A DNA stretch of 64,000 nt from the IMG/VR virus record IMGVR_UViG_3300012013_000859; one strand, 5' to 3'. Below, in pieces: positions 1 through 64,000 of this stretch. How positions within the stretch are numbered: position 1 is the stretch's first letter; each line of letters opens with the position of its first letter. The notes below the pieces were generated by a model. The model was not told the origin of the DNA and made no database searches. It saw only the letters and a list, made by a program, of their open reading frames with translations. Source of the stretch: an uncultured virus (IMG/VR IMGVR_UViG_3300012013_000859). Its lineage: Duplodnaviria > Heunggongvirae > Uroviricota > Caudoviricetes. The translations under genes were made by a program, and so were the position numbers.

Positions 1-1
1 T

Positions 2-475
2 TGGGTCAATACACAAACTACTTTAAACTCAAATAGTGCTAGTTGGATTGGAGGCAATTCAGCATTTACTACTTTAAACTCGAATAGTGCTAGTTGGATT
101 ACAGAAAGTGCATTAACTAACGTAAGGATAAATTCTGTTGGGGGAACATTTAACAATCCTGTAGCGAATGATTTAATATATATACCTTGTGTTTATAGTG
201 GTAGTATTGCAGCTTACACAATACAATTAATAGGGTCTGGAACTTGCACAATAAAAACATGGAAAAAAGCATCTGGGACAACAAATCCCACTATATCAGA
301 TTTAATAAGCACTAGTGGTGTTTCTCTCGCTGCTGGAAACGTAATTAGAAGCACAGACGTATCAGATTTTACAAATACAACAATTAACGCAAACGATTTA
401 TTAGCTTTTCAAATAACGCAAGTTACTGGTAGTCCCACACAAGTAATTTTCGTTATACAGGTAAATAAAACATAA
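2..475 (+). CDS. 3' end of a fibre-like virion protein (truncated by window edge)
   Basis: Frame 2 is open from the window start to TAA at 473-475; it has two TTLNSNSASWI repeats followed by a beta-rich C-terminal domain. Not in the ORF track. Confidence 0.7.
   Translation, partial: WVNTQTTLNSNSASWIGGNSAFTTLNSNSASWITESALTNVRINSVGGTFNNPVANDLIYIPCVYSGSIAAYTIQLIGSGTCTIKTWKKASGTTNPTISDLISTSGVSLAAGNVIRSTDVSDFTNTTINANDLLAFQITQVTGSPTQVIFVIQVNKT
17..100 (+). repeat. Two 33-bp direct repeats at 51-bp period (17-49, 68-100) encoding TTLNSNSASWI
   Basis: actactttaaactc(a/g)aatagtgctagttggatt occurs twice with one mismatch. Confidence 0.9.
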
Positions 476-480
476 AAACA

Positions 481-657
481 ATGATATATAAATACGCAAA
501 CGAAATAATTCAATTTGGAAAAAAAGAATATGACTTGATTATATGGGATGATGCAGGGGAAATAATTGAAAGGCGTTCAGTATGTTTTTTACAAGATTGT
601 GAAGAATCAGAAATGAATGATTTTGCCAATCAAATATTAAACGAATTAAATAATTAA
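481..657 (+). CDS. Small acidic hypothetical protein (58 aa), possible fibre chaperone
   Basis: ATG 481 to TAA 655-657, MIYKYANEIIQFGKKEYDLIIWDDAGEIIERRSVCF...; fills the gap between two + strand genes; below the ORF-track cutoff. Confidence 0.6.
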   Translation: MIYKYANEIIQFGKKEYDLIIWDDAGEIIERRSVCFLQDCEESEMNDFANQILNELNN

Positions 658-662
658 ATAAT

Positions 663-3224
663 ATGGCAACACTTATATCCAAAGCGAGTGGAAACTTCAC
701 ATCAAATACTACATGGGGATTAGTCGATGCAACTTCATTCTTGGATTCGCAAGCGGCTAATACAGTCTTGACTACCAGTTATGTAGGTGCAACCACTTTT
801 ATTCCGGGTGCTATTACTATCGACGCTTTAGCTGTAAAAGTTGCTTTACGAGTTGGTACAACCGGTACTATGAGTGTGCAACTTTCAGGCGCAGGTGCAG
901 GTGCAGTTGCAGGTTCTGAGGTAACTATAAATGTTTCCGATTTACAAGCTGGAGATACGGCAGCTAATAATGGAGTTGGGTGGACAGTATTTAAATTTCC
1001 AACCCCAATAACATTAAGTGCTAGTATACCCTACGCAGTTCAAGCTAAAACTTCCAGTTCTACTCAAGTTAACCTTTATAGCTCTGCAACAAATAACTGG
1101 TCAAGAGCATTGAGAACAACAACAACTAAATCACCTTCATCTTCAGATGTTATCATTGTGGCTGGTGAGTGGACATCAGCAGGAAATAGCACAAGTTACA
1201 CAGTTACACTTGATAACACATCTGCTCTCACATACGGAACTACAACAATAAACAATAAATCGACTCTAAGTTTACAGACATCAGCACTATCATCCTATAC
1301 TTATAATATTGCTGGTATTATGAGAGTATATGGAGGTGGAACATTAAATTTTGGAACAACAAACATTCCACTTCCATCTACTAGTTCATTTACACTATCA
1401 TGTAAATGTGTAGCTGCTGTGGATTATGGACTTGAATTACAAAACGGGGCCACTTTCAATGCTCACGGATCACCATTAAGTTATGTAACAGCTAAACTAG
1501 CTGCTGATGCTGCTGCTTCTGCTACAACATGCACAACTTCTGTATCAACGGGTTGGAAATCAGGTAATGTTATAGTTTTCCCTTCAACTACAAGAACGGC
1601 AACGCAAAGAGAAACTAAAGCATTAACAGCTGATGCTATAGGAACAAGCCTTTCAATAGTTGCGCTTACAGCAGCGCATGGTGGAAACGCATCAACTGGA
1701 GTTCAAGCAGATATAGGAAACTTAACACGAAATGTTAAAATCGTTGGGGTTTCGACATCTGTTACAGGGTATATTCTAATAAGAAATGGTGCAACAGTTG
1801 ACATGGATTATGTAGAAATGTCTTTTTTGGGGTCAAACACAGCAAATAAAAGAGCAGTGGACATACAAACTGCAGCGGCTGGTATTACAAACATTCAATA
1901 TTGTTCTCTTGCTAATTCTAATATCACATCAGCACAAGGGTTTTACATATCCGGTACCACATCAAATAATATCACTCTATTTAAAAATATAGTGTATTCA
2001 GTTTTAGGTACAGGAATTGTAGTTGCTAATGCTACAACAGGAACATATACTATTTCTCAAAATCTAGTTGTTGGTTCGGGTGGTCTTGGTATGAATATCA
2101 CTGATGTTGGTGGTATATTAACTGATAATATAGTAGCTAGTAGTGTTGACACAAATATAGAGTACAATGAAACAGCTACTATCACTGGTGTCGTTTCAGG
2201 TAATGTTACATATTCTGGTAATACTCATGGTCAGCAATATGGTAATACCCTTCTTGGAGGAACTATATCAAACATAACTTCATGGAGAAACAACGGGGTA
2301 GGTGTATTGTTGAACACAAGTAGAGTAAACCCAATAGGAACAACATTGTCAGGAGTAAACACTTTCGGAAATAATACTGCTGGAATTTATTGTGGTGCTA
2401 CCGCCTTTTACGGTTTATTAACTATAAAATCTGCAACTACAAACGCTGGAAGTACATTAACTGAACCATATGGACTCTTTTTCAATGGAAATATAGATTA
2501 TGCTGTTATACAAGATAGTTCATTTGGGTTTACACAAGCTCATACTGGAGACATTCGAATTGCTTCAAGCAATCTTATTAGAGCTACGTTACATAACTGC
2601 AAATTTTCTAGTGCAGGGACACCTATTTCTAATTATGTGAATCAAACAGAAAATGTAAATAACCAGTGGGGGCTTGCTTCTATGAATCACGAACAAGTGC
2701 AAGGTGATAATAGATTATATACTCGTTATGGAATTATAAGAACCGACACCACTATTTTTAATTCGCAGTCCCCTTCTCAAAGAATTACTCCAAACTCTGC
2801 AACTTGGCCATTAAATTCAGCTTCAAAGTTTGTAGCAGTAACTAGTGGGAATAGTGTAACAATTAAAGTTTATGTAAGAACTTCTTCTACTTCTTTTGGT
2901 GATTCAGATAATTATAATGGAAGTCTTCCTGTATTATTACTAAGATCAAATCCTTCCATTGGAATAGTGAACGATACAACGCTTTATACAATGACTCCCA
3001 ACCTTTCCGGAACATGGGAACAATTTGTAGGAACAACCCAAGCTGTAACTGGTGATGGTGTGTTGGAATTTTTAATAAACTGTAACGGAACTTTGGGATG
3101 GGTAAATGTAGATGATTGGTCAACAACAACTAATAATGATCCGAGAGGTAATAAATTTTGGTCTAATGGACAAGTTTATAGTGGTGCAGAATATAATGCG
3201 GGGGGAAATTTCGGTTTCAGTTAA
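663..3224 (+). CDS. Parallel beta-helix virion protein (tailspike/adhesin-like) with C-terminal carbohydrate-binding-like domain
   Basis: 853 aa, S/T/G/N rich; GNLTRNVKI motif typical of G8/beta-helix proteins; repeated Nxx..xN rungs; C-terminal WEQF...LEF...GWVNVDDW sandwich. Confidence 0.65.
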   Translation: MATLISKASGNFTSNTTWGLVDATSFLDSQAANTVLTTSYVGATTFIPGAITIDALAVKVALRVGTTGTMSVQLSGAGAGAVAGSEVTINVSDLQAGDTAANNGVGWTVFKFPTPITLSASIPYAVQAKTSSSTQVNLYSSATNNWSRALRTTTTKSPSSSDVIIVAGEWTSAGNSTSYTVTLDNTSALTYGTTTINNKSTLSLQTSALSSYTYNIAGIMRVYGGGTLNFGTTNIPLPSTSSFTLSCKCVAAVDYGLELQNGATFNAHGSPLSYVTAKLAADAAASATTCTTSVSTGWKSGNVIVFPSTTRTATQRETKALTADAIGTSLSIVALTAAHGGNASTGVQADIGNLTRNVKIVGVSTSVTGYILIRNGATVDMDYVEMSFLGSNTANKRAVDIQTAAAGITNIQYCSLANSNITSAQGFYISGTTSNNITLFKNIVYSVLGTGIVVANATTGTYTISQNLVVGSGGLGMNITDVGGILTDNIVASSVDTNIEYNETATITGVVSGNVTYSGNTHGQQYGNTLLGGTISNITSWRNNGVGVLLNTSRVNPIGTTLSGVNTFGNNTAGIYCGATAFYGLLTIKSATTNAGSTLTEPYGLFFNGNIDYAVIQDSSFGFTQAHTGDIRIASSNLIRATLHNCKFSSAGTPISNYVNQTENVNNQWGLASMNHEQVQGDNRLYTRYGIIRTDTTIFNSQSPSQRITPNSATWPLNSASKFVAVTSGNSVTIKVYVRTSSTSFGDSDNYNGSLPVLLLRSNPSIGIVNDTTLYTMTPNLSGTWEQFVGTTQAVTGDGVLEFLINCNGTLGWVNVDDWSTTTNNDPRGNKFWSNGQVYSGAEYNAGGNFGFS

Positions 3225-3309
3225 GAAATATAACCAAAAGGTTTTTGATACCATGCAAAAGTAGAATCTATCCATTTGCATACAATGCCCCAAATTTTAC
3301 ATAAATTAT

Positions 3310-3822
3310 TTACTTCTGTTTACACTTACCAAACTTACATTGAATCGGTGCGAGTATATGATTGAGTTGCTGTAAATCCTTATTTAGGGATACCATTGAT
3401 TTGTATAATTTTAATACTTTCTTTGATAGTGAATCAAATTTACGCGCTTGAACCTCTGTTACATTTTTTTCGTATAAATTAAAATTATCATTTACTAGTT
3501 CTATTGGAGCAAATAAAGTTATTGGCACTTTATCAATGTAATATTGCACAAAATGATATACTTCGTGCATAATGTAACTCAAAATTTCATGTTTCGGTTG
3601 CATTAATAAATCTTTACCGAATTCTATAACTTTTGACTCAAATACAGCATAACATGTGTTACCATTTATCAGTTTAATTTGTAAATGTATAGTCTTATTT
3701 GATAAGACACTGGTGGGTCTTATTTGATTAATAATCGACGATATAATCTCACTTAAAACATCTAGATCAAATTTTTTAGCAATTTTTGATCTACGTTGCG
3801 CATCGAGATGGATTGTTATCAT
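3310..3822 (-). CDS. Putative zinc metallopeptidase (HExxH)
   Basis: IMHEVYHFVQY with a downstream EVQAR third-ligand motif. Confidence 0.7.
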   Translation of the reverse strand: MITIHLDAQRRSKIAKKFDLDVLSEIISSIINQIRPTSVLSNKTIHLQIKLINGNTCYAVFESKVIEFGKDLLMQPKHEILSYIMHEVYHFVQYYIDKVPITLFAPIELVNDNFNLYEKNVTEVQARKFDSLSKKVLKLYKSMVSLNKDLQQLNHILAPIQCKFGKCKQK

Positions 3823-3824
3823 AA

Positions 3825-4229
3825 TTAATATTCAACTTCATGTTCATGTGAATATTCGAAATTTGCAAAGTAATCATCTTGAGATGGTATAATTGATAAG
3901 AAGCATCCATTAAATCCATTTCGGTCAACAAACGTATTGAAATCATCAATATTTACAATTTTACTATAATATTCATTATATGTATCTTTACCTTTACCGA
4001 CAATATTTGCTGCTGCAAAATATGATAATTTAATTCCGCACTTGTTGTACTTATCAACAAGTTTTCTACTTAAATCTTTACAAGTTGGTAAAAATTTACC
4101 AGTTTGAAGCGATGAAAAACTTTTCATAATTGACCGTTTTTGTGTGTATGAATCACCTGATTCATCCCAACACACAGATTCAACAAATGACCAAAAGTTA
4201 TTTAATTCTTTATCTGTTATTTTAGACAT
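3825..4229 (-). CDS. Hypothetical protein, DUF4240-like
   Basis: N-terminal FWSFVE..W and IVGKGKDTY pattern recalled from DUF4240 proteins. Confidence 0.4.
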   Translation of the reverse strand: MSKITDKELNNFWSFVESVCWDESGDSYTQKRSIMKSFSSLQTGKFLPTCKDLSRKLVDKYNKCGIKLSYFAAANIVGKGKDTYNEYYSKIVNIDDFNTFVDRNGFNGCFLSIIPSQDDYFANFEYSHEHEVEY

Positions 4230-4936
4230 ACTTCGATTTTATTATTGTTTTTATGATAATCCAGCAGATTTTTTACAGTATCTTTCATGTATGGTGTGTG
4301 AATTTCTTGCCAAAATACGCTATCAAATTCACGTAAATAGAACACCTTCAATGATAAACATGGTTTTTCAAGTATTTGTTCCATCAAGTATGCATATATA
4401 GATAACTGTAATGCGTACGTTGTAAACTCACACTGAGTTAAATGTTCCAAAGGTTCAACGAAAAATGTATTGTAGGTACTGTAAAATCCGAACCTTTTGT
4501 TAGTTTTAAAGTCTAATATGTGAAATCCATTTTTACCAGTGATAATCAAGTCGGCAGTACCTGCAATCTTATAATCATGGTTGTGTAGTAACTTTTCACT
4601 CTCAACTAACGGTTTACCTTTGATAATTTCTTTAGTTTTCTTTGCAAACGATTCTATTAGAACTTCGTACCCCTCTGCAATAGTACCGGTTTTTATGAAA
4701 TCTTCCATAATTTTGTGGTATGCTGTTCCCCGGTCTTGTGCAGTTTTGGTAATCGTACCCCATAAACTTAAAATCTTATCTTGTGTGGTATTACGTTTTT
4801 TTGCAACCATTTTACTCATCTCATCCTGATCAAATGGAGTTTTATATTTTGAAATTAATGTTGTTACAGAAATATAAGGTTCTTTGGTTTGACAATTAAT
4901 ATATGAATGATTTTCAGGATCGAATACAATTTCCAT
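4217..4936 (-). CDS. PD-(D/E)XK exonuclease (Cas4/RecB-like phage nuclease)
   Basis: ISVTTLI, GTAYH, E..L, IAGTADL, ILDFKT and YALQLSIYA motifs; start placed at ATG 4936, 6 nt after a -10 box. Confidence 0.85.
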   Translation of the reverse strand: MEIVFDPENHSYINCQTKEPYISVTTLISKYKTPFDQDEMSKMVAKKRNTTQDKILSLWGTITKTAQDRGTAYHKIMEDFIKTGTIAEGYEVLIESFAKKTKEIIKGKPLVESEKLLHNHDYKIAGTADLIITGKNGFHILDFKTNKRFGFYSTYNTFFVEPLEHLTQCEFTTYALQLSIYAYLMEQILEKPCLSLKVFYLREFDSVFWQEIHTPYMKDTVKNLLDYHKNNNKIEVCLK

Positions 4937-4942
4937 TTGATT

Positions 4943-4970
4943 ATTGTAATTCAATAATCGAATAAATCAA
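4943..4970 (-). promoter_or_regulatory. Sigma70-type promoter TTGATT-N16-TACAAT
   Basis: aatcaa at 4965-4970 and attgta at 4943-4948 on the + strand; the same TTGATT hexamer precedes dut, the PRTase and primase. Confidence 0.6.
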
Positions 4971-4976
4971 CTATTT

Positions 4977-6179
4977 TTACATTGCAGCAATTGCACTCAA
5001 TGTAAATAGTGTACCAGGGGTTGAATTTGTATTAAAATAAAATTTTAATGTTCCAATAGAATATTTAAATGTTGTTGCTGCAGATAATGGTGCAAAAAAA
5101 TAAAAACTTTGAGTCAATACCCGACGATCCTTAGTAACGTCAGCGTTACCGGACACAGGCATAAATAAATTTATTGGTACTATTGTTTGAGATGAATTAT
5201 AATAACCGATTTGTAAAAAATTACTTGATAACGCAACATTATCAATATTACCTGCAAATAATATTGTATTATATGTATTTTCAAAACCACTTAAAGTGTA
5301 TCCTAAAACGTTGCTAGTGGATAATGTTGTGAAATCGATAGATGTGTTACTTAACGTAGATAATGCTGGTAATTGTTTTAATAAATTAATCGGTGTTTTG
5401 AAATATTTCAATTTAATTGTAGGTGCAGCTGACAATTCAATTACATTTGCGTCACTTTTATACAAATATCCATTTGTTTGATTGTTCAAAACGGATTGTT
5501 TGACATTTACACTTGATTTGCCAAATTTTATATATTTCGGTAGTTCAAGTGTATTGTATGATAATGGAGCAAACTTTAATGTTTGTGTGGTTATTCGATA
5601 ATAATTTGTATCTGAAGATTGAACTTTCATTTCAGTATAAAATGGGTTCAATGAAGATAATAGATATGTAATTAAATTTGTTGAAATTACGGGGCCAAGT
5701 GTCAAATAATTACCATCAATAGTTACTCCACCTTGTCCAATATTTGAAAATAAACTATTAGCACTCAATGGTAATAATGATAATGACCCACTTGTACTAC
5801 GTGTAGTTGTAATATTATCACCAGCAGTTTTTGTTACAATTTGTTTGTAGCTATCTAAATTCTCAACATTTGTACCTGTTAATGTATAATATGAATTGGT
5901 ACTATTACAAAAATACATATCCCCGGCATATGTAAACCCACTATTATTACTTGATAATGGAAGAGCACTCAATGATATTGAATTACCACCAATACCATAT
6001 AGTATATTACCAACATTGTACCCACCTAATGTATATCCATCCCCGACTACAACTCTATTTGAATTGTATATATATGCTAATTCACCCTGTTGTATAGTTG
6101 TAACAATACGTTCAGCATTACTGCCAGATCGAATCAATACTTTTGCAATATCAATTGTTGTTGTAAGTTCATTTGACAT
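4977..6179 (-). CDS. Tail fibre/receptor-binding protein, Mtd-N-like N-terminus (paralog of 6184-7386)
   Basis: IRSGSNAER...GELAY....RVVVGDG.TLGG; collinear similarity with the next gene; likely start ATG 6179. Confidence 0.7.
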   Translation of the reverse strand: MSNELTTTIDIAKVLIRSGSNAERIVTTIQQGELAYIYNSNRVVVGDGYTLGGYNVGNILYGIGGNSISLSALPLSSNNSGFTYAGDMYFCNSTNSYYTLTGTNVENLDSYKQIVTKTAGDNITTTRSTSGSLSLLPLSANSLFSNIGQGGVTIDGNYLTLGPVISTNLITYLLSSLNPFYTEMKVQSSDTNYYRITTQTLKFAPLSYNTLELPKYIKFGKSSVNVKQSVLNNQTNGYLYKSDANVIELSAAPTIKLKYFKTPINLLKQLPALSTLSNTSIDFTTLSTSNVLGYTLSGFENTYNTILFAGNIDNVALSSNFLQIGYYNSSQTIVPINLFMPVSGNADVTKDRRVLTQSFYFFAPLSAATTFKYSIGTLKFYFNTNSTPGTLFTLSAIAAM

Positions 6180-6183
6180 AAAT

Positions 6184-7386
6184 TTATAACACTGCAATTA
6201 TATTTAAATATGATAATTTAAAAGATTCATTAGAAAATGCTGATATCACCAATGTCATTGTTCCTACTGAATTAGTTGATGCAGTTGCAGATGATAGCGG
6301 AGCAAAAAATGTAAAATTTGTTTGCCATTGATCAAAAGATATATTATTAAACTGGTAAGCGTTTAATGTTATTGGGTCAGAATTACCAAAATTAGCATCT
6401 GTATTAACTATAATTTGTATATAACTTGTAATTGGATTAGTATATGTTAATAGTTGACCAGTAAATAATAAAGCACCAGCGTATGGTAGACCACTCAATG
6501 TTGATAAACTGGTAACAGTGCTCGGACCCGAAGTTGTGAAATCAATATTAAAGGTTGAAAGACCAAACGATCCCATTTCTAAAGGTGCAGTATAACCTAA
6601 TTGTGCAAGTACATCAATTGGTGTAGATAAAAATGTAATACCTGAACCCAACGTTGGAGTTGTTTTGATTGTACTGTTGTCTTTGTATACATATCCAACT
6701 GAATTGTTCCAATTTGTTTGATCAAAATTAACTTCCGCTGTACCAAATTTTGCAAGAGCTGGTAATTCCAATGCAACAGTAGCACTGGGTGCAAATTGCA
6801 ACACACTATCACTTATTTTAATGTAATTATTTCCCGCTGCACTTAATGTTAATGTGGTACCGTTTAAAGGTAAAATAGTATTTGTGTAAATTGTTGGTCC
6901 CAGTGAAATATAAGTACCATTAGATGATAATCCACCTGTAAATATCTTAGAATCAAAACTACCAGCACTCAACGGTAATAATGATATTGAACCATCATTA
7001 TTACGTGTGGTTGTTGTATTATTACCGGTTGTAATGTTGCCAACCATTTGCCAGCTGGATAAGTTTGTTACATTTGTACCAGTTAAAACGTAATATGATG
7101 AATTAACAGTATTAAAATAACTATCACCATAAAATGCAAAACCATTTGTAATACTTGCATTTTGTTGAATTGTTGGATTGATTACATCTGTACCGGAACC
7201 GTAGAATTTATTTCCTACAACATAACCACCATACGTTGTACCATCACCAACAAAAACTCTACGTGAATCAACGGTATATATCAATTCACCTTTTGATGGG
7301 ATTACAAGCTTACGTTCTTCATTTGAACCTCTACGTATTACGAGTTTTAATAATGTATTTTCTGATAATGTAATTGTTTGAGCCAT
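6184..7386 (-). CDS. Tail fibre/receptor-binding protein, Mtd-N-like N-terminus
   Basis: IRRGSNEER...GELIYTVDSRRVFVGDGTTYGG. Confidence 0.7.
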   Translation of the reverse strand: MAQTITLSENTLLKLVIRRGSNEERKLVIPSKGELIYTVDSRRVFVGDGTTYGGYVVGNKFYGSGTDVINPTIQQNASITNGFAFYGDSYFNTVNSSYYVLTGTNVTNLSSWQMVGNITTGNNTTTTRNNDGSISLLPLSAGSFDSKIFTGGLSSNGTYISLGPTIYTNTILPLNGTTLTLSAAGNNYIKISDSVLQFAPSATVALELPALAKFGTAEVNFDQTNWNNSVGYVYKDNSTIKTTPTLGSGITFLSTPIDVLAQLGYTAPLEMGSFGLSTFNIDFTTSGPSTVTSLSTLSGLPYAGALLFTGQLLTYTNPITSYIQIIVNTDANFGNSDPITLNAYQFNNISFDQWQTNFTFFAPLSSATASTNSVGTMTLVISAFSNESFKLSYLNIIAVL

Positions 7387-7389
7387 GTA

Positions 7390-9408
7390 TTAAAAAGTTA
7401 TTGGGTTGAATCCGAGCATAAAAGCTGATATATTCCTATATAATGTTATTCCTGATGTTAATACTTGACCAGTATTCAACAATATTTCAGTTGAATATAT
7501 GGGTGCATTAGTTGGTACATTGAACCCCACGTATTTGAACTTTATATCATTAATTGATGACCCAGTGGTTGCTAATTTCGGTAAAGGTATTTCTGTGAAA
7601 GTATATTGCCATGTATTACCATTGCTTCCAAACCCACCTGGACCAGCGGCGCCACTATAACCAGTTCCATAAATACCACCCGATGTATTGATATAAAAAC
7701 TAGTTGTTGCAGATACACTATACCCACCGGTGAATATATCGGATATACCAGATAATGCAAAACTTGGAGTGGTTATAAGTCCAAATGACCAAGGTGTGCC
7801 TAATGCGCCGTATCTATTATTTCCCCACACATACAAATTACCATCATTATTAAGAGCAAACCTTGAACCTGATAATGGTGTTTGACTCACTGCAAGTTTT
7901 TTGATATTACTAAGTCCCGGTACTGCACTTAATGCAGTTAAATATACATTTGAAGTTGAACTATAATCTTGACTCCATGGGTTTCTACCAGCAGCTGAAA
8001 CAGTTCCATTTACACTTAAAAAGAAGACTGCATCAGATGAACATATAACTTGTTTGATTTGTTCAGCAGTTGTGGTGTTTATAAGTGTGAAATTTGTAGC
8101 GTATAAATTGTTAATTGATTGACCTATACCTAATTGACCGTAGTTATTTGCACCAACTGCATAAACACCCGTTTGTGATATTGCAAATGTTGTACCGCAC
8201 AAAGATTCTAAAGATGTGCTACTTATACCACACATACTAGTTATATTAATAATATTACTTGAAGTTAAAGATTGGATTAGTGTAGGATATACAACATTAT
8301 TATTATGACCTAGACCTAACTGATATTGACCGTTGTACCCCCAACTATATATCAATGAATTGTCGCTATCAATTGCAAAATATGATGCACTTAAATATGT
8401 TAGATTACTAATTGGTGATGCAACAATTTTATCAATACCAGTTAGTGGTGTATATTGATTAGTACATAATAATTGAAATAATGAACTATAATTTGTTGTA
8501 GTGTACCCTTGAGGCGCTTGACCTGTCACATAAACGTTTCCGTTATTAGTAACAGCAAAACTAGTACCATATGACCCAACTACACTTTTTATAGAATCAT
8601 CTCTCAACGGTGGTGAAAATATTGGTTCAGCTGGGGTACCTTGAATAGGTATCAAAGGTGACCCAATACCTAACGCACCTGAACCTAATGTGTCTTGACC
8701 ATATACCAACAATTTACCACCTGCATCAATATACATCGAACCGTATGCAATACTACCTTCCATCAATTGTGTTATATTAGCTCTATTGATACTCAATAAA
8801 CTCAAAATATTATTTACAACTTGAAAATTATTAGTATTGTATTTCAATGTAATTGTATTACCATCATCACTTTTTGCAATCGGTGTGTTATTAGTACCTG
8901 GAACAGCAAATATTGAATCTGCCAATTGAGATGTTGTGATACCACCATTTTTAACTTGTAATATATTACTACCAATCTCAACTGTATCATTATCAACGTT
9001 AATTGCTAAACCACCAGATGAAATAATACCGCCATTTGCATTTAATGGAATACCAGATGAGTTTACTGATAAAGCACCGGCAGAATTAAATTGAACTGAT
9101 GTGTTATCAACTTGCGGTCCAATGTATGCCCAACTCGCAGAAAGTGATGCATTTGAACCAGTTAACTGCCATAATAAATTACTGCGATAAACAACATCAC
9201 CAACAAATCCGTTAGTATTTTCGAATGGTGTATATGGTGGGTGTATTTTAGTCGTTTGTGATATACCACCTGTTGTAGCACCATCACCAACAAACAAACG
9301 TTTACCATCAGTTGTGTAACCAATTTCACCCTCATCAAGTACAACATTTAGTCTTTGATTATCAGTGCCTCTTCTGGCTTTAAATTTTACTATTTCGATG
9401 TCTGGCAT
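7390..9408 (-). CDS. Tail fibre protein with Mtd-N-like N-terminus and C-terminal RCC1-repeat beta-propeller
   Basis: RRGTDNQR...GEIGYTTDGKRLFVGDG; RCC1 motifs IYSWGYNGQYQLGLG, VYAVGANNYGQLGIG, LYVWGNNRYGALG. Confidence 0.8.
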   Translation of the reverse strand: MPDIEIVKFKARRGTDNQRLNVVLDEGEIGYTTDGKRLFVGDGATTGGISQTTKIHPPYTPFENTNGFVGDVVYRSNLLWQLTGSNASLSASWAYIGPQVDNTSVQFNSAGALSVNSSGIPLNANGGIISSGGLAINVDNDTVEIGSNILQVKNGGITTSQLADSIFAVPGTNNTPIAKSDDGNTITLKYNTNNFQVVNNILSLLSINRANITQLMEGSIAYGSMYIDAGGKLLVYGQDTLGSGALGIGSPLIPIQGTPAEPIFSPPLRDDSIKSVVGSYGTSFAVTNNGNVYVTGQAPQGYTTTNYSSLFQLLCTNQYTPLTGIDKIVASPISNLTYLSASYFAIDSDNSLIYSWGYNGQYQLGLGHNNNVVYPTLIQSLTSSNIINITSMCGISSTSLESLCGTTFAISQTGVYAVGANNYGQLGIGQSINNLYATNFTLINTTTAEQIKQVICSSDAVFFLSVNGTVSAAGRNPWSQDYSSTSNVYLTALSAVPGLSNIKKLAVSQTPLSGSRFALNNDGNLYVWGNNRYGALGTPWSFGLITTPSFALSGISDIFTGGYSVSATTSFYINTSGGIYGTGYSGAAGPGGFGSNGNTWQYTFTEIPLPKLATTGSSINDIKFKYVGFNVPTNAPIYSTEILLNTGQVLTSGITLYRNISAFMLGFNPITF

Positions 9409-9416
9409 ATGTTATA

Positions 9417-10607
9417 TTAATGGTGTTTATTACGTGCTGATGTGGTACCAGGCCATGGTGGTATCTTACCAAGAGTAGTTAAATTAAATTTACCTAACGT
9501 TAAATTTAATATTGTACCATAATTACGAGCTGATGTGGTATCCGGTCCTGGTATTGATCCATTCGCTTCAATAAATGTTGTATTTAGTATTTTCGAAGCT
9601 GGTGTTTGATTATAAGCTGCAACTATAGCTGGATTTGATCCCCCATTTGTTCCAGAACCATTTACTTTAGCACCATCATTATTTCTAGGACGACTGTAAT
9701 AAAATAATGAATTAGCAGATAATGCTGGCGTAGCATAATCAACCGGTCCAAAATTAGCTACAGACCACATTGCATTCCGCCCGTCTTCATATGTAGTCCT
9801 AGCATCAGGACCTAATTTTTCTACTGAATAAGCTGGGTTAACTTGCCAGGTACGTAACCAATCCCAAGTAGTTCCATTAAATTTGTACTGCAATCCAAAC
9901 ATTTTTTGAAATTGATTGATATTATTATCGTTATCTCTTGTATTATTACTTGGATTGGTAATAACTATTGCATAATCCCCTGATGCTGGTGTACCATATA
10001 TGGGGTTAGGGTATAATTGATTAGCTGACCAAATTTTATCCAAATACATATCCCGAATTAATAATGCGTCGGGTATATAATAAGCAGTAAAGACATAATC
10101 ACTGGTACCATACTGGTTATATGGATATACACCATGATTGCTATTTGCACCAGCAGCTGCTGATAAAACATGAGGGTTAAATGTCTCCAAATCTAATAAA
10201 AATGTATGAACTGTTGGAGCTGTTGTTAACCCGGTAATAAGTCCATCTGTAATTGTAAGTGTCTTGACATTTGAAAATGTGCCATTCAAAGCTGTGCCAT
10301 TTGAATTTGCACAAGACAATACATTAAATAGATTACCCATTGCAAGTGTACCAGCATCATCAGATTGATATAAAACATTGCATTTTGAACCTTTGGCTCC
10401 TGTATATAAAAGTTCATTTATTCTAACATCAGTATCAAAAATTGCTGTACCACCAGATGGTGCTAATTGTAAACAGGTAGAAACACCAGCACCATCATAT
10501 ATACGATCTTGTTGGTTGACTGTTAAGCCTTCACTGTTACCGAAATGCAAAACACTTTTATATGTTAAATTAATTTGTTGACCTGTAAAATTTGGTGTTG
10601 TTGCCAT
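9417..10607 (-). CDS. Virion structural protein (fibre/baseplate associated)
   Basis: N-terminal FTGQQINLTYKSVLH...DGAG pattern of phage fibre proteins; has its own late-promoter box; structural context. Confidence 0.5.
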   Translation of the reverse strand: MATTPNFTGQQINLTYKSVLHFGNSEGLTVNQQDRIYDGAGVSTCLQLAPSGGTAIFDTDVRINELLYTGAKGSKCNVLYQSDDAGTLAMGNLFNVLSCANSNGTALNGTFSNVKTLTITDGLITGLTTAPTVHTFLLDLETFNPHVLSAAAGANSNHGVYPYNQYGTSDYVFTAYYIPDALLIRDMYLDKIWSANQLYPNPIYGTPASGDYAIVITNPSNNTRDNDNNINQFQKMFGLQYKFNGTTWDWLRTWQVNPAYSVEKLGPDARTTYEDGRNAMWSVANFGPVDYATPALSANSLFYYSRPRNNDGAKVNGSGTNGGSNPAIVAAYNQTPASKILNTTFIEANGSIPGPDTTSARNYGTILNLTLGKFNLTTLGKIPPWPGTTSARNKHH

Positions 10608-10635
10608 ACTTTTTATTATTTATGAGAAAATCACA

Positions 10636-12540
10636 TTATTCAATTGAATCAATTGAAGATAAGCTGGTGTTTATTGTATTTTTTACAAATACTTGAGTAA
10701 GTTCAGCCAAGTTTAATTGGGTTTGATAAATGTTTGTTAATATCTGATTAATAACACCGCTTTGTACTAATTCATTTGCATTTACAAATGCATCCAATTC
10801 ATTTACCAATGAAACACTATTCAATTCATTATTTGTTAAATAACTATACCCTGTATATCTTAAAATATTTGTATCATCATATTCCCCCGCGAATTTACCT
10901 AATAACAAATCTTTAATAACTAAAGTATTTTTATATAATTTAAAAAATTCTTTATTAAATGTAGAAGCTTGCGCATACTCATCCTGGTTAAGTTTAACAC
11001 TTTCTAAATTATAATATGATACATTTGGTGCACTTAATACCGTATCATATTTAGTTTTTTCATAAAAATGAAATATTCTACTATTTGCAAGTACAAAAAT
11101 ATCTTCGTTATCTGTTTGTGTTGGTAATATAATTATATCTTTTAAAATAGTTTGGGTTAAAAATTCATCTGTAAAACTCCAAGTAAATAATGTTTCATTG
11201 AAATTAGTACCCTGTAAGTTCCAAATTGGATATATTGATCCTGAAAAATTACCTGCAGAAAATGTAGCAACTGTTTTATTCGGTTTACTTATATATTTTT
11301 TAAATATACGTGAATTTGTAATAGCGTAAAATACATTAGAATCTTGTTCAGCGAAATCAAAACTTTCAAATAAAGATTCATCACTAAAAACAAATGTCTG
11401 TGGGTCCTCAAATTCCCATTCATTCAACTTGTTGAAATTTTCATCGTATTCTTGAAAATACGTTTTAAATTGTAATTCATCATTTAGTAAAACATAAAAA
11501 TGATCATTCATTTTACGGTATTTTATATCTTTTATAACACGTTGTGTGTTGTTGTTATTAAATGTAATATTTTTAACAAATATAAAATCAGTATTGTACA
11601 CTTTTATAATATTTGCATTGGAACTGTAAACCAATACATTATTAGGACTTGTTCCTACAACAGTGGGTGAATTAAATTTATTTGTTTGATTTATTACGCC
11701 AAGTCCTCCAATAGTTTCTACCAAATATCTTTTAAATTCTACACTAGTATCATTATTAAAAAAACCTAGCACATCATACTTGTATATTTGGTTTGTAATT
11801 TTATCTGTTATAAAAACATACTTAACACCGTCAAAACTTATATCAGAAAGATACCGTGTTTGTTCCTGTGTGTTATTGTCAATTAGATTTGTATATAATA
11901 CTACACCGGTAGATGAAAAATCACTGTTTACCTTGATACCAATTAAATGTGTATCTGATATACCTAATATACCAAATCCGGTTTTATCGTCGTATGGCAC
12001 AACAACAAATTTTTTCATTTTATCAATTTCATTATATTGACCAGATAAAGATGGAACACCAGATAATGGTGCAAATGCCTGTTGTGTTGTTGGATCTGTT
12101 TTTATCCACTCTAAATTACCAAATGTTTTTACCCCTGATAATGTTGTTTTACCAGTAACTCCAAATGTGTGTGTATAATTAACCGGTAAATTTGTTGACC
12201 CTAGAAATAAATTTGAATATGTGTACAATAAATTGTAAAACAAATAATTTATTTTGGTGTTCAATGTAAAGAAATTAACAATTTCATTGGGTTCAATTAC
12301 AATATCCCTTAATTCATAAGGTAATGATATTGTATCATCAACAACTCGATCTCGATTGTATTCAGAAACATATAAATCTGCAGCCAACTTACTTGTTGGT
12401 AACAACTGTTCTGATGTTTCAGATGGATATTTTTCAGTGTAAGCAGTTTTATTATCTATTACATGTAAATATCCGGCGTAATCATCCCCATTTAATTTGT
12501 TGAATAATCCGCCACTGACATAGTTAAATTTTGTTTGCAT
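10636..12540 (-). CDS. Baseplate-associated protein with NHL-like beta-propeller
   Basis: DISFDGVKYVFITD..NQIYKY and KFNSPT blades; sits in the baseplate cluster. Confidence 0.5.
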   Translation of the reverse strand: MQTKFNYVSGGLFNKLNGDDYAGYLHVIDNKTAYTEKYPSETSEQLLPTSKLAADLYVSEYNRDRVVDDTISLPYELRDIVIEPNEIVNFFTLNTKINYLFYNLLYTYSNLFLGSTNLPVNYTHTFGVTGKTTLSGVKTFGNLEWIKTDPTTQQAFAPLSGVPSLSGQYNEIDKMKKFVVVPYDDKTGFGILGISDTHLIGIKVNSDFSSTGVVLYTNLIDNNTQEQTRYLSDISFDGVKYVFITDKITNQIYKYDVLGFFNNDTSVEFKRYLVETIGGLGVINQTNKFNSPTVVGTSPNNVLVYSSNANIIKVYNTDFIFVKNITFNNNNTQRVIKDIKYRKMNDHFYVLLNDELQFKTYFQEYDENFNKLNEWEFEDPQTFVFSDESLFESFDFAEQDSNVFYAITNSRIFKKYISKPNKTVATFSAGNFSGSIYPIWNLQGTNFNETLFTWSFTDEFLTQTILKDIIILPTQTDNEDIFVLANSRIFHFYEKTKYDTVLSAPNVSYYNLESVKLNQDEYAQASTFNKEFFKLYKNTLVIKDLLLGKFAGEYDDTNILRYTGYSYLTNNELNSVSLVNELDAFVNANELVQSGVINQILTNIYQTQLNLAELTQVFVKNTINTSLSSIDSIE

Positions 12541-14027
12541 TAGTATGTTTTGAATGTTATTTCATTAATATTTACATTTGCAGGTAAAATTTGCTGCAAT
12601 CTATCTCGTATAATTACCTTTAATTGATCTTGTATGTTTGTATCATTTATTTGACTGTTTTTAATTAAAATATTAATATTATTGCTTTTATTTGCAGGTA
12701 CATTTAATTTAAATGCACGTTCAATTTGGTCCAGTTCATTGCGTTGATCAGATGGTAAACTCAACACAGCATCTTGCATTTGTGCACCATTATATGTTAA
12801 AAACCGTATTTCATTATCTGTTAATGCTGTGTTGTATAATTTAAATTGTTTGATGTAACTGTTATCAACAAAATAATAGTTGTTTTGCTTTAGGTATTTA
12901 AACAATGGTACATTATCATAAAACCCTGTACATCCAACTGCTATACCATCTTGTGAAATATCTTGAAAAACATATGTACCAAGTGGAATATTTACATTTT
13001 TATATAATCCCCCGTCAACAAATACACTAACATTACCTTGTTCAGAATCTAATCGTAATGCAAAATGATGTGCACCTGTTGTAAATAATGATACATCAAC
13101 TGGTATATTAACAATTAACATATCATGGTTGTTTTGTGTATTTGTTAATTTCAATTTAAATGAAAATTCCTGTTGTGGGTGATTTTCTTTTAAATATGAA
13201 AAATTAGTTAAATTATAAATTGGTTGTGGTAATGTACTTGAATTAACACATGGTGCATTAAGACTTAATCCGAGGAATTTAAAATCAGTAATTGTCTTGT
13301 TTTTTTCATCAACTTTAAATAATGCAAGATTATTTGTGTTGTCTTTGCAAAGAACTATTGGGTATTGTTTTATACCAGTTGGTGTATATTCTCTTACTAA
13401 ATCAATTGCAAGTAATTGACTAATTTTTTGGGTAGTTAATATTTGTAGAACATTAATTTTGTATAATAATTTGAAAGAATCTGTATATTTACTAATTGTG
13501 GGGTTGGTATCACCGTGTATCATTGTTACATTATTGTCTGTATCAATAACAAAATCATGAATTTTAGTGTTTGATACAATTGATCTATATGATTGAATAT
13601 TAGATGATACCCCACAATTTAATGTAGATTTGCCGAAGTTTGGTTCTTTTGATCTTATTTTAAAATCTAAACTTTCATATGTTAATAATGTATCTTGTTT
13701 TGGATTTAAATTACCATTTTCAATATATAATACCTGATTATTTTTAAATTTACGAACAGATCTTCCACGGAAACCATAAACGTTATCATTTTCAACTATA
13801 ATTGATTTTACAAGGTATGACGCACCATCATCACTCCCTGTAATAGCTTTCATAATAGTTTCTTCTTCACTGTAAAAATCCCATTTTATTACATCACCGT
13901 TTGTTGTTGTTAAAAAATATATTGCAGTTTCAGTTGAATATGATGCAATATATTCAGTTGAATTGTTGCCCATAGAGTCGTAGATAGCTCCATTTGCATT
14001 ATATTTTATTGTTGTTGGAATACTCAT
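12540..14027 (-). CDS. Structural protein with C-terminal half of a LamG/ConA-like domain
   Basis: HHFALRLD...VSVFVDG...IKQFKLYNTALTDNEI. Confidence 0.6.
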   Translation of the reverse strand: MSIPTTIKYNANGAIYDSMGNNSTEYIASYSTETAIYFLTTTNGDVIKWDFYSEEETIMKAITGSDDGASYLVKSIIVENDNVYGFRGRSVRKFKNNQVLYIENGNLNPKQDTLLTYESLDFKIRSKEPNFGKSTLNCGVSSNIQSYRSIVSNTKIHDFVIDTDNNVTMIHGDTNPTISKYTDSFKLLYKINVLQILTTQKISQLLAIDLVREYTPTGIKQYPIVLCKDNTNNLALFKVDEKNKTITDFKFLGLSLNAPCVNSSTLPQPIYNLTNFSYLKENHPQQEFSFKLKLTNTQNNHDMLIVNIPVDVSLFTTGAHHFALRLDSEQGNVSVFVDGGLYKNVNIPLGTYVFQDISQDGIAVGCTGFYDNVPLFKYLKQNNYYFVDNSYIKQFKLYNTALTDNEIRFLTYNGAQMQDAVLSLPSDQRNELDQIERAFKLNVPANKSNNINILIKNSQINDTNIQDQLKVIIRDRLQQILPANVNINEITFKTY

Positions 14028-14033
14028 AAATTA

Positions 14034-16937
14034 TTACCAGTTTAACGACCATTGAACCCGACTTTGTTTTGGTGTTGTTTGATTTGTTGCAATGCGTACG
14101 TATATATTAGATGGTGGCTGTGCACTAGTTGATATAAGAGCTGTGTAACCAGCACTTTGTATTGCATCACCACCCGCTACCGATACCAAGTTATTTAATG
14201 TATTATCTACGCTACTATAAATAGTAAATGTTGTGGTATCTCCATCTAGATTATTAAAATTGTACAACATGTACCCTGTTGAACTATTTACAACAGGTGT
14301 TATTCTATACCATATTGATCCATTACGACCACCAGTTATTGTTTCACCAGTTTCAGCAGTTGCACATTGAGTGTTACCTATTTCGTCCATTATATGAGCA
14401 TTACCATAATTTATAGCATTTGCAAACATATCATTTACTGGGGAGGATGTACACCCCGGTGGTGGCCCCGGGTGTGGGGTTGTTGGTGTAATAGTAGTGG
14501 TAGTGGTCGTGAAACTCGGTAACGTTATAATACCAGGGGTACTATTTGGTGGTGTGGTAATCGTGCCTGGTGCCGGGGTTGTTGGTGTAATAGTAGTGGT
14601 AGTTGTTGTTGTACCACATGCAGCATAATTCAACACTATTTGAATATCGTTACTGCAATATCGTGTATCACATTCCGGTGTTTGTGTGTCAACTATACAT
14701 ACATTTGAATTGTCTGCTGTTACAGATGTAGATGTTGTGGTTTCAAACACTAACACATTTTGAAAACCTGCTGCACATAATGTAGTTACTGCAGAATATA
14801 CAGTTGTTCCGGTAATACATGGTACGATAAATAATTTACATGGTTCAATTAGTAAATTTAAATCTGTTTCAGTATTAATATAGTCAAATGTTTCAGTTAA
14901 AAGTACACCACAATTACATTCTGTTGGTGGTAATGAATTAAGTGTGCATGTTAATATTTTCGGTACAACAATTGCCCCAGCAGGTGCTAAATGATCTGTT
15001 CGATGTAATGTTTTTACAAAATATGCAGTTGTATAAGTAACAGATGTATAATCATTAGGTATTATAGTTTCTGAAGATGGTGCAAATTCACTTGATTCAA
15101 ATCTAACAGTGTCAATCAAATTAAAATCCGTATTGTAAATATACACACCAGTTAAAGCTGGTACATTAATAAACGGTGTAACCAATTGATCATACATTAC
15201 TCCAAATCCCCTATCGGTAAGATTACCGACAATTTGATGTCCAAATTCTTGTTGCCAATTGTCAGCACCCAACCAAAACGATAAAGTAAATTGAGAATTT
15301 TCATTTAATTTATTGTAATTTGTAATTAATGCATATGAATTATTATTAAGATTGTATATTTTATCATCTAATCCACCTTCAATCACAATTTCAGTACCTT
15401 TAGCAGTTATAAGATCTAATCCATCTTGAATAATACTTCGTGATAATGCAGTTACAATTTCATCAACGTATTTTTCACCAATTCTATGGTAAATATATTC
15501 TGTACTTGGAGTGAAAACCAAATCACTTTTTTTATCAACAAATGTAAATTCTGATAATGGTAATTCACCAGTAATTGCTGCCAAAACTGGATTGTTGTAT
15601 GTATCTATTACATCAACAGTTCCAGCAGTTAAAGCTGCAACATAACTAATCATTGATGGGTTGTAATATCTATCAACCCAAACACCTGGTGTGTTTGCAT
15701 TATCAGTTAATAACCATGTACACAAATATTGGCCATCATTATATGAATATGCAGATTGGTCTCGTTTTGTAAAAATTTTATCAGAATAATATGGTGCATC
15801 CCCACCAATTGCACCAGCTTTATTCCATAATGTATCATTTACATTTAATTGTTCAAATGGATATAAACTAGGTGATGTGTTGAAAATCGTATATTGATCA
15901 GGTTTAAACAAATAATCTGTATTATAACATTCATAATTTAATGTAATATTAGAATCACCAAGTTCTTGTTGATTACCAGTAAATACATTACTGTAAAAAC
16001 GATTTTGAACTTGTGGTGTATCTTGATTTAATTCATGATTGACGTTATCGGAACGATAACTGTAATTTTTGTGTGTGAATTGATTTTTCAACACTAAAAA
16101 ATTATAATCGATTGAATTATCTTTTATATATGAATATTGACTTGTAAATAAAATGTTGTTTGTAAGATTTAATTTACTTTTATCAGGGTTTGCTTTTAAA
16201 GAGTTCCGATCAGTTGTGTCATACGAAATCCACGTTGTATTTAAATTTGATGTTAAGTTATTTTTGTAATAATTAACGTTGAAATATGTGCTTGAATTGA
16301 AAAATATATTAGATCCTGTTTGGACAGGTGAAATAGTTAGTCTATCAGCAATATCACTAACAATATACGTTTGACTATTATATATCACAAATAAAGATAA
16401 ACAATTTGAATTTTTATCAAGTTGATATCTAAAAATATATGGTGTATTTTGTGTAAGTTCTAATGCAGATGCAGTTGGTGAATATGATAAATAATATAAT
16501 ATATTATTATTTTGATGTGTAACTGTTGCACATAATGTATTCAATAAAGTTACAGTAAAATATGTAGAATTTGTATCAATAGCATCATTGAGTTTTGAAT
16601 AATAATATTGTCCATTACAGTTGTTGAATGTTACAAATTTTGTATTATCATCAACCCCGTTGTATGCATATAATGCTAAAGTTGTACTAAATATATCAAT
16701 ATAATCAATAGGTTTAATGTTTATATTGATTACATCATTCAACAGTACATTATCACCCAATACAATATTACTATAATTGTTGATTTTTGCGTCTTTGAAA
16801 TTACTAAAAATATTTTCAGAAAACAGGTTCAACCCTTCTGGTGTAATAATTTGATATTTTTTAAAATTCAAATCAGTATCCAATGTGTATGTTGCACTCA
16901 ACGGTATACAGTAATCCTTTACGCTTAAAATTTGCAT
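14034..16937 (-). CDS. Large baseplate/appendage protein: LamG N-half, PASTA-like domain, Thr/Pro linker, NDxFANA domain
   Basis: SQFTLSFWL; VPCITG...AVTTLCAAGF...IVDTQTP; TTTTTTITPTTP twice; PVNDMFANAI...ATAETGE...SIWYRITP. Confidence 0.6.
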   Translation of the reverse strand: MQILSVKDYCIPLSATYTLDTDLNFKKYQIITPEGLNLFSENIFSNFKDAKINNYSNIVLGDNVLLNDVININIKPIDYIDIFSTTLALYAYNGVDDNTKFVTFNNCNGQYYYSKLNDAIDTNSTYFTVTLLNTLCATVTHQNNNILYYLSYSPTASALELTQNTPYIFRYQLDKNSNCLSLFVIYNSQTYIVSDIADRLTISPVQTGSNIFFNSSTYFNVNYYKNNLTSNLNTTWISYDTTDRNSLKANPDKSKLNLTNNILFTSQYSYIKDNSIDYNFLVLKNQFTHKNYSYRSDNVNHELNQDTPQVQNRFYSNVFTGNQQELGDSNITLNYECYNTDYLFKPDQYTIFNTSPSLYPFEQLNVNDTLWNKAGAIGGDAPYYSDKIFTKRDQSAYSYNDGQYLCTWLLTDNANTPGVWVDRYYNPSMISYVAALTAGTVDVIDTYNNPVLAAITGELPLSEFTFVDKKSDLVFTPSTEYIYHRIGEKYVDEIVTALSRSIIQDGLDLITAKGTEIVIEGGLDDKIYNLNNNSYALITNYNKLNENSQFTLSFWLGADNWQQEFGHQIVGNLTDRGFGVMYDQLVTPFINVPALTGVYIYNTDFNLIDTVRFESSEFAPSSETIIPNDYTSVTYTTAYFVKTLHRTDHLAPAGAIVVPKILTCTLNSLPPTECNCGVLLTETFDYINTETDLNLLIEPCKLFIVPCITGTTVYSAVTTLCAAGFQNVLVFETTTSTSVTADNSNVCIVDTQTPECDTRYCSNDIQIVLNYAACGTTTTTTTITPTTPAPGTITTPPNSTPGIITLPSFTTTTTTITPTTPHPGPPPGCTSSPVNDMFANAINYGNAHIMDEIGNTQCATAETGETITGGRNGSIWYRITPVVNSSTGYMLYNFNNLDGDTTTFTIYSSVDNTLNNLVSVAGGDAIQSAGYTALISTSAQPPSNIYVRIATNQTTPKQSRVQWSLNW
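14476..14603. repeat. 29-bp direct repeat (14476-14504, 14575-14603) encoding the Thr/Pro linker
   Basis: ggggttgttggtgtaatagtagtggtagt occurs twice exactly. Confidence 0.9.
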
Positions 16938-16954
16938 CACTAGTATTTATGGGT

Positions 16955-17479
16955 TCACGTCTTTAATACAACATTATACAAATTACCTGTTTTTGATTGA
17001 ATTAATGTAAAAATATCATTTGCAGAAGTATCTACAAATTGTGTACTTACAATTTTCAAATTTTCATACACATTGTAATACGAATCTTGTGTAATCCTAA
17101 TTGGTATCACAATTCTATATTGTGCATAATTACTAAATGTAAATAATATTTGTGCAGACAATTGTAAATAATATGTATTCAGGTCTGGTGTATAAACATG
17201 TGTGTATGGATTCAATGCTTCACTAAATGTACCATATTGTGCAATTCGAACTGTCTCATCAGTATTGGAATAGGTACGAATTATCTCTGTTTCATGTGTA
17301 AGTTGTGTAGAACCGTCACCGAAATCAACAATTGTTTTCAATGTTGCATTTTTACTATCATTTACACCTGATAAATTGAAAGTAATAGTTGTTGCACCTA
17401 AAAATACACGTTCATCCAAGTATTGTGTACCAGATGTATCCGTTGCTGTTAAATTTAAATAGTATGTATAATTATCCAT
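16955..17479 (-). CDS. PKD-like domain virion protein
   Basis: VDFGDGS ... YTHVY. Confidence 0.6.
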   Translation of the reverse strand: MDNYTYYLNLTATDTSGTQYLDERVFLGATTITFNLSGVNDSKNATLKTIVDFGDGSTQLTHETEIIRTYSNTDETVRIAQYGTFSEALNPYTHVYTPDLNTYYLQLSAQILFTFSNYAQYRIVIPIRITQDSYYNVYENLKIVSTQFVDTSANDIFTLIQSKTGNLYNVVLKT

Positions 17480-20345
17480 AAATTGTTATTGTTCCAGCAG
17501 TTTGATCAATTGATATTGGAGTTGATGTTAGTGGTGTAGTTGACACCAACCCTAATAACGTAAAGGTGTTCAAATCATACATATTATATGTTATTGCAGT
17601 TGCAGTGGATGCAATATTATAAACTGTTGTTTCATCTATATTTACAGTGTTACCTTTGTAATTAAATGTGATACTGTAAATATAAGCTAGGTCATTTGAG
17701 TCATTTCCTATAAATGCTAAATTGAACTTATCATTACGGCTATTATATGTTAATTTAGGTTTACTAATTCTAACAATTTTTGCAGTTAATTTACTCGCAA
17801 ATACACCAGTTAATGTAGCAAGTGAAGTTGTATTCACTGGGTATATTTTTTCAAGTGTTGTGTCAGTATAATTGTATTTGTAAATAATTGGGTAATATGA
17901 TACGGTATTACTATTACTGTTATAACTCGTAAGTCTTGCAACAAAACAATAGTTTCGATTTTCAAATATAAATGGTTCAGCACATGGTGCACTTACAGAA
18001 ATATTTAAAACAGTGTTTTGTGTATTGGGTGATATAAATTCTAAATCTTTGTAAACTAATTTATCAATAATAAGATAACTTGGAGTTTCAATAAAAATAA
18101 AATTATTATAAACTTGTAATGTTTTAATTGTTGAAGCTAACTGAGTTTGAATTTCACTAGAATATTTGGTAAATATATTAGTCAAAGCTGCTGAAATATG
18201 CAACACTTCTGATGTTCCAATATTTCTTACAAATGCTTGACCATCTAAATCAACATAATCATACAGAGACATATCATATTGATTTGATGTAACTGAAGAA
18301 AACAACGTTTTAGACGAATCTATAATAGTATCAACATATGCACTCTTTTTATATGTGTAATCATAATCATTAACTAGTTTGCAACTATTACCTGCAAATG
18401 TATCACAATCAATTAATTTATAGTTGGTACTACTTGTATTACATGCATCAAAGTTAGTACCAGCATCATACAAAGTATTGTAATAATATAGTGTATTTGT
18501 CGGATTACCAGGCCAACTAGGGGAATCAGTACTGTATGTTTCAGGTAATAAACTACCATCTTTGAATGTCAGTGCACCTCCATCCACGAATAAACATGTT
18601 ACATTTTCTGCAGGGCATTGTTCATATGGATACAACTCCCTGAAATGTAATGTGTATGCATAATCTGTAGCTGTTAAACTTGGAGACTGCGCTGTCAACC
18701 CAGTACGATTTGTATTTGTACCGTAATTACCAGTTAATGAATAATTGAAGTTGTATCCTTCTAAATTATCATATAGTTGGTACCCATCAATTACAATACA
18801 TTTGGGTGCAGTACTAGGTATTTCTGTGTAATTTTTACGTATTTTTTGTTTGAACACACCAAACTGGTTACCGTATATGTCTGATTTCCAATCTGTTATA
18901 ATTCCTTTATTGTATAAATTATTAAAAGCAACATTCAACCCAGATATACCAGTTTGAACACTATTATTAATTTGACCAACTGAAAAATAACTGTAGAAAC
19001 TTTGGGTATACGGATTAATTCTTATATCACCTTCAGCATAATACATACTTGCATTATTAACTGAGCTGGTATAATCAACTATTTGTATCAATGGGTATTC
19101 ATATGTACTTCTAGTTAATCCAGTTGTATTACCGTACAATGTAGGGTCTGGGAAAATGTAAACCTTATTGGGTAGTAATTTTGCATAATCAATAATGTAT
19201 TTTTTATCTGGATATGAAAAATACAATAATCCCGATTTATCGGGTGTGAAAAATAAACCAAATTGTCTAATTGATTCTAATTCAGATAATTCTGGAACTG
19301 TAGCAGTCGAAGGAAAATGTCTATTTAATAAATTACCAGATGGATTAACTGCTGTGAACAATTTATCATATTTTGGTGACGTAATGTCTGTACCAGTTGA
19401 TAGATAATAAAAATCAGTACCGATATATTTTTCAATTAATTGTTTTTTAAGATTTAAAAATCTATTATTATCTGCTTTATTAGCTGTAATATATTCAAAT
19501 AACTTATCACCTGGTTTGCAATTTAAATTGATTGTATCGAAATTATAATTAATTGAAAAATTGTTACCAATTTCTTTTAAAAACACCAAATTACCAAATA
19601 TGGATTTTCTTAATGCTGCATCAAAATCGGTAAACAAATCAATATCAATATCATTTACATTTGATGTGAAATAATCTTGGCGCTCTTTTGTTTGTACATT
19701 ATAATCACTATAAGTGTTATTTGGATCAATATCGAAGTAATTATTATAAAAATCAAACAACTCTTCAGTTTCGATATTTAGATTACTTGCTATTGCAGAA
19801 AGTGGTGTTTTGCTAATTGAGTAATCAGTAGGTTGATCATTTTGAAAAACATAATCAACTATTTCTTCAAATACGGCATGTTTTATACTTGTGTTACTAC
19901 CTTTAATTTTATTTCGTTCAACTTGAAACGTTAATTTATCTCGTTTTTCGATGTAAAACTGGCATATTTCAATTAATTTACGGGAATAAAATGGTATAAT
20001 AATTGCAACATCATTTGAATTATTATAATCAATATTAGACAAGAACCGTTTTTCTTCACTTGATGTATAATTTATTGAAATATCTTTAATTAATTCAATA
20101 TATCTATCTCTAATATTGGCTGTAACTACATCAGCCGTATTGTTTTTTAATGTGTACCATTTTTGTAAATAATTTTGATACGATACATTATATTCATGTG
20201 GTGTTATTACTTCTTTTGAAAATTTCAAAAAATCATAAAAAGTCAGCGGAGACTGATTATCTAATGCATGTGACTGAACGACATTTTCGTTAGTAATAGA
20301 ATTAGGTAATGTAACTTTTTTAAATGTTACTGTATCAATTGGCAT
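17472..20345 (-). CDS. Large baseplate wedge protein (gp7-like N-terminal region)
   Basis: IIPFYSRKL..I..FY...RNKIKGSNTSI resembles the Y..KG[ST] wedge motif; directly downstream of the gp25-gp6 cluster. Confidence 0.45.
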   Translation of the reverse strand: MPIDTVTFKKVTLPNSITNENVVQSHALDNQSPLTFYDFLKFSKEVITPHEYNVSYQNYLQKWYTLKNNTADVVTANIRDRYIELIKDISINYTSSEEKRFLSNIDYNNSNDVAIIIPFYSRKLIEICQFYIEKRDKLTFQVERNKIKGSNTSIKHAVFEEIVDYVFQNDQPTDYSISKTPLSAIASNLNIETEELFDFYNNYFDIDPNNTYSDYNVQTKERQDYFTSNVNDIDIDLFTDFDAALRKSIFGNLVFLKEIGNNFSINYNFDTINLNCKPGDKLFEYITANKADNNRFLNLKKQLIEKYIGTDFYYLSTGTDITSPKYDKLFTAVNPSGNLLNRHFPSTATVPELSELESIRQFGLFFTPDKSGLLYFSYPDKKYIIDYAKLLPNKVYIFPDPTLYGNTTGLTRSTYEYPLIQIVDYTSSVNNASMYYAEGDIRINPYTQSFYSYFSVGQINNSVQTGISGLNVAFNNLYNKGIITDWKSDIYGNQFGVFKQKIRKNYTEIPSTAPKCIVIDGYQLYDNLEGYNFNYSLTGNYGTNTNRTGLTAQSPSLTATDYAYTLHFRELYPYEQCPAENVTCLFVDGGALTFKDGSLLPETYSTDSPSWPGNPTNTLYYYNTLYDAGTNFDACNTSSTNYKLIDCDTFAGNSCKLVNDYDYTYKKSAYVDTIIDSSKTLFSSVTSNQYDMSLYDYVDLDGQAFVRNIGTSEVLHISAALTNIFTKYSSEIQTQLASTIKTLQVYNNFIFIETPSYLIIDKLVYKDLEFISPNTQNTVLNISVSAPCAEPFIFENRNYCFVARLTSYNSNSNTVSYYPIIYKYNYTDTTLEKIYPVNTTSLATLTGVFASKLTAKIVRISKPKLTYNSRNDKFNLAFIGNDSNDLAYIYSITFNYKGNTVNIDETTVYNIASTATAITYNMYDLNTFTLLGLVSTTPLTSTPISIDQTAGTITIYG

Positions 20346-20371
20346 ATTAGTATTTAATTGTCAACGTTAAC

Positions 20372-23300
20372 CTAACTGGTAAATACTTGCATGCCTTTAT
20401 ATAATTGATATGTTAACATGTTTTCCATAACATTTTGCCAATCAGGCCTGGTACTTAAATTTTCAGATATGGTTGTTAATGTATCCTCCCAGTTTATAAT
20501 ACCTTCTAATTGATTATTAGCTTGAGTGGGTATATATGTGTAAAATATATATGAATTGTTTATTTCATCTAATGTATAATCACTTGGTAACACTAAATTC
20601 CACCCCCAGTAGTTACTGTAAGTGGATAATTCATATGTTTGTGTTGTTGAATTTCTAAATGTTGTATGATTCCCACTCAAAACATCAGTATTTAACAATT
20701 TGTATGTTTCACTGAATTTTTCATATGCAACAATAGGAACTGCTGCACTTCCTGCAGTCAAAATTGTTGTGTAAAAATTAAGTTTATCACCTAAATTAAT
20801 ACCGTATGTATCACTATTAACAGTACCACGTTTATTGTAATTTTCTGCAAATTTATTTCGACTACCCCACAATTTGCTTTGTTTGATTGAAAATAAATCA
20901 ATCAATCGTGCTAGATCAGCAGGGTATGAAAATTGAGATTTATCAAATTGTGTAGTATTTTGTCCAAATTGTTGATATAAACTTACAAGTGCTGGTATAT
21001 TACATGTTTGTGGATTGTATGTGTTGTCAACAAAGTTTGAAATTTTTTCATACACACGTTTGCCTAATGTGTTGGGATTTGATTCAATGTTACCAACTAT
21101 TGATCCAATAAAATCTGTAAACATTGTATTATTTTCTAATAATGTTTCTTGAAAAATGTAAGATTTGTACATTTCAGTAAAATCAACATTTTCATTAATT
21201 TTACCAATGGAATATTTACCAGTTGATAGATAAACATTAAATGTGTCACTATTTACAACTAATGATGGTACAGTTGATCTATATTTTGTCATCCATCGCA
21301 CACCAGTCCAATCACCAACTGCAAATAATTTATTTTCACCCGAATTTACATTTAAATCCGGCAAGGCTGTTACTGCAAAACTTGTTGTAATTATTGAATT
21401 AAAGTTATAAACCCGTCTATCAGCACTGCTTACAAGTAATACACTATTTACATCAACCCCACCAATACCTTCTATATCAGTTAAATATGTGGTTGTGTTA
21501 TTTGGTGAAGAACTAATTGGATATGTTAATACCGTTTTGATACAATCTGGTGATATTTTAACAACTACATTTTTATTTTTTGTTAACCATACATTTGAAT
21601 CGTAATCAAGTGTAATATCTCCAATATAACCACATATTGGTATTTGTGTTTTGTCTCCAGTTTTTCCATTTATATAATATACACTATCATTACATTCATT
21701 CAATGTTAACGTGCTGTTTATATAATTTTTGTAAACTACCCATATATTATCATTTTTATCTACAACCAATGCATCAGCTGAATACCCAAAATCTACTGTA
21801 ATTGTTGACAGCACTGTTCCGGTGGTTGAATACTTAATTATATATGATGAAATCGGGTTGCTGTAAGTTACCCAAATGTTATTTTGTGTGTCTGTATCAA
21901 CACAAGATGGTGTTAAGCTATTATCATTTGCAAACCCACTAAGTGTGAAATAACTACCAGATAAATCACCATAATATGTATTTGCAAATGGTGGTATTGC
22001 AACTGCATCAATTTTACCAGTTAATTGATTTATTTTTATTGTACTAACAGCATCAAATAATGTCACCCAGGCATTGTAATTACCATCCAATGCTATATAT
22101 GATGGTGCAGCACTTGATAATGATCCAAGTAAATTAACAGTGCCGCCAGTAGATAATTGCATTGCTGATAAATTGAAACTGCTTAATAATGTTCCGGTGT
22201 TGTTGTATTTTACAATTATATCACGATCTGCATCAACAATCCACACTGATCCAGTTTCAGGAATTACTGCTACAGCTGCAGCACCTGTTGTGGATGTAAA
22301 TATTGTTGATGTTGATATTGTTGATGTGGAATACCCACCTGAAAGTGGTTGTATGCTATGTATATACCGACTTTCAGGTTGTAATAAAAATAAATTTACA
22401 CTTCTACCAGTTATTGAATTATATAATACAGATGCTTGTAAATATACATTATTACATTCAATTGGGCACTCGATATACCCTTTGAAATACCCACCGTAAA
22501 TGCTTTTTGCGGTTAAATTGTCAAAATCTGCAGTTATTGTTGCATTACCAACTGTTACACCAGCACTTAATAATGAAATTTTAATGTTTCCAGCACTCAA
22601 AGCAGAATTATTATTAATTAAAGTAAGCACCGGTAAATATTTTGCAGGGTAATTGTTTGAATCTTGTAACCTAATAACAAATGGTATTTGGGTACCTGTA
22701 AATTGATTAGAATCAATTGTAAATGATTCAATTCCATTTGATGTAAACGATATTTGACCTATATCATTTTGTGGTATAGTTGCATAAAAAACATTTTTTG
22801 GAATTTGTTGTATAATTTGATATTTTGATTTAGGTAATGTGTTGTCTAAATTGCCTTGATCAAGTGTGTAATCACTTAAATTGGTATTATCTTGTGAAAT
22901 AAAAATATTTGCATTACGGCTCTCACATGCACTTAAAGTGTCACATCGATTTTCTGGTGAAAAATCATCAATAAAATATACATCAGCTGTACCAGATGTC
23001 CCAGCGAAACATGATCCAACATCAGTGCTGTCACATTTAATAATATTACTACCAGATAATTTATAATACAATTCAGTTGAGGTAGTTATTACGGAATTGA
23101 CTGGAATTTTTTCATAATCATTAATATATGTATTCCAGGTTTTTTGAAAAAATCCCGCATATGGTAATAAATGTGAATAAATTTCTTTGTTGTATACATC
23201 TACATCTAATAATGGTGCATTTGTATTTTTACCATATAAATTAAATTTGTAACCATCCACAATAAATTTATCGTAATTTCTCCAACTATTAAATCGTGTT

Positions 23301-23689
23301 ATTGTAAAATAATTATCAAAATGTGATGATATATTAGCCCAGTAACTTAATGTAGTTACTACAAAATTGTCAGGCACTATGTCATAAACATCAACAGTCT
23401 GTTTGTAACTATCAACAACACCATTACCAAGAGCATCAATCAAATATAAAGTGATCGTGTATGTACCGGGTAAAGAATAACTGTGTGTAGCAGTTACACT
23501 TTTCGATGTGGTGTTATCACCGAAATCCCATAATAATTTTTTGTTGGAATATTGATTACCGATATCAGTAATACCAGTTGGTATAAATGTAAATGGGGTA
23601 ATTGGTAAACTATAACTTGATGTTGAAAACATTCCTGTATAGTTTTTTATGTAAAAATAATTATAATTTGTTTTGATTAAATCGCTCAT
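20372..23689 (-). CDS. Baseplate wedge-associated protein: PKD domain, beta-propeller, gp7-like C-terminus
   Basis: LWDFGDNTT...HSYSLPGTYTITL (PKD); repeated D.d.NxWV blades; follows gp6. Confidence 0.6.
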   Translation of the reverse strand: MSDLIKTNYNYFYIKNYTGMFSTSSYSLPITPFTFIPTGITDIGNQYSNKKLLWDFGDNTTSKSVTATHSYSLPGTYTITLYLIDALGNGVVDSYKQTVDVYDIVPDNFVVTTLSYWANISSHFDNYFTITRFNSWRNYDKFIVDGYKFNLYGKNTNAPLLDVDVYNKEIYSHLLPYAGFFQKTWNTYINDYEKIPVNSVITTSTELYYKLSGSNIIKCDSTDVGSCFAGTSGTADVYFIDDFSPENRCDTLSACESRNANIFISQDNTNLSDYTLDQGNLDNTLPKSKYQIIQQIPKNVFYATIPQNDIGQISFTSNGIESFTIDSNQFTGTQIPFVIRLQDSNNYPAKYLPVLTLINNNSALSAGNIKISLLSAGVTVGNATITADFDNLTAKSIYGGYFKGYIECPIECNNVYLQASVLYNSITGRSVNLFLLQPESRYIHSIQPLSGGYSTSTISTSTIFTSTTGAAAVAVIPETGSVWIVDADRDIIVKYNNTGTLLSSFNLSAMQLSTGGTVNLLGSLSSAAPSYIALDGNYNAWVTLFDAVSTIKINQLTGKIDAVAIPPFANTYYGDLSGSYFTLSGFANDNSLTPSCVDTDTQNNIWVTYSNPISSYIIKYSTTGTVLSTITVDFGYSADALVVDKNDNIWVVYKNYINSTLTLNECNDSVYYINGKTGDKTQIPICGYIGDITLDYDSNVWLTKNKNVVVKISPDCIKTVLTYPISSSPNNTTTYLTDIEGIGGVDVNSVLLVSSADRRVYNFNSIITTSFAVTALPDLNVNSGENKLFAVGDWTGVRWMTKYRSTVPSLVVNSDTFNVYLSTGKYSIGKINENVDFTEMYKSYIFQETLLENNTMFTDFIGSIVGNIESNPNTLGKRVYEKISNFVDNTYNPQTCNIPALVSLYQQFGQNTTQFDKSQFSYPADLARLIDLFSIKQSKLWGSRNKFAENYNKRGTVNSDTYGINLGDKLNFYTTILTAGSAAVPIVAYEKFSETYKLLNTDVLSGNHTTFRNSTTQTYELSTYSNYWGWNLVLPSDYTLDEINNSYIFYTYIPTQANNQLEGIINWEDTLTTISENLSTRPDWQNVMENMLTYQLYKGMQVFTS

Positions 23690-23696
23690 TTAGTTG

Positions 23697-25520
23697 TTAT
23701 TCTACAATAATACTTGCAAGTTGTTTGGTTTCATCATACAAATATGGAAATTGAAACTTTTCAATTGAAATATTTTGTGAAGTTGACTGTACACTTGTAT
23801 TAGGGTATAATGGATTCCAATATATAAAACTTAAATTAGGTGTTTTGTATACATCACCGTTGTATGTTCGTTCAACCATAATTGATTTAACACCGGCAAT
23901 GTTTAATAAATCAATATTCAGTTTATTAATATCAATTAATTGACCTAATTTATTATTTTCAAGTTTAAAGAAATTTGAAATTACACTACCAACTTGTGTT
24001 TTAATTTGTTCTTTTGATAAAACAGAATTATCTATACGTTTAATCTTTACAACTGTGGTGTCTTTAATATCAACATTAATAAGTTCACCTTGAACCGGCA
24101 ACCCAAAACTAAATGCAACATAAATCGGATCATTCAATGTAATATTGTGAGTTTCACATTTTATTTCATTGAAAAAATTCTTAATTAGTTGTTTTTGAGC
24201 TAATGGTACAGTATTTGGAGTCAATTGATTTGAAATTGCTCCAACGGTTGGTACAATAAATATGTTGATATTGTTGAAATCACATGCATCGTTAAATTGT
24301 ACTTGATTAAATAGAACACGCTCATTTGAATTCGGTTGTTCTAATCCAATATCATAAAAATATTTGATATATGTTGACACATATTCTTGATTATTCAATA
24401 CTGAACTGCTATTAATAATATCTGAATAATTTTTTGTTAAAAATGCATTATAGTCAGTAGCATTTACAGCTCGATTTTGTGCAGTAAATAAAATCGGAGC
24501 ATTTTGTCTAATTTGAGTAACACTTTCATAATTTGTTGGTGTTGTTGATTGAAAAAAGTTACTAACCGTTAATGTTTTTGATGTATTAGCATCAATGTAA
24601 ATTAGATCTGTATTGTATATATCATCACCTATGTCTCTAAATTGTGCAGTATTATATAATGCAATTGTTGAAGAAGAGGTTGTGTTGGGTCCAACTGTTC
24701 CTAAGTTACCATCACTTTCTAAATAGTAAATAGCAACTGTATCACCTGGGTTCAATTGTTTACCATTGACATTGTTACCAAATTTAACTTCGTATCTACC
24801 AAATTCATTTAATTTTTTGTCAAAACCTAATGTATTAGCATCAATTAAAAATAAACTTGATGTTTCATTCCATTGAGACCATACACCCGTGTAAATATCT
24901 TTAACAAACACAAATATGTTGTTGTTGTCAATGAATTTATCAAACTCACCATTATTAGATGGATCATTCGTTATGGTAATTTGTTCAAAAGCCTCACCAA
25001 TTGAAGTATATACTGGATATTCTTTAAATTTACCTTGGTAAATTAAATTATTATTACCAACAGATGATATAACTTCAGCTATATCTGTCAATTTTTCAAA
25101 TGATATGTCTTTATTTGTTGAATATGTATTACCATTAAATGTAATTTGTGAAAAACGTTTTAATGTATAAAAATTAGCTGGTAAATTTAGGTCAGCATTC
25201 AAATTAAAATTCAACAATGCAGTTTGTCTACCTTGCGGTTTGTAACCAATTAATGAAACAACTTTACTCATGTTCTCATATAATTCAGTTTGATTGAAAA
25301 TAACTTCTGATGCAGTATTATTCAAATAAAACAACAATAAATGGTAACTTAGTGCAAAAATATCTGTTAATGATGATATATTACTACCTTCATAGTTAAT
25401 ATCTGGAAAAGCCCCGCTATCGTTCAAACGATCAATGAACAATTGTCGTAAACTTACAGCATCAAATGTTGCATATGCTTCCCTAGGTAAATTAAATTCT
25501 GTGTAATTAGTAGTTGCCAT
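23697..25520 (-). CDS. gp6: Baseplate wedge subunit gp6
   Basis: DINYEGSNISSL.DI, IGYKP, YEVKFGNNVNGK, ES..QIRQNAP..F.AQNRAV...DY. Confidence 0.9.
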   Translation of the reverse strand: MATTNYTEFNLPREAYATFDAVSLRQLFIDRLNDSGAFPDINYEGSNISSLTDIFALSYHLLLFYLNNTASEVIFNQTELYENMSKVVSLIGYKPQGRQTALLNFNLNADLNLPANFYTLKRFSQITFNGNTYSTNKDISFEKLTDIAEVISSVGNNNLIYQGKFKEYPVYTSIGEAFEQITITNDPSNNGEFDKFIDNNNIFVFVKDIYTGVWSQWNETSSLFLIDANTLGFDKKLNEFGRYEVKFGNNVNGKQLNPGDTVAIYYLESDGNLGTVGPNTTSSSTIALYNTAQFRDIGDDIYNTDLIYIDANTSKTLTVSNFFQSTTPTNYESVTQIRQNAPILFTAQNRAVNATDYNAFLTKNYSDIINSSSVLNNQEYVSTYIKYFYDIGLEQPNSNERVLFNQVQFNDACDFNNINIFIVPTVGAISNQLTPNTVPLAQKQLIKNFFNEIKCETHNITLNDPIYVAFSFGLPVQGELINVDIKDTTVVKIKRIDNSVLSKEQIKTQVGSVISNFFKLENNKLGQLIDINKLNIDLLNIAGVKSIMVERTYNGDVYKTPNLSFIYWNPLYPNTSVQSTSQNISIEKFQFPYLYDETKQLASIIVE

Positions 25521-25522
25521 GA

Positions 25523-26002
25523 TTATTTATTATTAAAAACGTATCCATTACTATTTAAGATACCAAGTATGCTTATACCCACTAAATTTAGTGTGGGAAC
25601 TGAAAAACTTAATTCAATATCATATTGTTGTTCTTCTGGACTAACTGTAATGTCTAGTCTATCTATTCGAATACGTGGTTCGAATGTTGTGATTTGTTTG
25701 TAAATTATATTTCCTATCTGCTCGCCGATATTTTTAGTAACTTGTTCAAATAATAACCCTCGTAAATCACATCCATATGCAGGATTTAATATTTTTTCAC
25801 CGGGTGAAGTAGTTAATAAATTTCTGATTGAATTTTTAATAGCAGTTACATCATAATCAGCTTTGAAATCTTTCTGTTCAGGGGTTTTATATAATTCACC
25901 AGTTACTGTAAATTCAGGTATTAAATCCAAGTGGATATCCTTGTATTGATAGGGTGCAGCAGTTTGTTTCTTGGGTAATGTATTTAAATTAATTTTTGCC
26001 AT
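25523..26002 (-). CDS. gp25: Baseplate wedge subunit gp25
   Basis: YKDIHL, AIKNSIRNLLTTSPGEKILNPAYGCDLRGLLFE, FEPRI; start ATG 26002. Confidence 0.92.
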   Translation of the reverse strand: MAKINLNTLPKKQTAAPYQYKDIHLDLIPEFTVTGELYKTPEQKDFKADYDVTAIKNSIRNLLTTSPGEKILNPAYGCDLRGLLFEQVTKNIGEQIGNIIYKQITTFEPRIRIDRLDITVSPEEQQYDIELSFSVPTLNLVGISILGILNSNGYVFNNK

Positions 26003-26007
26003 GAAAA

Positions 26008-26029
26008 TATTTAATATAAACATTAAATA
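26008..26029. promoter_or_regulatory. Back-to-back late-promoter boxes (ATTAAATA on - at 26008-26015 and on + at 26022-26029)
   Basis: T4-late-like TAAATA boxes 5 and 6 nt from the divergent ATGs at 26002 and 26036. Confidence 0.65.
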
Positions 26030-26035
26030 CTATTG

Positions 26036-26623
26036 ATGAACAACAAATTTATTAATCTCTGGGAATCAGCTATTCAAAGATTTACCCGTGGTGGCTTTTT
26101 AGTTGGTGATTATATTAACTTTATCGATGATTACAAATCACATGATAGTTTTAAACAATTACCACAGGAATTACAAGATCAATTAGAAGATTTAACTACA
26201 AGTGGCCTGCATATCCGTGTTTTGAATATTAAAGATACAAATCCAGGTAGATACCCTGGTAATATTGATACACAAAATGGAAATAGTGTTGTTTTAGATA
26301 TTGCAGCTGATCATGGTGGAGGACGATACGTTGGGCAATTTACTATACCATGTTGTTTAGTGCAACGTATTGATTATTATCCGAATGTTGCACCTGCAAT
26401 ACCAGATGGGTTGATTAGACCCAATAAAACACAAATCAAACCAGTAGAATTTAAATTGGACAATGAGGAAATTGAGAGACGTACCAGAAATACTCAGCAA
26501 GATGATAGTGAAAAAGAATCTGATACAATGTTACCAACTAAAAACGTTAAAATACCAACGTCTGTTGCAAAACAGGCTAAATCACCTGCAGTCGCAAGTT
26601 ATACAGCTAAGTATTTGTCTTGA
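26036..26623 (+). CDS. Hypothetical late protein, possibly head-associated
   Basis: Clean ORF; N-terminus MNNKFINLWE; late box upstream. Confidence 0.6.
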   Translation: MNNKFINLWESAIQRFTRGGFLVGDYINFIDDYKSHDSFKQLPQELQDQLEDLTTSGLHIRVLNIKDTNPGRYPGNIDTQNGNSVVLDIAADHGGGRYVGQFTIPCCLVQRIDYYPNVAPAIPDGLIRPNKTQIKPVEFKLDNEEIERRTRNTQQDDSEKESDTMLPTKNVKIPTSVAKQAKSPAVASYTAKYLS

Positions 26624-27545
26624 TTAACTTTTGTACGTTAATTAAGCAAGCAAAAAAGTTGATTTCTTGATCAACACAGAAGCTACAACGGTACATATGC
26701 TCAGCTACCGTAACAATTGCTTCTGACTTATTAACAATCTTAGAGTTGTATATACATTCTAAGATAGCTTTCATTAAATTGTGATAGTCACCATAGAATT
26801 CACCTTCATTTTCAATTGCATATCGTCTACAACTAACGATATCTTTAGTTTGTAACTGTGTAAATAGTTGATTTGCAAACTTATCTACGTTAGATACATC
26901 CTTAATTGCTAAACAACCATTGAAACTTGACTTTTGCAGTTCATTAACAATCTTTCTTAAGTCAGGAAAGTAGGTTTTAACTAGTTTTAAGAATGGATCT
27001 TTTTGTTCTTTAGTTAAAGTAACGTTTTCAGCCTGTAATATGTTGAAACAACGTACAACTGCATCTTTTAACTCATAATTAAACGATAAAGTCTGGCATC
27101 TACTTTGTAATGCAGGTATGATTTTATGTTTATAGTTAGCAGTTAGAATGAATCGAGTGCTGATACTGTATTCCTCCATAGTATTGCGCATTGCTCGCAT
27201 TGCATCCCCTGATAATCCATCCATTTCATCACATATTACGACTTTAATGCCGCCATTAAGAGATTTCGTTTGTGCAAAACTGATTACTTTGTTACGAATT
27301 GTGTCAATACCGTTTTCATCACTTGCATTAATGTATAGATAATCACATTCCAAAATATGATTTACAATAATTTTTGCAATACTAGTTTTACCAACTCCAG
27401 GTGGTCCAACCAATAACAAATTCGGAATACTTTTATCTTCCTTGAATTTGTTTAATATGTCCCTAGTTTCAGAAGACAAAACGATATCGTTTAATGTCTT
27501 CGGACGATATTTTTCTGTCCAAATACTATGTATTGCTTCGATCAT
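26607..27545 (-). CDS. gp44: Clamp loader AAA+ subunit (gp44/RFC small subunit)
   Basis: WTEKYRPKTL, GPPGVGKT, INASDENGIDTIR, DEMD, LQSRC. Confidence 0.95.
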   Translation of the reverse strand: MIEAIHSIWTEKYRPKTLNDIVLSSETRDILNKFKEDKSIPNLLLVGPPGVGKTSIAKIIVNHILECDYLYINASDENGIDTIRNKVISFAQTKSLNGGIKVVICDEMDGLSGDAMRAMRNTMEEYSISTRFILTANYKHKIIPALQSRCQTLSFNYELKDAVVRCFNILQAENVTLTKEQKDPFLKLVKTYFPDLRKIVNELQKSSFNGCLAIKDVSNVDKFANQLFTQLQTKDIVSCRRYAIENEGEFYGDYHNLMKAILECIYNSKIVNKSEAIVTVAEHMYRCSFCVDQEINFFACLINVQKLIKTNT

Positions 27546-27885
27546 AAAAACGTTGTTGTGAAGGATCTGTTTTAAATGTGGTAAGTCGCATTAACTCTTG
27601 TTCTTCATCAGTTAATGCTTGTCCATCTCTATGTTTTGTTGCTATGTTTCTAAGTCTTTCTATTAATTCACTTTGCTCTTTTGTTAACTGAACTAACGGC
27701 ATTGTAAATTTTGTATCAATTTTTGATGTCATTGGTTGAACTCCAACAATATCTGATAGTTTTAATTCCGGAAATTTGTAGCCTTTAATTGCAGGCATTA
27801 CAATTTTGTTGAAATGTCGCCGGAAAAATAACTTATAATAAAGTCGTTTCCACCACGGGAGCGTTTTAATTAATGAATAACACAT
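27526..27885 (-). CDS. Small protein carrying a major-capsid (gp23 Gol-region) motif
   Basis: FNKIVMPAIKGYKFPELKLSDIVGVQPMTS; the rest of the 119 aa is not capsid-like. Confidence 0.65.
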   Translation of the reverse strand: MCYSLIKTLPWWKRLYYKLFFRRHFNKIVMPAIKGYKFPELKLSDIVGVQPMTSKIDTKFTMPLVQLTKEQSELIERLRNIATKHRDGQALTDEEQELMRLTTFKTDPSQQRFYDRSNT

Positions 27886-27889
27886 AATA

Positions 27890-28327
27890 TTACTTACCAG
27901 ATGACCCTAAACCTTTATCACCCCGTTTTGATTCAACCACATCATCAATAAACTCAACAGTTGATGGCCACACCTTTTCAACCTTCATCTGTGCAACTCG
28001 ATCACCAATTTCAAATGTATGGTCATTCTTACCAAAGTTATAAATTAATACATTCAAACTTCCACGATAGCCGCAATCTATCTCTCCCAAATGCGGTTGT
28101 AAATTATTTTTAAAACCTAAACCTGACCGCGGTTTAAACACTATACCAAACCCTGGTGTGATGTAACCTAATTTTAGCCCGACGTTGACAGTTGCATTAC
28201 CATGTGCAGGCACAACCGTACGTTCAACAGCATACATATCCCAACAATTATCATCATCATGTGCTTTAGTTGGTAAAGTTGCGTTGATATCCATTTTTAC
28301 AAATTTAATTTCTATATTTTCTTGCAT
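27890..28327 (-). CDS. dut: dUTPase (trimeric)
   Basis: PRSGL, GEIDCGYRG, GDRVAQM, RGDKGLGSSG; start ATG 28327. Confidence 0.95.
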   Translation of the reverse strand: MQENIEIKFVKMDINATLPTKAHDDDNCWDMYAVERTVVPAHGNATVNVGLKLGYITPGFGIVFKPRSGLGFKNNLQPHLGEIDCGYRGSLNVLIYNFGKNDHTFEIGDRVAQMKVEKVWPSTVEFIDDVVESKRGDKGLGSSGK

Positions 28328-28331
28328 ATTA

Positions 28332-28362
28332 ATTATAATATAATATGATATCAAAAAATCAA
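28332..28362 (-). promoter_or_regulatory. Sigma70-type promoter for dut-Gol-like gene-gp44
   Basis: TTGATT (28357-28362) with TATTAT/TATAAT (28332-28340) just upstream of the ATG. Confidence 0.55.
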
Positions 28363-28400
28363 TTCAGTTTATTTTTTAATTTTTTACCATAAATATTAAC

Positions 28401-28898
28401 ATGGATGAAAATATTGAAGATCAAGTAGGTGATATTTTAGACCAACTAAAATCCGCTCCAAAAGTTATTCGTAAAGTAGAATCATTAAATCTAACTAAAG
28501 AAAATTTAGAAGAATTTATTTTAAAGTATGCTGGTGATCTTGTGCAAACAAGTTCCGACGCTGTGAATACTATCAATGATCACATTCTTTCAGCTCCTAC
28601 AGCTGAAGATGTTGTCGCTTTAGCAGAATTAATTAAAGCAAGTAATTCATCAATTGAAACATTAAATAAAATGTTTCTTACAGATAAGAAACACCACACA
28701 CTTATTAAAATTAAACAAATGGATGTAGATAGTAGAAAAAAGGAATTGGATACAGCTATTGGTGCAAAATTATTAATGTCAAGAGAAGAATTAATGAAAC
28801 AATTTTTAATGAATGTTTCAGAACCTATTAAAACAATAGATGGTGAAATTATACAAGATGAAATTAAACAATTGACTAATTCGGAGGATTCGGATTAG
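28401..28898 (+). CDS. Probable terminase small subunit (gp16-like)
   Basis: Helical pattern LVQTSSDAV...V.ALAELIKA...IETLNK...LMSREELMK parallels T4-like gp16; CATAAATA box 5 nt upstream. Confidence 0.5.
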   Translation: MDENIEDQVGDILDQLKSAPKVIRKVESLNLTKENLEEFILKYAGDLVQTSSDAVNTINDHILSAPTAEDVVALAELIKASNSSIETLNKMFLTDKKHHTLIKIKQMDVDSRKKELDTAIGAKLLMSREELMKQFLMNVSEPIKTIDGEIIQDEIKQLTNSEDSD

Positions 28899-30009
28899 TT
28901 ATTGGTGATGAATACGGGTCTGGGGGATTTAAAGGTACACGATTTAAATTGACATTGCTTAAATCATCAAAATATCTCCCTTGTGGGTCAATTGAACTAT
29001 TTGAAAGATCAGTTAGTTCTTGTGGTATAATATATGAGCGTACATTATTACCATTAATATCTGTTACGACAGTATACCCATTAATGTTGGTATTGTATAA
29101 TATTCTACGAGCTTTACCAAAATTCATCTGAGGGTCTTGATAATTAAACCGTTTATAGTAATCAGCAATTCTGTAACAATCTTTCAATGGTTTTGCTGTT
29201 TTATCTAACACACTTGGTCCAGATTGACTTATCATATTATAATGACTAATCGCATTAGTCATTGGTGCTGATTCGGATGTATCCTCTAATGTTTGACCTA
29301 ATTGAAGTTGTTGTTGTTCAAATTTAATACGTTCTTCTGAAAAATTTGGAGATAACCCACTTCTAAAAATAGATTCTGCAGATGCTTGAGTTTTCATTAC
29401 TTCTGTTTTTATTATTGATGAAACTTTATTGTATATATTTAGCGTTGTTGAAATTGGTGGGGGGAAAAATTCAAATAATGTATCCCATAAAGCCGTTGTG
29501 TGTGGTGTGTTACTTTCACCTACATTTGATAATGTTGCTAATGTATCACTAATTGCTTGAAAATAATTACATGGTGCAGTACATTGATTCAATGCATCGG
29601 CTAATTTATTTAAAAATCCATCATCTTTATCCAATGGTACATTAGATTTATTTGGCTTAGTTTTAGGTACTTTAATTGTATTTGCAATATCAAATGCATT
29701 AGATAGTTCAGGTTTAATTGTGTCGCTATATATTTTTGGTAATTTATTGTTTACCTTGTCTACAAATAATATAATAGTCGGTACATCCAAACTTGGACCT
29801 GTTAATATAAAATCTTTAGTAAAATCTCTTAGTGCATTCAATGGATCATTAGATGTTTCAATCTCTTTAAACTTGTACATCAAATTAAATTCAGGTTCAA
29901 ATTGATTGACTAATTCACATAAAGTAGTGTCTTGTTTTAGTGCTGCAATATTTGGCAGCACCGAATAAGTTTCTAATAATTCTGGTATTAATGTTTTACC
30001 TAGCAACAT
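28876..30009 (-). CDS. Hypothetical protein (end of hub/tape-measure cluster)
   Basis: 377-aa ORF with late box at 30016-30023. Confidence 0.6.
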   Translation of the reverse strand: MLLGKTLIPELLETYSVLPNIAALKQDTTLCELVNQFEPEFNLMYKFKEIETSNDPLNALRDFTKDFILTGPSLDVPTIILFVDKVNNKLPKIYSDTIKPELSNAFDIANTIKVPKTKPNKSNVPLDKDDGFLNKLADALNQCTAPCNYFQAISDTLATLSNVGESNTPHTTALWDTLFEFFPPPISTTLNIYNKVSSIIKTEVMKTQASAESIFRSGLSPNFSEERIKFEQQQLQLGQTLEDTSESAPMTNAISHYNMISQSGPSVLDKTAKPLKDCYRIADYYKRFNYQDPQMNFGKARRILYNTNINGYTVVTDINGNNVRSYIIPQELTDLSNSSIDPQGRYFDDLSNVNLNRVPLNPPDPYSSPITNPNPPN

Positions 30010-30018
30010 ATAAAATAT

Positions 30019-31485
30019 TTAGGTCGAAGGTGGGTAATCAACAGCATATGGTTTGATTGTTTCAATTTTATTTATATATGTATCCTGTGTAAAAATATGT
30101 TTAACAGATGTTATAAAATGCCTACCGATGTTTCTATAATCCCATACACTTTTTAATTCATTTGTTTCTGTTGTAACATCAATAAAATATCCTGATTTTC
30201 TGCTAGTTGATCCCTTGAGAGTAAATATGTTCACTCTATCCATAAATAACATTGTATTGTATTTTTGAATTGTTGTTATTTGATTTGAATGTTCAGCTGG
30301 TCTATCTACCGGTTGATGTTTTGATGATTTATTATTTATCTGCAAATTAGTTAACTTAACAATTGGTATTAATTTCTTGTTTTTAAATAGTTTGTTAAAT
30401 GGATCGATGTATAATCGACTAAATTCAGTTAAAACATCTTCACTAAACCCCTGTCTAATATTTATTGTAAATGCTTTATCAGGTTTAATATCAGATGTTG
30501 TAATAATATTTGTTTGTAGTGCAAGAATATCTTTTGCATTTGAATGATCTGTATAGTGACTTATAATATCAGATAGATCAACGAATGATAACGGGCAAGG
30601 AACCCACTTTAACAGCCCAACGTTTGTGCCACCTGATATATCTGCTTCATTAGCAACTAATTGTTTTAAATTAATTTTTTCAATCACCAAATCATTATTT
30701 TTAGCAAATATATCAGCTAGGGACAATAAATTAAATGTTTTAGTATATCTTTCACAATCTAATATACACCAATCACTATGATTAGCACTTTGATGTTGAT
30801 TTAATATCGAGTTAATTGCGTTCATACTGCTGAATGCACCTTGCGGTATAAACATAATTTCATTTTTACCTGTATCAAAATTATTTGTATCAATTAATGG
30901 GTATGCTTTACCTCGATATGTGTCTCCCAGCACATTATTTAGTATTTTTTTAATTAACTCTCCAGTTAATTCAGTACGGTCTTGATTATTTGCATTTCTA
31001 TCTGTTTTTGATGAAATTTGTACATTTGATTCATTTAAAAGATACCGTTCATACTGAATCATTTGTAATTCAGTGCATGTCAATCCATCAATTTGTACTT
31101 CATTGCACCCAATAACAATAAAAGCAAAATTTAATGCAAACAATTTACGGTTGGCTTCATTTGTGAAGTCAGAGTTATCATCTGACAATGACTGCATTAA
31201 CTCAACATATATAACATCTCTACCGTTACCTAAAAATGTATAATTTATATCAGTACGTTCAAAAACATGCTCATCAGTATTTAATATTAAAACCGCAGAA
31301 TGAAACGGGTTAAAAATATTATCTGATATTGTTAATTGTTTGATTGCTGATCGATTTAACGGTAAAATCTGTTGTTGATCATTAAACAACCACAAATTAA
31401 ATTGGTATTTAAACTCACCAATTTGTATAATATTGTCGCTAGTATTTTGATCATACTCCGAATTTACGGGTTTTGAAGTTGCCAT
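30019..31485 (-). CDS. Baseplate hub protein (gp27-like)
   Basis: LTISDNIFNPFHSAVL; C-terminal LKGSTSRKSGYFI...GRHFITSVKHIF...Y.NKIE. Confidence 0.65.
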   Translation of the reverse strand: MATSKPVNSEYDQNTSDNIIQIGEFKYQFNLWLFNDQQQILPLNRSAIKQLTISDNIFNPFHSAVLILNTDEHVFERTDINYTFLGNGRDVIYVELMQSLSDDNSDFTNEANRKLFALNFAFIVIGCNEVQIDGLTCTELQMIQYERYLLNESNVQISSKTDRNANNQDRTELTGELIKKILNNVLGDTYRGKAYPLIDTNNFDTGKNEIMFIPQGAFSSMNAINSILNQHQSANHSDWCILDCERYTKTFNLLSLADIFAKNNDLVIEKINLKQLVANEADISGGTNVGLLKWVPCPLSFVDLSDIISHYTDHSNAKDILALQTNIITTSDIKPDKAFTINIRQGFSEDVLTEFSRLYIDPFNKLFKNKKLIPIVKLTNLQINNKSSKHQPVDRPAEHSNQITTIQKYNTMLFMDRVNIFTLKGSTSRKSGYFIDVTTETNELKSVWDYRNIGRHFITSVKHIFTQDTYINKIETIKPYAVDYPPST

Positions 31486-31488
31486 ACA

Positions 31489-31875
31489 TTAAATTTGTTC
31501 TTTTATACTATTTAATACATTGGAAACAAAATCAGGTTTAATTACTCTAATAACATCACCAGTTTTTGGTATAATAACCGGATTACGTATATTGTTGCAA
31601 ATTGCAATCAACCACCATAAAAATTGTGTTGTGTAAATTCTATAACTAATTGTAGTCCATGGATATGGCTTATCAATTTTATAATACTCAAAAATATTTG
31701 GGTCAACGTCCGCCGGAATAGATACTTTGTTTAGGATATTATAGAAATAATACTTATTATTGTATTTTTTATCGGTTGATTGCTTGTCTGTTTCAAAAAC
31801 ATGGAAAATATTTTCATATCTTTGTTGAGATATGGTTGGTAATTCTGGAATGTCGTTTTGTGTTAAAATTTTCAT
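31489..31875 (-). CDS. gp53: Baseplate wedge subunit gp53 (LysM-like)
   Basis: PWTTISYRIYTTQFLWWLIAICNNIRNP...GDVIRV. Confidence 0.85.
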   Translation of the reverse strand: MKILTQNDIPELPTISQQRYENIFHVFETDKQSTDKKYNNKYYFYNILNKVSIPADVDPNIFEYYKIDKPYPWTTISYRIYTTQFLWWLIAICNNIRNPVIIPKTGDVIRVIKPDFVSNVLNSIKEQI

Positions 31876-31881
31876 AGTTTA

Positions 31882-33297
31882 TTAATCAGGGAACTTCCTA
31901 TTACCTCGCAATTGATCTGGTGTTGTCATACCACCAGTAAATTTTGTCGGTGGGTTTAAAGTAACTTTACCTACTTCTCCCATTTGTTCAGTAACTTTTT
32001 GTAGTGATATAACAGGCGGTGGTTTAGGTTCATCACTTTGGGGTCCACTAGTCTGCTTTACATATAATTTTATAGGCCCGAAAGTGTCATTATGCCTGCC
32101 AATAATTGGAGAATTATCATTCATTAACATATAATTATTTGCATTTGATGTGAGTGGTTGTAATGTAATTGAAATTAAAAATGCATCTGGAACAACATCA
32201 TATCCAATTATACGTTTGGTACCGACATGTGTAACAGACAATCGACTAATATATGCGTACGGGTAATACGCAACACCCGTTTGATTTACACTGTAAATAG
32301 CTGGTGGATCCACCAACACTTTATTTATTCGGTGTGGTTTGTTCATTAATACAAGCCTGTTAATAAATTCTAAATTTCGTTGATATGCTCCAACATTTAA
32401 TGTATTTAATAGTGGAAATTTAATAGTAATTGAATCTGCGAGGCTGTCAAAATTGTAAAATTTCGGCCTTTCAACATACACCCCTGGTTGAGCTACTTGC
32501 GCTAAGCTTAATGCACTACCAGCTACGTTATCAATTAGATTAGTACTACCTTGAATAAGTTTTTCAATCATATTAGGGTTGTCAGAAATACCTGTTTTAC
32601 TAGCATAATCACTAAAGTCATTAGATACACTTAAAAATTCATTATCAAAATATGGTAATGTGTATTTTATATTGGTTGGTTCAGTTAAATATAATTGACT
32701 ATATGGTTTTAAAAATTCAGACTGCGGGTTACCATTAGGTATATACCCGGTTCCGTATTTACCAAAATATGTGTCAACCATACGTGCAACGTTTTCAACT
32801 TGACCACCAACTTTTCCAACGGTATTGTTTATTACTTCACCAGCTCCAGGTAAAGCTATTGCATTAGCTACAGCAGTTACAATATCTTTAGCGGATCCAG
32901 TTAGTGCACTAGTAATATCACCACCACTAGATATCAATGATCGTAACTTAGACAACATTGTACTAGCTTTAATACGCATTTCCATTAATTCAATCCGAGG
33001 TATACCTTCTTGATTAAGTTCTTCATATCGTTTTTTATTTTCGGAATATGTCCAATCATAATCGTTAATAATATTAATGTTAACTACCGGTATTGGGGTG
33101 TCTTTGTCTTCTGTTACATCTTTAGTTGGTACTGAAGGTTGGATACTGTAAGCAATTGGTATGCCTACTCGTCTTACTGCAGATAGTACACTATTACTGT
33201 AATCCGGTGACCCATTTGGTACCGGTTGACCTGTACCAATTTGGTCTAATTGAGCCGGGGTTAGTTTGCGGCCAGAATATTGTGTAGGTAGTGCCAT
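31882..33297 (-). CDS. Baseplate-tail tube cap-like protein (gp48-like)
   Basis: ITIKFPLLNT...PPAIY...AYISRLSV; lies between tape measure and gp53. Confidence 0.5.
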   Translation of the reverse strand: MALPTQYSGRKLTPAQLDQIGTGQPVPNGSPDYSNSVLSAVRRVGIPIAYSIQPSVPTKDVTEDKDTPIPVVNINIINDYDWTYSENKKRYEELNQEGIPRIELMEMRIKASTMLSKLRSLISSGGDITSALTGSAKDIVTAVANAIALPGAGEVINNTVGKVGGQVENVARMVDTYFGKYGTGYIPNGNPQSEFLKPYSQLYLTEPTNIKYTLPYFDNEFLSVSNDFSDYASKTGISDNPNMIEKLIQGSTNLIDNVAGSALSLAQVAQPGVYVERPKFYNFDSLADSITIKFPLLNTLNVGAYQRNLEFINRLVLMNKPHRINKVLVDPPAIYSVNQTGVAYYPYAYISRLSVTHVGTKRIIGYDVVPDAFLISITLQPLTSNANNYMLMNDNSPIIGRHNDTFGPIKLYVKQTSGPQSDEPKPPPVISLQKVTEQMGEVGKVTLNPPTKFTGGMTTPDQLRGNRKFPD

Positions 33298-33298
33298 A

Positions 33299-35152
33299 TT
33301 ACGCTATACCTCCCATTGTATTAACTACACCGTAAATAGGTAAAACTGCAGACATTTTTGTTGTTGAAACCTCAGCGTTCATATAAGAAGATGATTGATT
33401 ATTTCGTTGTTGACTATTCACCGTAACATTATTTAATGATATATTTTTCAACCCTTCAATAATTCTATCTAATTTAGTACCGTTATTTGAAAGTTCATTT
33501 AATTGTAATTTTGAAACAGTTAAATTATTTTGAGTGATGTCTATCAATTTATTTGTCATTTCATTATATGCAGATGAAATGTTATCATTGTCATCAATAT
33601 CCGGTACATCAGTATCTTTTTCAATATCGTCAAATTCACCTATTTTGTCATTTACTTGTTTTGCTGTATCACGTGTGTTTTTTGCTGCATCATCTACTGC
33701 ATCAGCTGCTCCAGTTATTGTATCAGCAACTTTACCACCAAAAAAACTTCCTGCAATACCACCAATTAGTCCCCCAATAATTGTACCAACTACTGGTACA
33801 ACTGAACCAATAGCAGCGCCAGCAGCCGCCCCAGCTAAAGCACCTCCAGTGGTTCCAGCAGTTCCAGCAATTGCTTGTGTTTGTGTTTGTCCTGAAGATA
33901 TTCTGTCTTGATACTCCATGCCAGCTAAAACCACTGTTCCTGCCGCACCTGCAACTTTACCTGCTGTACGAAGTAAAGTTTTAGCACCGGTTTTAGCCAC
34001 TGCTGTTTCAGCGCCTTGTACAGCAGCACCAGTTCCGGTTTTAGCCACTGCTGTTCCAGCACCTTGTACAGTAGCACCAGCTGTTTTACTGGTTATTTTT
34101 GTTACCGCATCAACCCCCAATTTTCCCGCTTTAAATACCCCCTTACCTAACAACTTTGTTAATTTTAAACCAAGACCTGTTATGCTACCACCAAACAATT
34201 TAAACGCAGTTAATACCACTAATAATGCTCCACTCCATTTAGGACCAATAAAATCTACAAACTTTTCAATATATGGGGTTATGAACTTTATACCCTTCCA
34301 TATTAAACCACCAACAGTTTTAATAAACTCCCATGCTCCTTGTAAAATTTCCATTGCTTTTTTTGGATTTTTTAATATCCATGCACCTATAACCCCTCCA
34401 ATTAAAATTGTTAATGCACTGCCTAACATAGATAAAAACCCACCTTGTTCAGATTTGGTAGGTTCTTTTACCCGATCTACTGGTGTTGTTTTAGGTATAA
34501 TTGATGGTAGATTCTTTACTGGTTGATCAGTTGGACTCAATGTATCGAATTTTTTTTGCTGTTCAATGTACTGTTTATTAAAAATGGTTGTAATTATACC
34601 TACATTTTTATTTAAATTTTCCAATGTAGGATTTTTTACATCAACAGACTTTTTAGGTGGTTCAGTTACTGTAGGATTTTTTACATCAACAGACTTTTTA
34701 GGTGATTCAGTTGCTATAGTAGGTGCATCACTAGACTTTTTAGGTGGTTCAGTTACTGTAGTAGTTTTATTGGGTTTATTTAAATTTTTTAAATTTGTTT
34801 GAAGTGTTGTATTTGTTTTTTGTATAGCAGTTAATTGTTTAGCAGATGCTTTTAAAAATGTCGATATACTTTTATCAAACGATTTAATTAATTCGGAAAA
34901 TTTATTTGTTTTAGTAAAAATTCCAAAAATTTCAGCGTACCTTGTTTTTTCTGATTCAGTTAAATTTTTATTTTCTGATGAATTTTCTTTAGCTCTTGTT
35001 TTTCGGTTTGTGTCTTCAGTATCTTGCGCTTTAGTGTAATTTCTACCACCGATATTATCAAGCATTATGCCTGTTTGAGCAGATAAATCAACAACCGCTT
35101 TATTAAGCGTTTGTAAAAATATAACAACATTTGATTGTAAAACATCAACCAT
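33299..35152 (-). CDS. Tape measure protein
   Basis: Helical, with hydrophobic segments and glycine-zipper GALAGAAAGAAIGSVVPVVGTIIGGLIGG; follows gp26-like genes. Confidence 0.75.
   Translation of the reverse strand: MVDVLQSNVVIFLQTLNKAVVDLSAQTGIMLDNIGGRNYTKAQDTEDTNRKTRAKENSSENKNLTESEKTRYAEIFGIFTKTNKFSELIKSFDKSISTFLKASAKQLTAIQKTNTTLQTNLKNLNKPNKTTTVTEPPKKSSDAPTIATESPKKSVDVKNPTVTEPPKKSVDVKNPTLENLNKNVGIITTIFNKQYIEQQKKFDTLSPTDQPVKNLPSIIPKTTPVDRVKEPTKSEQGGFLSMLGSALTILIGGVIGAWILKNPKKAMEILQGAWEFIKTVGGLIWKGIKFITPYIEKFVDFIGPKWSGALLVVLTAFKLFGGSITGLGLKLTKLLGKGVFKAGKLGVDAVTKITSKTAGATVQGAGTAVAKTGTGAAVQGAETAVAKTGAKTLLRTAGKVAGAAGTVVLAGMEYQDRISSGQTQTQAIAGTAGTTGGALAGAAAGAAIGSVVPVVGTIIGGLIGGIAGSFFGGKVADTITGAADAVDDAAKNTRDTAKQVNDKIGEFDDIEKDTDVPDIDDNDNISSAYNEMTNKLIDITQNNLTVSKLQLNELSNNGTKLDRIIEGLKNISLNNVTVNSQQRNNQSSSYMNAEVSTTKMSAVLPIYGVVNTMGGIA
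33987..34080. repeat. Two ~46-bp repeats at 48-bp period in the tape measure gene (VQGAxTAVAKTG)
   Basis: ccggttttagccactgctgtt...ccttgtacag.agcaccag occurs twice. Confidence 0.85.
34625..34761. repeat. Roughly three 45-bp repeats in the tape measure gene (VTEPPKKSVDVKNPT)
   Basis: tgtaggattttttacatcaacagactttttaggtg at 34625 and 34670; a partial third copy at 34733-34761. Confidence 0.85.
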
Positions 35153-35177
35153 ATATGTTATTATTTAATAAAAGTTG

Positions 35178-35912
35178 TTATTCTTTAGTAAAGAATTGTG
35201 TATCAATACTTAGTTCAACACCGTTAATTGTTAAATATTGTGTTTCTGCTACTCTAAAACTTGATATGTAATCAAGAATTAATTGATTCAATTGAACTGG
35301 AAGTCGTTCAACAATTTGATATTTTTCTTTATTGTTAATTGTATCAAACTCAATTGTTTCTGAATTAATTGTTATTGACTGAATAAACTTAGTAATCTCA
35401 AATACATACAACTCACTTGCAATATCACTTATTTGTGCGTTATTATTGTTTTTATATGTTTGTACCAATGAATTATTAACCTGTGAGTCAGTTTCTAATG
35501 TCGGAATTTTAAGTTCCACAGCAAAAACATCTTTGTATTTTACAGTTTCAGTTAATTTGTTTTTAAAAGTTAATTTATTACTTAAAATAATTGATAATTC
35601 AACGTCTTGTTCATTTACTTTATATGTTGATCCAAATGCTTGAACTCGTAATGCAACAATAATAGGTAATTTATCAATTACGAGCAATTGATGCTTGTCT
35701 ATATTATTTTCTATAATAATATTATTAATGGTATTATTGATATAAATACCGGCTAAACTACCATCTAAACTTGACTTGATTAAATCCTTTTGTTGTTTTA
35801 CTGATAACGGTAAAAACTTTACGGTACCACTCAGTGATGGGACATCAACATCTATAATATTTTCTTTATTTAATGTTTGTATTTTTGTTAAGAAAGTATT
35901 GATGTTGGACAT
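35178..35912 (-). CDS. gp26: Baseplate hub assembly protein gp26
   Basis: VPSLSGTVKFLPLSVKQQKDLI, DKLPIIVALR..AFG, ELKIPTL. Confidence 0.75.
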   Translation of the reverse strand: MSNINTFLTKIQTLNKENIIDVDVPSLSGTVKFLPLSVKQQKDLIKSSLDGSLAGIYINNTINNIIIENNIDKHQLLVIDKLPIIVALRVQAFGSTYKVNEQDVELSIILSNKLTFKNKLTETVKYKDVFAVELKIPTLETDSQVNNSLVQTYKNNNNAQISDIASELYVFEITKFIQSITINSETIEFDTINNKEKYQIVERLPVQLNQLILDYISSFRVAETQYLTINGVELSIDTQFFTKE

Positions 35913-35939
35913 AAAGTTATTTATTATTGATGATACAAA

Positions 35940-36791
35940 TTACAACTGCGGTATATTTTCGGTGAGGTTCTCAGGGGACTGATTTTGTTTTTTCCTATTT
36001 TCATCAAATAATGTAATATACATATAACTTTCAGCTGGTGTTTGATTGATTATACTATTATAATCAAATTTTAATAGATTTATCATATTAAAGTAAAGTT
36101 GGTACACATCATATAATTTTTCTGAAAATATATTTTTGATAAAGTAACACATATTATTATTAAATGGGTTCATTGATATTTTTTCTGTATTAATTTTATC
36201 AATTTTATGCATTATATTAAATTTGTCTCCTTGTTCACTCATTGTATTAATATATTCTATTATTTTTTGTGTTTTATTTGCAGGAATAATTTTTAAAATT
36301 TCAGTTTTTTGTTCAATTGTGTCCATATAATATGTTTCATTATTATCTACAATTTTATCAATAACTTGAGTCATAACTGAATCAAATCCCGTCAAATATA
36401 ACATTTTTGGTATGTTTAATACCAGTTGATACATATTATCTATTGATATTAATTGCTCAAAATTAGATATAGGGTTTGTATATTTGTTTATGATGGTATG
36501 CAAATGTACACTTAATGTGCTTTGATTTGAAATGGAATTAAATTTAATTTCATTGCCTATACAAATAGACCGTATGTTTAATAACATTAAAAATTTATCA
36601 ACATTATATAATTTTGTGTAAACTGTTTTATCAATTAATAATTCTTGAATTAGTTGTTCAAAATAATCAAATAGTCCAGTATCATCTGAATTTGTAATAA
36701 ACTTATTAATTATCAACATGTGTCGATTTAAAAGTTCAGAGTATCTTACATTTCCATCAAAAACTGGCAAATATTGATTAATAGTGAACAC
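35940..36791 (-). CDS. gp26-like protein fused to a gp51-like C-terminus
   Basis: VDKFLMLLNIRSICIGNEI (gp26-like) plus YQLYFNMINLLKFDYNSIINQTPAESYMYI (gp51-like); GTG start. Confidence 0.6.
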   Translation of the reverse strand: MFTINQYLPVFDGNVRYSELLNRHMLIINKFITNSDDTGLFDYFEQLIQELLIDKTVYTKLYNVDKFLMLLNIRSICIGNEIKFNSISNQSTLSVHLHTIINKYTNPISNFEQLISIDNMYQLVLNIPKMLYLTGFDSVMTQVIDKIVDNNETYYMDTIEQKTEILKIIPANKTQKIIEYINTMSEQGDKFNIMHKIDKINTEKISMNPFNNNMCYFIKNIFSEKLYDVYQLYFNMINLLKFDYNSIINQTPAESYMYITLFDENRKKQNQSPENLTENIPQL

Positions 36792-36795
36792 TGTT

Positions 36796-37479
36796 TTAAC
36801 CTGTTATTGGTTGTACTAATTTATATTGATAGTTCGTAAATGTCCAGTTAATTGTTCTAATTAAAACATCTTCAGAAACATAATTTAACGATAATGGTTC
36901 AATATTATGTGGTACACAATTGAAAAATTCGTGTATTTTTCGTTGAGGCCTTGCTTTTGAACCATTGGATCGAGTATATTGCACAATTTGAATATTTGCT
37001 TTGATAGAATATTGTGGTGGTCTAGCTAATAATCCAAGGTAACTTGCTGTAATTATCCATGGACGTATAATTCCATCAATAAAATCTAAATTAGTTTCAA
37101 GAAATTCGATACCAAGTGTTCGACTATTGCCACTTAATCTGTCCCCTCCAGCGTTACCTTTGATGAACCCTCCCATTCCATCGGTTCCTGCGTCAGTTGG
37201 TGAAAAATTTTCACCGGGGATGCTTGCTTTTTGTACACAAAATAATCCCAACCCGTCTTGGTTTGGTTGTGTCTGTTCATTGAATAATAAATTTTGAATA
37301 TCTTGATCAGTTACAAAAGTAGATTTGTCTAATATTGTATTACTGCCTATATTTCTTAGTAATGTTTCTTTATTCAACCCGTTGATAGGAGTAATCTGTG
37401 CAATCCATTGGGTTTGCAATGGTACACTATGTTCCCATTTACTTAATGTTTGTAAAAATTGTTCTCTTGAAGATGCCAC
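36796..37479 (-). CDS. Tail tube-fold protein (gp54-like initiator)
   Basis: VQKASIPG, LGIEFLE, IQIVQY, FFNCVP..I..L.Y; GTG start. Confidence 0.6.
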   Translation of the reverse strand: MASSREQFLQTLSKWEHSVPLQTQWIAQITPINGLNKETLLRNIGSNTILDKSTFVTDQDIQNLLFNEQTQPNQDGLGLFCVQKASIPGENFSPTDAGTDGMGGFIKGNAGGDRLSGNSRTLGIEFLETNLDFIDGIIRPWIITASYLGLLARPPQYSIKANIQIVQYTRSNGSKARPQRKIHEFFNCVPHNIEPLSLNYVSEDVLIRTINWTFTNYQYKLVQPITG

Positions 37480-37506
37480 GTAATTATTTAATAAGTGGCA
37501 TTAGAT

Positions 37507-38070
37507 TTACGCTGGGATTGGTGGAGGATTTGATGTACGCTCGTAGAAATGATATGCAACTGTAGTGTCAAATGTTACAATTGAACCTGTTCCTTCTGCC
37601 ATTGTGTAATTTAATGGTCCCACTGAACGAATTGAACAACCAATCAATTTATATTCCGCAACAGGGTTAAGTCTAGGGTCTAATTGAACTAATGTAATAA
37701 CTGAGTTACGAGTTGGTGTTTGATAATAACCTGTACTTGTTCTATCATCAAATGTCAAAAATGATAAATTTTCAAATTTTTGACGTATGCTAGAATTCTC
37801 ATCACAATAAAATGTCAGTGAGTATGCATTACTATTTGTATAAGTCATTGCTCCAGGCAAGTTGAATGTAAGTCCCATGTACTTAGCTTCAACATTTCCA
37901 ATTTCACGCCCTGGTAAAACTGCTGTTTTAGCGTAAATCAGTTCCGATTCATCAAAACTGATCGGTGGTTGTACATCACCAAAATCCATACCAATCAACC
38001 GAAATAAGAAATCTCTGGTAAATTGACGTTCTTGTATTGTTTGGAAAAAGTCTCTAATAGTCTGTGACAT
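37507..38070 (-). CDS. gp19: Tail tube protein gp19
   Basis: AKTAVLPG..IG.VE..YMG....PG, LTFYCDE...IRQKFE, VQLD, TFDTTVAY. Confidence 0.8.
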   Translation of the reverse strand: MSQTIRDFFQTIQERQFTRDFLFRLIGMDFGDVQPPISFDESELIYAKTAVLPGREIGNVEAKYMGLTFNLPGAMTYTNSNAYSLTFYCDENSSIRQKFENLSFLTFDDRTSTGYYQTPTRNSVITLVQLDPRLNPVAEYKLIGCSIRSVGPLNYTMAEGTGSIVTFDTTVAYHFYERTSNPPPIPA

Positions 38071-38129
38071 AATGAAATTATTTATTCTTTCCAGTAAATA
38101 ATTTCAGTTATTTTACACATAAAAGTGTA

Positions 38130-39782
38130 CTATGATTCACATGACGTGCAATTTAATATGCTTCGAGCCAACTCTTGTGATGGATTAGCTGATCTCTGAT
38201 AGTATAGACTCTTGATCCCTTGTTCCCAAGCAAATATCATAAGCTCGTTGACGTCTTTAGGTTTTGTGTTAGGAGGAATTTTAATATTCAATGATTGCCC
38301 TTGATCAATATATTTTTGTCTTTGCGCAGCTTGAATAATAACTTCTTTTTGTGAAACTTCACCAAACGTCTTGAACACAGCTTTTTCAGCATCAGTAAGA
38401 AAATTCAAATGTTGGACTGACCCACCTTTTACTAATATAGATTTCCATACCTCATCAGTATCTTTATCTTTTAACTTTAAAAGTTCCTTTAAATATGTAT
38501 TCTTAAATGTAAACTTTCCTTTTGCAAGATCTTTAGTAAAGTAATTACTATCTAATGGTTCTATACTCGGAGATGCTTGACCAATAATAAATGAACTTGA
38601 TGTTGTGGGTGCAATTGCAAGCAAGGTGGTGTTTCTCCTACCATACCCTTTCAATAATGGTGGCTCACCTAACAATTTAGCCAATTCAACAGATGCTTGA
38701 TTAGATTTTTCCTTGATAAATTTCCAAATTTCAGCATTTAATAATTTTGATTCAAATGATTCAAATGCCACCATCTTAGATTGTAATAAACTGTGCCATC
38801 CAAATACACCAACACCTAATGCACGCTGGTTGATTGCAAATTTACGTGGTGCTTCCATGAATTTAACATTTTCAGTTTTGTTGATAAATTCTGTCATTAC
38901 TGCATCAAGAAAATATACTAACGTTTCAACTGCATCTGTGTCTTTCCATGTATCCCATGTAACTAAGTTGAGTGATGATAAGTCACATACAAATGATTCA
39001 TCAATTCCATTACTAAGAAATATTTCTGTACAAAGATTTGTATGATTAATTTTCAATCCTTTATCTTTATAAACATCTGGTGCTGAATTATTTACGGTAT
39101 CACTAAAAAATACGTAAGGGTAACCAGATTCAAATCGTTTTTGTATAACTTTACCCCAAACTTTTCGTTTTGGTTTATCACCACCTAACATAGATTTCAT
39201 CCACTCATCAGTTACACAAACACCTATAGAAATATCTTGAATACTGTTTCCTTCAGATTTGATCTTAAGGAACTCTTCAATATCAGCATGATCAATAGGT
39301 AAATATGCAGCAAATGAACCACGTCTGACGTTTCCTTGCGAAACCACACCCATTAGTTCATCAAACAATTCCATGAAACAAACAGATCCGGTTGATGTAC
39401 CACCAGATGAAATTGCAGTTCCTCTACCACGTACATCACCGAAATATGCAGAGGTTCCTCCCCCATTAGCAGTCATCATTCCTACCTCAGCTACTTTTTC
39501 CAATATACCAACAATCGTATCTGGAACATAAGAACCGAAACATGAAATCGGTAATCCACGTTGCCTACCAAAATTAGACCAAATCGGTGAACTTAAACTA
39601 TAGAACCCTTGAGCCATATACCCTTGAAATTTATCAGCAAATCCTTTTATATTGAGTATTTTTTCTGCTGAATTAGCAATATCTTTGATACGTTGCTCAG
39701 GTGTTTCTTGATCAATTAAATATCCGCGCTCTAAAAACTTGCGTGAATCTTTATTTAACCAATAATAATTAGGTTTTTCCAT
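38130..39782 (-). CDS. nrdA: Ribonucleotide reductase class I alpha subunit (short, no ATP cone)
   Basis: ISCF, QGNVRRG, TNLCTEI, IAPTTSS, IDQGQSLN, KSLYY and C-terminal CTSCES. Confidence 0.97.
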   Translation of the reverse strand: MEKPNYYWLNKDSRKFLERGYLIDQETPEQRIKDIANSAEKILNIKGFADKFQGYMAQGFYSLSSPIWSNFGRQRGLPISCFGSYVPDTIVGILEKVAEVGMMTANGGGTSAYFGDVRGRGTAISSGGTSTGSVCFMELFDELMGVVSQGNVRRGSFAAYLPIDHADIEEFLKIKSEGNSIQDISIGVCVTDEWMKSMLGGDKPKRKVWGKVIQKRFESGYPYVFFSDTVNNSAPDVYKDKGLKINHTNLCTEIFLSNGIDESFVCDLSSLNLVTWDTWKDTDAVETLVYFLDAVMTEFINKTENVKFMEAPRKFAINQRALGVGVFGWHSLLQSKMVAFESFESKLLNAEIWKFIKEKSNQASVELAKLLGEPPLLKGYGRRNTTLLAIAPTTSSSFIIGQASPSIEPLDSNYFTKDLAKGKFTFKNTYLKELLKLKDKDTDEVWKSILVKGGSVQHLNFLTDAEKAVFKTFGEVSQKEVIIQAAQRQKYIDQGQSLNIKIPPNTKPKDVNELMIFAWEQGIKSLYYQRSANPSQELARSILNCTSCES

Positions 39783-39806
39783 ACGTTATTTTAATATAAA
39801 TTTTCG

Positions 39807-40778
39807 TTAAAACAAGTCTTCTTCTGAAAAAGATTGCCCCTTTTTACTGTATTCTACAGGTTTACCATGGAAAAAATCTGTTAAATTATTTCCCAATAAC
39901 TCCTCTTCAAACCACATTGTAGGTAATAATATTTTACTGTCCACTTCGAACAATTTCTTAAACCCAATCATTTCTAAAGATTGATTAATTCTATTTTTTA
40001 CGAATTCTTTGAGAGTTGTTGCATCCAACCCTTCTTCATTGATACCATTTACCATCCAATCAATAATTTTTGATTCCGCAATAAATGCTTCTTGTGCTTC
40101 TTCCATAACACGTTGTTCTAAATCACTATCAAACAATTCAGGGTACTCTTCTTTGATAGTGTTGATAATTTTAGCACCAACTATAGCATGAATATTTTCT
40201 TCATTACGGGTATATTTTACTTGCTGGTCTGTATCTTTTAATACATTTTTGAACCTTGCAAACCAATTAATTACATAAAATTGTGAAAATAATGAAACGT
40301 TTTCTACAAATAATGTGAATAAAATTATTGCATACAAATACTGCTTTTTGTAATCTTTATAATATCTGTGTGTGTATTTTTTAAGATATTTTACACGTCC
40401 TTGAATCCATTCTAATTTAAGATTATCTTCAAACACATTTTCTAATCCTAATACAGATATTAACCTTTCATATGCATTGTTATGTATAACTTCAACATTT
40501 GCCATAACATATCCTAAATCAGCTAAAGATGGGTGCGGTAGGTTTTCACCAAGTTTTGCCCAGAACGTTTTTACTGCTACTTCAATTTGTCCAATAGCAG
40601 ATAATGTACGGATAATAATCTCTCTTTCTTGTTCCGTTAGAACAACTTTAAATTGTTGTACATCGGATTTGAATGAGAATTCTTTGTCTGTCCAAAACCC
40701 ATTGTGCATTGCCTCAATAAATGTATCTGTCCATGGATATAAATTGGGTTTTCTTGATATTTGCTCGTCGAAAATCAT
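39807..40778 (-). CDS. nrdB: Ribonucleotide reductase class I beta subunit
   Basis: FW..E, EVIHNNAY, VENVSLFSQF, EENIH, DFF..KPVEY. Confidence 0.97.
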   Translation of the reverse strand: MIFDEQISRKPNLYPWTDTFIEAMHNGFWTDKEFSFKSDVQQFKVVLTEQEREIIIRTLSAIGQIEVAVKTFWAKLGENLPHPSLADLGYVMANVEVIHNNAYERLISVLGLENVFEDNLKLEWIQGRVKYLKKYTHRYYKDYKKQYLYAIILFTLFVENVSLFSQFYVINWFARFKNVLKDTDQQVKYTRNEENIHAIVGAKIINTIKEEYPELFDSDLEQRVMEEAQEAFIAESKIIDWMVNGINEEGLDATTLKEFVKNRINQSLEMIGFKKLFEVDSKILLPTMWFEEELLGNNLTDFFHGKPVEYSKKGQSFSEEDLF

Positions 40779-40872
40779 AATACTCTTCTTTTTTTATTTA
40801 TGTTGTTTTTATTGTATGTAGGTTTGTTTGATTGAAATACTTTTAGTATGTAACTACCTGATAATTATATGT

Positions 40873-41310
40873 TTATACTTCCCATGGAAAAGTTATCCAA
40901 ACATTGTTAGATACTTCGGTTGTAAAGAATTCTGGAACAAATTTTGTATGCGGTTTATAATACAAACTCGCAAATTTTATGTTATTCTTTTTCATGAATA
41001 AATCATGTGTAATATTAGTAAATGTGTTACCGGTATCACTTAAATCGTCAACAACTAATATATTTTTATCTCGATGAAGGTTACATATTGATACACCGTC
41101 CTGGTAAGTTTGTTGATTATGTTGTGCAGTATTTTCGTATGAACTTACACCATGTGCAATTAGTTTTGAATAAAACAGCTTGTTGAGTATTACACTTGGT
41201 ATTAATCCACCAGTTGATATACCTAGAATAATGTCTGGTGTAAATTTTGCAATAATTTTTTTATACAATGCATTCGTATCTTTGTACACATCGTCCCATG
41301 TCAATATCAT
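40873..41310 (-). CDS. Type I phosphoribosyltransferase (purine salvage, Gpt/Hpt-like)
   Basis: GISTGGLIP, ILVVDDLSDTGNT, WITFPWE. Confidence 0.9.
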   Translation of the reverse strand: MILTWDDVYKDTNALYKKIIAKFTPDIILGISTGGLIPSVILNKLFYSKLIAHGVSSYENTAQHNQQTYQDGVSICNLHRDKNILVVDDLSDTGNTFTNITHDLFMKKNNIKFASLYYKPHTKFVPEFFTTEVSNNVWITFPWEV

Positions 41311-41319
41311 ATTGTAATT

Positions 41320-41347
41320 ATGATAAAGACATTTTCGAAATAATCAA
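41320..41347 (-). promoter_or_regulatory. Sigma70-type promoter TTGATT-N16-TATCAT for PRTase-nrdB-nrdA
   Basis: aatcaa at 41342-41347 and atgata at 41320-41325. Confidence 0.5.
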
Positions 41348-41360
41348 ATATATTTATGTA

Positions 41361-43787
41361 TTATCCACCTACTAATTCATTGAAATTAGTACCGGTACGT
41401 GTTGCGTAAAAGTTAACTAATATAAACTCTGCTGCACGAACTGGTTTTAAATACACATCCACAACTAATTCATTTTGATCAATAACTGTTGGGGTGTTAT
41501 TCCGTTCGTCACATACTAGCAAGTAATCGTATACACCATCTGTCTGTTTGACTGTTTCAAATATTGGAGATAATGTATTTATAACTTGGGTACGTGTAAA
41601 TAATGTATTTGGTTCAAATACAAAATATTTTGCAGTCCGTTTTGTTGCTTTTTCAACATATAAGAACAATCTACGTACATTAATACGATCAAATGCACTT
41701 GGTTTCTTGAGTAATGTTTTCTGACCAAAGATTACAAACCCTTCTCCTGGGAATAATGTTACTGGATTCAAACTAATCTTGTATAATTGATCGCGCTCTT
41801 TCTGTTTTGGATAAACACCTAAATCAATTGCTCCTGTAACTCTACCGCGTGTGTACCCCGCTGGTGCATACCATGGATAGAAGTTTTCATCTGTATTTGC
41901 CATGTCTGCTGCAGCAAATCCTGAGAACGGTACCCATACATCCGAACCACTATAAGCATCATTAACTTTTGCCCAGTTAGCATACGTTGTAGCATAGCTT
42001 GAATTACATAACTCAAAGGTACGTCGTAATGGTGCCCATACATTCACTGAAAATGAATTCGAAGGATTGTTTAATACTTTGTTGTTAATACCAGTTACAA
42101 ATATATGACGTAATGGATCTGCAACAAACAAGCAATCTTTACGAGCTATTTCTGCGAAATTTGTAAATGTATTGTAAATTGTTGTGTACAAACCACGTAA
42201 ATCTTGATTTGCACTAGGACTGTATACAAATGTACTTGTTAAAGCATTAAGTGCTGTAGAGTAATTTGAACTAATTTGTGTATCATCATAATATGCTGTT
42301 GAGTTTGCGCAAGCTGCGGTATAGATTGTACCCAAACCTGCTTCACAAATTAAGTCAATATTAAAAATTTCATCATCATCAATTTTTGATAAAATGCGTT
42401 CAATTTTACTTGGAATGTTACCAATTGTTTTACCAGTTGTTGTTGAGTTTGTATAAGCACCTAATGGATATAATGAATCAGCATACCCTAATCCAACTGC
42501 AGCTGAAAGAAAAGTTGTTTGATTAACACCAATACTTGCTGTAACCGCAGCATAATTTGTGTAATTCGCTGCACTTGTAGTTGAAGTGGATGTTGTTGCA
42601 GTTGATAACGTGCCTGTTAATAAATTTTGAATTGTATGTGTTACAAATCGAACTTTCTTAGATGGTGTAGCTGTCTGTGCATTAATCCATGAAGATCCAA
42701 GTCTATTTGAAATGTAATCATTAACTAATACTGTAATATTTCGAGAATTACCTGTTTTGTTACCGATAAAGTACGGAACAGGTAACCCACCATTTACATT
42801 TTGTAATTGACGGTGATAATCAAATGATGCATTATAAGATTCATCAACAATATAATCAAGTACAGTTGTATCTGGAGCGTATGGAGATTTAAATAACTTG
42901 AACACGCCAAGGGATACAGTGTCATCATATGCAACATTAAATGTATCAAATGATGGTGTATTCTCTAATCCAGCAGCAAGGCTTTGAGATGAATATGTAC
43001 CAGTTGCGTCAGATTGTGAACTGACTGCAAAATTTAACACACTTTTTGGTATAGATAAAAAGTCAGTAGTGCCAGTTGCTGGTGCGGTTACTTGAGTTGT
43101 TTGTACATTTACAATGCTATCAAAATTTGTTGTTGGTAACAAGTTGGTGTTATCAATAATACCAACATAATAACCTTCAAATTGATCATTAATAGTTGCT
43201 TGAGATTTATTCAACACAACTAAACCGGCACTTGCAAATGATGCGATAGATGAAATTCCAGTAGCAGCACCGGAGAGACCTGAAATTGTAACTGTACCGG
43301 ACTCAGGTACTGTTGTGTTGCTCCATGTAATACCACCTTGTACAATATTATAATATTCAGATTGTGTCAATTCAAACAATTTCGGTGCACCAAAAAAGTA
43401 AATACTGTCTGCTGAAGCATTTAATGTTTGTGTATATTGATTAGAACTTGGCGAGAAAGCTACTGTAGGATATACTAATGCACTATATTTACTACCAAAT
43501 CCATCACCTAAACCACTACCATATGGTAAACGATTAACGAGTAAATTACCATTACTACCATTTAAAATTTGTTTGGCTGTGTAATACAAATAACGTTCTG
43601 CAGCATTAGTTGGTGTACCATAAATTTGTTCAAATTCAGGAACACTAGTAATTTGAATAACAGCGTCTGTTGGACCTTTGGATGCAAAACCAGTAACAAA
43701 AATATCTGTACCACGAGGGATACTCGGTGAAAGTGATAAATCTTTTTCTGTAATTTGTACGCCGGGGCTTTGAATAATTCTGCTCAT
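41361..43787 (-). CDS. gp18: Tail sheath protein gp18
   Basis: SPGVQITEKDLS, PWYAPAG..RG, FGQKTL....SAFDRINVRRLF, FEPN, KPVRAAEFI. Confidence 0.97.
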   Translation of the reverse strand: MSRIIQSPGVQITEKDLSLSPSIPRGTDIFVTGFASKGPTDAVIQITSVPEFEQIYGTPTNAAERYLYYTAKQILNGSNGNLLVNRLPYGSGLGDGFGSKYSALVYPTVAFSPSSNQYTQTLNASADSIYFFGAPKLFELTQSEYYNIVQGGITWSNTTVPESGTVTISGLSGAATGISSIASFASAGLVVLNKSQATINDQFEGYYVGIIDNTNLLPTTNFDSIVNVQTTQVTAPATGTTDFLSIPKSVLNFAVSSQSDATGTYSSQSLAAGLENTPSFDTFNVAYDDTVSLGVFKLFKSPYAPDTTVLDYIVDESYNASFDYHRQLQNVNGGLPVPYFIGNKTGNSRNITVLVNDYISNRLGSSWINAQTATPSKKVRFVTHTIQNLLTGTLSTATTSTSTTSAANYTNYAAVTASIGVNQTTFLSAAVGLGYADSLYPLGAYTNSTTTGKTIGNIPSKIERILSKIDDDEIFNIDLICEAGLGTIYTAACANSTAYYDDTQISSNYSTALNALTSTFVYSPSANQDLRGLYTTIYNTFTNFAEIARKDCLFVADPLRHIFVTGINNKVLNNPSNSFSVNVWAPLRRTFELCNSSYATTYANWAKVNDAYSGSDVWVPFSGFAAADMANTDENFYPWYAPAGYTRGRVTGAIDLGVYPKQKERDQLYKISLNPVTLFPGEGFVIFGQKTLLKKPSAFDRINVRRLFLYVEKATKRTAKYFVFEPNTLFTRTQVINTLSPIFETVKQTDGVYDYLLVCDERNNTPTVIDQNELVVDVYLKPVRAAEFILVNFYATRTGTNFNELVGG

Positions 43788-43793
43788 ATTTTA

Positions 43794-43801
43794 TATTTAT
43801 A
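43794..43801 (-). promoter_or_regulatory. T4-type late promoter TATAAATA
   Basis: Exact consensus 6 nt upstream of the gp18 ATG. Confidence 0.85.
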
Positions 43802-43846
43802 AAATTTCAACCAAAAATATTTGAAATGTACAAATTTAATCAAAAA

Positions 43847-44431
43847 TTATATCAATGTTACATTAACTTCATGAAATGCAAACTCAAATGTTGATTCAAT
43901 TTCGGTAGAATTTCTGTAATTGTAATTAATTTCACCCAAAGTAACAGGAAATGATTTGGTATAATCCCATCGAATTACATTTTTATTGAATTCATCTTTA
44001 CCGTATACTGTAAACGTTGTCGCGTAATCATCAATTCCAAATTTTTTATCTAAAACATTTTTTGAATCTACAATACCAGATACACCCTCTTTTTGATCCC
44101 TCAATAAATTCAACCATGAAAATAAAACCCAATAATTATTAAAATAGTTATCAATTGTAAAATTTATTGTAATTGGTGCATATGCAGGTCGGGAATGAGA
44201 TGATAATTGTACAGATGATCCCATGTAACGTGCTTCAATTGGTGGTACTTGAATTCTAGGCACAATTGTACCGTAAACAGAAAATTGTAACGTATCTAAA
44301 TTAATATTAATATTATTTCTAACACCTCGTTTATTAATTTCTCGAATAGGTGTGGGTAAATTAATAACAAGTACAAACTTATCTACCCTACTTTTATTTA
44401 ACATTGATTGTTGATATACAGGATCACTCAT
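43847..44431 (-). CDS. gp3: Tail completion/tube terminator gp3-like
   Basis: ITINFTIDNYFNNYWVLFSWL, FPVTLGEINY. Confidence 0.65.
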   Translation of the reverse strand: MSDPVYQQSMLNKSRVDKFVLVINLPTPIREINKRGVRNNININLDTLQFSVYGTIVPRIQVPPIEARYMGSSVQLSSHSRPAYAPITINFTIDNYFNNYWVLFSWLNLLRDQKEGVSGIVDSKNVLDKKFGIDDYATTFTVYGKDEFNKNVIRWDYTKSFPVTLGEINYNYRNSTEIESTFEFAFHEVNVTLI

Positions 44432-44434
44432 ATA

Positions 44435-45037
44435 TTATTTTAATCTAGTTCTTATTAAATTGTATGCATTTATTGCAGTTTGTTTGTTTACTTTTTTTGA
44501 CATACCATTAATAAATGAACCTAAATTACTATTGATTGCAAATTCTCGTAGTTTTGAAGCACTCATACCTTCTGTACCTTCAGAATCTGGATCTCTAAAC
44601 CCAGCTGATTCAACTTGATAATTTTCAAATTGAAATGGTATATTTCCACTTTTATCAGGTTTACCATTCAAACGATTTACTAAATTTTTGTAATCATCAA
44701 TACGGTCATCACCAGCTAATTGAATAATATTTGTGTATCCACGATTTTGTAATTCTTGTAAAATATGAATTAATGTATCCCCGTTACCGTTGATGATCAA
44801 TCTTGGCTCATCAGCAATCATTTCCTTTATAATTTTTACTTTTTCATTATATTCTAATGGATCCTTTTTATTATTAACTGTGTGGGATGGAACAATAACC
44901 CCAGTCGTGTTAAATTTATCACTTAATTCAGCTAATTTGTTGAATAATTTAGCATGTCCAATAGTCGGTGGGTTGAATCTACCATATGTAAATACAGCGG
45001 TTTTTTGATTGTTTACAAATGTTTTAAAGTTTTGCAT
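44435..45037 (-). CDS. HIGH-family nucleotidyltransferase (phage cytidyltransferase)
   Basis: FTYGRFNPPTIGHAKL, DPL...K, AGDDR, SAG.RDPD.EG..GMSASKLR. Confidence 0.9.
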   Translation of the reverse strand: MQNFKTFVNNQKTAVFTYGRFNPPTIGHAKLFNKLAELSDKFNTTGVIVPSHTVNNKKDPLEYNEKVKIIKEMIADEPRLIINGNGDTLIHILQELQNRGYTNIIQLAGDDRIDDYKNLVNRLNGKPDKSGNIPFQFENYQVESAGFRDPDSEGTEGMSASKLREFAINSNLGSFINGMSKKVNKQTAINAYNLIRTRLK

Positions 45038-46271
45038 CAGACATTTCTCCTATACTTTTAATTGCAAATTTCGATACAAAATTTAAATCAATTAAAGATT
45101 CTTTGGTATTTTTTATTTGTAACATATCTGGTAATATATCACCTGCAACATTTCTTAATTCAATTTTATACAACGCGCCGTTTTCAGTTGTTAAATTTAT
45201 TGTTAATTGTTTTGTTGATTTATCAATTGATGAAAAATATGGGTATTTAACAGATACAGAAGTAATCTTACCACCTACCAACCGTTCAACATTTACAGTT
45301 TCATTTAAATCCATTAATGTAACATCATTCAAGTTATTATATTTCAACAACCAATAACCATATCCATATGCAGATGCCAAGTATTTTATCATTACATCAG
45401 ATTCATTTGTTGTTGGTATAAATGTTTCAGTGTGTTCATTAATTGAAACTGTGCGATTTTTGTAATTTGTTAATTCTGTTGCAAATTTATCATAATCAAC
45501 ACGTAAACACTCTAAAAGTGATTTAAATTTGAATGATTTTGATGTGTGTTTGATTTCATTTTTTTCTTCAACAAACATACCACTTATTCCACTATTTGAT
45601 AATGTATTTTTTGAAGTTTTCAATGAAATATAAACATCTTCACCAGATTTAAGTTGAATTGTAATATCGCTGATTTTTTTACCTACATTATTTAATTCGG
45701 ATGATATTTCTCGTCTACTAGCTTTACCCTTTTCATATTGTATACCATCAATATTTTCAAATGATTCTATATCTGGTATATGTTGAATCATATTATCTAA
45801 TAAACCACCTAGTATTAACTCTTTATTGTCAATTTGTTGTTTTAATGATTGATGTACAGCTATTTCAAATTGTATACCTACATTTTGAGGTTTGGTATTT
45901 GTAATAATAATTGGTACACTAATACCGTCTTTTGTAAATACATATGTAACATATTTTTTACTTTTAGATTCATTAAATTTACCACCTTTTAATGTATACC
46001 TATCAAGTGGTGGTACCGGAGTAAATTCTGCTTGTATTGCAACTGCTATATTTTTTAATATTATGTCTACTTGCAATGGTTCATCTTTAACTTCATCAGA
46101 ACCCATGATTCTGAAACCTTTTTTCATAAGAACACTTCGTGTAAAGTGTTTATTTGGTGGTAACAGGTAACCATCAGAGTTGTCAACGACTTCATTGCCT
46201 AATTTGTTAATTTGGTTGGCTAATTCAACATCTTGTTTTTTATTTTCAATTATAAATTGTTGAAATGTCAT
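45024..46271 (-). CDS. PD-(D/E)XK endonuclease-like protein with CTS-like N-terminus
   Basis: GIQFE ... KISDITI....EDVYISLK; start ATG 46271 (MTFQQFIIE) after TATAAATA. Confidence 0.6.
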   Translation of the reverse strand: MTFQQFIIENKKQDVELANQINKLGNEVVDNSDGYLLPPNKHFTRSVLMKKGFRIMGSDEVKDEPLQVDIILKNIAVAIQAEFTPVPPLDRYTLKGGKFNESKSKKYVTYVFTKDGISVPIIITNTKPQNVGIQFEIAVHQSLKQQIDNKELILGGLLDNMIQHIPDIESFENIDGIQYEKGKASRREISSELNNVGKKISDITIQLKSGEDVYISLKTSKNTLSNSGISGMFVEEKNEIKHTSKSFKFKSLLECLRVDYDKFATELTNYKNRTVSINEHTETFIPTTNESDVMIKYLASAYGYGYWLLKYNNLNDVTLMDLNETVNVERLVGGKITSVSVKYPYFSSIDKSTKQLTINLTTENGALYKIELRNVAGDILPDMLQIKNTKESLIDLNFVSKFAIKSIGEMSDAKL

Positions 46272-46281
46272 ATACTTGTAA

Positions 46282-46289
46282 TATTTATA
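46282..46289 (-). promoter_or_regulatory. T4-type late promoter TATAAATA
   Basis: Exact consensus 10 nt upstream of ATG 46271. Confidence 0.75.
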
Positions 46290-46322
46290 TAAACACAATT
46301 ATGTATCAATGAATTGTTATTA

Positions 46323-47849
46323 TTAATTTAAACTATCCCAAATACCACCTATTGCGTTGTATGGATTTAATGTTACTTGTTTATCGAGTGCAATCTTTTG
46401 TTTCTGTTCTTTAACTTCTTTCGGTGATAACCTAACACCGTTTATATACCAACCTCCCCTATCGCCATGTCCAACTACAATTGCTGGACCATCTGTGCAA
46501 TGCAATTTATCATTTTGAAAATACTCGTCATTACCTTTACCATCAGTTGTTGCTGGTAAGGATTTACCTGTTACTGGGTCTTTTTCATCTCGATGTTGCA
46601 TATTATTAAAATACCATGCTTTAGCACCATCCTCATATACAACTGCTGGTAATGTTAATCCTGTTTTTGGATCTTTTTCTGTACGTTCTATTATTGCATG
46701 TTCAGGGTCTTTATGGTACCATTTAGTGCCATATTTATCAACTTCAAGATATGGTGGACCAACTTGTATTTTACCTTTAGGGTCTTTATAATACCACCAT
46801 GTTCCATCTTCTTCACGGTAAGCACCTGGATGATATATCTCATATACCTGGAGTTGCTTTGATTCTTTTAAAATTGGTTTTTGTTCATCTTTATTTTTTT
46901 GTTCTTGATTTGCAAAAAATGTAGGGGTATTAACTTTAAACATGAACGGTTTATCGCCTATATTTAATTTTATTACAATACCTTCAAATTCGCCCAGTCT
47001 TCCTGCAACTGTCATTGCAGTTGCAAGTATTTTTTGATAAATCGATTCTTGGATGGGAGCAATAGCTTGTTGAATATATGATTTATATTGTTTTCTATTG
47101 GCTACATCCTCACGTTTAAGTGATTTGGAAGAAATTACTACTTGTAAATCTGGGTATTTTACGTTAATATCACTAATAATATTGTTAGCTGCTACAATAT
47201 CAGCTCTTAAATTAATGTCAGGAAATATTTCAATATAAGCAGGTAAAAATTTAACTTCATCTGTAGATAATTTCACCAAACGTGTTGTGATATTAGGTAA
47301 ATTTTTACCATTTAAATCTGTACATTTTATAATAACAAATGTTGACCATTTACCAAGTTTAACTGTATCATAATCGGTAGCAACAAAATAAACCATCCCG
47401 GGTTTATTTTCACGTTCAAGAGCTAATGGTGAATACAACCACTCCGCTTGAATAATTACACCATTTTTAACATTTAACAATGCGGGGTACACTAATTCTC
47501 TCAATTTATTAAAATTGCTTTTAAATGCTTCTTTTACTGGTGGGTATTTAATTGTAGATTCAAATTCTTCAGGGTCTGTTACTATACCTGAATAGCTACT
47601 TTGCATAAAGAATTTACCATCTGCTAGAAATCCAAACTTCAAAGCTATTCCATCTGCTTTTTCTGATAGTTCCGCATTTGAACTTTTAATAACACCCCGT
47701 TCTTTATTAAGAGCATCTATAAACTCAACAAACGTATTGTATTCCATTGCAAGATGCGATTTTGTTGGATGGTACAAATGTGGTATACCCACCCTATCAC
47801 CTTGTTTTGCTTCTATAAAAATGTGTTGTTTAAATGTTAATGGAGACAT
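46323..47849 (-). CDS. ATP-dependent ligase-like nucleotidyltransferase plus C-terminal beta-hairpin repeat domain
   Basis: Motif I EKADG, III IQAEW, IV EGIVIK, V FKV; C-terminal HRD...LPA / LHCTDGPAIV...WYING repeats. Confidence 0.7.
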   Translation of the reverse strand: MSPLTFKQHIFIEAKQGDRVGIPHLYHPTKSHLAMEYNTFVEFIDALNKERGVIKSSNAELSEKADGIALKFGFLADGKFFMQSSYSGIVTDPEEFESTIKYPPVKEAFKSNFNKLRELVYPALLNVKNGVIIQAEWLYSPLALERENKPGMVYFVATDYDTVKLGKWSTFVIIKCTDLNGKNLPNITTRLVKLSTDEVKFLPAYIEIFPDINLRADIVAANNIISDINVKYPDLQVVISSKSLKREDVANRKQYKSYIQQAIAPIQESIYQKILATAMTVAGRLGEFEGIVIKLNIGDKPFMFKVNTPTFFANQEQKNKDEQKPILKESKQLQVYEIYHPGAYREEDGTWWYYKDPKGKIQVGPPYLEVDKYGTKWYHKDPEHAIIERTEKDPKTGLTLPAVVYEDGAKAWYFNNMQHRDEKDPVTGKSLPATTDGKGNDEYFQNDKLHCTDGPAIVVGHGDRGGWYINGVRLSPKEVKEQKQKIALDKQVTLNPYNAIGGIWDSLN

Positions 47850-48546
47850 TATATTTTGTTGTTAGTGTTTCTTGTGCACCTTGTAATAATTCACGAACTT
47901 GTTCTGGATTCAAATTTTCTTTTAATTTTGATACAATACTTGGAATATTAAAAAGATCTTTTGCTGTAGCTGTATTATCATCAAATAATATTTCAGCTAT
48001 TTCATCCGGATCAGTTGAAATGACATTTGATGCTTCACGATCAACTAAACCATCACCGGATAAAAATTTCATATCACGGGCTTTTGCTAGACATGCCAGA
48101 ATAATATTTCTATGCACACCTTTTAATGGTAATGTTTCATTATTTGCTAAATAAAATTTTGCAAATTCTAAATTATTTACGAATAAAAAATCTGTTTGTC
48201 CATATTGTTCGGTATCTGGAATTTGAGTTTTAAAATGTATTCCTGCTCCGGTTCTACGGACATATTCAGATGCATCAAGATCATTCTCTTTACAATAATT
48301 CAAAAGACTATTATAAATTGTATCCCTTTGAGATTTCAAGGCACCAATATCAATATCACCACTAATTTCTTTTTTGCCAGTGGATCCTAATAGATTATTT
48401 GACAAATCTATGTTTAAAATTTTACTTAAATTGTCAACCATTTTCAAAACATCTGTTTTTTTGATATTTGTAGTAGCACTGGTTCCGTCTGCATTTTTAA
48501 ATACATTACCACCTTCCAATAAAATAAATTGTTTGAATGTTACCAT
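47830..48546 (-). CDS. Pol-beta/PolX-family nucleotidyltransferase
   Basis: LLGSTGKKEISGDIDI, third Asp in QTDF, thumb-like HRNIILACLAKARDMKF..DGL; start ATG 48546. Confidence 0.8.
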   Translation of the reverse strand: MVTFKQFILLEGGNVFKNADGTSATTNIKKTDVLKMVDNLSKILNIDLSNNLLGSTGKKEISGDIDIGALKSQRDTIYNSLLNYCKENDLDASEYVRRTGAGIHFKTQIPDTEQYGQTDFLFVNNLEFAKFYLANNETLPLKGVHRNIILACLAKARDMKFLSGDGLVDREASNVISTDPDEIAEILFDDNTATAKDLFNIPSIVSKLKENLNPEQVRELLQGAQETLTTKYNVSINI

Positions 48547-48559
48547 AATTATTTTATAT

Positions 48560-50251
48560 TTAATACCCTGACTGTAAAAAAGTCCAACCATCGTCTTTTA
48601 AATCATCAGCATCTTTGTTACTTTCAGAGTTGCCAAGTAAAAATGGCAGTGCATGCCCTTGTGTTAAACTGTTTTGTTGATTTGAATATATTGAAGTTGG
48701 GTTGATAAAATACTTTAAACCGTAATCTAATTGTTTGATCCGTAACGGTTTATTATTATCATCTCTTTGAATTACTTCAAAATATTTTTCTACCATTGGT
48801 TCAGACAAAATAAACAATGCCCAAATTAACGACATTACTCGGTCATCATGTTTACCAGATTCTGCTGACCAACTTCCATTAGCATTACGATTAAATGTTT
48901 TTAATTCATTTAGTGTACGTACATCTTTAATAATAACAGACTTTACCGTGTTTATCCAATATCTTTCATTTATAATTGCTTGATATTTTACATTTATATG
49001 TGAAATAATACCTAATCTAACTTTGTCTCTTATAATAATAGATGCACCGTAACTTACAATATTTTCATAATTGTAATCTTTTCTTAAATTGTCGACCACA
49101 CCAGCTCCGCAATTATTACGTTCAATAAGTGCTAATGGTTTGCCCCAGTTTAATAAAATTTCATGCAATTTTGGTGTAAATTCAATTGGTGTAATTGAAT
49201 TTGAATGATAACAAGCAACTTGTTTAATTTCACGTAAATCTGTTATGTCTAAAATTTGTATACATGATGCATCTTGATTTATGCCTTCGGAAATATCAAC
49301 ACCCGCAACATATAAATGATCGGCTTGTGGAACTTCCCATATACTGTAATGATCACCATCAACAAGAATTTCAGGTTTCGTACAATGCATTTTCATACGC
49401 TCAAACAAATCAATATCAATAGATGATTCACCAGATTCATTGAATGAACATGCAAACTCACGATCAAATGCAGTAGGATCACTCATGGAAGACATAGTTT
49501 CCTTTTTCCATTTTTCATCTCTACCAGGAACTTGATCCCAAGTAACTTTCATATGTGCCCAGTTGTTTTCATCTTTTACTGCACCTGCATAAATTTTGTA
49601 AAACAACCCCGATGTGTCTCTTGGAGTTGAACACATCACAATTTTTGATTTCTTGGAAGATGAAATAATTGGGTAAACTGATGCCCAAAATTCATTTAAC
49701 ATTCCTGGATCAATCCAATCTGCTTCATCAATCATTAATAGATTACAGCTGGATCCACGTGCAGCTGTACCGGTTGTGGTTGAAATACCAATTTGACTAC
49801 CATTTTCAAGCTCTAATGATTCTTTACCATATGTTTCAGTTGGAGACTTCAACCAGTTCGGTAAACCCTCATAAGCTACACGAATACGTTTGAAAATTTG
49901 TTTAGCTGTACTTTCTTTATTAGCTACAATTAGAATGTTTTGATTTTCATTAAATATCGCTTGCCATAAACATAAAATTGTTGAAATTGTAGATTTTCCA
50001 CTTTGACGAGCAAATAATAAAATTGAAAACCTATTTTCTTTCATTAATTTGATTGCTTTTTTCTGATATTTGTGCAATTTAATCTTTTGTTTACCTTCAT
50101 CCAAGTTGATAATGTAGAAATAATTTTCTGCAAAATACAATACATCGTTTGCACATTTTTGCATTTCCTTTACCATTTCTGGTGTATATTCAAACATTGA
50201 ACCAACAGCTGGTAAATTAGGATTGTTTAAATAATGTGTTTTTTTAGCCAT
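48560..50251 (-). CDS. gp17: Terminase large subunit gp17
   Basis: ARQSGKS, LENGS, LMIDEA, STP, REFAC.F, GVDISEG..D.S, IERNNCG, HDDRVMSL; start ATG 50251. Confidence 0.97.
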   Translation of the reverse strand: MAKKTHYLNNPNLPAVGSMFEYTPEMVKEMQKCANDVLYFAENYFYIINLDEGKQKIKLHKYQKKAIKLMKENRFSILLFARQSGKSTISTILCLWQAIFNENQNILIVANKESTAKQIFKRIRVAYEGLPNWLKSPTETYGKESLELENGSQIGISTTTGTAARGSSCNLLMIDEADWIDPGMLNEFWASVYPIISSSKKSKIVMCSTPRDTSGLFYKIYAGAVKDENNWAHMKVTWDQVPGRDEKWKKETMSSMSDPTAFDREFACSFNESGESSIDIDLFERMKMHCTKPEILVDGDHYSIWEVPQADHLYVAGVDISEGINQDASCIQILDITDLREIKQVACYHSNSITPIEFTPKLHEILLNWGKPLALIERNNCGAGVVDNLRKDYNYENIVSYGASIIIRDKVRLGIISHINVKYQAIINERYWINTVKSVIIKDVRTLNELKTFNRNANGSWSAESGKHDDRVMSLIWALFILSEPMVEKYFEVIQRDDNNKPLRIKQLDYGLKYFINPTSIYSNQQNSLTQGHALPFLLGNSESNKDADDLKDDGWTFLQSGY

Positions 50252-50256
50252 AATAA

Positions 50257-50270
50257 CATAAATACTTATA
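50257..50270. promoter_or_regulatory. Overlapping divergent late boxes: CATAAATA (+, 50257-50264) and TATAAGTA (-, 50263-50270)
   Basis: Both lie in the 24-bp gap between gp17 and the 50276 gene. Confidence 0.55.
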
Positions 50271-50275
50271 CATAA

Positions 50276-51085
50276 ATGAACGCAGAACAAGAAATCTTTA
50301 ACGCATATAAACAAGTATTGTCAGAAAAAACAAACAAACAGGATTTACCTGGTGTTAATATTATAGGCAACGGGGGTTACAATAATAGTAAAGCAGCTGA
50401 TCTTGAAGATCAGGGAGGACCCGGTAATGTTGAAGGTGTGCAAAAACCTGAAGAAGTTGACCTGAGTCAAAAATCATCCAACTATAATAAAATGCAAAAA
50501 AAATCTAAAAAATCTAAAAAAGTATGTGAGTCCGCAATAAATAAAAATATGAACAAAACAAAATCATCTTTTGATAAACTTTTTGAAGACGCAATGTCAG
50601 ACAATTCAGATCTTGAAGATCTTGGTATTGAAAATTCTACCGAGGCTGGTGATGATACCGGTGATAGTGTAGATTTTAACGTTGGTGGTGGTGATGAAGT
50701 AACAGTTACACTTGATCGTGCAACAGCTCAAGCGTTACATGACGTTTTGATGGCCGCTCTTGGTGGTGGTGATGAAAATGATGATATGGAAGGTGATGAT
50801 ATGGAAGGCGATGATATGGAAGGTGATGATATGGAAGGTGAGGATGAGGACGTTATGCCAGAAGCAACTGAAATGGAAGAGCTTCCTAAACATGCTGGTC
50901 ATCATTTGACAGATCCTAAGAAATATAATGTTGGTGATGAAAAAGTCAAGCCAGCAGGTGGTAAAGCCAATTCTGGTAAGATTCCAGCAGTAGATACAGG
51001 CAGTGTTGGGCATAAGTACAAACAAGGTGCGCAGAAGGTTGAAGGTAGTCACTTAAAGCCAGGTGCAAGTTTCTTTAAATCGTAA
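50276..51085 (+). CDS. Acidic low-complexity head/scaffold-like protein
   Basis: D/E-rich, VTVTLDRATAQ.LHDVL motif, DDMEG repeats, several xxE protease-type sites. Confidence 0.6.
   Translation: MNAEQEIFNAYKQVLSEKTNKQDLPGVNIIGNGGYNNSKAADLEDQGGPGNVEGVQKPEEVDLSQKSSNYNKMQKKSKKSKKVCESAINKNMNKTKSSFDKLFEDAMSDNSDLEDLGIENSTEAGDDTGDSVDFNVGGGDEVTVTLDRATAQALHDVLMAALGGGDENDDMEGDDMEGDDMEGDDMEGEDEDVMPEATEMEELPKHAGHHLTDPKKYNVGDEKVKPAGGKANSGKIPAVDTGSVGHKYKQGAQKVEGSHLKPGASFFKS
50780..50839 (+). repeat. 4 x 15-bp tandem repeat gatgatatggaagg(t/c) (DDMEG)
   Basis: Read directly from the sequence. Confidence 0.95.
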
Positions 51086-51103
51086 ATAATTAATTAAAAC
51101 CCC

Positions 51104-51144
51104 AAAAAAAGCCTGAACGGTATCAAATCGTTCAGGCTTTTTTT
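51104..51144. terminator. Intrinsic terminator, potentially bidirectional
   Basis: A7-gcctgaacg (51111-51119)...cgttcaggc (51129-51137)-T7. Confidence 0.9.
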
Positions 51145-51151
51145 ATAAATA
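51144..51151 (+). promoter_or_regulatory. T4-type late promoter TATAAATA
   Basis: Exact consensus abutting the terminator U-tract, 5 nt before ATG 51157. Confidence 0.85.
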
Positions 51152-51156
51152 ATAAT

Positions 51157-51549
51157 ATGCCTATAAACTTCAAAGCATTTCATACAAGTCGTGAAGGTAA
51201 GCGTGGCCCACAACACATGGGACCCAATGCTCTAGTTGGAGGAACACCGGGGTATGTTCCAAAGTCATTATCACTGATTGCTACAGTTCATGCATCTCCT
51301 AGTACCGTTGAAGAAAATATAATTGATGTTTTACGTAAATCAGAAGGTAACAGAATTTGTACACCTAATTTAATTGCACATATCAACACTCTTTACCCGA
51401 CGATTATATCTAACTTAGAAAACGGTGACGAGCGTCAATTGGGTCGTTCAGGGGATAGTACATGTCAAGTGTTTATTAAAAAAGATATCATTCAAAACAA
51501 ACCAATGTTTAGGATATTTAGTAAAAAAATAATGAGGAGAAAAATTTAA
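51157..51549 (+). CDS. Hypothetical late protein
   Basis: 130-aa ORF, stop overlaps the gp14 start. Confidence 0.6.
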   Translation: MPINFKAFHTSREGKRGPQHMGPNALVGGTPGYVPKSLSLIATVHASPSTVEENIIDVLRKSEGNRICTPNLIAHINTLYPTIISNLENGDERQLGRSGDSTCQVFIKKDIIQNKPMFRIFSKKIMRRKI

Positions 51550-52298
51550 TGGCTACATGTTATTATAGTGGTGCAGGTAATGGTACAAATTGTTTTGAAT
51601 TATATGACAAAACAAGGATGGAACCGGATATAACTGTAATAAGTAACACAGTTGAAGAGGCTATTAATACGTTAGGACAAAAAATTGATTACTATGTTAA
51701 TACCTACAACCCATTAAGTGCAGATAATATATATGGTGAACAACCAACTAGTATTTTTTATGGACCTAAACAATTAAAGATTTATATTGAATTGAACGAA
51801 AATGCATTAGCATTGAGTAAATTTGGCTATAATGCTGATGATGATCTAACGGGATATTTCAGTATAAGCGGCTATAAAACTGCATTTGCAGCCACATCTG
51901 TATATACTGATTTATCTCAAGACATTGAACCAAAAGCCGGTGATGTATTTCAAATGACTGAATACGGTAATGATCGAACAGGCAACCGTGCTGGAAATTA
52001 CTTTAGAATTACTGAAAGACTTGATCAAGATATTGCTTCACTTAATCCATTAGGTGGACATTATATGTGGCGTATCAAAGGTAAGAGACTTGAATATAGT
52101 TTCCAACCAGGGTTGACTGGTGAGAAAGGTAATGATCAAGTATATGATAGTACATTCTCAGGAATTGTATCATCCACTATCGGTAATCAATTATCATCCA
52201 CTGGTAAGGTATACACTGAAAATGTTGATGATGCTAGTAAAGAATACGTATTAGATCAAACCGTAAACAATACTGACGTTTATGGTGGGTACAGTTAA
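51549..52298 (+). CDS. gp14: Neck protein gp14
   Basis: EAINTLGQKIDYY, DNIYGE, LSKFG..ADD, PKAGDV. Confidence 0.8.
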   Translation: MATCYYSGAGNGTNCFELYDKTRMEPDITVISNTVEEAINTLGQKIDYYVNTYNPLSADNIYGEQPTSIFYGPKQLKIYIELNENALALSKFGYNADDDLTGYFSISGYKTAFAATSVYTDLSQDIEPKAGDVFQMTEYGNDRTGNRAGNYFRITERLDQDIASLNPLGGHYMWRIKGKRLEYSFQPGLTGEKGNDQVYDSTFSGIVSSTIGNQLSSTGKVYTENVDDASKEYVLDQTVNNTDVYGGYS

Positions 52299-52305
52299 TT
52301 AACAG

Positions 52306-52638
52306 TTATTCAGTCGGAGGAATATTTGGTCTACGATTGTTACCATTAACCATAGTTGGATCTTTACTAAGTTCATTAATAGCATTAACAATATAATTAA
52401 ACGCTGATGCTAAAGTTGCATTTGTTTCCATTGCTGCTATAACATCATTACACCCAATTGTAACACCACCTCTGTTTGTAATTTCACCGGTTGCTGGATC
52501 GTAAGGCACCAACTGAGCATCAAATTTAATTTTTTCAGATGGTGAAGGAGCATTAATTCGAATATTTTTGATCCATGCTTGTGTATATACTTTCTCTACG
52601 ACAGCAGGTATTTCAAATGGTGTTGGTAATTCAATCAT
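52306..52638 (-). CDS. Hypothetical late protein (possible fibre assembly factor)
   Basis: 110-aa ORF with TATAAATA 5 nt upstream. Confidence 0.6.
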   Translation of the reverse strand: MIELPTPFEIPAVVEKVYTQAWIKNIRINAPSPSEKIKFDAQLVPYDPATGEITNRGGVTIGCNDVIAAMETNATLASAFNYIVNAINELSKDPTMVNGNNRRPNIPPTE

Positions 52639-52643
52639 ACAAA

Positions 52644-52688
52644 TATTTATATAAAACGTATGGTTTTTTTGTTTCAGTGTTGTAAATA
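52644..52688. promoter_or_regulatory. Divergent late boxes TATAAATA (-, 52644-52651) and TGTAAATA (+, 52681-52688)
   Basis: 5 and 6 nt from the ATGs at 52638 and 52695. Confidence 0.7.
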
Positions 52689-52694
52689 ATCATA

Positions 52695-53564
52695 ATGGAT
52701 AATATTATTTTTGAAATTTCCGGTGGTATTGGTAAAAATATCGTTGCAACAGCTGTTATAAGAGCACTTAAAAAACAGTACCCGGAAAAAAACATTATAC
52801 TACAAACAGCATACCCGGAAATATTTTTAAATAATCCAAATGTTTACCGTGTATATCGACATGGTGCACCGTACTTTTATGATAATCATATCAAAGATCA
52901 CAACACACAATTTGTGTTAAATGATGTGTATAGGTGTTCTAGTTATCTTTTAGGGTTGAAGTCTCAAGCAGAATGTTGGTGTGAACAAAATAATATCCAA
53001 TTTGATGGCAAACACCCTGATCTGTATTTGAATCCGCTTGAACTTCAACGAGCACGAAACAAAATACAAACCCAAAAACCTTTGTTATTAATCCAACCAT
53101 TTTGTGGTTTTTCAACAGAAGTTAAATATAACTGGAATAGAGATATACCACCACAACAAATAACTGAAATTACTTCAGTTTTATCTAAAAAATATGATAT
53201 ATTTCAAATTGCACGTCCAGATCAAATTCAAGTTCCAAATACCACACTGTTTCATTCAAATGATCTTAGAGAACTGCTTGGGGTAATTGCTATAAGTGAT
53301 GCTAGATTAGGTGTAGATAGTTTCATGCAACATGCAGCTGCTGCATTTAACTTGCCATCAGTTGTATGTTGGATAACAAATACTCCATTGGTAGCTGGGT
53401 ATAATTCACATACAAATATATATCCATCTGCAGATACAAACCCCAATATTTCAACAGTCAACGGTAATTATCAATTACATGATTTCAATGGTGGTAATAC
53501 ATTTGATTTCCCGTTCTACCATACTAATATATTTGATATCAACCAAATTTTATCAAACTTTTAA
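52695..53564 (+). CDS. Glycosyltransferase, GT9 (heptosyltransferase-like, GT-B fold)
   Basis: GGIGKNIVAT..I..LK..YP, PEIFLNNPNV, LRELLGVI..SD..LGVDSFMQHAAAAFNLPSVV.W. Confidence 0.85.
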   Translation: MDNIIFEISGGIGKNIVATAVIRALKKQYPEKNIILQTAYPEIFLNNPNVYRVYRHGAPYFYDNHIKDHNTQFVLNDVYRCSSYLLGLKSQAECWCEQNNIQFDGKHPDLYLNPLELQRARNKIQTQKPLLLIQPFCGFSTEVKYNWNRDIPPQQITEITSVLSKKYDIFQIARPDQIQVPNTTLFHSNDLRELLGVIAISDARLGVDSFMQHAAAAFNLPSVVCWITNTPLVAGYNSHTNIYPSADTNPNISTVNGNYQLHDFNGGNTFDFPFYHTNIFDINQILSNF

Positions 53565-54388
53565 TGGAACATAAAAACATTTTTTTCAATTCGTCAATGC
53601 CTCGTTCTTGTAGTACTTTATTACAAAACGTATTGATGCAAAACCCCTCTATTTTTGCAACCCAAACTGACCCGGTATTGGAATATTTGTACGCAGCAAG
53701 AATCAATTATACTGATTCCACAGAAGTAAAAGCACAAGATGCTACAATTGCATTAAAAAACTGGCGAGGGTTTTGTTGGGGTGGTTTGAATGGGTATACC
53801 ACTGCATATACAGATAGACCCAATATTTGTATAAAAACCCGTGGTGGTACAATTCACTATAATTGGTTCAAACAATTCATGCCATATCAACCAAAAATGA
53901 TATGCATGGTTAGGAATTTAAAAGCAGTTATCGCATCAATGGAAATGTTATTCCGTGCTAATGTTGAAAAACATCAACCTATTGAAAACCATGCACAATT
54001 AAGTGGTAATAATACATTAAAACGCATCGATTCATTTCTTGCATCTCCTCCGATTGGATTAGCTCTTGACCGTATTAAAGATTGTTTTCAACAAGGAATT
54101 AATAAGCATGTATTGTATATTCGTGCAGAAGATTTTTGTTCATTTCCAACCAGAGAAATAAACAAAATTTACAATTATTTAGAATTGCCTGAATTTAAGC
54201 ACAATTTTGATAATATTGAGCAATATACACAAGAAGATGATAGTGTGTATGGATTGTCTCCAAATTTACATACAATACGTAATGTATTACAACCAATTAA
54301 AGATAATAGTGTATCAGTTCTTGGTGTTGATGCTTGTAAATGGATTGATAATAATTATCAATGGTACCAACAATTGTTTAATTATTAA
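53564..54388 (+). CDS. Sulfotransferase family protein
   Basis: 5'-PSB loop SMPRSCSTLL, 3'-PB ICMVRN...VIAS, IRAEDF...P...INKIYNYL. Confidence 0.85.
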   Translation: MEHKNIFFNSSMPRSCSTLLQNVLMQNPSIFATQTDPVLEYLYAARINYTDSTEVKAQDATIALKNWRGFCWGGLNGYTTAYTDRPNICIKTRGGTIHYNWFKQFMPYQPKMICMVRNLKAVIASMEMLFRANVEKHQPIENHAQLSGNNTLKRIDSFLASPPIGLALDRIKDCFQQGINKHVLYIRAEDFCSFPTREINKIYNYLELPEFKHNFDNIEQYTQEDDSVYGLSPNLHTIRNVLQPIKDNSVSVLGVDACKWIDNNYQWYQQLFNY

Positions 54389-56427
54389 GGTGATGCATTT
54401 GCACTTAATGCACCAGCATTTGTTATAAATATTCTGTAACGGGTACCGTCTGGTGATTTTAGATAAATATATGATGGGTTAGTATCTGGTATAATTTCAA
54501 AACTATTAACGTATGTTGTATTTGCTGATAAAGCAGTAATACCGGTACCTATAATAAATGATGCTGATAATGCACTTTTAATTGTGTTGTTTTGTCCACC
54601 AAATATACCAGAATAACATCCACTTGCAGAGTTACACCGACCGTTAACTATTGAATACGGTCCAATTGCTCGACTGCTAAATCCACCCACAACCGTTGAA
54701 TATATACCACTTGATATATTACATAACCCACCGAATACACCTGAATAACATCCACTTGCTGAATTGCAACGACCATTAACTATTGAATAACATCCACTTG
54801 CTCGACTGCTAAATCCACCTACAACTGTTGAATATATACCACTTGCAGTATTGCAACGACCACCACCCACGGTTGAACATCCACCGGTTGCTGAGTTATT
54901 AAATCCACCTACAACTGTCGAATATAATCCACTTGCAGTATTGCAACGACCACCACCCACGGTTGAATAACCACCACATGCAGTATTAGAAAGACCTCCA
55001 CCGATAAATGAATAACATACAGTTGCTGAGTTATTATGTCCACCACCCACGGTTGAATATACATCACTTGCAGTATTAGTACGACCTCCACCAGTGGTTG
55101 TGAAATTTGCACATGCAGTATTATAAAAACCACCACTAATTGTTGAATGACTACCTGATGCTATATTATTACCACCACCACCTATTGTTGAAGCACCACC
55201 TGATGCTATATTAGTATCACCACCACCAACGGTCGCGAAGGTACTTGATGCGCAGTTGTTATGCCCACCACTGATCGTTGAATAATATCCACTTGATGTG
55301 TTACCCTTACCACCGCCAATTGTCGCCATGTCACATGTCGCGGAGTTTTGATACCCTCCACTCACTGTTGTTCCACCACAATACCCACTTGATGTGTTAC
55401 ACCTACCACCACCAATTGTTGCCCCTAAACTATTACTATTACTGTATGAAGTACTTGCAGTATTAGTAATTCCTCCAGCTACTGTTGAATATAATCCACA
55501 TGCAAGGTTAGTGCAACCACCACTTACGGTTGAATAATCTCCAGATGCAGTATTATTAAGACCACCACCGATAAATGAATTGTAGCAGCATGCAGTATTA
55601 TTATTTCCTCCAGCTACTGTTGAATAACATGCACTTGCAGTATTAGAACAACCTCCACCCACGGTTGAATAACCATAACTTGCAGTATTAGAACGACCTC
55701 CACCCACTGTTGAATGAGTACCACATGCAAGGTTAGTGCAGCCACCACCTACGGTTGAATTAGTAGCGTTTGCTGTATTACTATAACCGCCACTTGCGGT
55801 TGAACAATCTCCGTTTGCAGTATTGCATCGTCCTCCACCAACAAATGAACTTGCTCCAACTGCTGTGTTACCACTACCACCACTAATGGTCGAACATGCG
55901 CCGCTTGCAACTCCCCCGGCACCGGAACGTATTTTTTGCCAATCAGTTGCATATGTACCACGATTATTACCACCAACTGTTGTACCATCAGCTATTTGTG
56001 CTACCGTTGCACCTGTACCTTTAGCAGCTAAAACAACATTTCTATTAACAGAACCATATGCACTTATTCCACTATAAACTGTACCAGCTAATTGACCAGA
56101 AACTGATATAAAAGTATTTGTTACATTTAAATTAATAAATTTTGTATTTACAGCTGAAAGTGAATTAGAAGATAAGCTATTAATTGTTGCAGAAGTGGAT
56201 ATTAAGTTATTAACTGTTCCATTTGCAGCTGATAGAACGCTAAAATATGCAGAAGTTGCTGATAATGCATTTGATGCACTTAATGATCCAACTAAATAAA
56301 AATCACCTTGAAATGGGTATGCTGGAGATGCTATAGGATCTTGTGCACTTGTAGGTACACCAGCAACTGCAGTGGTGTGATGATCTGCCCTGTGAGATTT
56401 ATTATGAAATCGATTATTACCAGCCAT
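54385..56427 (-). CDS. Fibre/adhesin with about 30 Cys-containing 15-aa beta-roll repeats
   Basis: STVGGGxxNTASGxY repeats; N-terminal NRFHNK.HR..HHT; C-terminal LKSPDGTRYRI.ITNAGALSA. Confidence 0.75.
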   Translation of the reverse strand: MAGNNRFHNKSHRADHHTTAVAGVPTSAQDPIASPAYPFQGDFYLVGSLSASNALSATSAYFSVLSAANGTVNNLISTSATINSLSSNSLSAVNTKFINLNVTNTFISVSGQLAGTVYSGISAYGSVNRNVVLAAKGTGATVAQIADGTTVGGNNRGTYATDWQKIRSGAGGVASGACSTISGGSGNTAVGASSFVGGGRCNTANGDCSTASGGYSNTANATNSTVGGGCTNLACGTHSTVGGGRSNTASYGYSTVGGGCSNTASACYSTVAGGNNNTACCYNSFIGGGLNNTASGDYSTVSGGCTNLACGLYSTVAGGITNTASTSYSNSNSLGATIGGGRCNTSSGYCGGTTVSGGYQNSATCDMATIGGGKGNTSSGYYSTISGGHNNCASSTFATVGGGDTNIASGGASTIGGGGNNIASGSHSTISGGFYNTACANFTTTGGGRTNTASDVYSTVGGGHNNSATVCYSFIGGGLSNTACGGYSTVGGGRCNTASGLYSTVVGGFNNSATGGCSTVGGGRCNTASGIYSTVVGGFSSRASGCYSIVNGRCNSASGCYSGVFGGLCNISSGIYSTVVGGFSSRAIGPYSIVNGRCNSASGCYSGIFGGQNNTIKSALSASFIIGTGITALSANTTYVNSFEIIPDTNPSYIYLKSPDGTRYRIFITNAGALSANASP
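54590..55895 (-). repeat. 45-bp periodic coding repeat array with higher-order 90-bp and 132-bp duplications
   Basis: For example 54811-54878 versus 54901-54968, and the block at 54611 versus 54743. Confidence 0.85.
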
Positions 56428-56436
56428 TTGTGTTTA

Positions 56437-56460
56437 TATTTATTTATATCACACTAAATA
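56437..56460. promoter_or_regulatory. Divergent late boxes TATAAATA (-, 56441-56448) and ACTAAATA (+, 56453-56460)
   Basis: Between the divergent starts at 56427 and 56472. Confidence 0.65.
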
Positions 56461-56471
56461 TAATTACTAAA

Positions 56472-57185
56472 ATGGCAGATACATTATTAAATCCAATCGC
56501 ATGTAATTTTGCATCATTATGCGCTTTTAATGCAAATTATGATATTGTTTGGTCATTCCAATATAGTTTATGTGGACAATCTAATGCATCAGCTGGATTT
56601 GTGACATTTTTAACTGAAAATCCAACTTTAACTGGTGGTGGTATCGGTAGAGCATTAGGTTGCGGACCTTCTTCTGATTTTACTAACACTCCTAACGTTT
56701 CTGGTTACGTTTCTGGTGTGTCTGGACATCAACTGAGTATAGCATTTGATACAACAGGGTTGTATAGCACATCTGGTCATGGGTTTACCACAAATAAATC
56801 AGCAAGTGCTAATAGTCTAATTATTAGAAAGGGAAATACCTTTACTTTATTATCAGCATTTCAGTTGTCTGGTTTAGATACCAACTTTACCTTGTTGTCA
56901 ACATCAACAGTTTACAACACATTACGGTTCACGTTAACAAATTCTGCTCAAATTTTAAAAATCGATGTGTTGAGAGACACAGAATATGTAAATTTAGTTG
57001 AAGTTAAAACGTTTAACACGATTTATAACTCATTAAGCACCAAATATTTTATCGGTGTATCATATGCTACACCCGTTAGTGGTAATTCAAACAAAGCTGT
57101 GTTAAAAATCAAAGATTTTCACATTCAAGGAACGACTCAAACACCTACAATTACTGCACGTTACCCTGCTATATTAACTGGCTAA
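56472..57185 (+). CDS. Legume-lectin/ConA-like virion protein
   Basis: WSFQY...AGFVTFL...GGGIGRALG...LSIAFDT; start ATG 56472. Confidence 0.55.
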   Translation: MADTLLNPIACNFASLCAFNANYDIVWSFQYSLCGQSNASAGFVTFLTENPTLTGGGIGRALGCGPSSDFTNTPNVSGYVSGVSGHQLSIAFDTTGLYSTSGHGFTTNKSASANSLIIRKGNTFTLLSAFQLSGLDTNFTLLSTSTVYNTLRFTLTNSAQILKIDVLRDTEYVNLVEVKTFNTIYNSLSTKYFIGVSYATPVSGNSNKAVLKIKDFHIQGTTQTPTITARYPAILTG

Positions 57186-57428
57186 CATTGCCAATGCTTC
57201 TTCACATTTAACGTCATGAAGCATACTCAAATACCTCTCATTGATATATTTCTGTAATGCAATTGGTTTGACCCAATCATTATTATTGAGATCTATTTTT
57301 TTACGTTCAGCGACTTGAGTTATAACATCTAATGCTTCAACTAAACATAACCATCTGGTATAAGTTTCAATTGTCATTTCTTCTGATGTTCCATTTGATT
57401 TATTAATGGTTACGTATTGTTGTTTCAT
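57174..57428 (-). CDS. Hypothetical protein
   Basis: 84-aa ORF coupled to the upstream gene. Confidence 0.6.
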   Translation of the reverse strand: MKQQYVTINKSNGTSEEMTIETYTRWLCLVEALDVITQVAERKKIDLNNNDWVKPIALQKYINERYLSMLHDVKCEEALAMLAS

Positions 57429-57835
57429 AAGTTTCTAAATATATTTCCTGCAATTAAAGCTTGTAAAGTCATTGTATTTGGTTGAATCCCAAGATTATCT
57501 ATTATTTCAATGCTGTTTATTAACGTTTTAAATATTGCTTCGATTATTATAATCGATTTCCCATCTAAATTATTGTCTTTGGAAAGGTAATCTGTATAAA
57601 TTGATTTGATATTTGATAATATATGTATCAACATCTTGTTTGCATTTGAATTATCATTAAAATGCAGATACCCTTTATCAAATTGTTTAACTAATAGTGG
57701 AGATACTTGACCTAATTTGTATTTTATTAATTCTATAATTTCTGTTGTAGATATTTGAGAGTAAGGTGGTAATGCCGTCAAGCTTGACTGTACTTCTGTT
57801 GCATTTTGTAGTTCTTTTGATTTAAATTCGCTCAT
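57425..57835 (-). CDS. Hypothetical protein
   Basis: 136-aa ORF in the same operon. Confidence 0.6.
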   Translation of the reverse strand: MSEFKSKELQNATEVQSSLTALPPYSQISTTEIIELIKYKLGQVSPLLVKQFDKGYLHFNDNSNANKMLIHILSNIKSIYTDYLSKDNNLDGKSIIIIEAIFKTLINSIEIIDNLGIQPNTMTLQALIAGNIFRNL

Positions 57836-58262
57836 TTGTATTTTTATTTGGCATATTCTGTTGCGCTTTACGCAACAACCCTTCAGCTGTACCTTCTAAT
57901 GGCAAAGGATCAGTGGTTAAATATGTTTTGACCTCACATGATACTGCAACACGTTTGTTACAATGCAAACAGGTGTAATTATTATCTGATGTGAAAGAAA
58001 CTGGAATAAAATCACGTTTTTCTAAATAACATGGACACGTTACATATGTGCCCCGTGTAACGAGTTCCTTTTCACGTTCATTGTTTACTTTTATAACATA
58101 AATTCTGTAAAATTTAATATACACATTATACAATATAATTTGCAATATGGTACATACAATTACTCCTTGTAAAAATTTTGACCAGGTTGTTGTAAATGGA
58201 TATGTAAATATTGTACTAACAGCTAAAAGTGTAAATATTGCTTTGATGATATTTTTTAACAT
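57822..58262 (-). CDS. Membrane protein with two N-terminal hydrophobic helices and a Cys cluster
   Basis: AIFTLLAVSTIFTYPF, FLQGVIVCTILQIILY; CPC...CLHC; start ATG 58262. Confidence 0.6.
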   Translation of the reverse strand: MLKNIIKAIFTLLAVSTIFTYPFTTTWSKFLQGVIVCTILQIILYNVYIKFYRIYVIKVNNEREKELVTRGTYVTCPCYLEKRDFIPVSFTSDNNYTCLHCNKRVAVSCEVKTYLTTDPLPLEGTAEGLLRKAQQNMPNKNTNERI

Positions 58263-58290
58263 ACACAATATATTATGGGGGTTCCGACAA

Positions 58291-58677
58291 TTAATCAAAT
58301 AAATTGTTTAATTCTTCAGGAATACTAATAATAATCTTATTTGCTTTGTCAATTTTAGTTTTTATTACTTTGTTAAGTATACTTTGTTGAAATGGCTCTA
58401 AACTTGGATTGTTATTGGCTGCATCTACAAATTTTTGTCGCAATTCACACATTTTAACATATAAATCACCAATTTGTTGCACTACAGTTTCAATTTGAAA
58501 TGGTAAAACTTTTGGAGCAGTAGTATTACCTTGGGGTGTTTCAGGATTTGCTTTGGTAATATCCATATTATAAAATGGGTTATCATTTGAACCGGGGCCA
58601 ACACTTGTGGTCTGCCTATCTGCATCAGCTATTTGCTGATCTTCACGTATAAGAAAATTAAAACGGTTTTTTTGCAT
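58291..58677 (-). CDS. Hypothetical late protein
   Basis: MQKNRFNFLIRE N-terminus; CCTAAATA 5 nt upstream. Confidence 0.6.
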   Translation of the reverse strand: MQKNRFNFLIREDQQIADADRQTTSVGPGSNDNPFYNMDITKANPETPQGNTTAPKVLPFQIETVVQQIGDLYVKMCELRQKFVDAANNNPSLEPFQQSILNKVIKTKIDKANKIIISIPEELNNLFD

Positions 58678-58682
58678 ATAAT

Positions 58683-58703
58683 TATTTAGGGGTAATATAA
58701 ATA
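58683..58703. promoter_or_regulatory. Divergent late boxes CCTAAATA (-, 58683-58690) and TATAAATA (+, 58696-58703)
   Basis: Each is 5 nt from its ATG. Confidence 0.75.
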
Positions 58704-58708
58704 ATTAA

Positions 58709-59161
58709 ATGACAAATCTCTTTGAAAATATCTTTTACCATAATCTAGTAAAAGAAGCAGCTAATGAACCAATTGTTCCTCAGGAGAATGATAATGATCA
58801 AACTACAGATGCGGAAGCAATGCAAGCAACACTTGATCCTGGAACTAATCCGACAGATTTGGATGTCCAGCAACATACGTTAGTTGCAGCTCAAGCATCA
58901 GCTGCTGCCGCTGCAAAAATGGTTTCTGAAGTTCAAGGCTGGGTTACACGGCTTGATGAAATGATTAAATTTCTAAACAGCACAGATCCGAAGTCTATTC
59001 AAAGCCAGTTAGCTTCTGCTGCACCAAAAAGCTTGTTCGATTCAATTAGAGTTGGTGAATCGAAGAAAATTTCTCGTGTATCTATGGATATTGCTTCTTT
59101 AAGTGAAATGTTAAAGGGTTATCTTGCGGGCGCGACTGATCCAAAATATCGTGGGGTATAG
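58709..59161 (+). CDS. Hypothetical late protein, possibly prohead core-like
   Basis: MTNLFENIFYHNLVKE, acidic linker, helical C-terminus. Confidence 0.6.
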   Translation: MTNLFENIFYHNLVKEAANEPIVPQENDNDQTTDAEAMQATLDPGTNPTDLDVQQHTLVAAQASAAAAAKMVSEVQGWVTRLDEMIKFLNSTDPKSIQSQLASAAPKSLFDSIRVGESKKISRVSMDIASLSEMLKGYLAGATDPKYRGV

Positions 59162-59164
59162 CTT

Positions 59165-60196
59165 TTACTTGATTTGATTCAAAAGCAACTTTGCTTTTAT
59201 ACCTTGATAAGTATTCTTTACGATAAAGTCAGTACTTATTTCATTTTGATTTAAAGCAACTGCAATATCATTAAAATCTTTAAAGATCTTTCCGAACTTT
59301 TCAGGCCAAATAAAGATCTTCTGCTTTTGTTCAATTAATTTTTGTGATTTCAGTTTAGAAGCATTATCAATCCATTGAGAATCTAATACCCATATCTTGT
59401 CATAGAATGGAAAGTTAGATATTTGTTCAGATTGCTTTGATGTATATAAGATATCGCTCTTCTCCTGAATGCCAGCAACGGCGATCCCGTTTTTGACGAA
59501 GCAAGCATTAAGAGGACCTTCAAATATAAAAATCTTATCGAGATCCTTGTTGATTTGATTGATATTAAACAAACTTTTTTCACTATTAATCTTAGATATA
59601 TACCTTTCTTTACTGAATGTTTCAATTCCATCAATCAACCTTGTTTGATACCAAATAATCTTACCGTTTTCATTATAAAACGGTATAACTGTACGATTTT
59701 TATGTATAAAGTCAGTTAAAGATATGAAAAATGCACGGGGTTTGTTAATTGCATTGAATAAATTTCGCTTTTCTAAGAATTCAAGTGAAATTTTAACAAT
59801 TTTATTAGTTTTATAAAATTCTAACTGTTGTTTATCAAATAAATTTATACAATCTTTAGGTAGAGCTTCGACATTTACAGGTTTACTTTCAGATTTATCT
59901 GTAACAAAGTTGACTGAATAACTTTTCTCATTGAGTTCTGCTTTTATTTCAGCAAAAGTTAATTTTGTTACCTCTCTGATCCATTTGTAAGGTGAACCAC
60001 TCCAACCACAATTATGACAATATATGTTATTGTTTTTTGGTATAAAGAATGACCGACGTTTCTTCAACCAACTTGTTCCTTCTCTACATATTGGACATGA
60101 CCCTTGATAAGTTTTATTATACTTATTATACTTTGGGCTACCAACATACTGAAAGAACTTCTGTACTATGTATTCTTCAGGAAGATTAATCACCAT
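59165..60196 (-). CDS. gp61: DNA primase gp61
   Basis: CPIC...YCHNCG zinc ribbon, VIPFY..GKII.YQTR, FIFEGP, KDFND. Confidence 0.92.
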   Translation of the reverse strand: MVINLPEEYIVQKFFQYVGSPKYNKYNKTYQGSCPICREGTSWLKKRRSFFIPKNNNIYCHNCGWSGSPYKWIREVTKLTFAEIKAELNEKSYSVNFVTDKSESKPVNVEALPKDCINLFDKQQLEFYKTNKIVKISLEFLEKRNLFNAINKPRAFFISLTDFIHKNRTVIPFYNENGKIIWYQTRLIDGIETFSKERYISKINSEKSLFNINQINKDLDKIFIFEGPLNACFVKNGIAVAGIQEKSDILYTSKQSEQISNFPFYDKIWVLDSQWIDNASKLKSQKLIEQKQKIFIWPEKFGKIFKDFNDIAVALNQNEISTDFIVKNTYQGIKAKLLLNQIK

Positions 60197-60199
60197 TTA

Positions 60200-60228
60200 A
60201 TAATATGGTGTTTCCGTTTAAAAATCAA
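60200..60228 (-). promoter_or_regulatory. Sigma70-type promoter TTGATT-N17-TATTAT for primase
   Basis: aatcaa at 60223-60228 and ataata at 60200-60205. Confidence 0.5.
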
Positions 60229-60288
60229 TTCAATTACGCTATTATTTTTGAATCAAATTAAGTGAAAGGTGTTTTCACCAAAAACAGA

Positions 60289-60705
60289 CTACTCATCATC
60301 ATTCGTGAATGTGGCTTCATTATCATTAAGTGTAAGTAACTCCCACACATCAGCGTTAGCCATTGTATCAATACCCTTTGACTCGGCCCAATTACGTAAT
60401 TCGTCTTGCAATTTTAATGTCAGCTTAATATTGTTTGTTTTGTAAGCATGTCTAATATCTGTTTGCAATTTATTAAATTCAGGGTATCTATTAACACCTT
60501 GACCTTCTGCTAAGATTTCTTTACGATTCGCAGCATTTAACACTTTAACAAGCCCCCTACGAAGGAACTCACCAGATGCATGATCATACCAGGTTGCTTC
60601 AACATAAATCTTATCGCCAATTTTCTTTTCAGTAATTTTTGGCATACAGGTTGTTCCACTAATAGGTGAAATAATTTTGTTTGGGTTAACACGTGGTTCG
60701 TACAT
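60289..60705 (-). CDS. Hypothetical protein
   Basis: 138-aa ORF; AATAAATA box 5 nt upstream. Confidence 0.6.
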   Translation of the reverse strand: MYEPRVNPNKIISPISGTTCMPKITEKKIGDKIYVEATWYDHASGEFLRRGLVKVLNAANRKEILAEGQGVNRYPEFNKLQTDIRHAYKTNNIKLTLKLQDELRNWAESKGIDTMANADVWELLTLNDNEATFTNDDE

Positions 60706-60709
60706 ACTA

Positions 60710-61021
60710 TTATTTATTGTTCTTATTGTATTTATATTGAGCTACCAAAAAATGTGCTAATTTTTTTGGTATTGTTTTAGCTGGCTCAACTATTTTTTCA
60801 GTTAACCCTAATTGAAATTTGTCTTTCGGTATAGATCGATTAATCAATTTCGGTATAGATATAAAACAAAAATCATCTGCTATTTCTTCCGCAAACAATA
60901 GTAATTCACCACAATACTGACCAGTTACAACTGCATATAATGTTTTTGTTTCTGGTTTTGCAATTGTTGCCGGTGGTACTAAAAAGTTTGATAATTTATT
61001 GATTATTGTTATTTTGGACAT
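60710..61021 (-). CDS. Hypothetical protein
   Basis: 103-aa ORF in the replication operon. Confidence 0.6.
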   Translation of the reverse strand: MSKITIINKLSNFLVPPATIAKPETKTLYAVVTGQYCGELLLFAEEIADDFCFISIPKLINRSIPKDKFQLGLTEKIVEPAKTIPKKLAHFLVAQYKYNKNNK

Positions 61022-61316
61022 TATTTATAAAAAATCTAGAAAAAGCAGTTGATAACGCATCAGCATCAATTTGAGATTTAGCATTGATAATAATGGTAGG
61101 TTCACCGTCAAAGTCATACCCAATTACCATGAAAGTTTTATAAAACTCTTCAAGAGTTGAGTTTACAGCATCTGTTGTATTCTCAGTTTCTCGGCTAAAA
61201 TTTTGAAGATACGTATTTAGTGACTCTGCTATTATCTTTTTGATCTCAGTGGATGGTATGTCCTTTTTATTTGATTTTGGCTTTTTTGAGGCATTACCAT
61301 CTGATCCTTTTTTCAT
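60996..61316 (-). CDS. Hypothetical protein
   Basis: Likely start ATG 61316, just after the previous stop. Confidence 0.55.
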   Translation of the reverse strand: MKKGSDGNASKKPKSNKKDIPSTEIKKIIAESLNTYLQNFSRETENTTDAVNSTLEEFYKTFMVIGYDFDGEPTIIINAKSQIDADALSTAFSRFFINNVQNNNNQ

Positions 61317-61320
61317 ATCA

Positions 61321-61671
61321 TTATTTAGGTCGTTCCACATAAAATTTATTATTATCTGTAATTTGAGTAACACCCTTTTCTAATAAAAAAGTAATTATTA
61401 CTTCAATTGAATCTGTTTTCAATGAAAAGTTTTTAGGAAATAATACACCACCATCATTCAATTCAAATAATATTTCACCATTAAATGTTTTATTTTCGTA
61501 ACAAGTAATATAGATTGATGTGTTACCTGGATCAACTAATATGGTCCAACTTCTTGGATCAATTTTACTATATCGTTGAAAAATTCTAATAACACACATT
61601 TTATTGTCACGTAAACGTTTAATAAAATATCCTGGTGTGGTTAGTTTGTTGTGGTTTTTGCGATTTATCAT
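61321..61671 (-). CDS. Hypothetical protein
   Basis: 116-aa ORF coupled to gp45. Confidence 0.6.
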   Translation of the reverse strand: MINRKNHNKLTTPGYFIKRLRDNKMCVIRIFQRYSKIDPRSWTILVDPGNTSIYITCYENKTFNGEILFELNDGGVLFPKNFSLKTDSIEVIITFLLEKGVTQITDNNKFYVERPK

Positions 61672-62402
61672 TTTACAAGTGCGGTTGTTATATACTGTAA
61701 TTTATACCCATCTCCTGAAATATCAAATATTGCAACTCCTTTAGTTGAATTTATTTTCACGGCAATTTCAGCATTTTTTACAACATATAGCATTCTAAAT
61801 ACATCAAAAGATAATGGTATTGGTGTATCAATTGGTTCACCTTTGTATCCTTCTGCAATTATTGTAGAATAACAATCAATATTTGATCTTGTATGATCAT
61901 TTAATTCAGCATGAATTTGACCATTTTCTGCATAAAAATAAATTTTATTACTATCTGTTATGAATGTTGAACTTTTATGTAATTGTGTAAATTTATCATA
62001 TGTAATAATAAATTCAGTATCCCATTCGAAACTATTCACTTTGTTCAAGTTAATAGATGGAATAGTTATAATACCATTTTCTAAAAGATGATATTTAAAT
62101 TTTGTATGTGATGATTTGTATTCTAAATTATTATTATTAATAGTAAATTCAACATTTGATCCGTCAATTGTTTCTAAAATCTTTATTAGTTTTTTAACAT
62201 TTGGTATATTCAAATCAATTTTAGTATTTGAATCTCCTGAATAGGGTATTTCTGCAAATAAAACAACATTATTGTCTGCAGTTTTATTCAAACTTGTGAT
62301 TTTATTTGAATCAATAGTTAAAACAGATAAATCACTTATATTAGAGATTGGATTTAAAAATTTATTAATTAAATTTTCCTTCTCATTTATAGATATAATC
62401 AT
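61668..62402 (-). CDS. gp45: Sliding clamp gp45
   Basis: Two-domain clamp pattern, LNIPNVKKLI, KFKYHL...II, LQYI.ALV; 244 aa; close to gp32. Confidence 0.75.
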   Translation of the reverse strand: MIISINEKENLINKFLNPISNISDLSVLTIDSNKITSLNKTADNNVVLFAEIPYSGDSNTKIDLNIPNVKKLIKILETIDGSNVEFTINNNNLEYKSSHTKFKYHLLENGIITIPSINLNKVNSFEWDTEFIITYDKFTQLHKSSTFITDSNKIYFYAENGQIHAELNDHTRSNIDCYSTIIAEGYKGEPIDTPIPLSFDVFRMLYVVKNAEIAVKINSTKGVAIFDISGDGYKLQYITTALVK

Positions 62403-62403
62403 T

Positions 62404-62898
62404 TCAATATGGTATATTATATGTCTTTATTTTTCCAGCTATTTCTTTAAGAATATTTTTTATGTCTTTCAAATCAGTATTAAATGTTCTGAACCTATCA
62501 TCAATATCTGTTATTTTCTTTTCAAGTTCATGGCAATATTTTGTTTGTTCGAAAAGAAACAATAATTGCTCTTCACCAAAGCAATTTGTTTCTGATGTTT
62601 TCGTATCACCATTATCTTGAATAATAAGATCAGGTCCACGACTTACAATTGTAACTGTTGGTTTTGATGCAGGTGCTTGTATATTGGGGGTTGGAGGCGG
62701 TGCTGTTTTTGTGGTATTACTAGCAGCCGCCTCCTTTACAATTCTGTCAGCAGTTTGCATGAATTGCTGACTTCTTGAAGATAAATTAGCAGATGTACCG
62801 ACAATATTATTGTCAAGTGTTTTTAAATCACTCAATGTTGATCCCAACAACGCTAGTAGCGCGTTTGGATCGACTGGTGGATCGCTAATTTCATTCAT
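62404..62898 (-). CDS. Hypothetical protein with C-terminal coiled coil
   Basis: 164 aa; contains QLLFLF. Confidence 0.6.
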   Translation of the reverse strand: MNEISDPPVDPNALLALLGSTLSDLKTLDNNIVGTSANLSSRSQQFMQTADRIVKEAAASNTTKTAPPPTPNIQAPASKPTVTIVSRGPDLIIQDNGDTKTSETNCFGEEQLLFLFEQTKYCHELEKKITDIDDRFRTFNTDLKDIKNILKEIAGKIKTYNIPY

Positions 62899-62900
62899 AT

Positions 62901-63716
62901 TTATTCAAGATCTTTCAACAAATCTGCAACTTCTGCATCAGTTAATTCCGTATCAGGTTCAACTGTTTCAGTTTGCTCAACTGAATTTACTTTAGGTACT
63001 GTCTTCTTTACAGTCGGTGATGGGCTATTTGTAACAAAGTGTGTATTGAAAAATTCTTTCAATTCATCATACGATTTTACAGAAATAAACGATTTCAAAT
63101 CATGTGTTGACTTATAAATGCTTTGAATCTTGTCTGGTGGAATATTCAAATCTACAGAATTTGTAAATCTACTTGATACAAACGTTGGAAAATCTCCCTG
63201 CATTTCAACCTTGATCTTCAAGTTGACACCATCTGGTGATAAATCAAAAATCTTTGGTCCCAACTCATCAGCATCTTCGTTAATTGCAGCACTGATAATT
63301 TTTTCAAGTTGCTTACCGTATCGAATAATTTTCACTGTTCCTTTATTATCAGGATTCTTGGAATCTTCAACAATATATACGTTACATGCATATTTTTCTT
63401 GTCGACGAATTGATTCCGCTTTACCTTTTTCTTCTTCAGAACCGGTACGAATATATCTGAAACGCTCTTCAGAAATTGGATCTCTTTCACCGAAAGTTGT
63501 CGGTGAAATAGCATTCACATCTTGCCCAGTAGCAAATGAACGCCACTTATGTACATAATATTTTAAAAATGTGTTCGATGGGTCTTTATCGTTTGGTAAA
63601 AGACGAACAACATAAGTGTTACCTGGCTCGAAACGTAGGATGTCCTTGGAACCTGCTTTTTCATCAGATTTGTTATGGCCATCTTTAATGGATTGGAATA
63701 ATGATTTGTTAAACAT
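62901..63716 (-). CDS. gp32: Single-stranded DNA-binding protein gp32
   Basis: VRLLP, H.W, TFGERDPI, NVYIVED..NPDNKGTVKI.RYGKQL, FDL..G.NLKIK, acidic tail. Confidence 0.93.
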   Translation of the reverse strand: MFNKSLFQSIKDGHNKSDEKAGSKDILRFEPGNTYVVRLLPNDKDPSNTFLKYYVHKWRSFATGQDVNAISPTTFGERDPISEERFRYIRTGSEEEKGKAESIRRQEKYACNVYIVEDSKNPDNKGTVKIIRYGKQLEKIISAAINEDADELGPKIFDLSPDGVNLKIKVEMQGDFPTFVSSRFTNSVDLNIPPDKIQSIYKSTHDLKSFISVKSYDELKEFFNTHFVTNSPSPTVKKTVPKVNSVEQTETVEPDTELTDAEVADLLKDLE

Positions 63717-63739
63717 AATTAGATTAATAATTTAATATA

Positions 63740-64000
63740 TTATTTGCAAATATCAACCATTTTTTTAACCTTTTTCAAGCCTTCTCTAATTAAAATTTTA
63801 CATTTTTTAGATGTGTAAAATTTAGTTCTATATTGATCAATATGTTTGTAAATATCATCACCGAAAATAAATGTAAGAACTGGTGATTCAACTCGTTTCA
63901 TAATTTGTTCTAATTGTTCATCACCAAATATAGTATATATTACAATTTTATGTTCTTTAATGTGACTAACAAATAATGGCAATTGACCATTAATTTCATT
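63740..64000 (-). CDS. 3' end of a hypothetical protein (truncated by window edge)
   Basis: The frame stays open to position 64000 (NEINGQLPLFVSH...). Confidence 0.6.
   Translation of the reverse strand, partial: NEINGQLPLFVSHIKEHKIVIYTIFGDEQLEQIMKRVESPVLTFIFGDDIYKHIDQYRTKFYTSKKCKILIREGLKKVKKMVDICK

Follow-up and report, generated by a model that had tools for sequence, protein, structure and literature searches.

Why should an uncultured T4-like phage of fresh water carry, in a small gene between those for dUTPase and the clamp loader, a peptide that resembles a part of the major capsid protein? This is the question raised by the ORF at 27526-27885 on the minus strand of the window, that is, of the whole 64,000-nt stretch of DNA that was analyzed. 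The window is a T4-like myophage region of 31% GC with baseplate, tail, terminase, primase, and ribonucleotide reductase genes, and the nearest terminases of cultured phages are only 33-35% identical to its own. It was found in freshwater, lake, and viral metagenomes; 13 runs contained at least half of its words, and some of its words were present in 20 of 24 metagenome rows from 17 studies. The ORF codes for 119 aa, and its translation reproduced exactly the peptide read at residues 28-54 (27724-27804) in a preliminary description of this DNA. The position given there, between dut and gp44, was borne out by the dUTPase (PF00692) and gp44 (PHROG 168) matches on either side (Table 1). The gp23 gene of the phage itself is absent from the 64,000-nt window, according to Pfam and PHROG annotation and a gp23 segment profile run in six frames.

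Table 1. Features of the accessory ORF and its surroundings, with portal-derived pieces from other records (positions refer to the window unless a record is named).
Feature	Position	Strand	Remarks
Sigma70-type promoter-like element	28332..28362	-	ends 4 nt before dut ATG; 9/12 consensus matches
dUTPase (dut), gene 1 of unit	27890..28327	-	Pfam PF00692, E=1e-16
Accessory ORF with gp23-derived segment	27526..27885	-	starts 4 nt past dut stop; 20-nt overlap with gp44 start
Codons 1-8, two exchangeable alleles	27862..27885	-	in-frame ATG 1-4 nt past dut stop in both
Residues 9-29, basic aromatic-rich predicted helix, net +6	27799..27861	-	putative membrane-surface anchor
Residues 27-54, diverged gp23 Gol-region segment	27724..27807	-	core 38-53 at 27727-27774
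Residues 69-101, helical hairpin without known family	27583..27681	-	pLDDT about 75-79 in model
gp44 clamp loader large subunit, gene 3 of unit	26607..27545	-	PHROG 168, E=5e-78
Portal (gp20) pieces, most conserved segment, 74-156 aa frames	G028:C1:108632-108760	+	L368-L371
Portal (gp20) pieces	G025:C1:197662-197715, 304991-305071, 313841-313900		L368-L371; three in one 379-kb record

A structure model of low confidence (pLDDT 51) placed a helix at residues 11-34, disorder at 28-66, and a hairpin at 69-101, with the Gol-like segment (residues 27-54) modeled at pLDDT below 50. Foldseek-type fold searches gave no match to this model at E<=0.001, and the flanks of the segment are not gp23-like, in agreement with the earlier statement that the remainder of the protein is not capsid-like. 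We infer that residues 9-29 associate with the membrane. The UPF0291/YnzC helical hairpin, considered as a lead for residues 69-101, was rejected, as none of 31 family members had a Pfam match and Foldseek found 3bhp only at E=5. PHROG 1452 (gp5.5-like) was too weak a match to the ORF (E=0.09) to be retained. Separately, 26 stretches of a 5774-aa repeat protein, P0011, match residues 52-99 at 33% identity, and these may reflect either a real hairpin family or a compositional match.

The ORF is regarded as a lineage-specific insertion, because dut directly abuts gp44 in all 18 of the relatives that could be checked (about 5 distinct junction types); these were the loci with enough upstream DNA among 19 carrying gp44 at 51-56% identity. 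The preliminary description had placed the gene behind a TTGATT/-10 promoter instead of a late box. The count of promoter-like sites in the window is by itself not above chance (23 found vs. 32.2 ± 5.1 expected), and the spacing of the element is imperfect (16 nt to TATTAT or 19 nt to TATAAT). However, a TTGA..TATA element lies just before the dut start in 14 of the 15 relatives listed, the 15th being incomplete, and the 70 nt ahead of each of dut, the ORF, and gp44 contain no ATAAATA late-type box. Boxes of this type stand close to the start codon in 18 of 60 window ORFs, many of them structural, and one is located at 28389-28395. These elements support a conserved sigma70-type unit formed by the ORF with dut and gp44, and from the sigma70-type element and the lack of a late box we infer early expression. 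One RNA run yielded a single 160-nt contig, located in gp44, and zero coverage of the ORF. TTGA-type elements precede dut and the primase, exonuclease, and gp32 genes, and Shine-Dalgarno sites are scarce by eye. A terminator-like hairpin on the plus strand at 27845-27863 was discarded; it is altered in the other allele, and 2 such hairpins were found vs. 1.7 expected by chance. Elsewhere in the window, a cytidyltransferase gene (PHROG 3041/395) with three ORFs without a PHROG match next upstream occupies 44435-48591, and a plus-strand pair at 52695-54388 resembles, by its motifs, a glycosyltransferase and a sulfotransferase.

Library models matched the ORF weakly. Pfam Gp23 (PF07068) gave E=0.0041 and 17 bits, under the curated cut-off of 24.4, with the match confined to the model start and to less than a fifth of its 376 positions, and PHROG 138 (major head protein) gave E=0.021. 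The ORF was accordingly rejected as a T4-type major capsid protein (PF07068), having 119 aa, a score below the cut-off, and no HK97 fold match. A profile of gp23 segments only, whose score leans high because 10 of its 13 gp23 rows were fetched with the ORF's family as query, gave the ORF 33.7 bits vs. a maximum of 9.2 in 5000 shuffles (2808 reported), and its sole strong match in six frames of the window was the ORF (E=2.2e-9). The hhalign probability for the segment was 96.6. In addition, a profile of such segments, the ORF included, matched residues 93-119 of T4 gp23 in the PDB, which we take to be the Gol region as named in the preliminary description. About 12 of 27 residues are identical to this T4 stretch (counted by eye), and the C-terminal half of the stretch is kept. 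Together, the profile comparisons confirm the segment as a genuine homolog of the T4 gp23 Gol region. Against the gp23 of relatives with 51-52% gp44 identity, the ORF is 41-44% identical over about 36 residues, and it scores 56-63 against the gp23 type of its relatives vs. 37-50 against other gp23 types, so it probably derives from a capsid gene of its own broad clade.

Conservation of the motif in homologs had been proposed as a check. Ten homologs at 73-95% identity were found among 13 candidates, and 30 once cluster members were added; the segment is intact in all 30, which are all close and were found via shared words. The contigs that carry the homologs reach 140 kb in length. A phmmer search for distant orthologs over 1.84 billion representatives returned only one family member and two repeat proteins. 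Residues 55-119 searched against longer proteins gave no longer or fused form among 63 candidates, a protein atlas search with the ORF gave no usable match, and DNA pattern searches recovered near-identical copies only. Many homologs are called from Met30 rather than from the long start. The long start is nevertheless likelier, because residues 9-29 are conserved (1 of 21 columns varies among 7 long-start sequences), differences within them in 4 DNA copies are exclusively synonymous (3 synonymous, 0 replacement), and the two alleles of codons 1-8 each retain an in-frame ATG just past the dut stop. Each of these alleles (27862-27885) is found with long as well as with short C-terminal forms of the family, which suggests that recombination has taken place at the dut junction. 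The mean pairwise difference amounts to 0.014 for residues 9-29, 0.159 for 30-37, 0.027 for 38-53, 0.245 for 54-66, and 0.139 for 67-107. Residues 38-53 form the least variable 16-residue window within 30-107 (permutation p=0.005, for a window picked after looking and homologs that are all close and share words), and a Fisher test on variable columns gave p=0.08 for this core.

These data bear on the simplest alternative, that the likeness is due to chance or that the ORF is a decaying remnant of gp23, the latter having been foreseen in the preliminary description. The Pfam score below the cut-off fits such an explanation, as does the finding that 9 of 31 family members are without any Gp23 match. 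On the other hand, none of the 31 sequences is broken, the 59-aa entries being later start calls; the ORF carries clade-typical gp23 residues, and the regions that flank the segment do not continue it as gp23. Chance alone is ruled against by the profile score relative to the shuffles and by hhalign. We therefore consider this explanation very improbable, and it is largely refuted by the intact family, the profile score, and the hhalign result. On sequence evidence, the ORF is an accessory phage gene whose gp23-derived peptide module is real and has been maintained.

The same segment occurs in other small genes. A DNA pattern for the core heptapeptide, with the usual gp23 continuation excluded, retrieved 58 viral loci. 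With the seven searched residues masked, 29 of them were frames shorter than 200 aa with independent support, belonging to 10 unrelated groups, while 3 were canonical gp23 and 26 were divergent gp23, weak, or chance matches. The masked comparisons show that the Gol-region segment occurs as a mobile sequence module in 10 or more mutually unrelated groups of small ORFs. The segment profile also matched 602 of 1012 candidate proteins of 18-209 aa. Besides the closest homolog of the ORF, 119 proteins were listed, of which 19 are N-terminal gp23 fragments and 100 are not; an LRW-like tail ends 71 of these 100 mini-proteins, and none of the 100 links to the ORF outside the motif. Dense arrays of 60-140 aa paralogs with an LRW-like tail were seen at L353-L356 and L363 (G041, G037, G005, G010, and G020), where some members have an N-terminal gp23 piece and the carrier domain matches no Pfam family above threshold. 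Divergent gp23-like paralogs (237-396 aa) that are separate from the main capsid gene were observed at G003:C1:176460-178020 (L229) and G025:C1:326794-327525.

Related mini-proteins pass the Pfam Gp23 cut-off and are labeled major capsid protein in databases, so that many of them are mislabeled. In the first viral scan, all 79 loci kept (from the best 80 of 215) were gp23 genes. Among the matches listed for cultured phages, comprising all 14 in one search and the best 60 of 964 in another, there was no small-ORF copy, and a Ralstonia match among them proved to be a full gp23, not a mini-gene. The literature searched, which covered few subscription papers, contained no description of free-standing gp23 or portal fragments, and mini-genes with pieces of head proteins are apparently an undescribed class.

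Comparison with the gp23 of the same genome was possible in several records. A full gp23 and a mini-gene coexist in G002 and G004 (terminal repeats) and in G001, which are complete or near-complete records. With 7 of the 25 positions compared having been part of the search pattern, the mini-gene shares with its own gp23 19/25 residues in G005 (3/17 codons the same at identical residues), 13/25 in G001 (1/12 codons), 12/25 in G002 (2/11 codons), and 22/25 in G004 (12/20 codons), the last being recent-looking. The best-scoring gp23 for the mini-gene was not of its own genome's type in 4 of 7 records. At G004:C1:35442-36100 (L232), two adjacent ORFs carry near-copies of the Gol region of the phage's own gp23. 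One of these ORFs is a frame of 86 aa, and in the other the near-copy is embedded in an unrelated protein of 182 aa; the capture looks recent. The copy in the window is atypical. It has changed an arginine and an alanine that are both invariant in the 100 top-scoring module examples, an invariance that is partly a product of ranking by score; it has a one-residue insertion relative to the module and has lost the arginine pair of T4; and its masked score of 6.7 bits is tied lowest among the 29 supported loci. Judged by its sequence, this copy is among the most diverged of the class and a weak representative of it.

Capture is not limited to the Gol region. A profile of the gp23 backbone helix found 9 small frames in 8 of 46 records, 8 of them with E<0.005 and none searched beforehand, and the gp23 C-terminal motif was found in a few further small frames of the 46 records. 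Neighboring genes in the small-paralog arrays of G037 and G010 carry different gp23 pieces. With a portal segment profile, 2 records yielded 4 small frames (E from 2e-4 to 0.04; Table 1), with the portal motifs kept by eye. No credible capture was obtained with a gp44 segment profile, which matched only two long frames and, at E=0.005, one frame of 36 aa. These controls are small: they comprise a single segment each of portal and gp44, and most of the records had been selected because they contain a mini-gene. Whole-protein queries with gp23, portal, and the gp47-like protein in 22 records found Gol-region fragments only, and they are weak controls because they missed fragments seen by the segment profiles. 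When the gp23 C-terminal motif was scanned for without a filter, no small ORF turned up in 73 decidable matches from the best 80 of at least 120 loci; this outcome cannot be set against that of the filtered Gol scan and did not serve as a control. In L139:1229-1666(-) and P0128, hardly any sequence separates the Gol segment from the gp23 C-terminal motif that comes after it, although the two are about 290 residues apart in gp23. Since other gp23 and portal segments are captured too, the mini-gene class is not Gol-specific, and the results point to the capture of conserved head-protein pieces in general.

Such promiscuity raises the possibility that the segment is a by-product of gene shuffling, serving as linker or filler while the job of the protein lies in its helix or hairpin; accessory genes of large T4-like phages would acquire pieces of core genes, of which only conserved ones stay recognizable. 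The capture of several segments of several genes fits this proposal, and so does a patchy spread: at E<=0.1, a Gol mini-gene was found in none of 24 records that had not been chosen for one, with one weak case, G013, at E=2e-4. The strong divergence of the ORF copy and the conservation of residues 9-29, which equals that of the motif core, are further points in its favor, as is the slight excess of motif identity in four orthologous mini-genes (20-24/29 in the motif vs. 49-70/86-89 in the rest). A mere filler would, however, sit uneasily with the low variability of residues 38-53 within 30-107 and with amino acids kept while codons are saturated in G005, G001, and G002. Nor was a credible capture found of a gp44 segment by profile or of the gp47-like protein by whole-protein query. 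A segment that is a mere by-product of shuffling is doubtful on balance, though the most serious of the competing explanations.

The preliminary description had proposed a pre-capsid decoy that titrates capsid-sensing defenses, or a translation modulator that binds EF-Tu. Much of the decoy idea stood, namely a gp23-derived, stand-alone segment, intact in 30 homologs, in a conserved sigma70-type unit; specificity for Gol, a faithful copy, and the fit to Lit or Avs sensors did not. According to the accessible text of the relevant reports, Gol bound to EF-Tu promotes cleavage by Lit (PMC3014915), and EF-Tu makes up 6-10% of the proteome (PMC13581612). Titration of Lit or EF-Tu fits poorly because Gol activates Lit and EF-Tu is too abundant to titrate easily, and an early faithful copy of Gol would be expected to trigger Lit. 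Titration of Avs7, Avs8, and Avs10 also fits poorly, because these sensors bind the folded A-domain of the major capsid protein through large interfaces (PMC13581612, as far as its accessible text goes).

We favor, with a probability of roughly 0.35, the reading that the ORF product imitates nascent capsid protein early in infection, in association with the membrane, and so antagonizes a host defense that reads peptides. The gene, an accessory insertion at the dut-gp44 junction that would be transcribed together with its neighbors from the sigma70-type promoter, would have been assembled from three modules: a basic aromatic helix, a diverged gp23 Gol segment, and a helical hairpin. The protein would be made before capsid synthesis, reside at the inner face of the membrane, and display its unstructured capsid peptide, which would imitate nascent capsid protein without causing activation. 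By occupying a host defense component that reads a linear stretch, the mimic could prevent later gp23 synthesis from being sensed, and the lost arginine pair may be a change that keeps binding and removes activation. As the known STAND sensors need folded domains and Lit is activated by Gol, the sensor would be of an undescribed kind. This reading is favored by the real homology, the conserved core at 38-53, the insertion relative to 18 of 18 relatives, and the supported small frames at 29 of 58 loci. It is also consistent with captured pieces that come from gp23 and the portal, but not credibly from gp44; capsid and portal proteins are known immune triggers, the portal being sensed by Avs11, in the accessible text of PMC13581612. 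Likewise, the phage protein DSAD1 offers a precedent for blocking a sensor at its trigger site, since it blocks DSR2 there in competition with the tail tube (accessible text of PMC11087589). Against the mimic stand the tied-lowest masked score, the slight motif excess in the four orthologous mini-genes, the 4 of 7 records whose best gp23 was not of their own type, and the small controls in mostly selected records. The helix-segment copy in G005 (9/26 residues; 7/9 codons identical) also weighs against it, showing no synonymous saturation.

The segment could instead be a docking tag for EF-Tu or GroEL, abundant housekeeping factors of which nascent capsid protein already makes use, by which such a factor would be brought to the membrane or early translation or folding dampened. 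The accessible text of PMC3014915 describes Gol as a 29-residue region, the most conserved part of gp23, which in T4 binds domains II and III of EF-Tu and inhibits its GTPase, and that of PMC3012670 reports that the gp23 N-terminus targets fusions to GroEL. A tag-like placement is also seen: in 81 of 100 examples, the module is confined to the N-terminal 45% of the protein. The captured backbone-helix, C-terminal, and portal pieces would be left unexplained, however, and in the ORF only about 12 of 27 residues agree with those of T4, the arginine pair being absent. We hold a docking tag to be unlikely.

A further possibility is that the protein acts on head assembly, the peptide entering gp23 lattices at the membrane and either poisoning the heads of co-infecting relatives or tuning or riding the phage's own. 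T4 proheads assemble at the membrane, every captured piece found comes from head proteins, and the presence of different gp23 pieces in adjacent genes of G037 and G010 would be in keeping with such an action. In 3 of 100 mini-proteins and in L166, a tryptophan-lysine helix resembling that of the ORF is joined to the segment in unrelated proteins, and this too can be counted for it. A near-identical copy such as that of G004 (22/25) would nevertheless hit the phage's own heads, and the ORF lies in an early-type unit without a late box. This explanation, too, appears unlikely.

Returning to the reading of the ORF as an early mimic of nascent capsid protein, its extension to the whole class is more tentative: large T4-like phages may repeatedly excise conserved pieces of head proteins (at least 3 gp23 segments and the portal), graft them on small carriers, and express them early as non-activating decoys, among which the ORF would be a membrane-tethered, detuned Gol decoy. 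If so, the class would point to undescribed defenses that read linear capsid peptides. If the ORF is indeed a mimic, phages would be building decoys from the immune trigger itself, and the captured pieces would map the capsid and portal stretches that hosts read. The copies in G004 and G005 are better test cases than the diverged copy of the window.

Compared with known systems, the ORF is closest to the Gol/EF-Tu/Lit system of prophage e14, which it resembles in the homologous segment (T4 gp23 93-119). It differs in that the segment is free-standing in a 119-aa gene of early type and not within a capsid protein, and in its identity of about 12/27, the lost arginine pair, and the one-residue insertion; for Gol, the accessible text of PMC3014915 gives a 20-residue core with 13 key residues, by number only. 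The likeness to the PF07068 Gp23 family is confined to the weak match at the model start, whereas less than a fifth of the model is covered and the HK97 fold is missing. EF-Tu is also part of one capsid-sensing complex, in the accessible text on the Avs sensors (PMC13581612) and on CapRel-SJ46 (PMC9712102). Avs7, Avs8, and Avs10 sense folded domains, for which the 28-residue, presumably unstructured peptide of the ORF would be a poor decoy. DSAD1 is not described as a fragment of its trigger in the accessible text of PMC11087589, unlike the capsid-derived segment of the ORF, but the proposed mode is alike in both, in that a sensor of structural proteins would be blocked at the binding site of its trigger.
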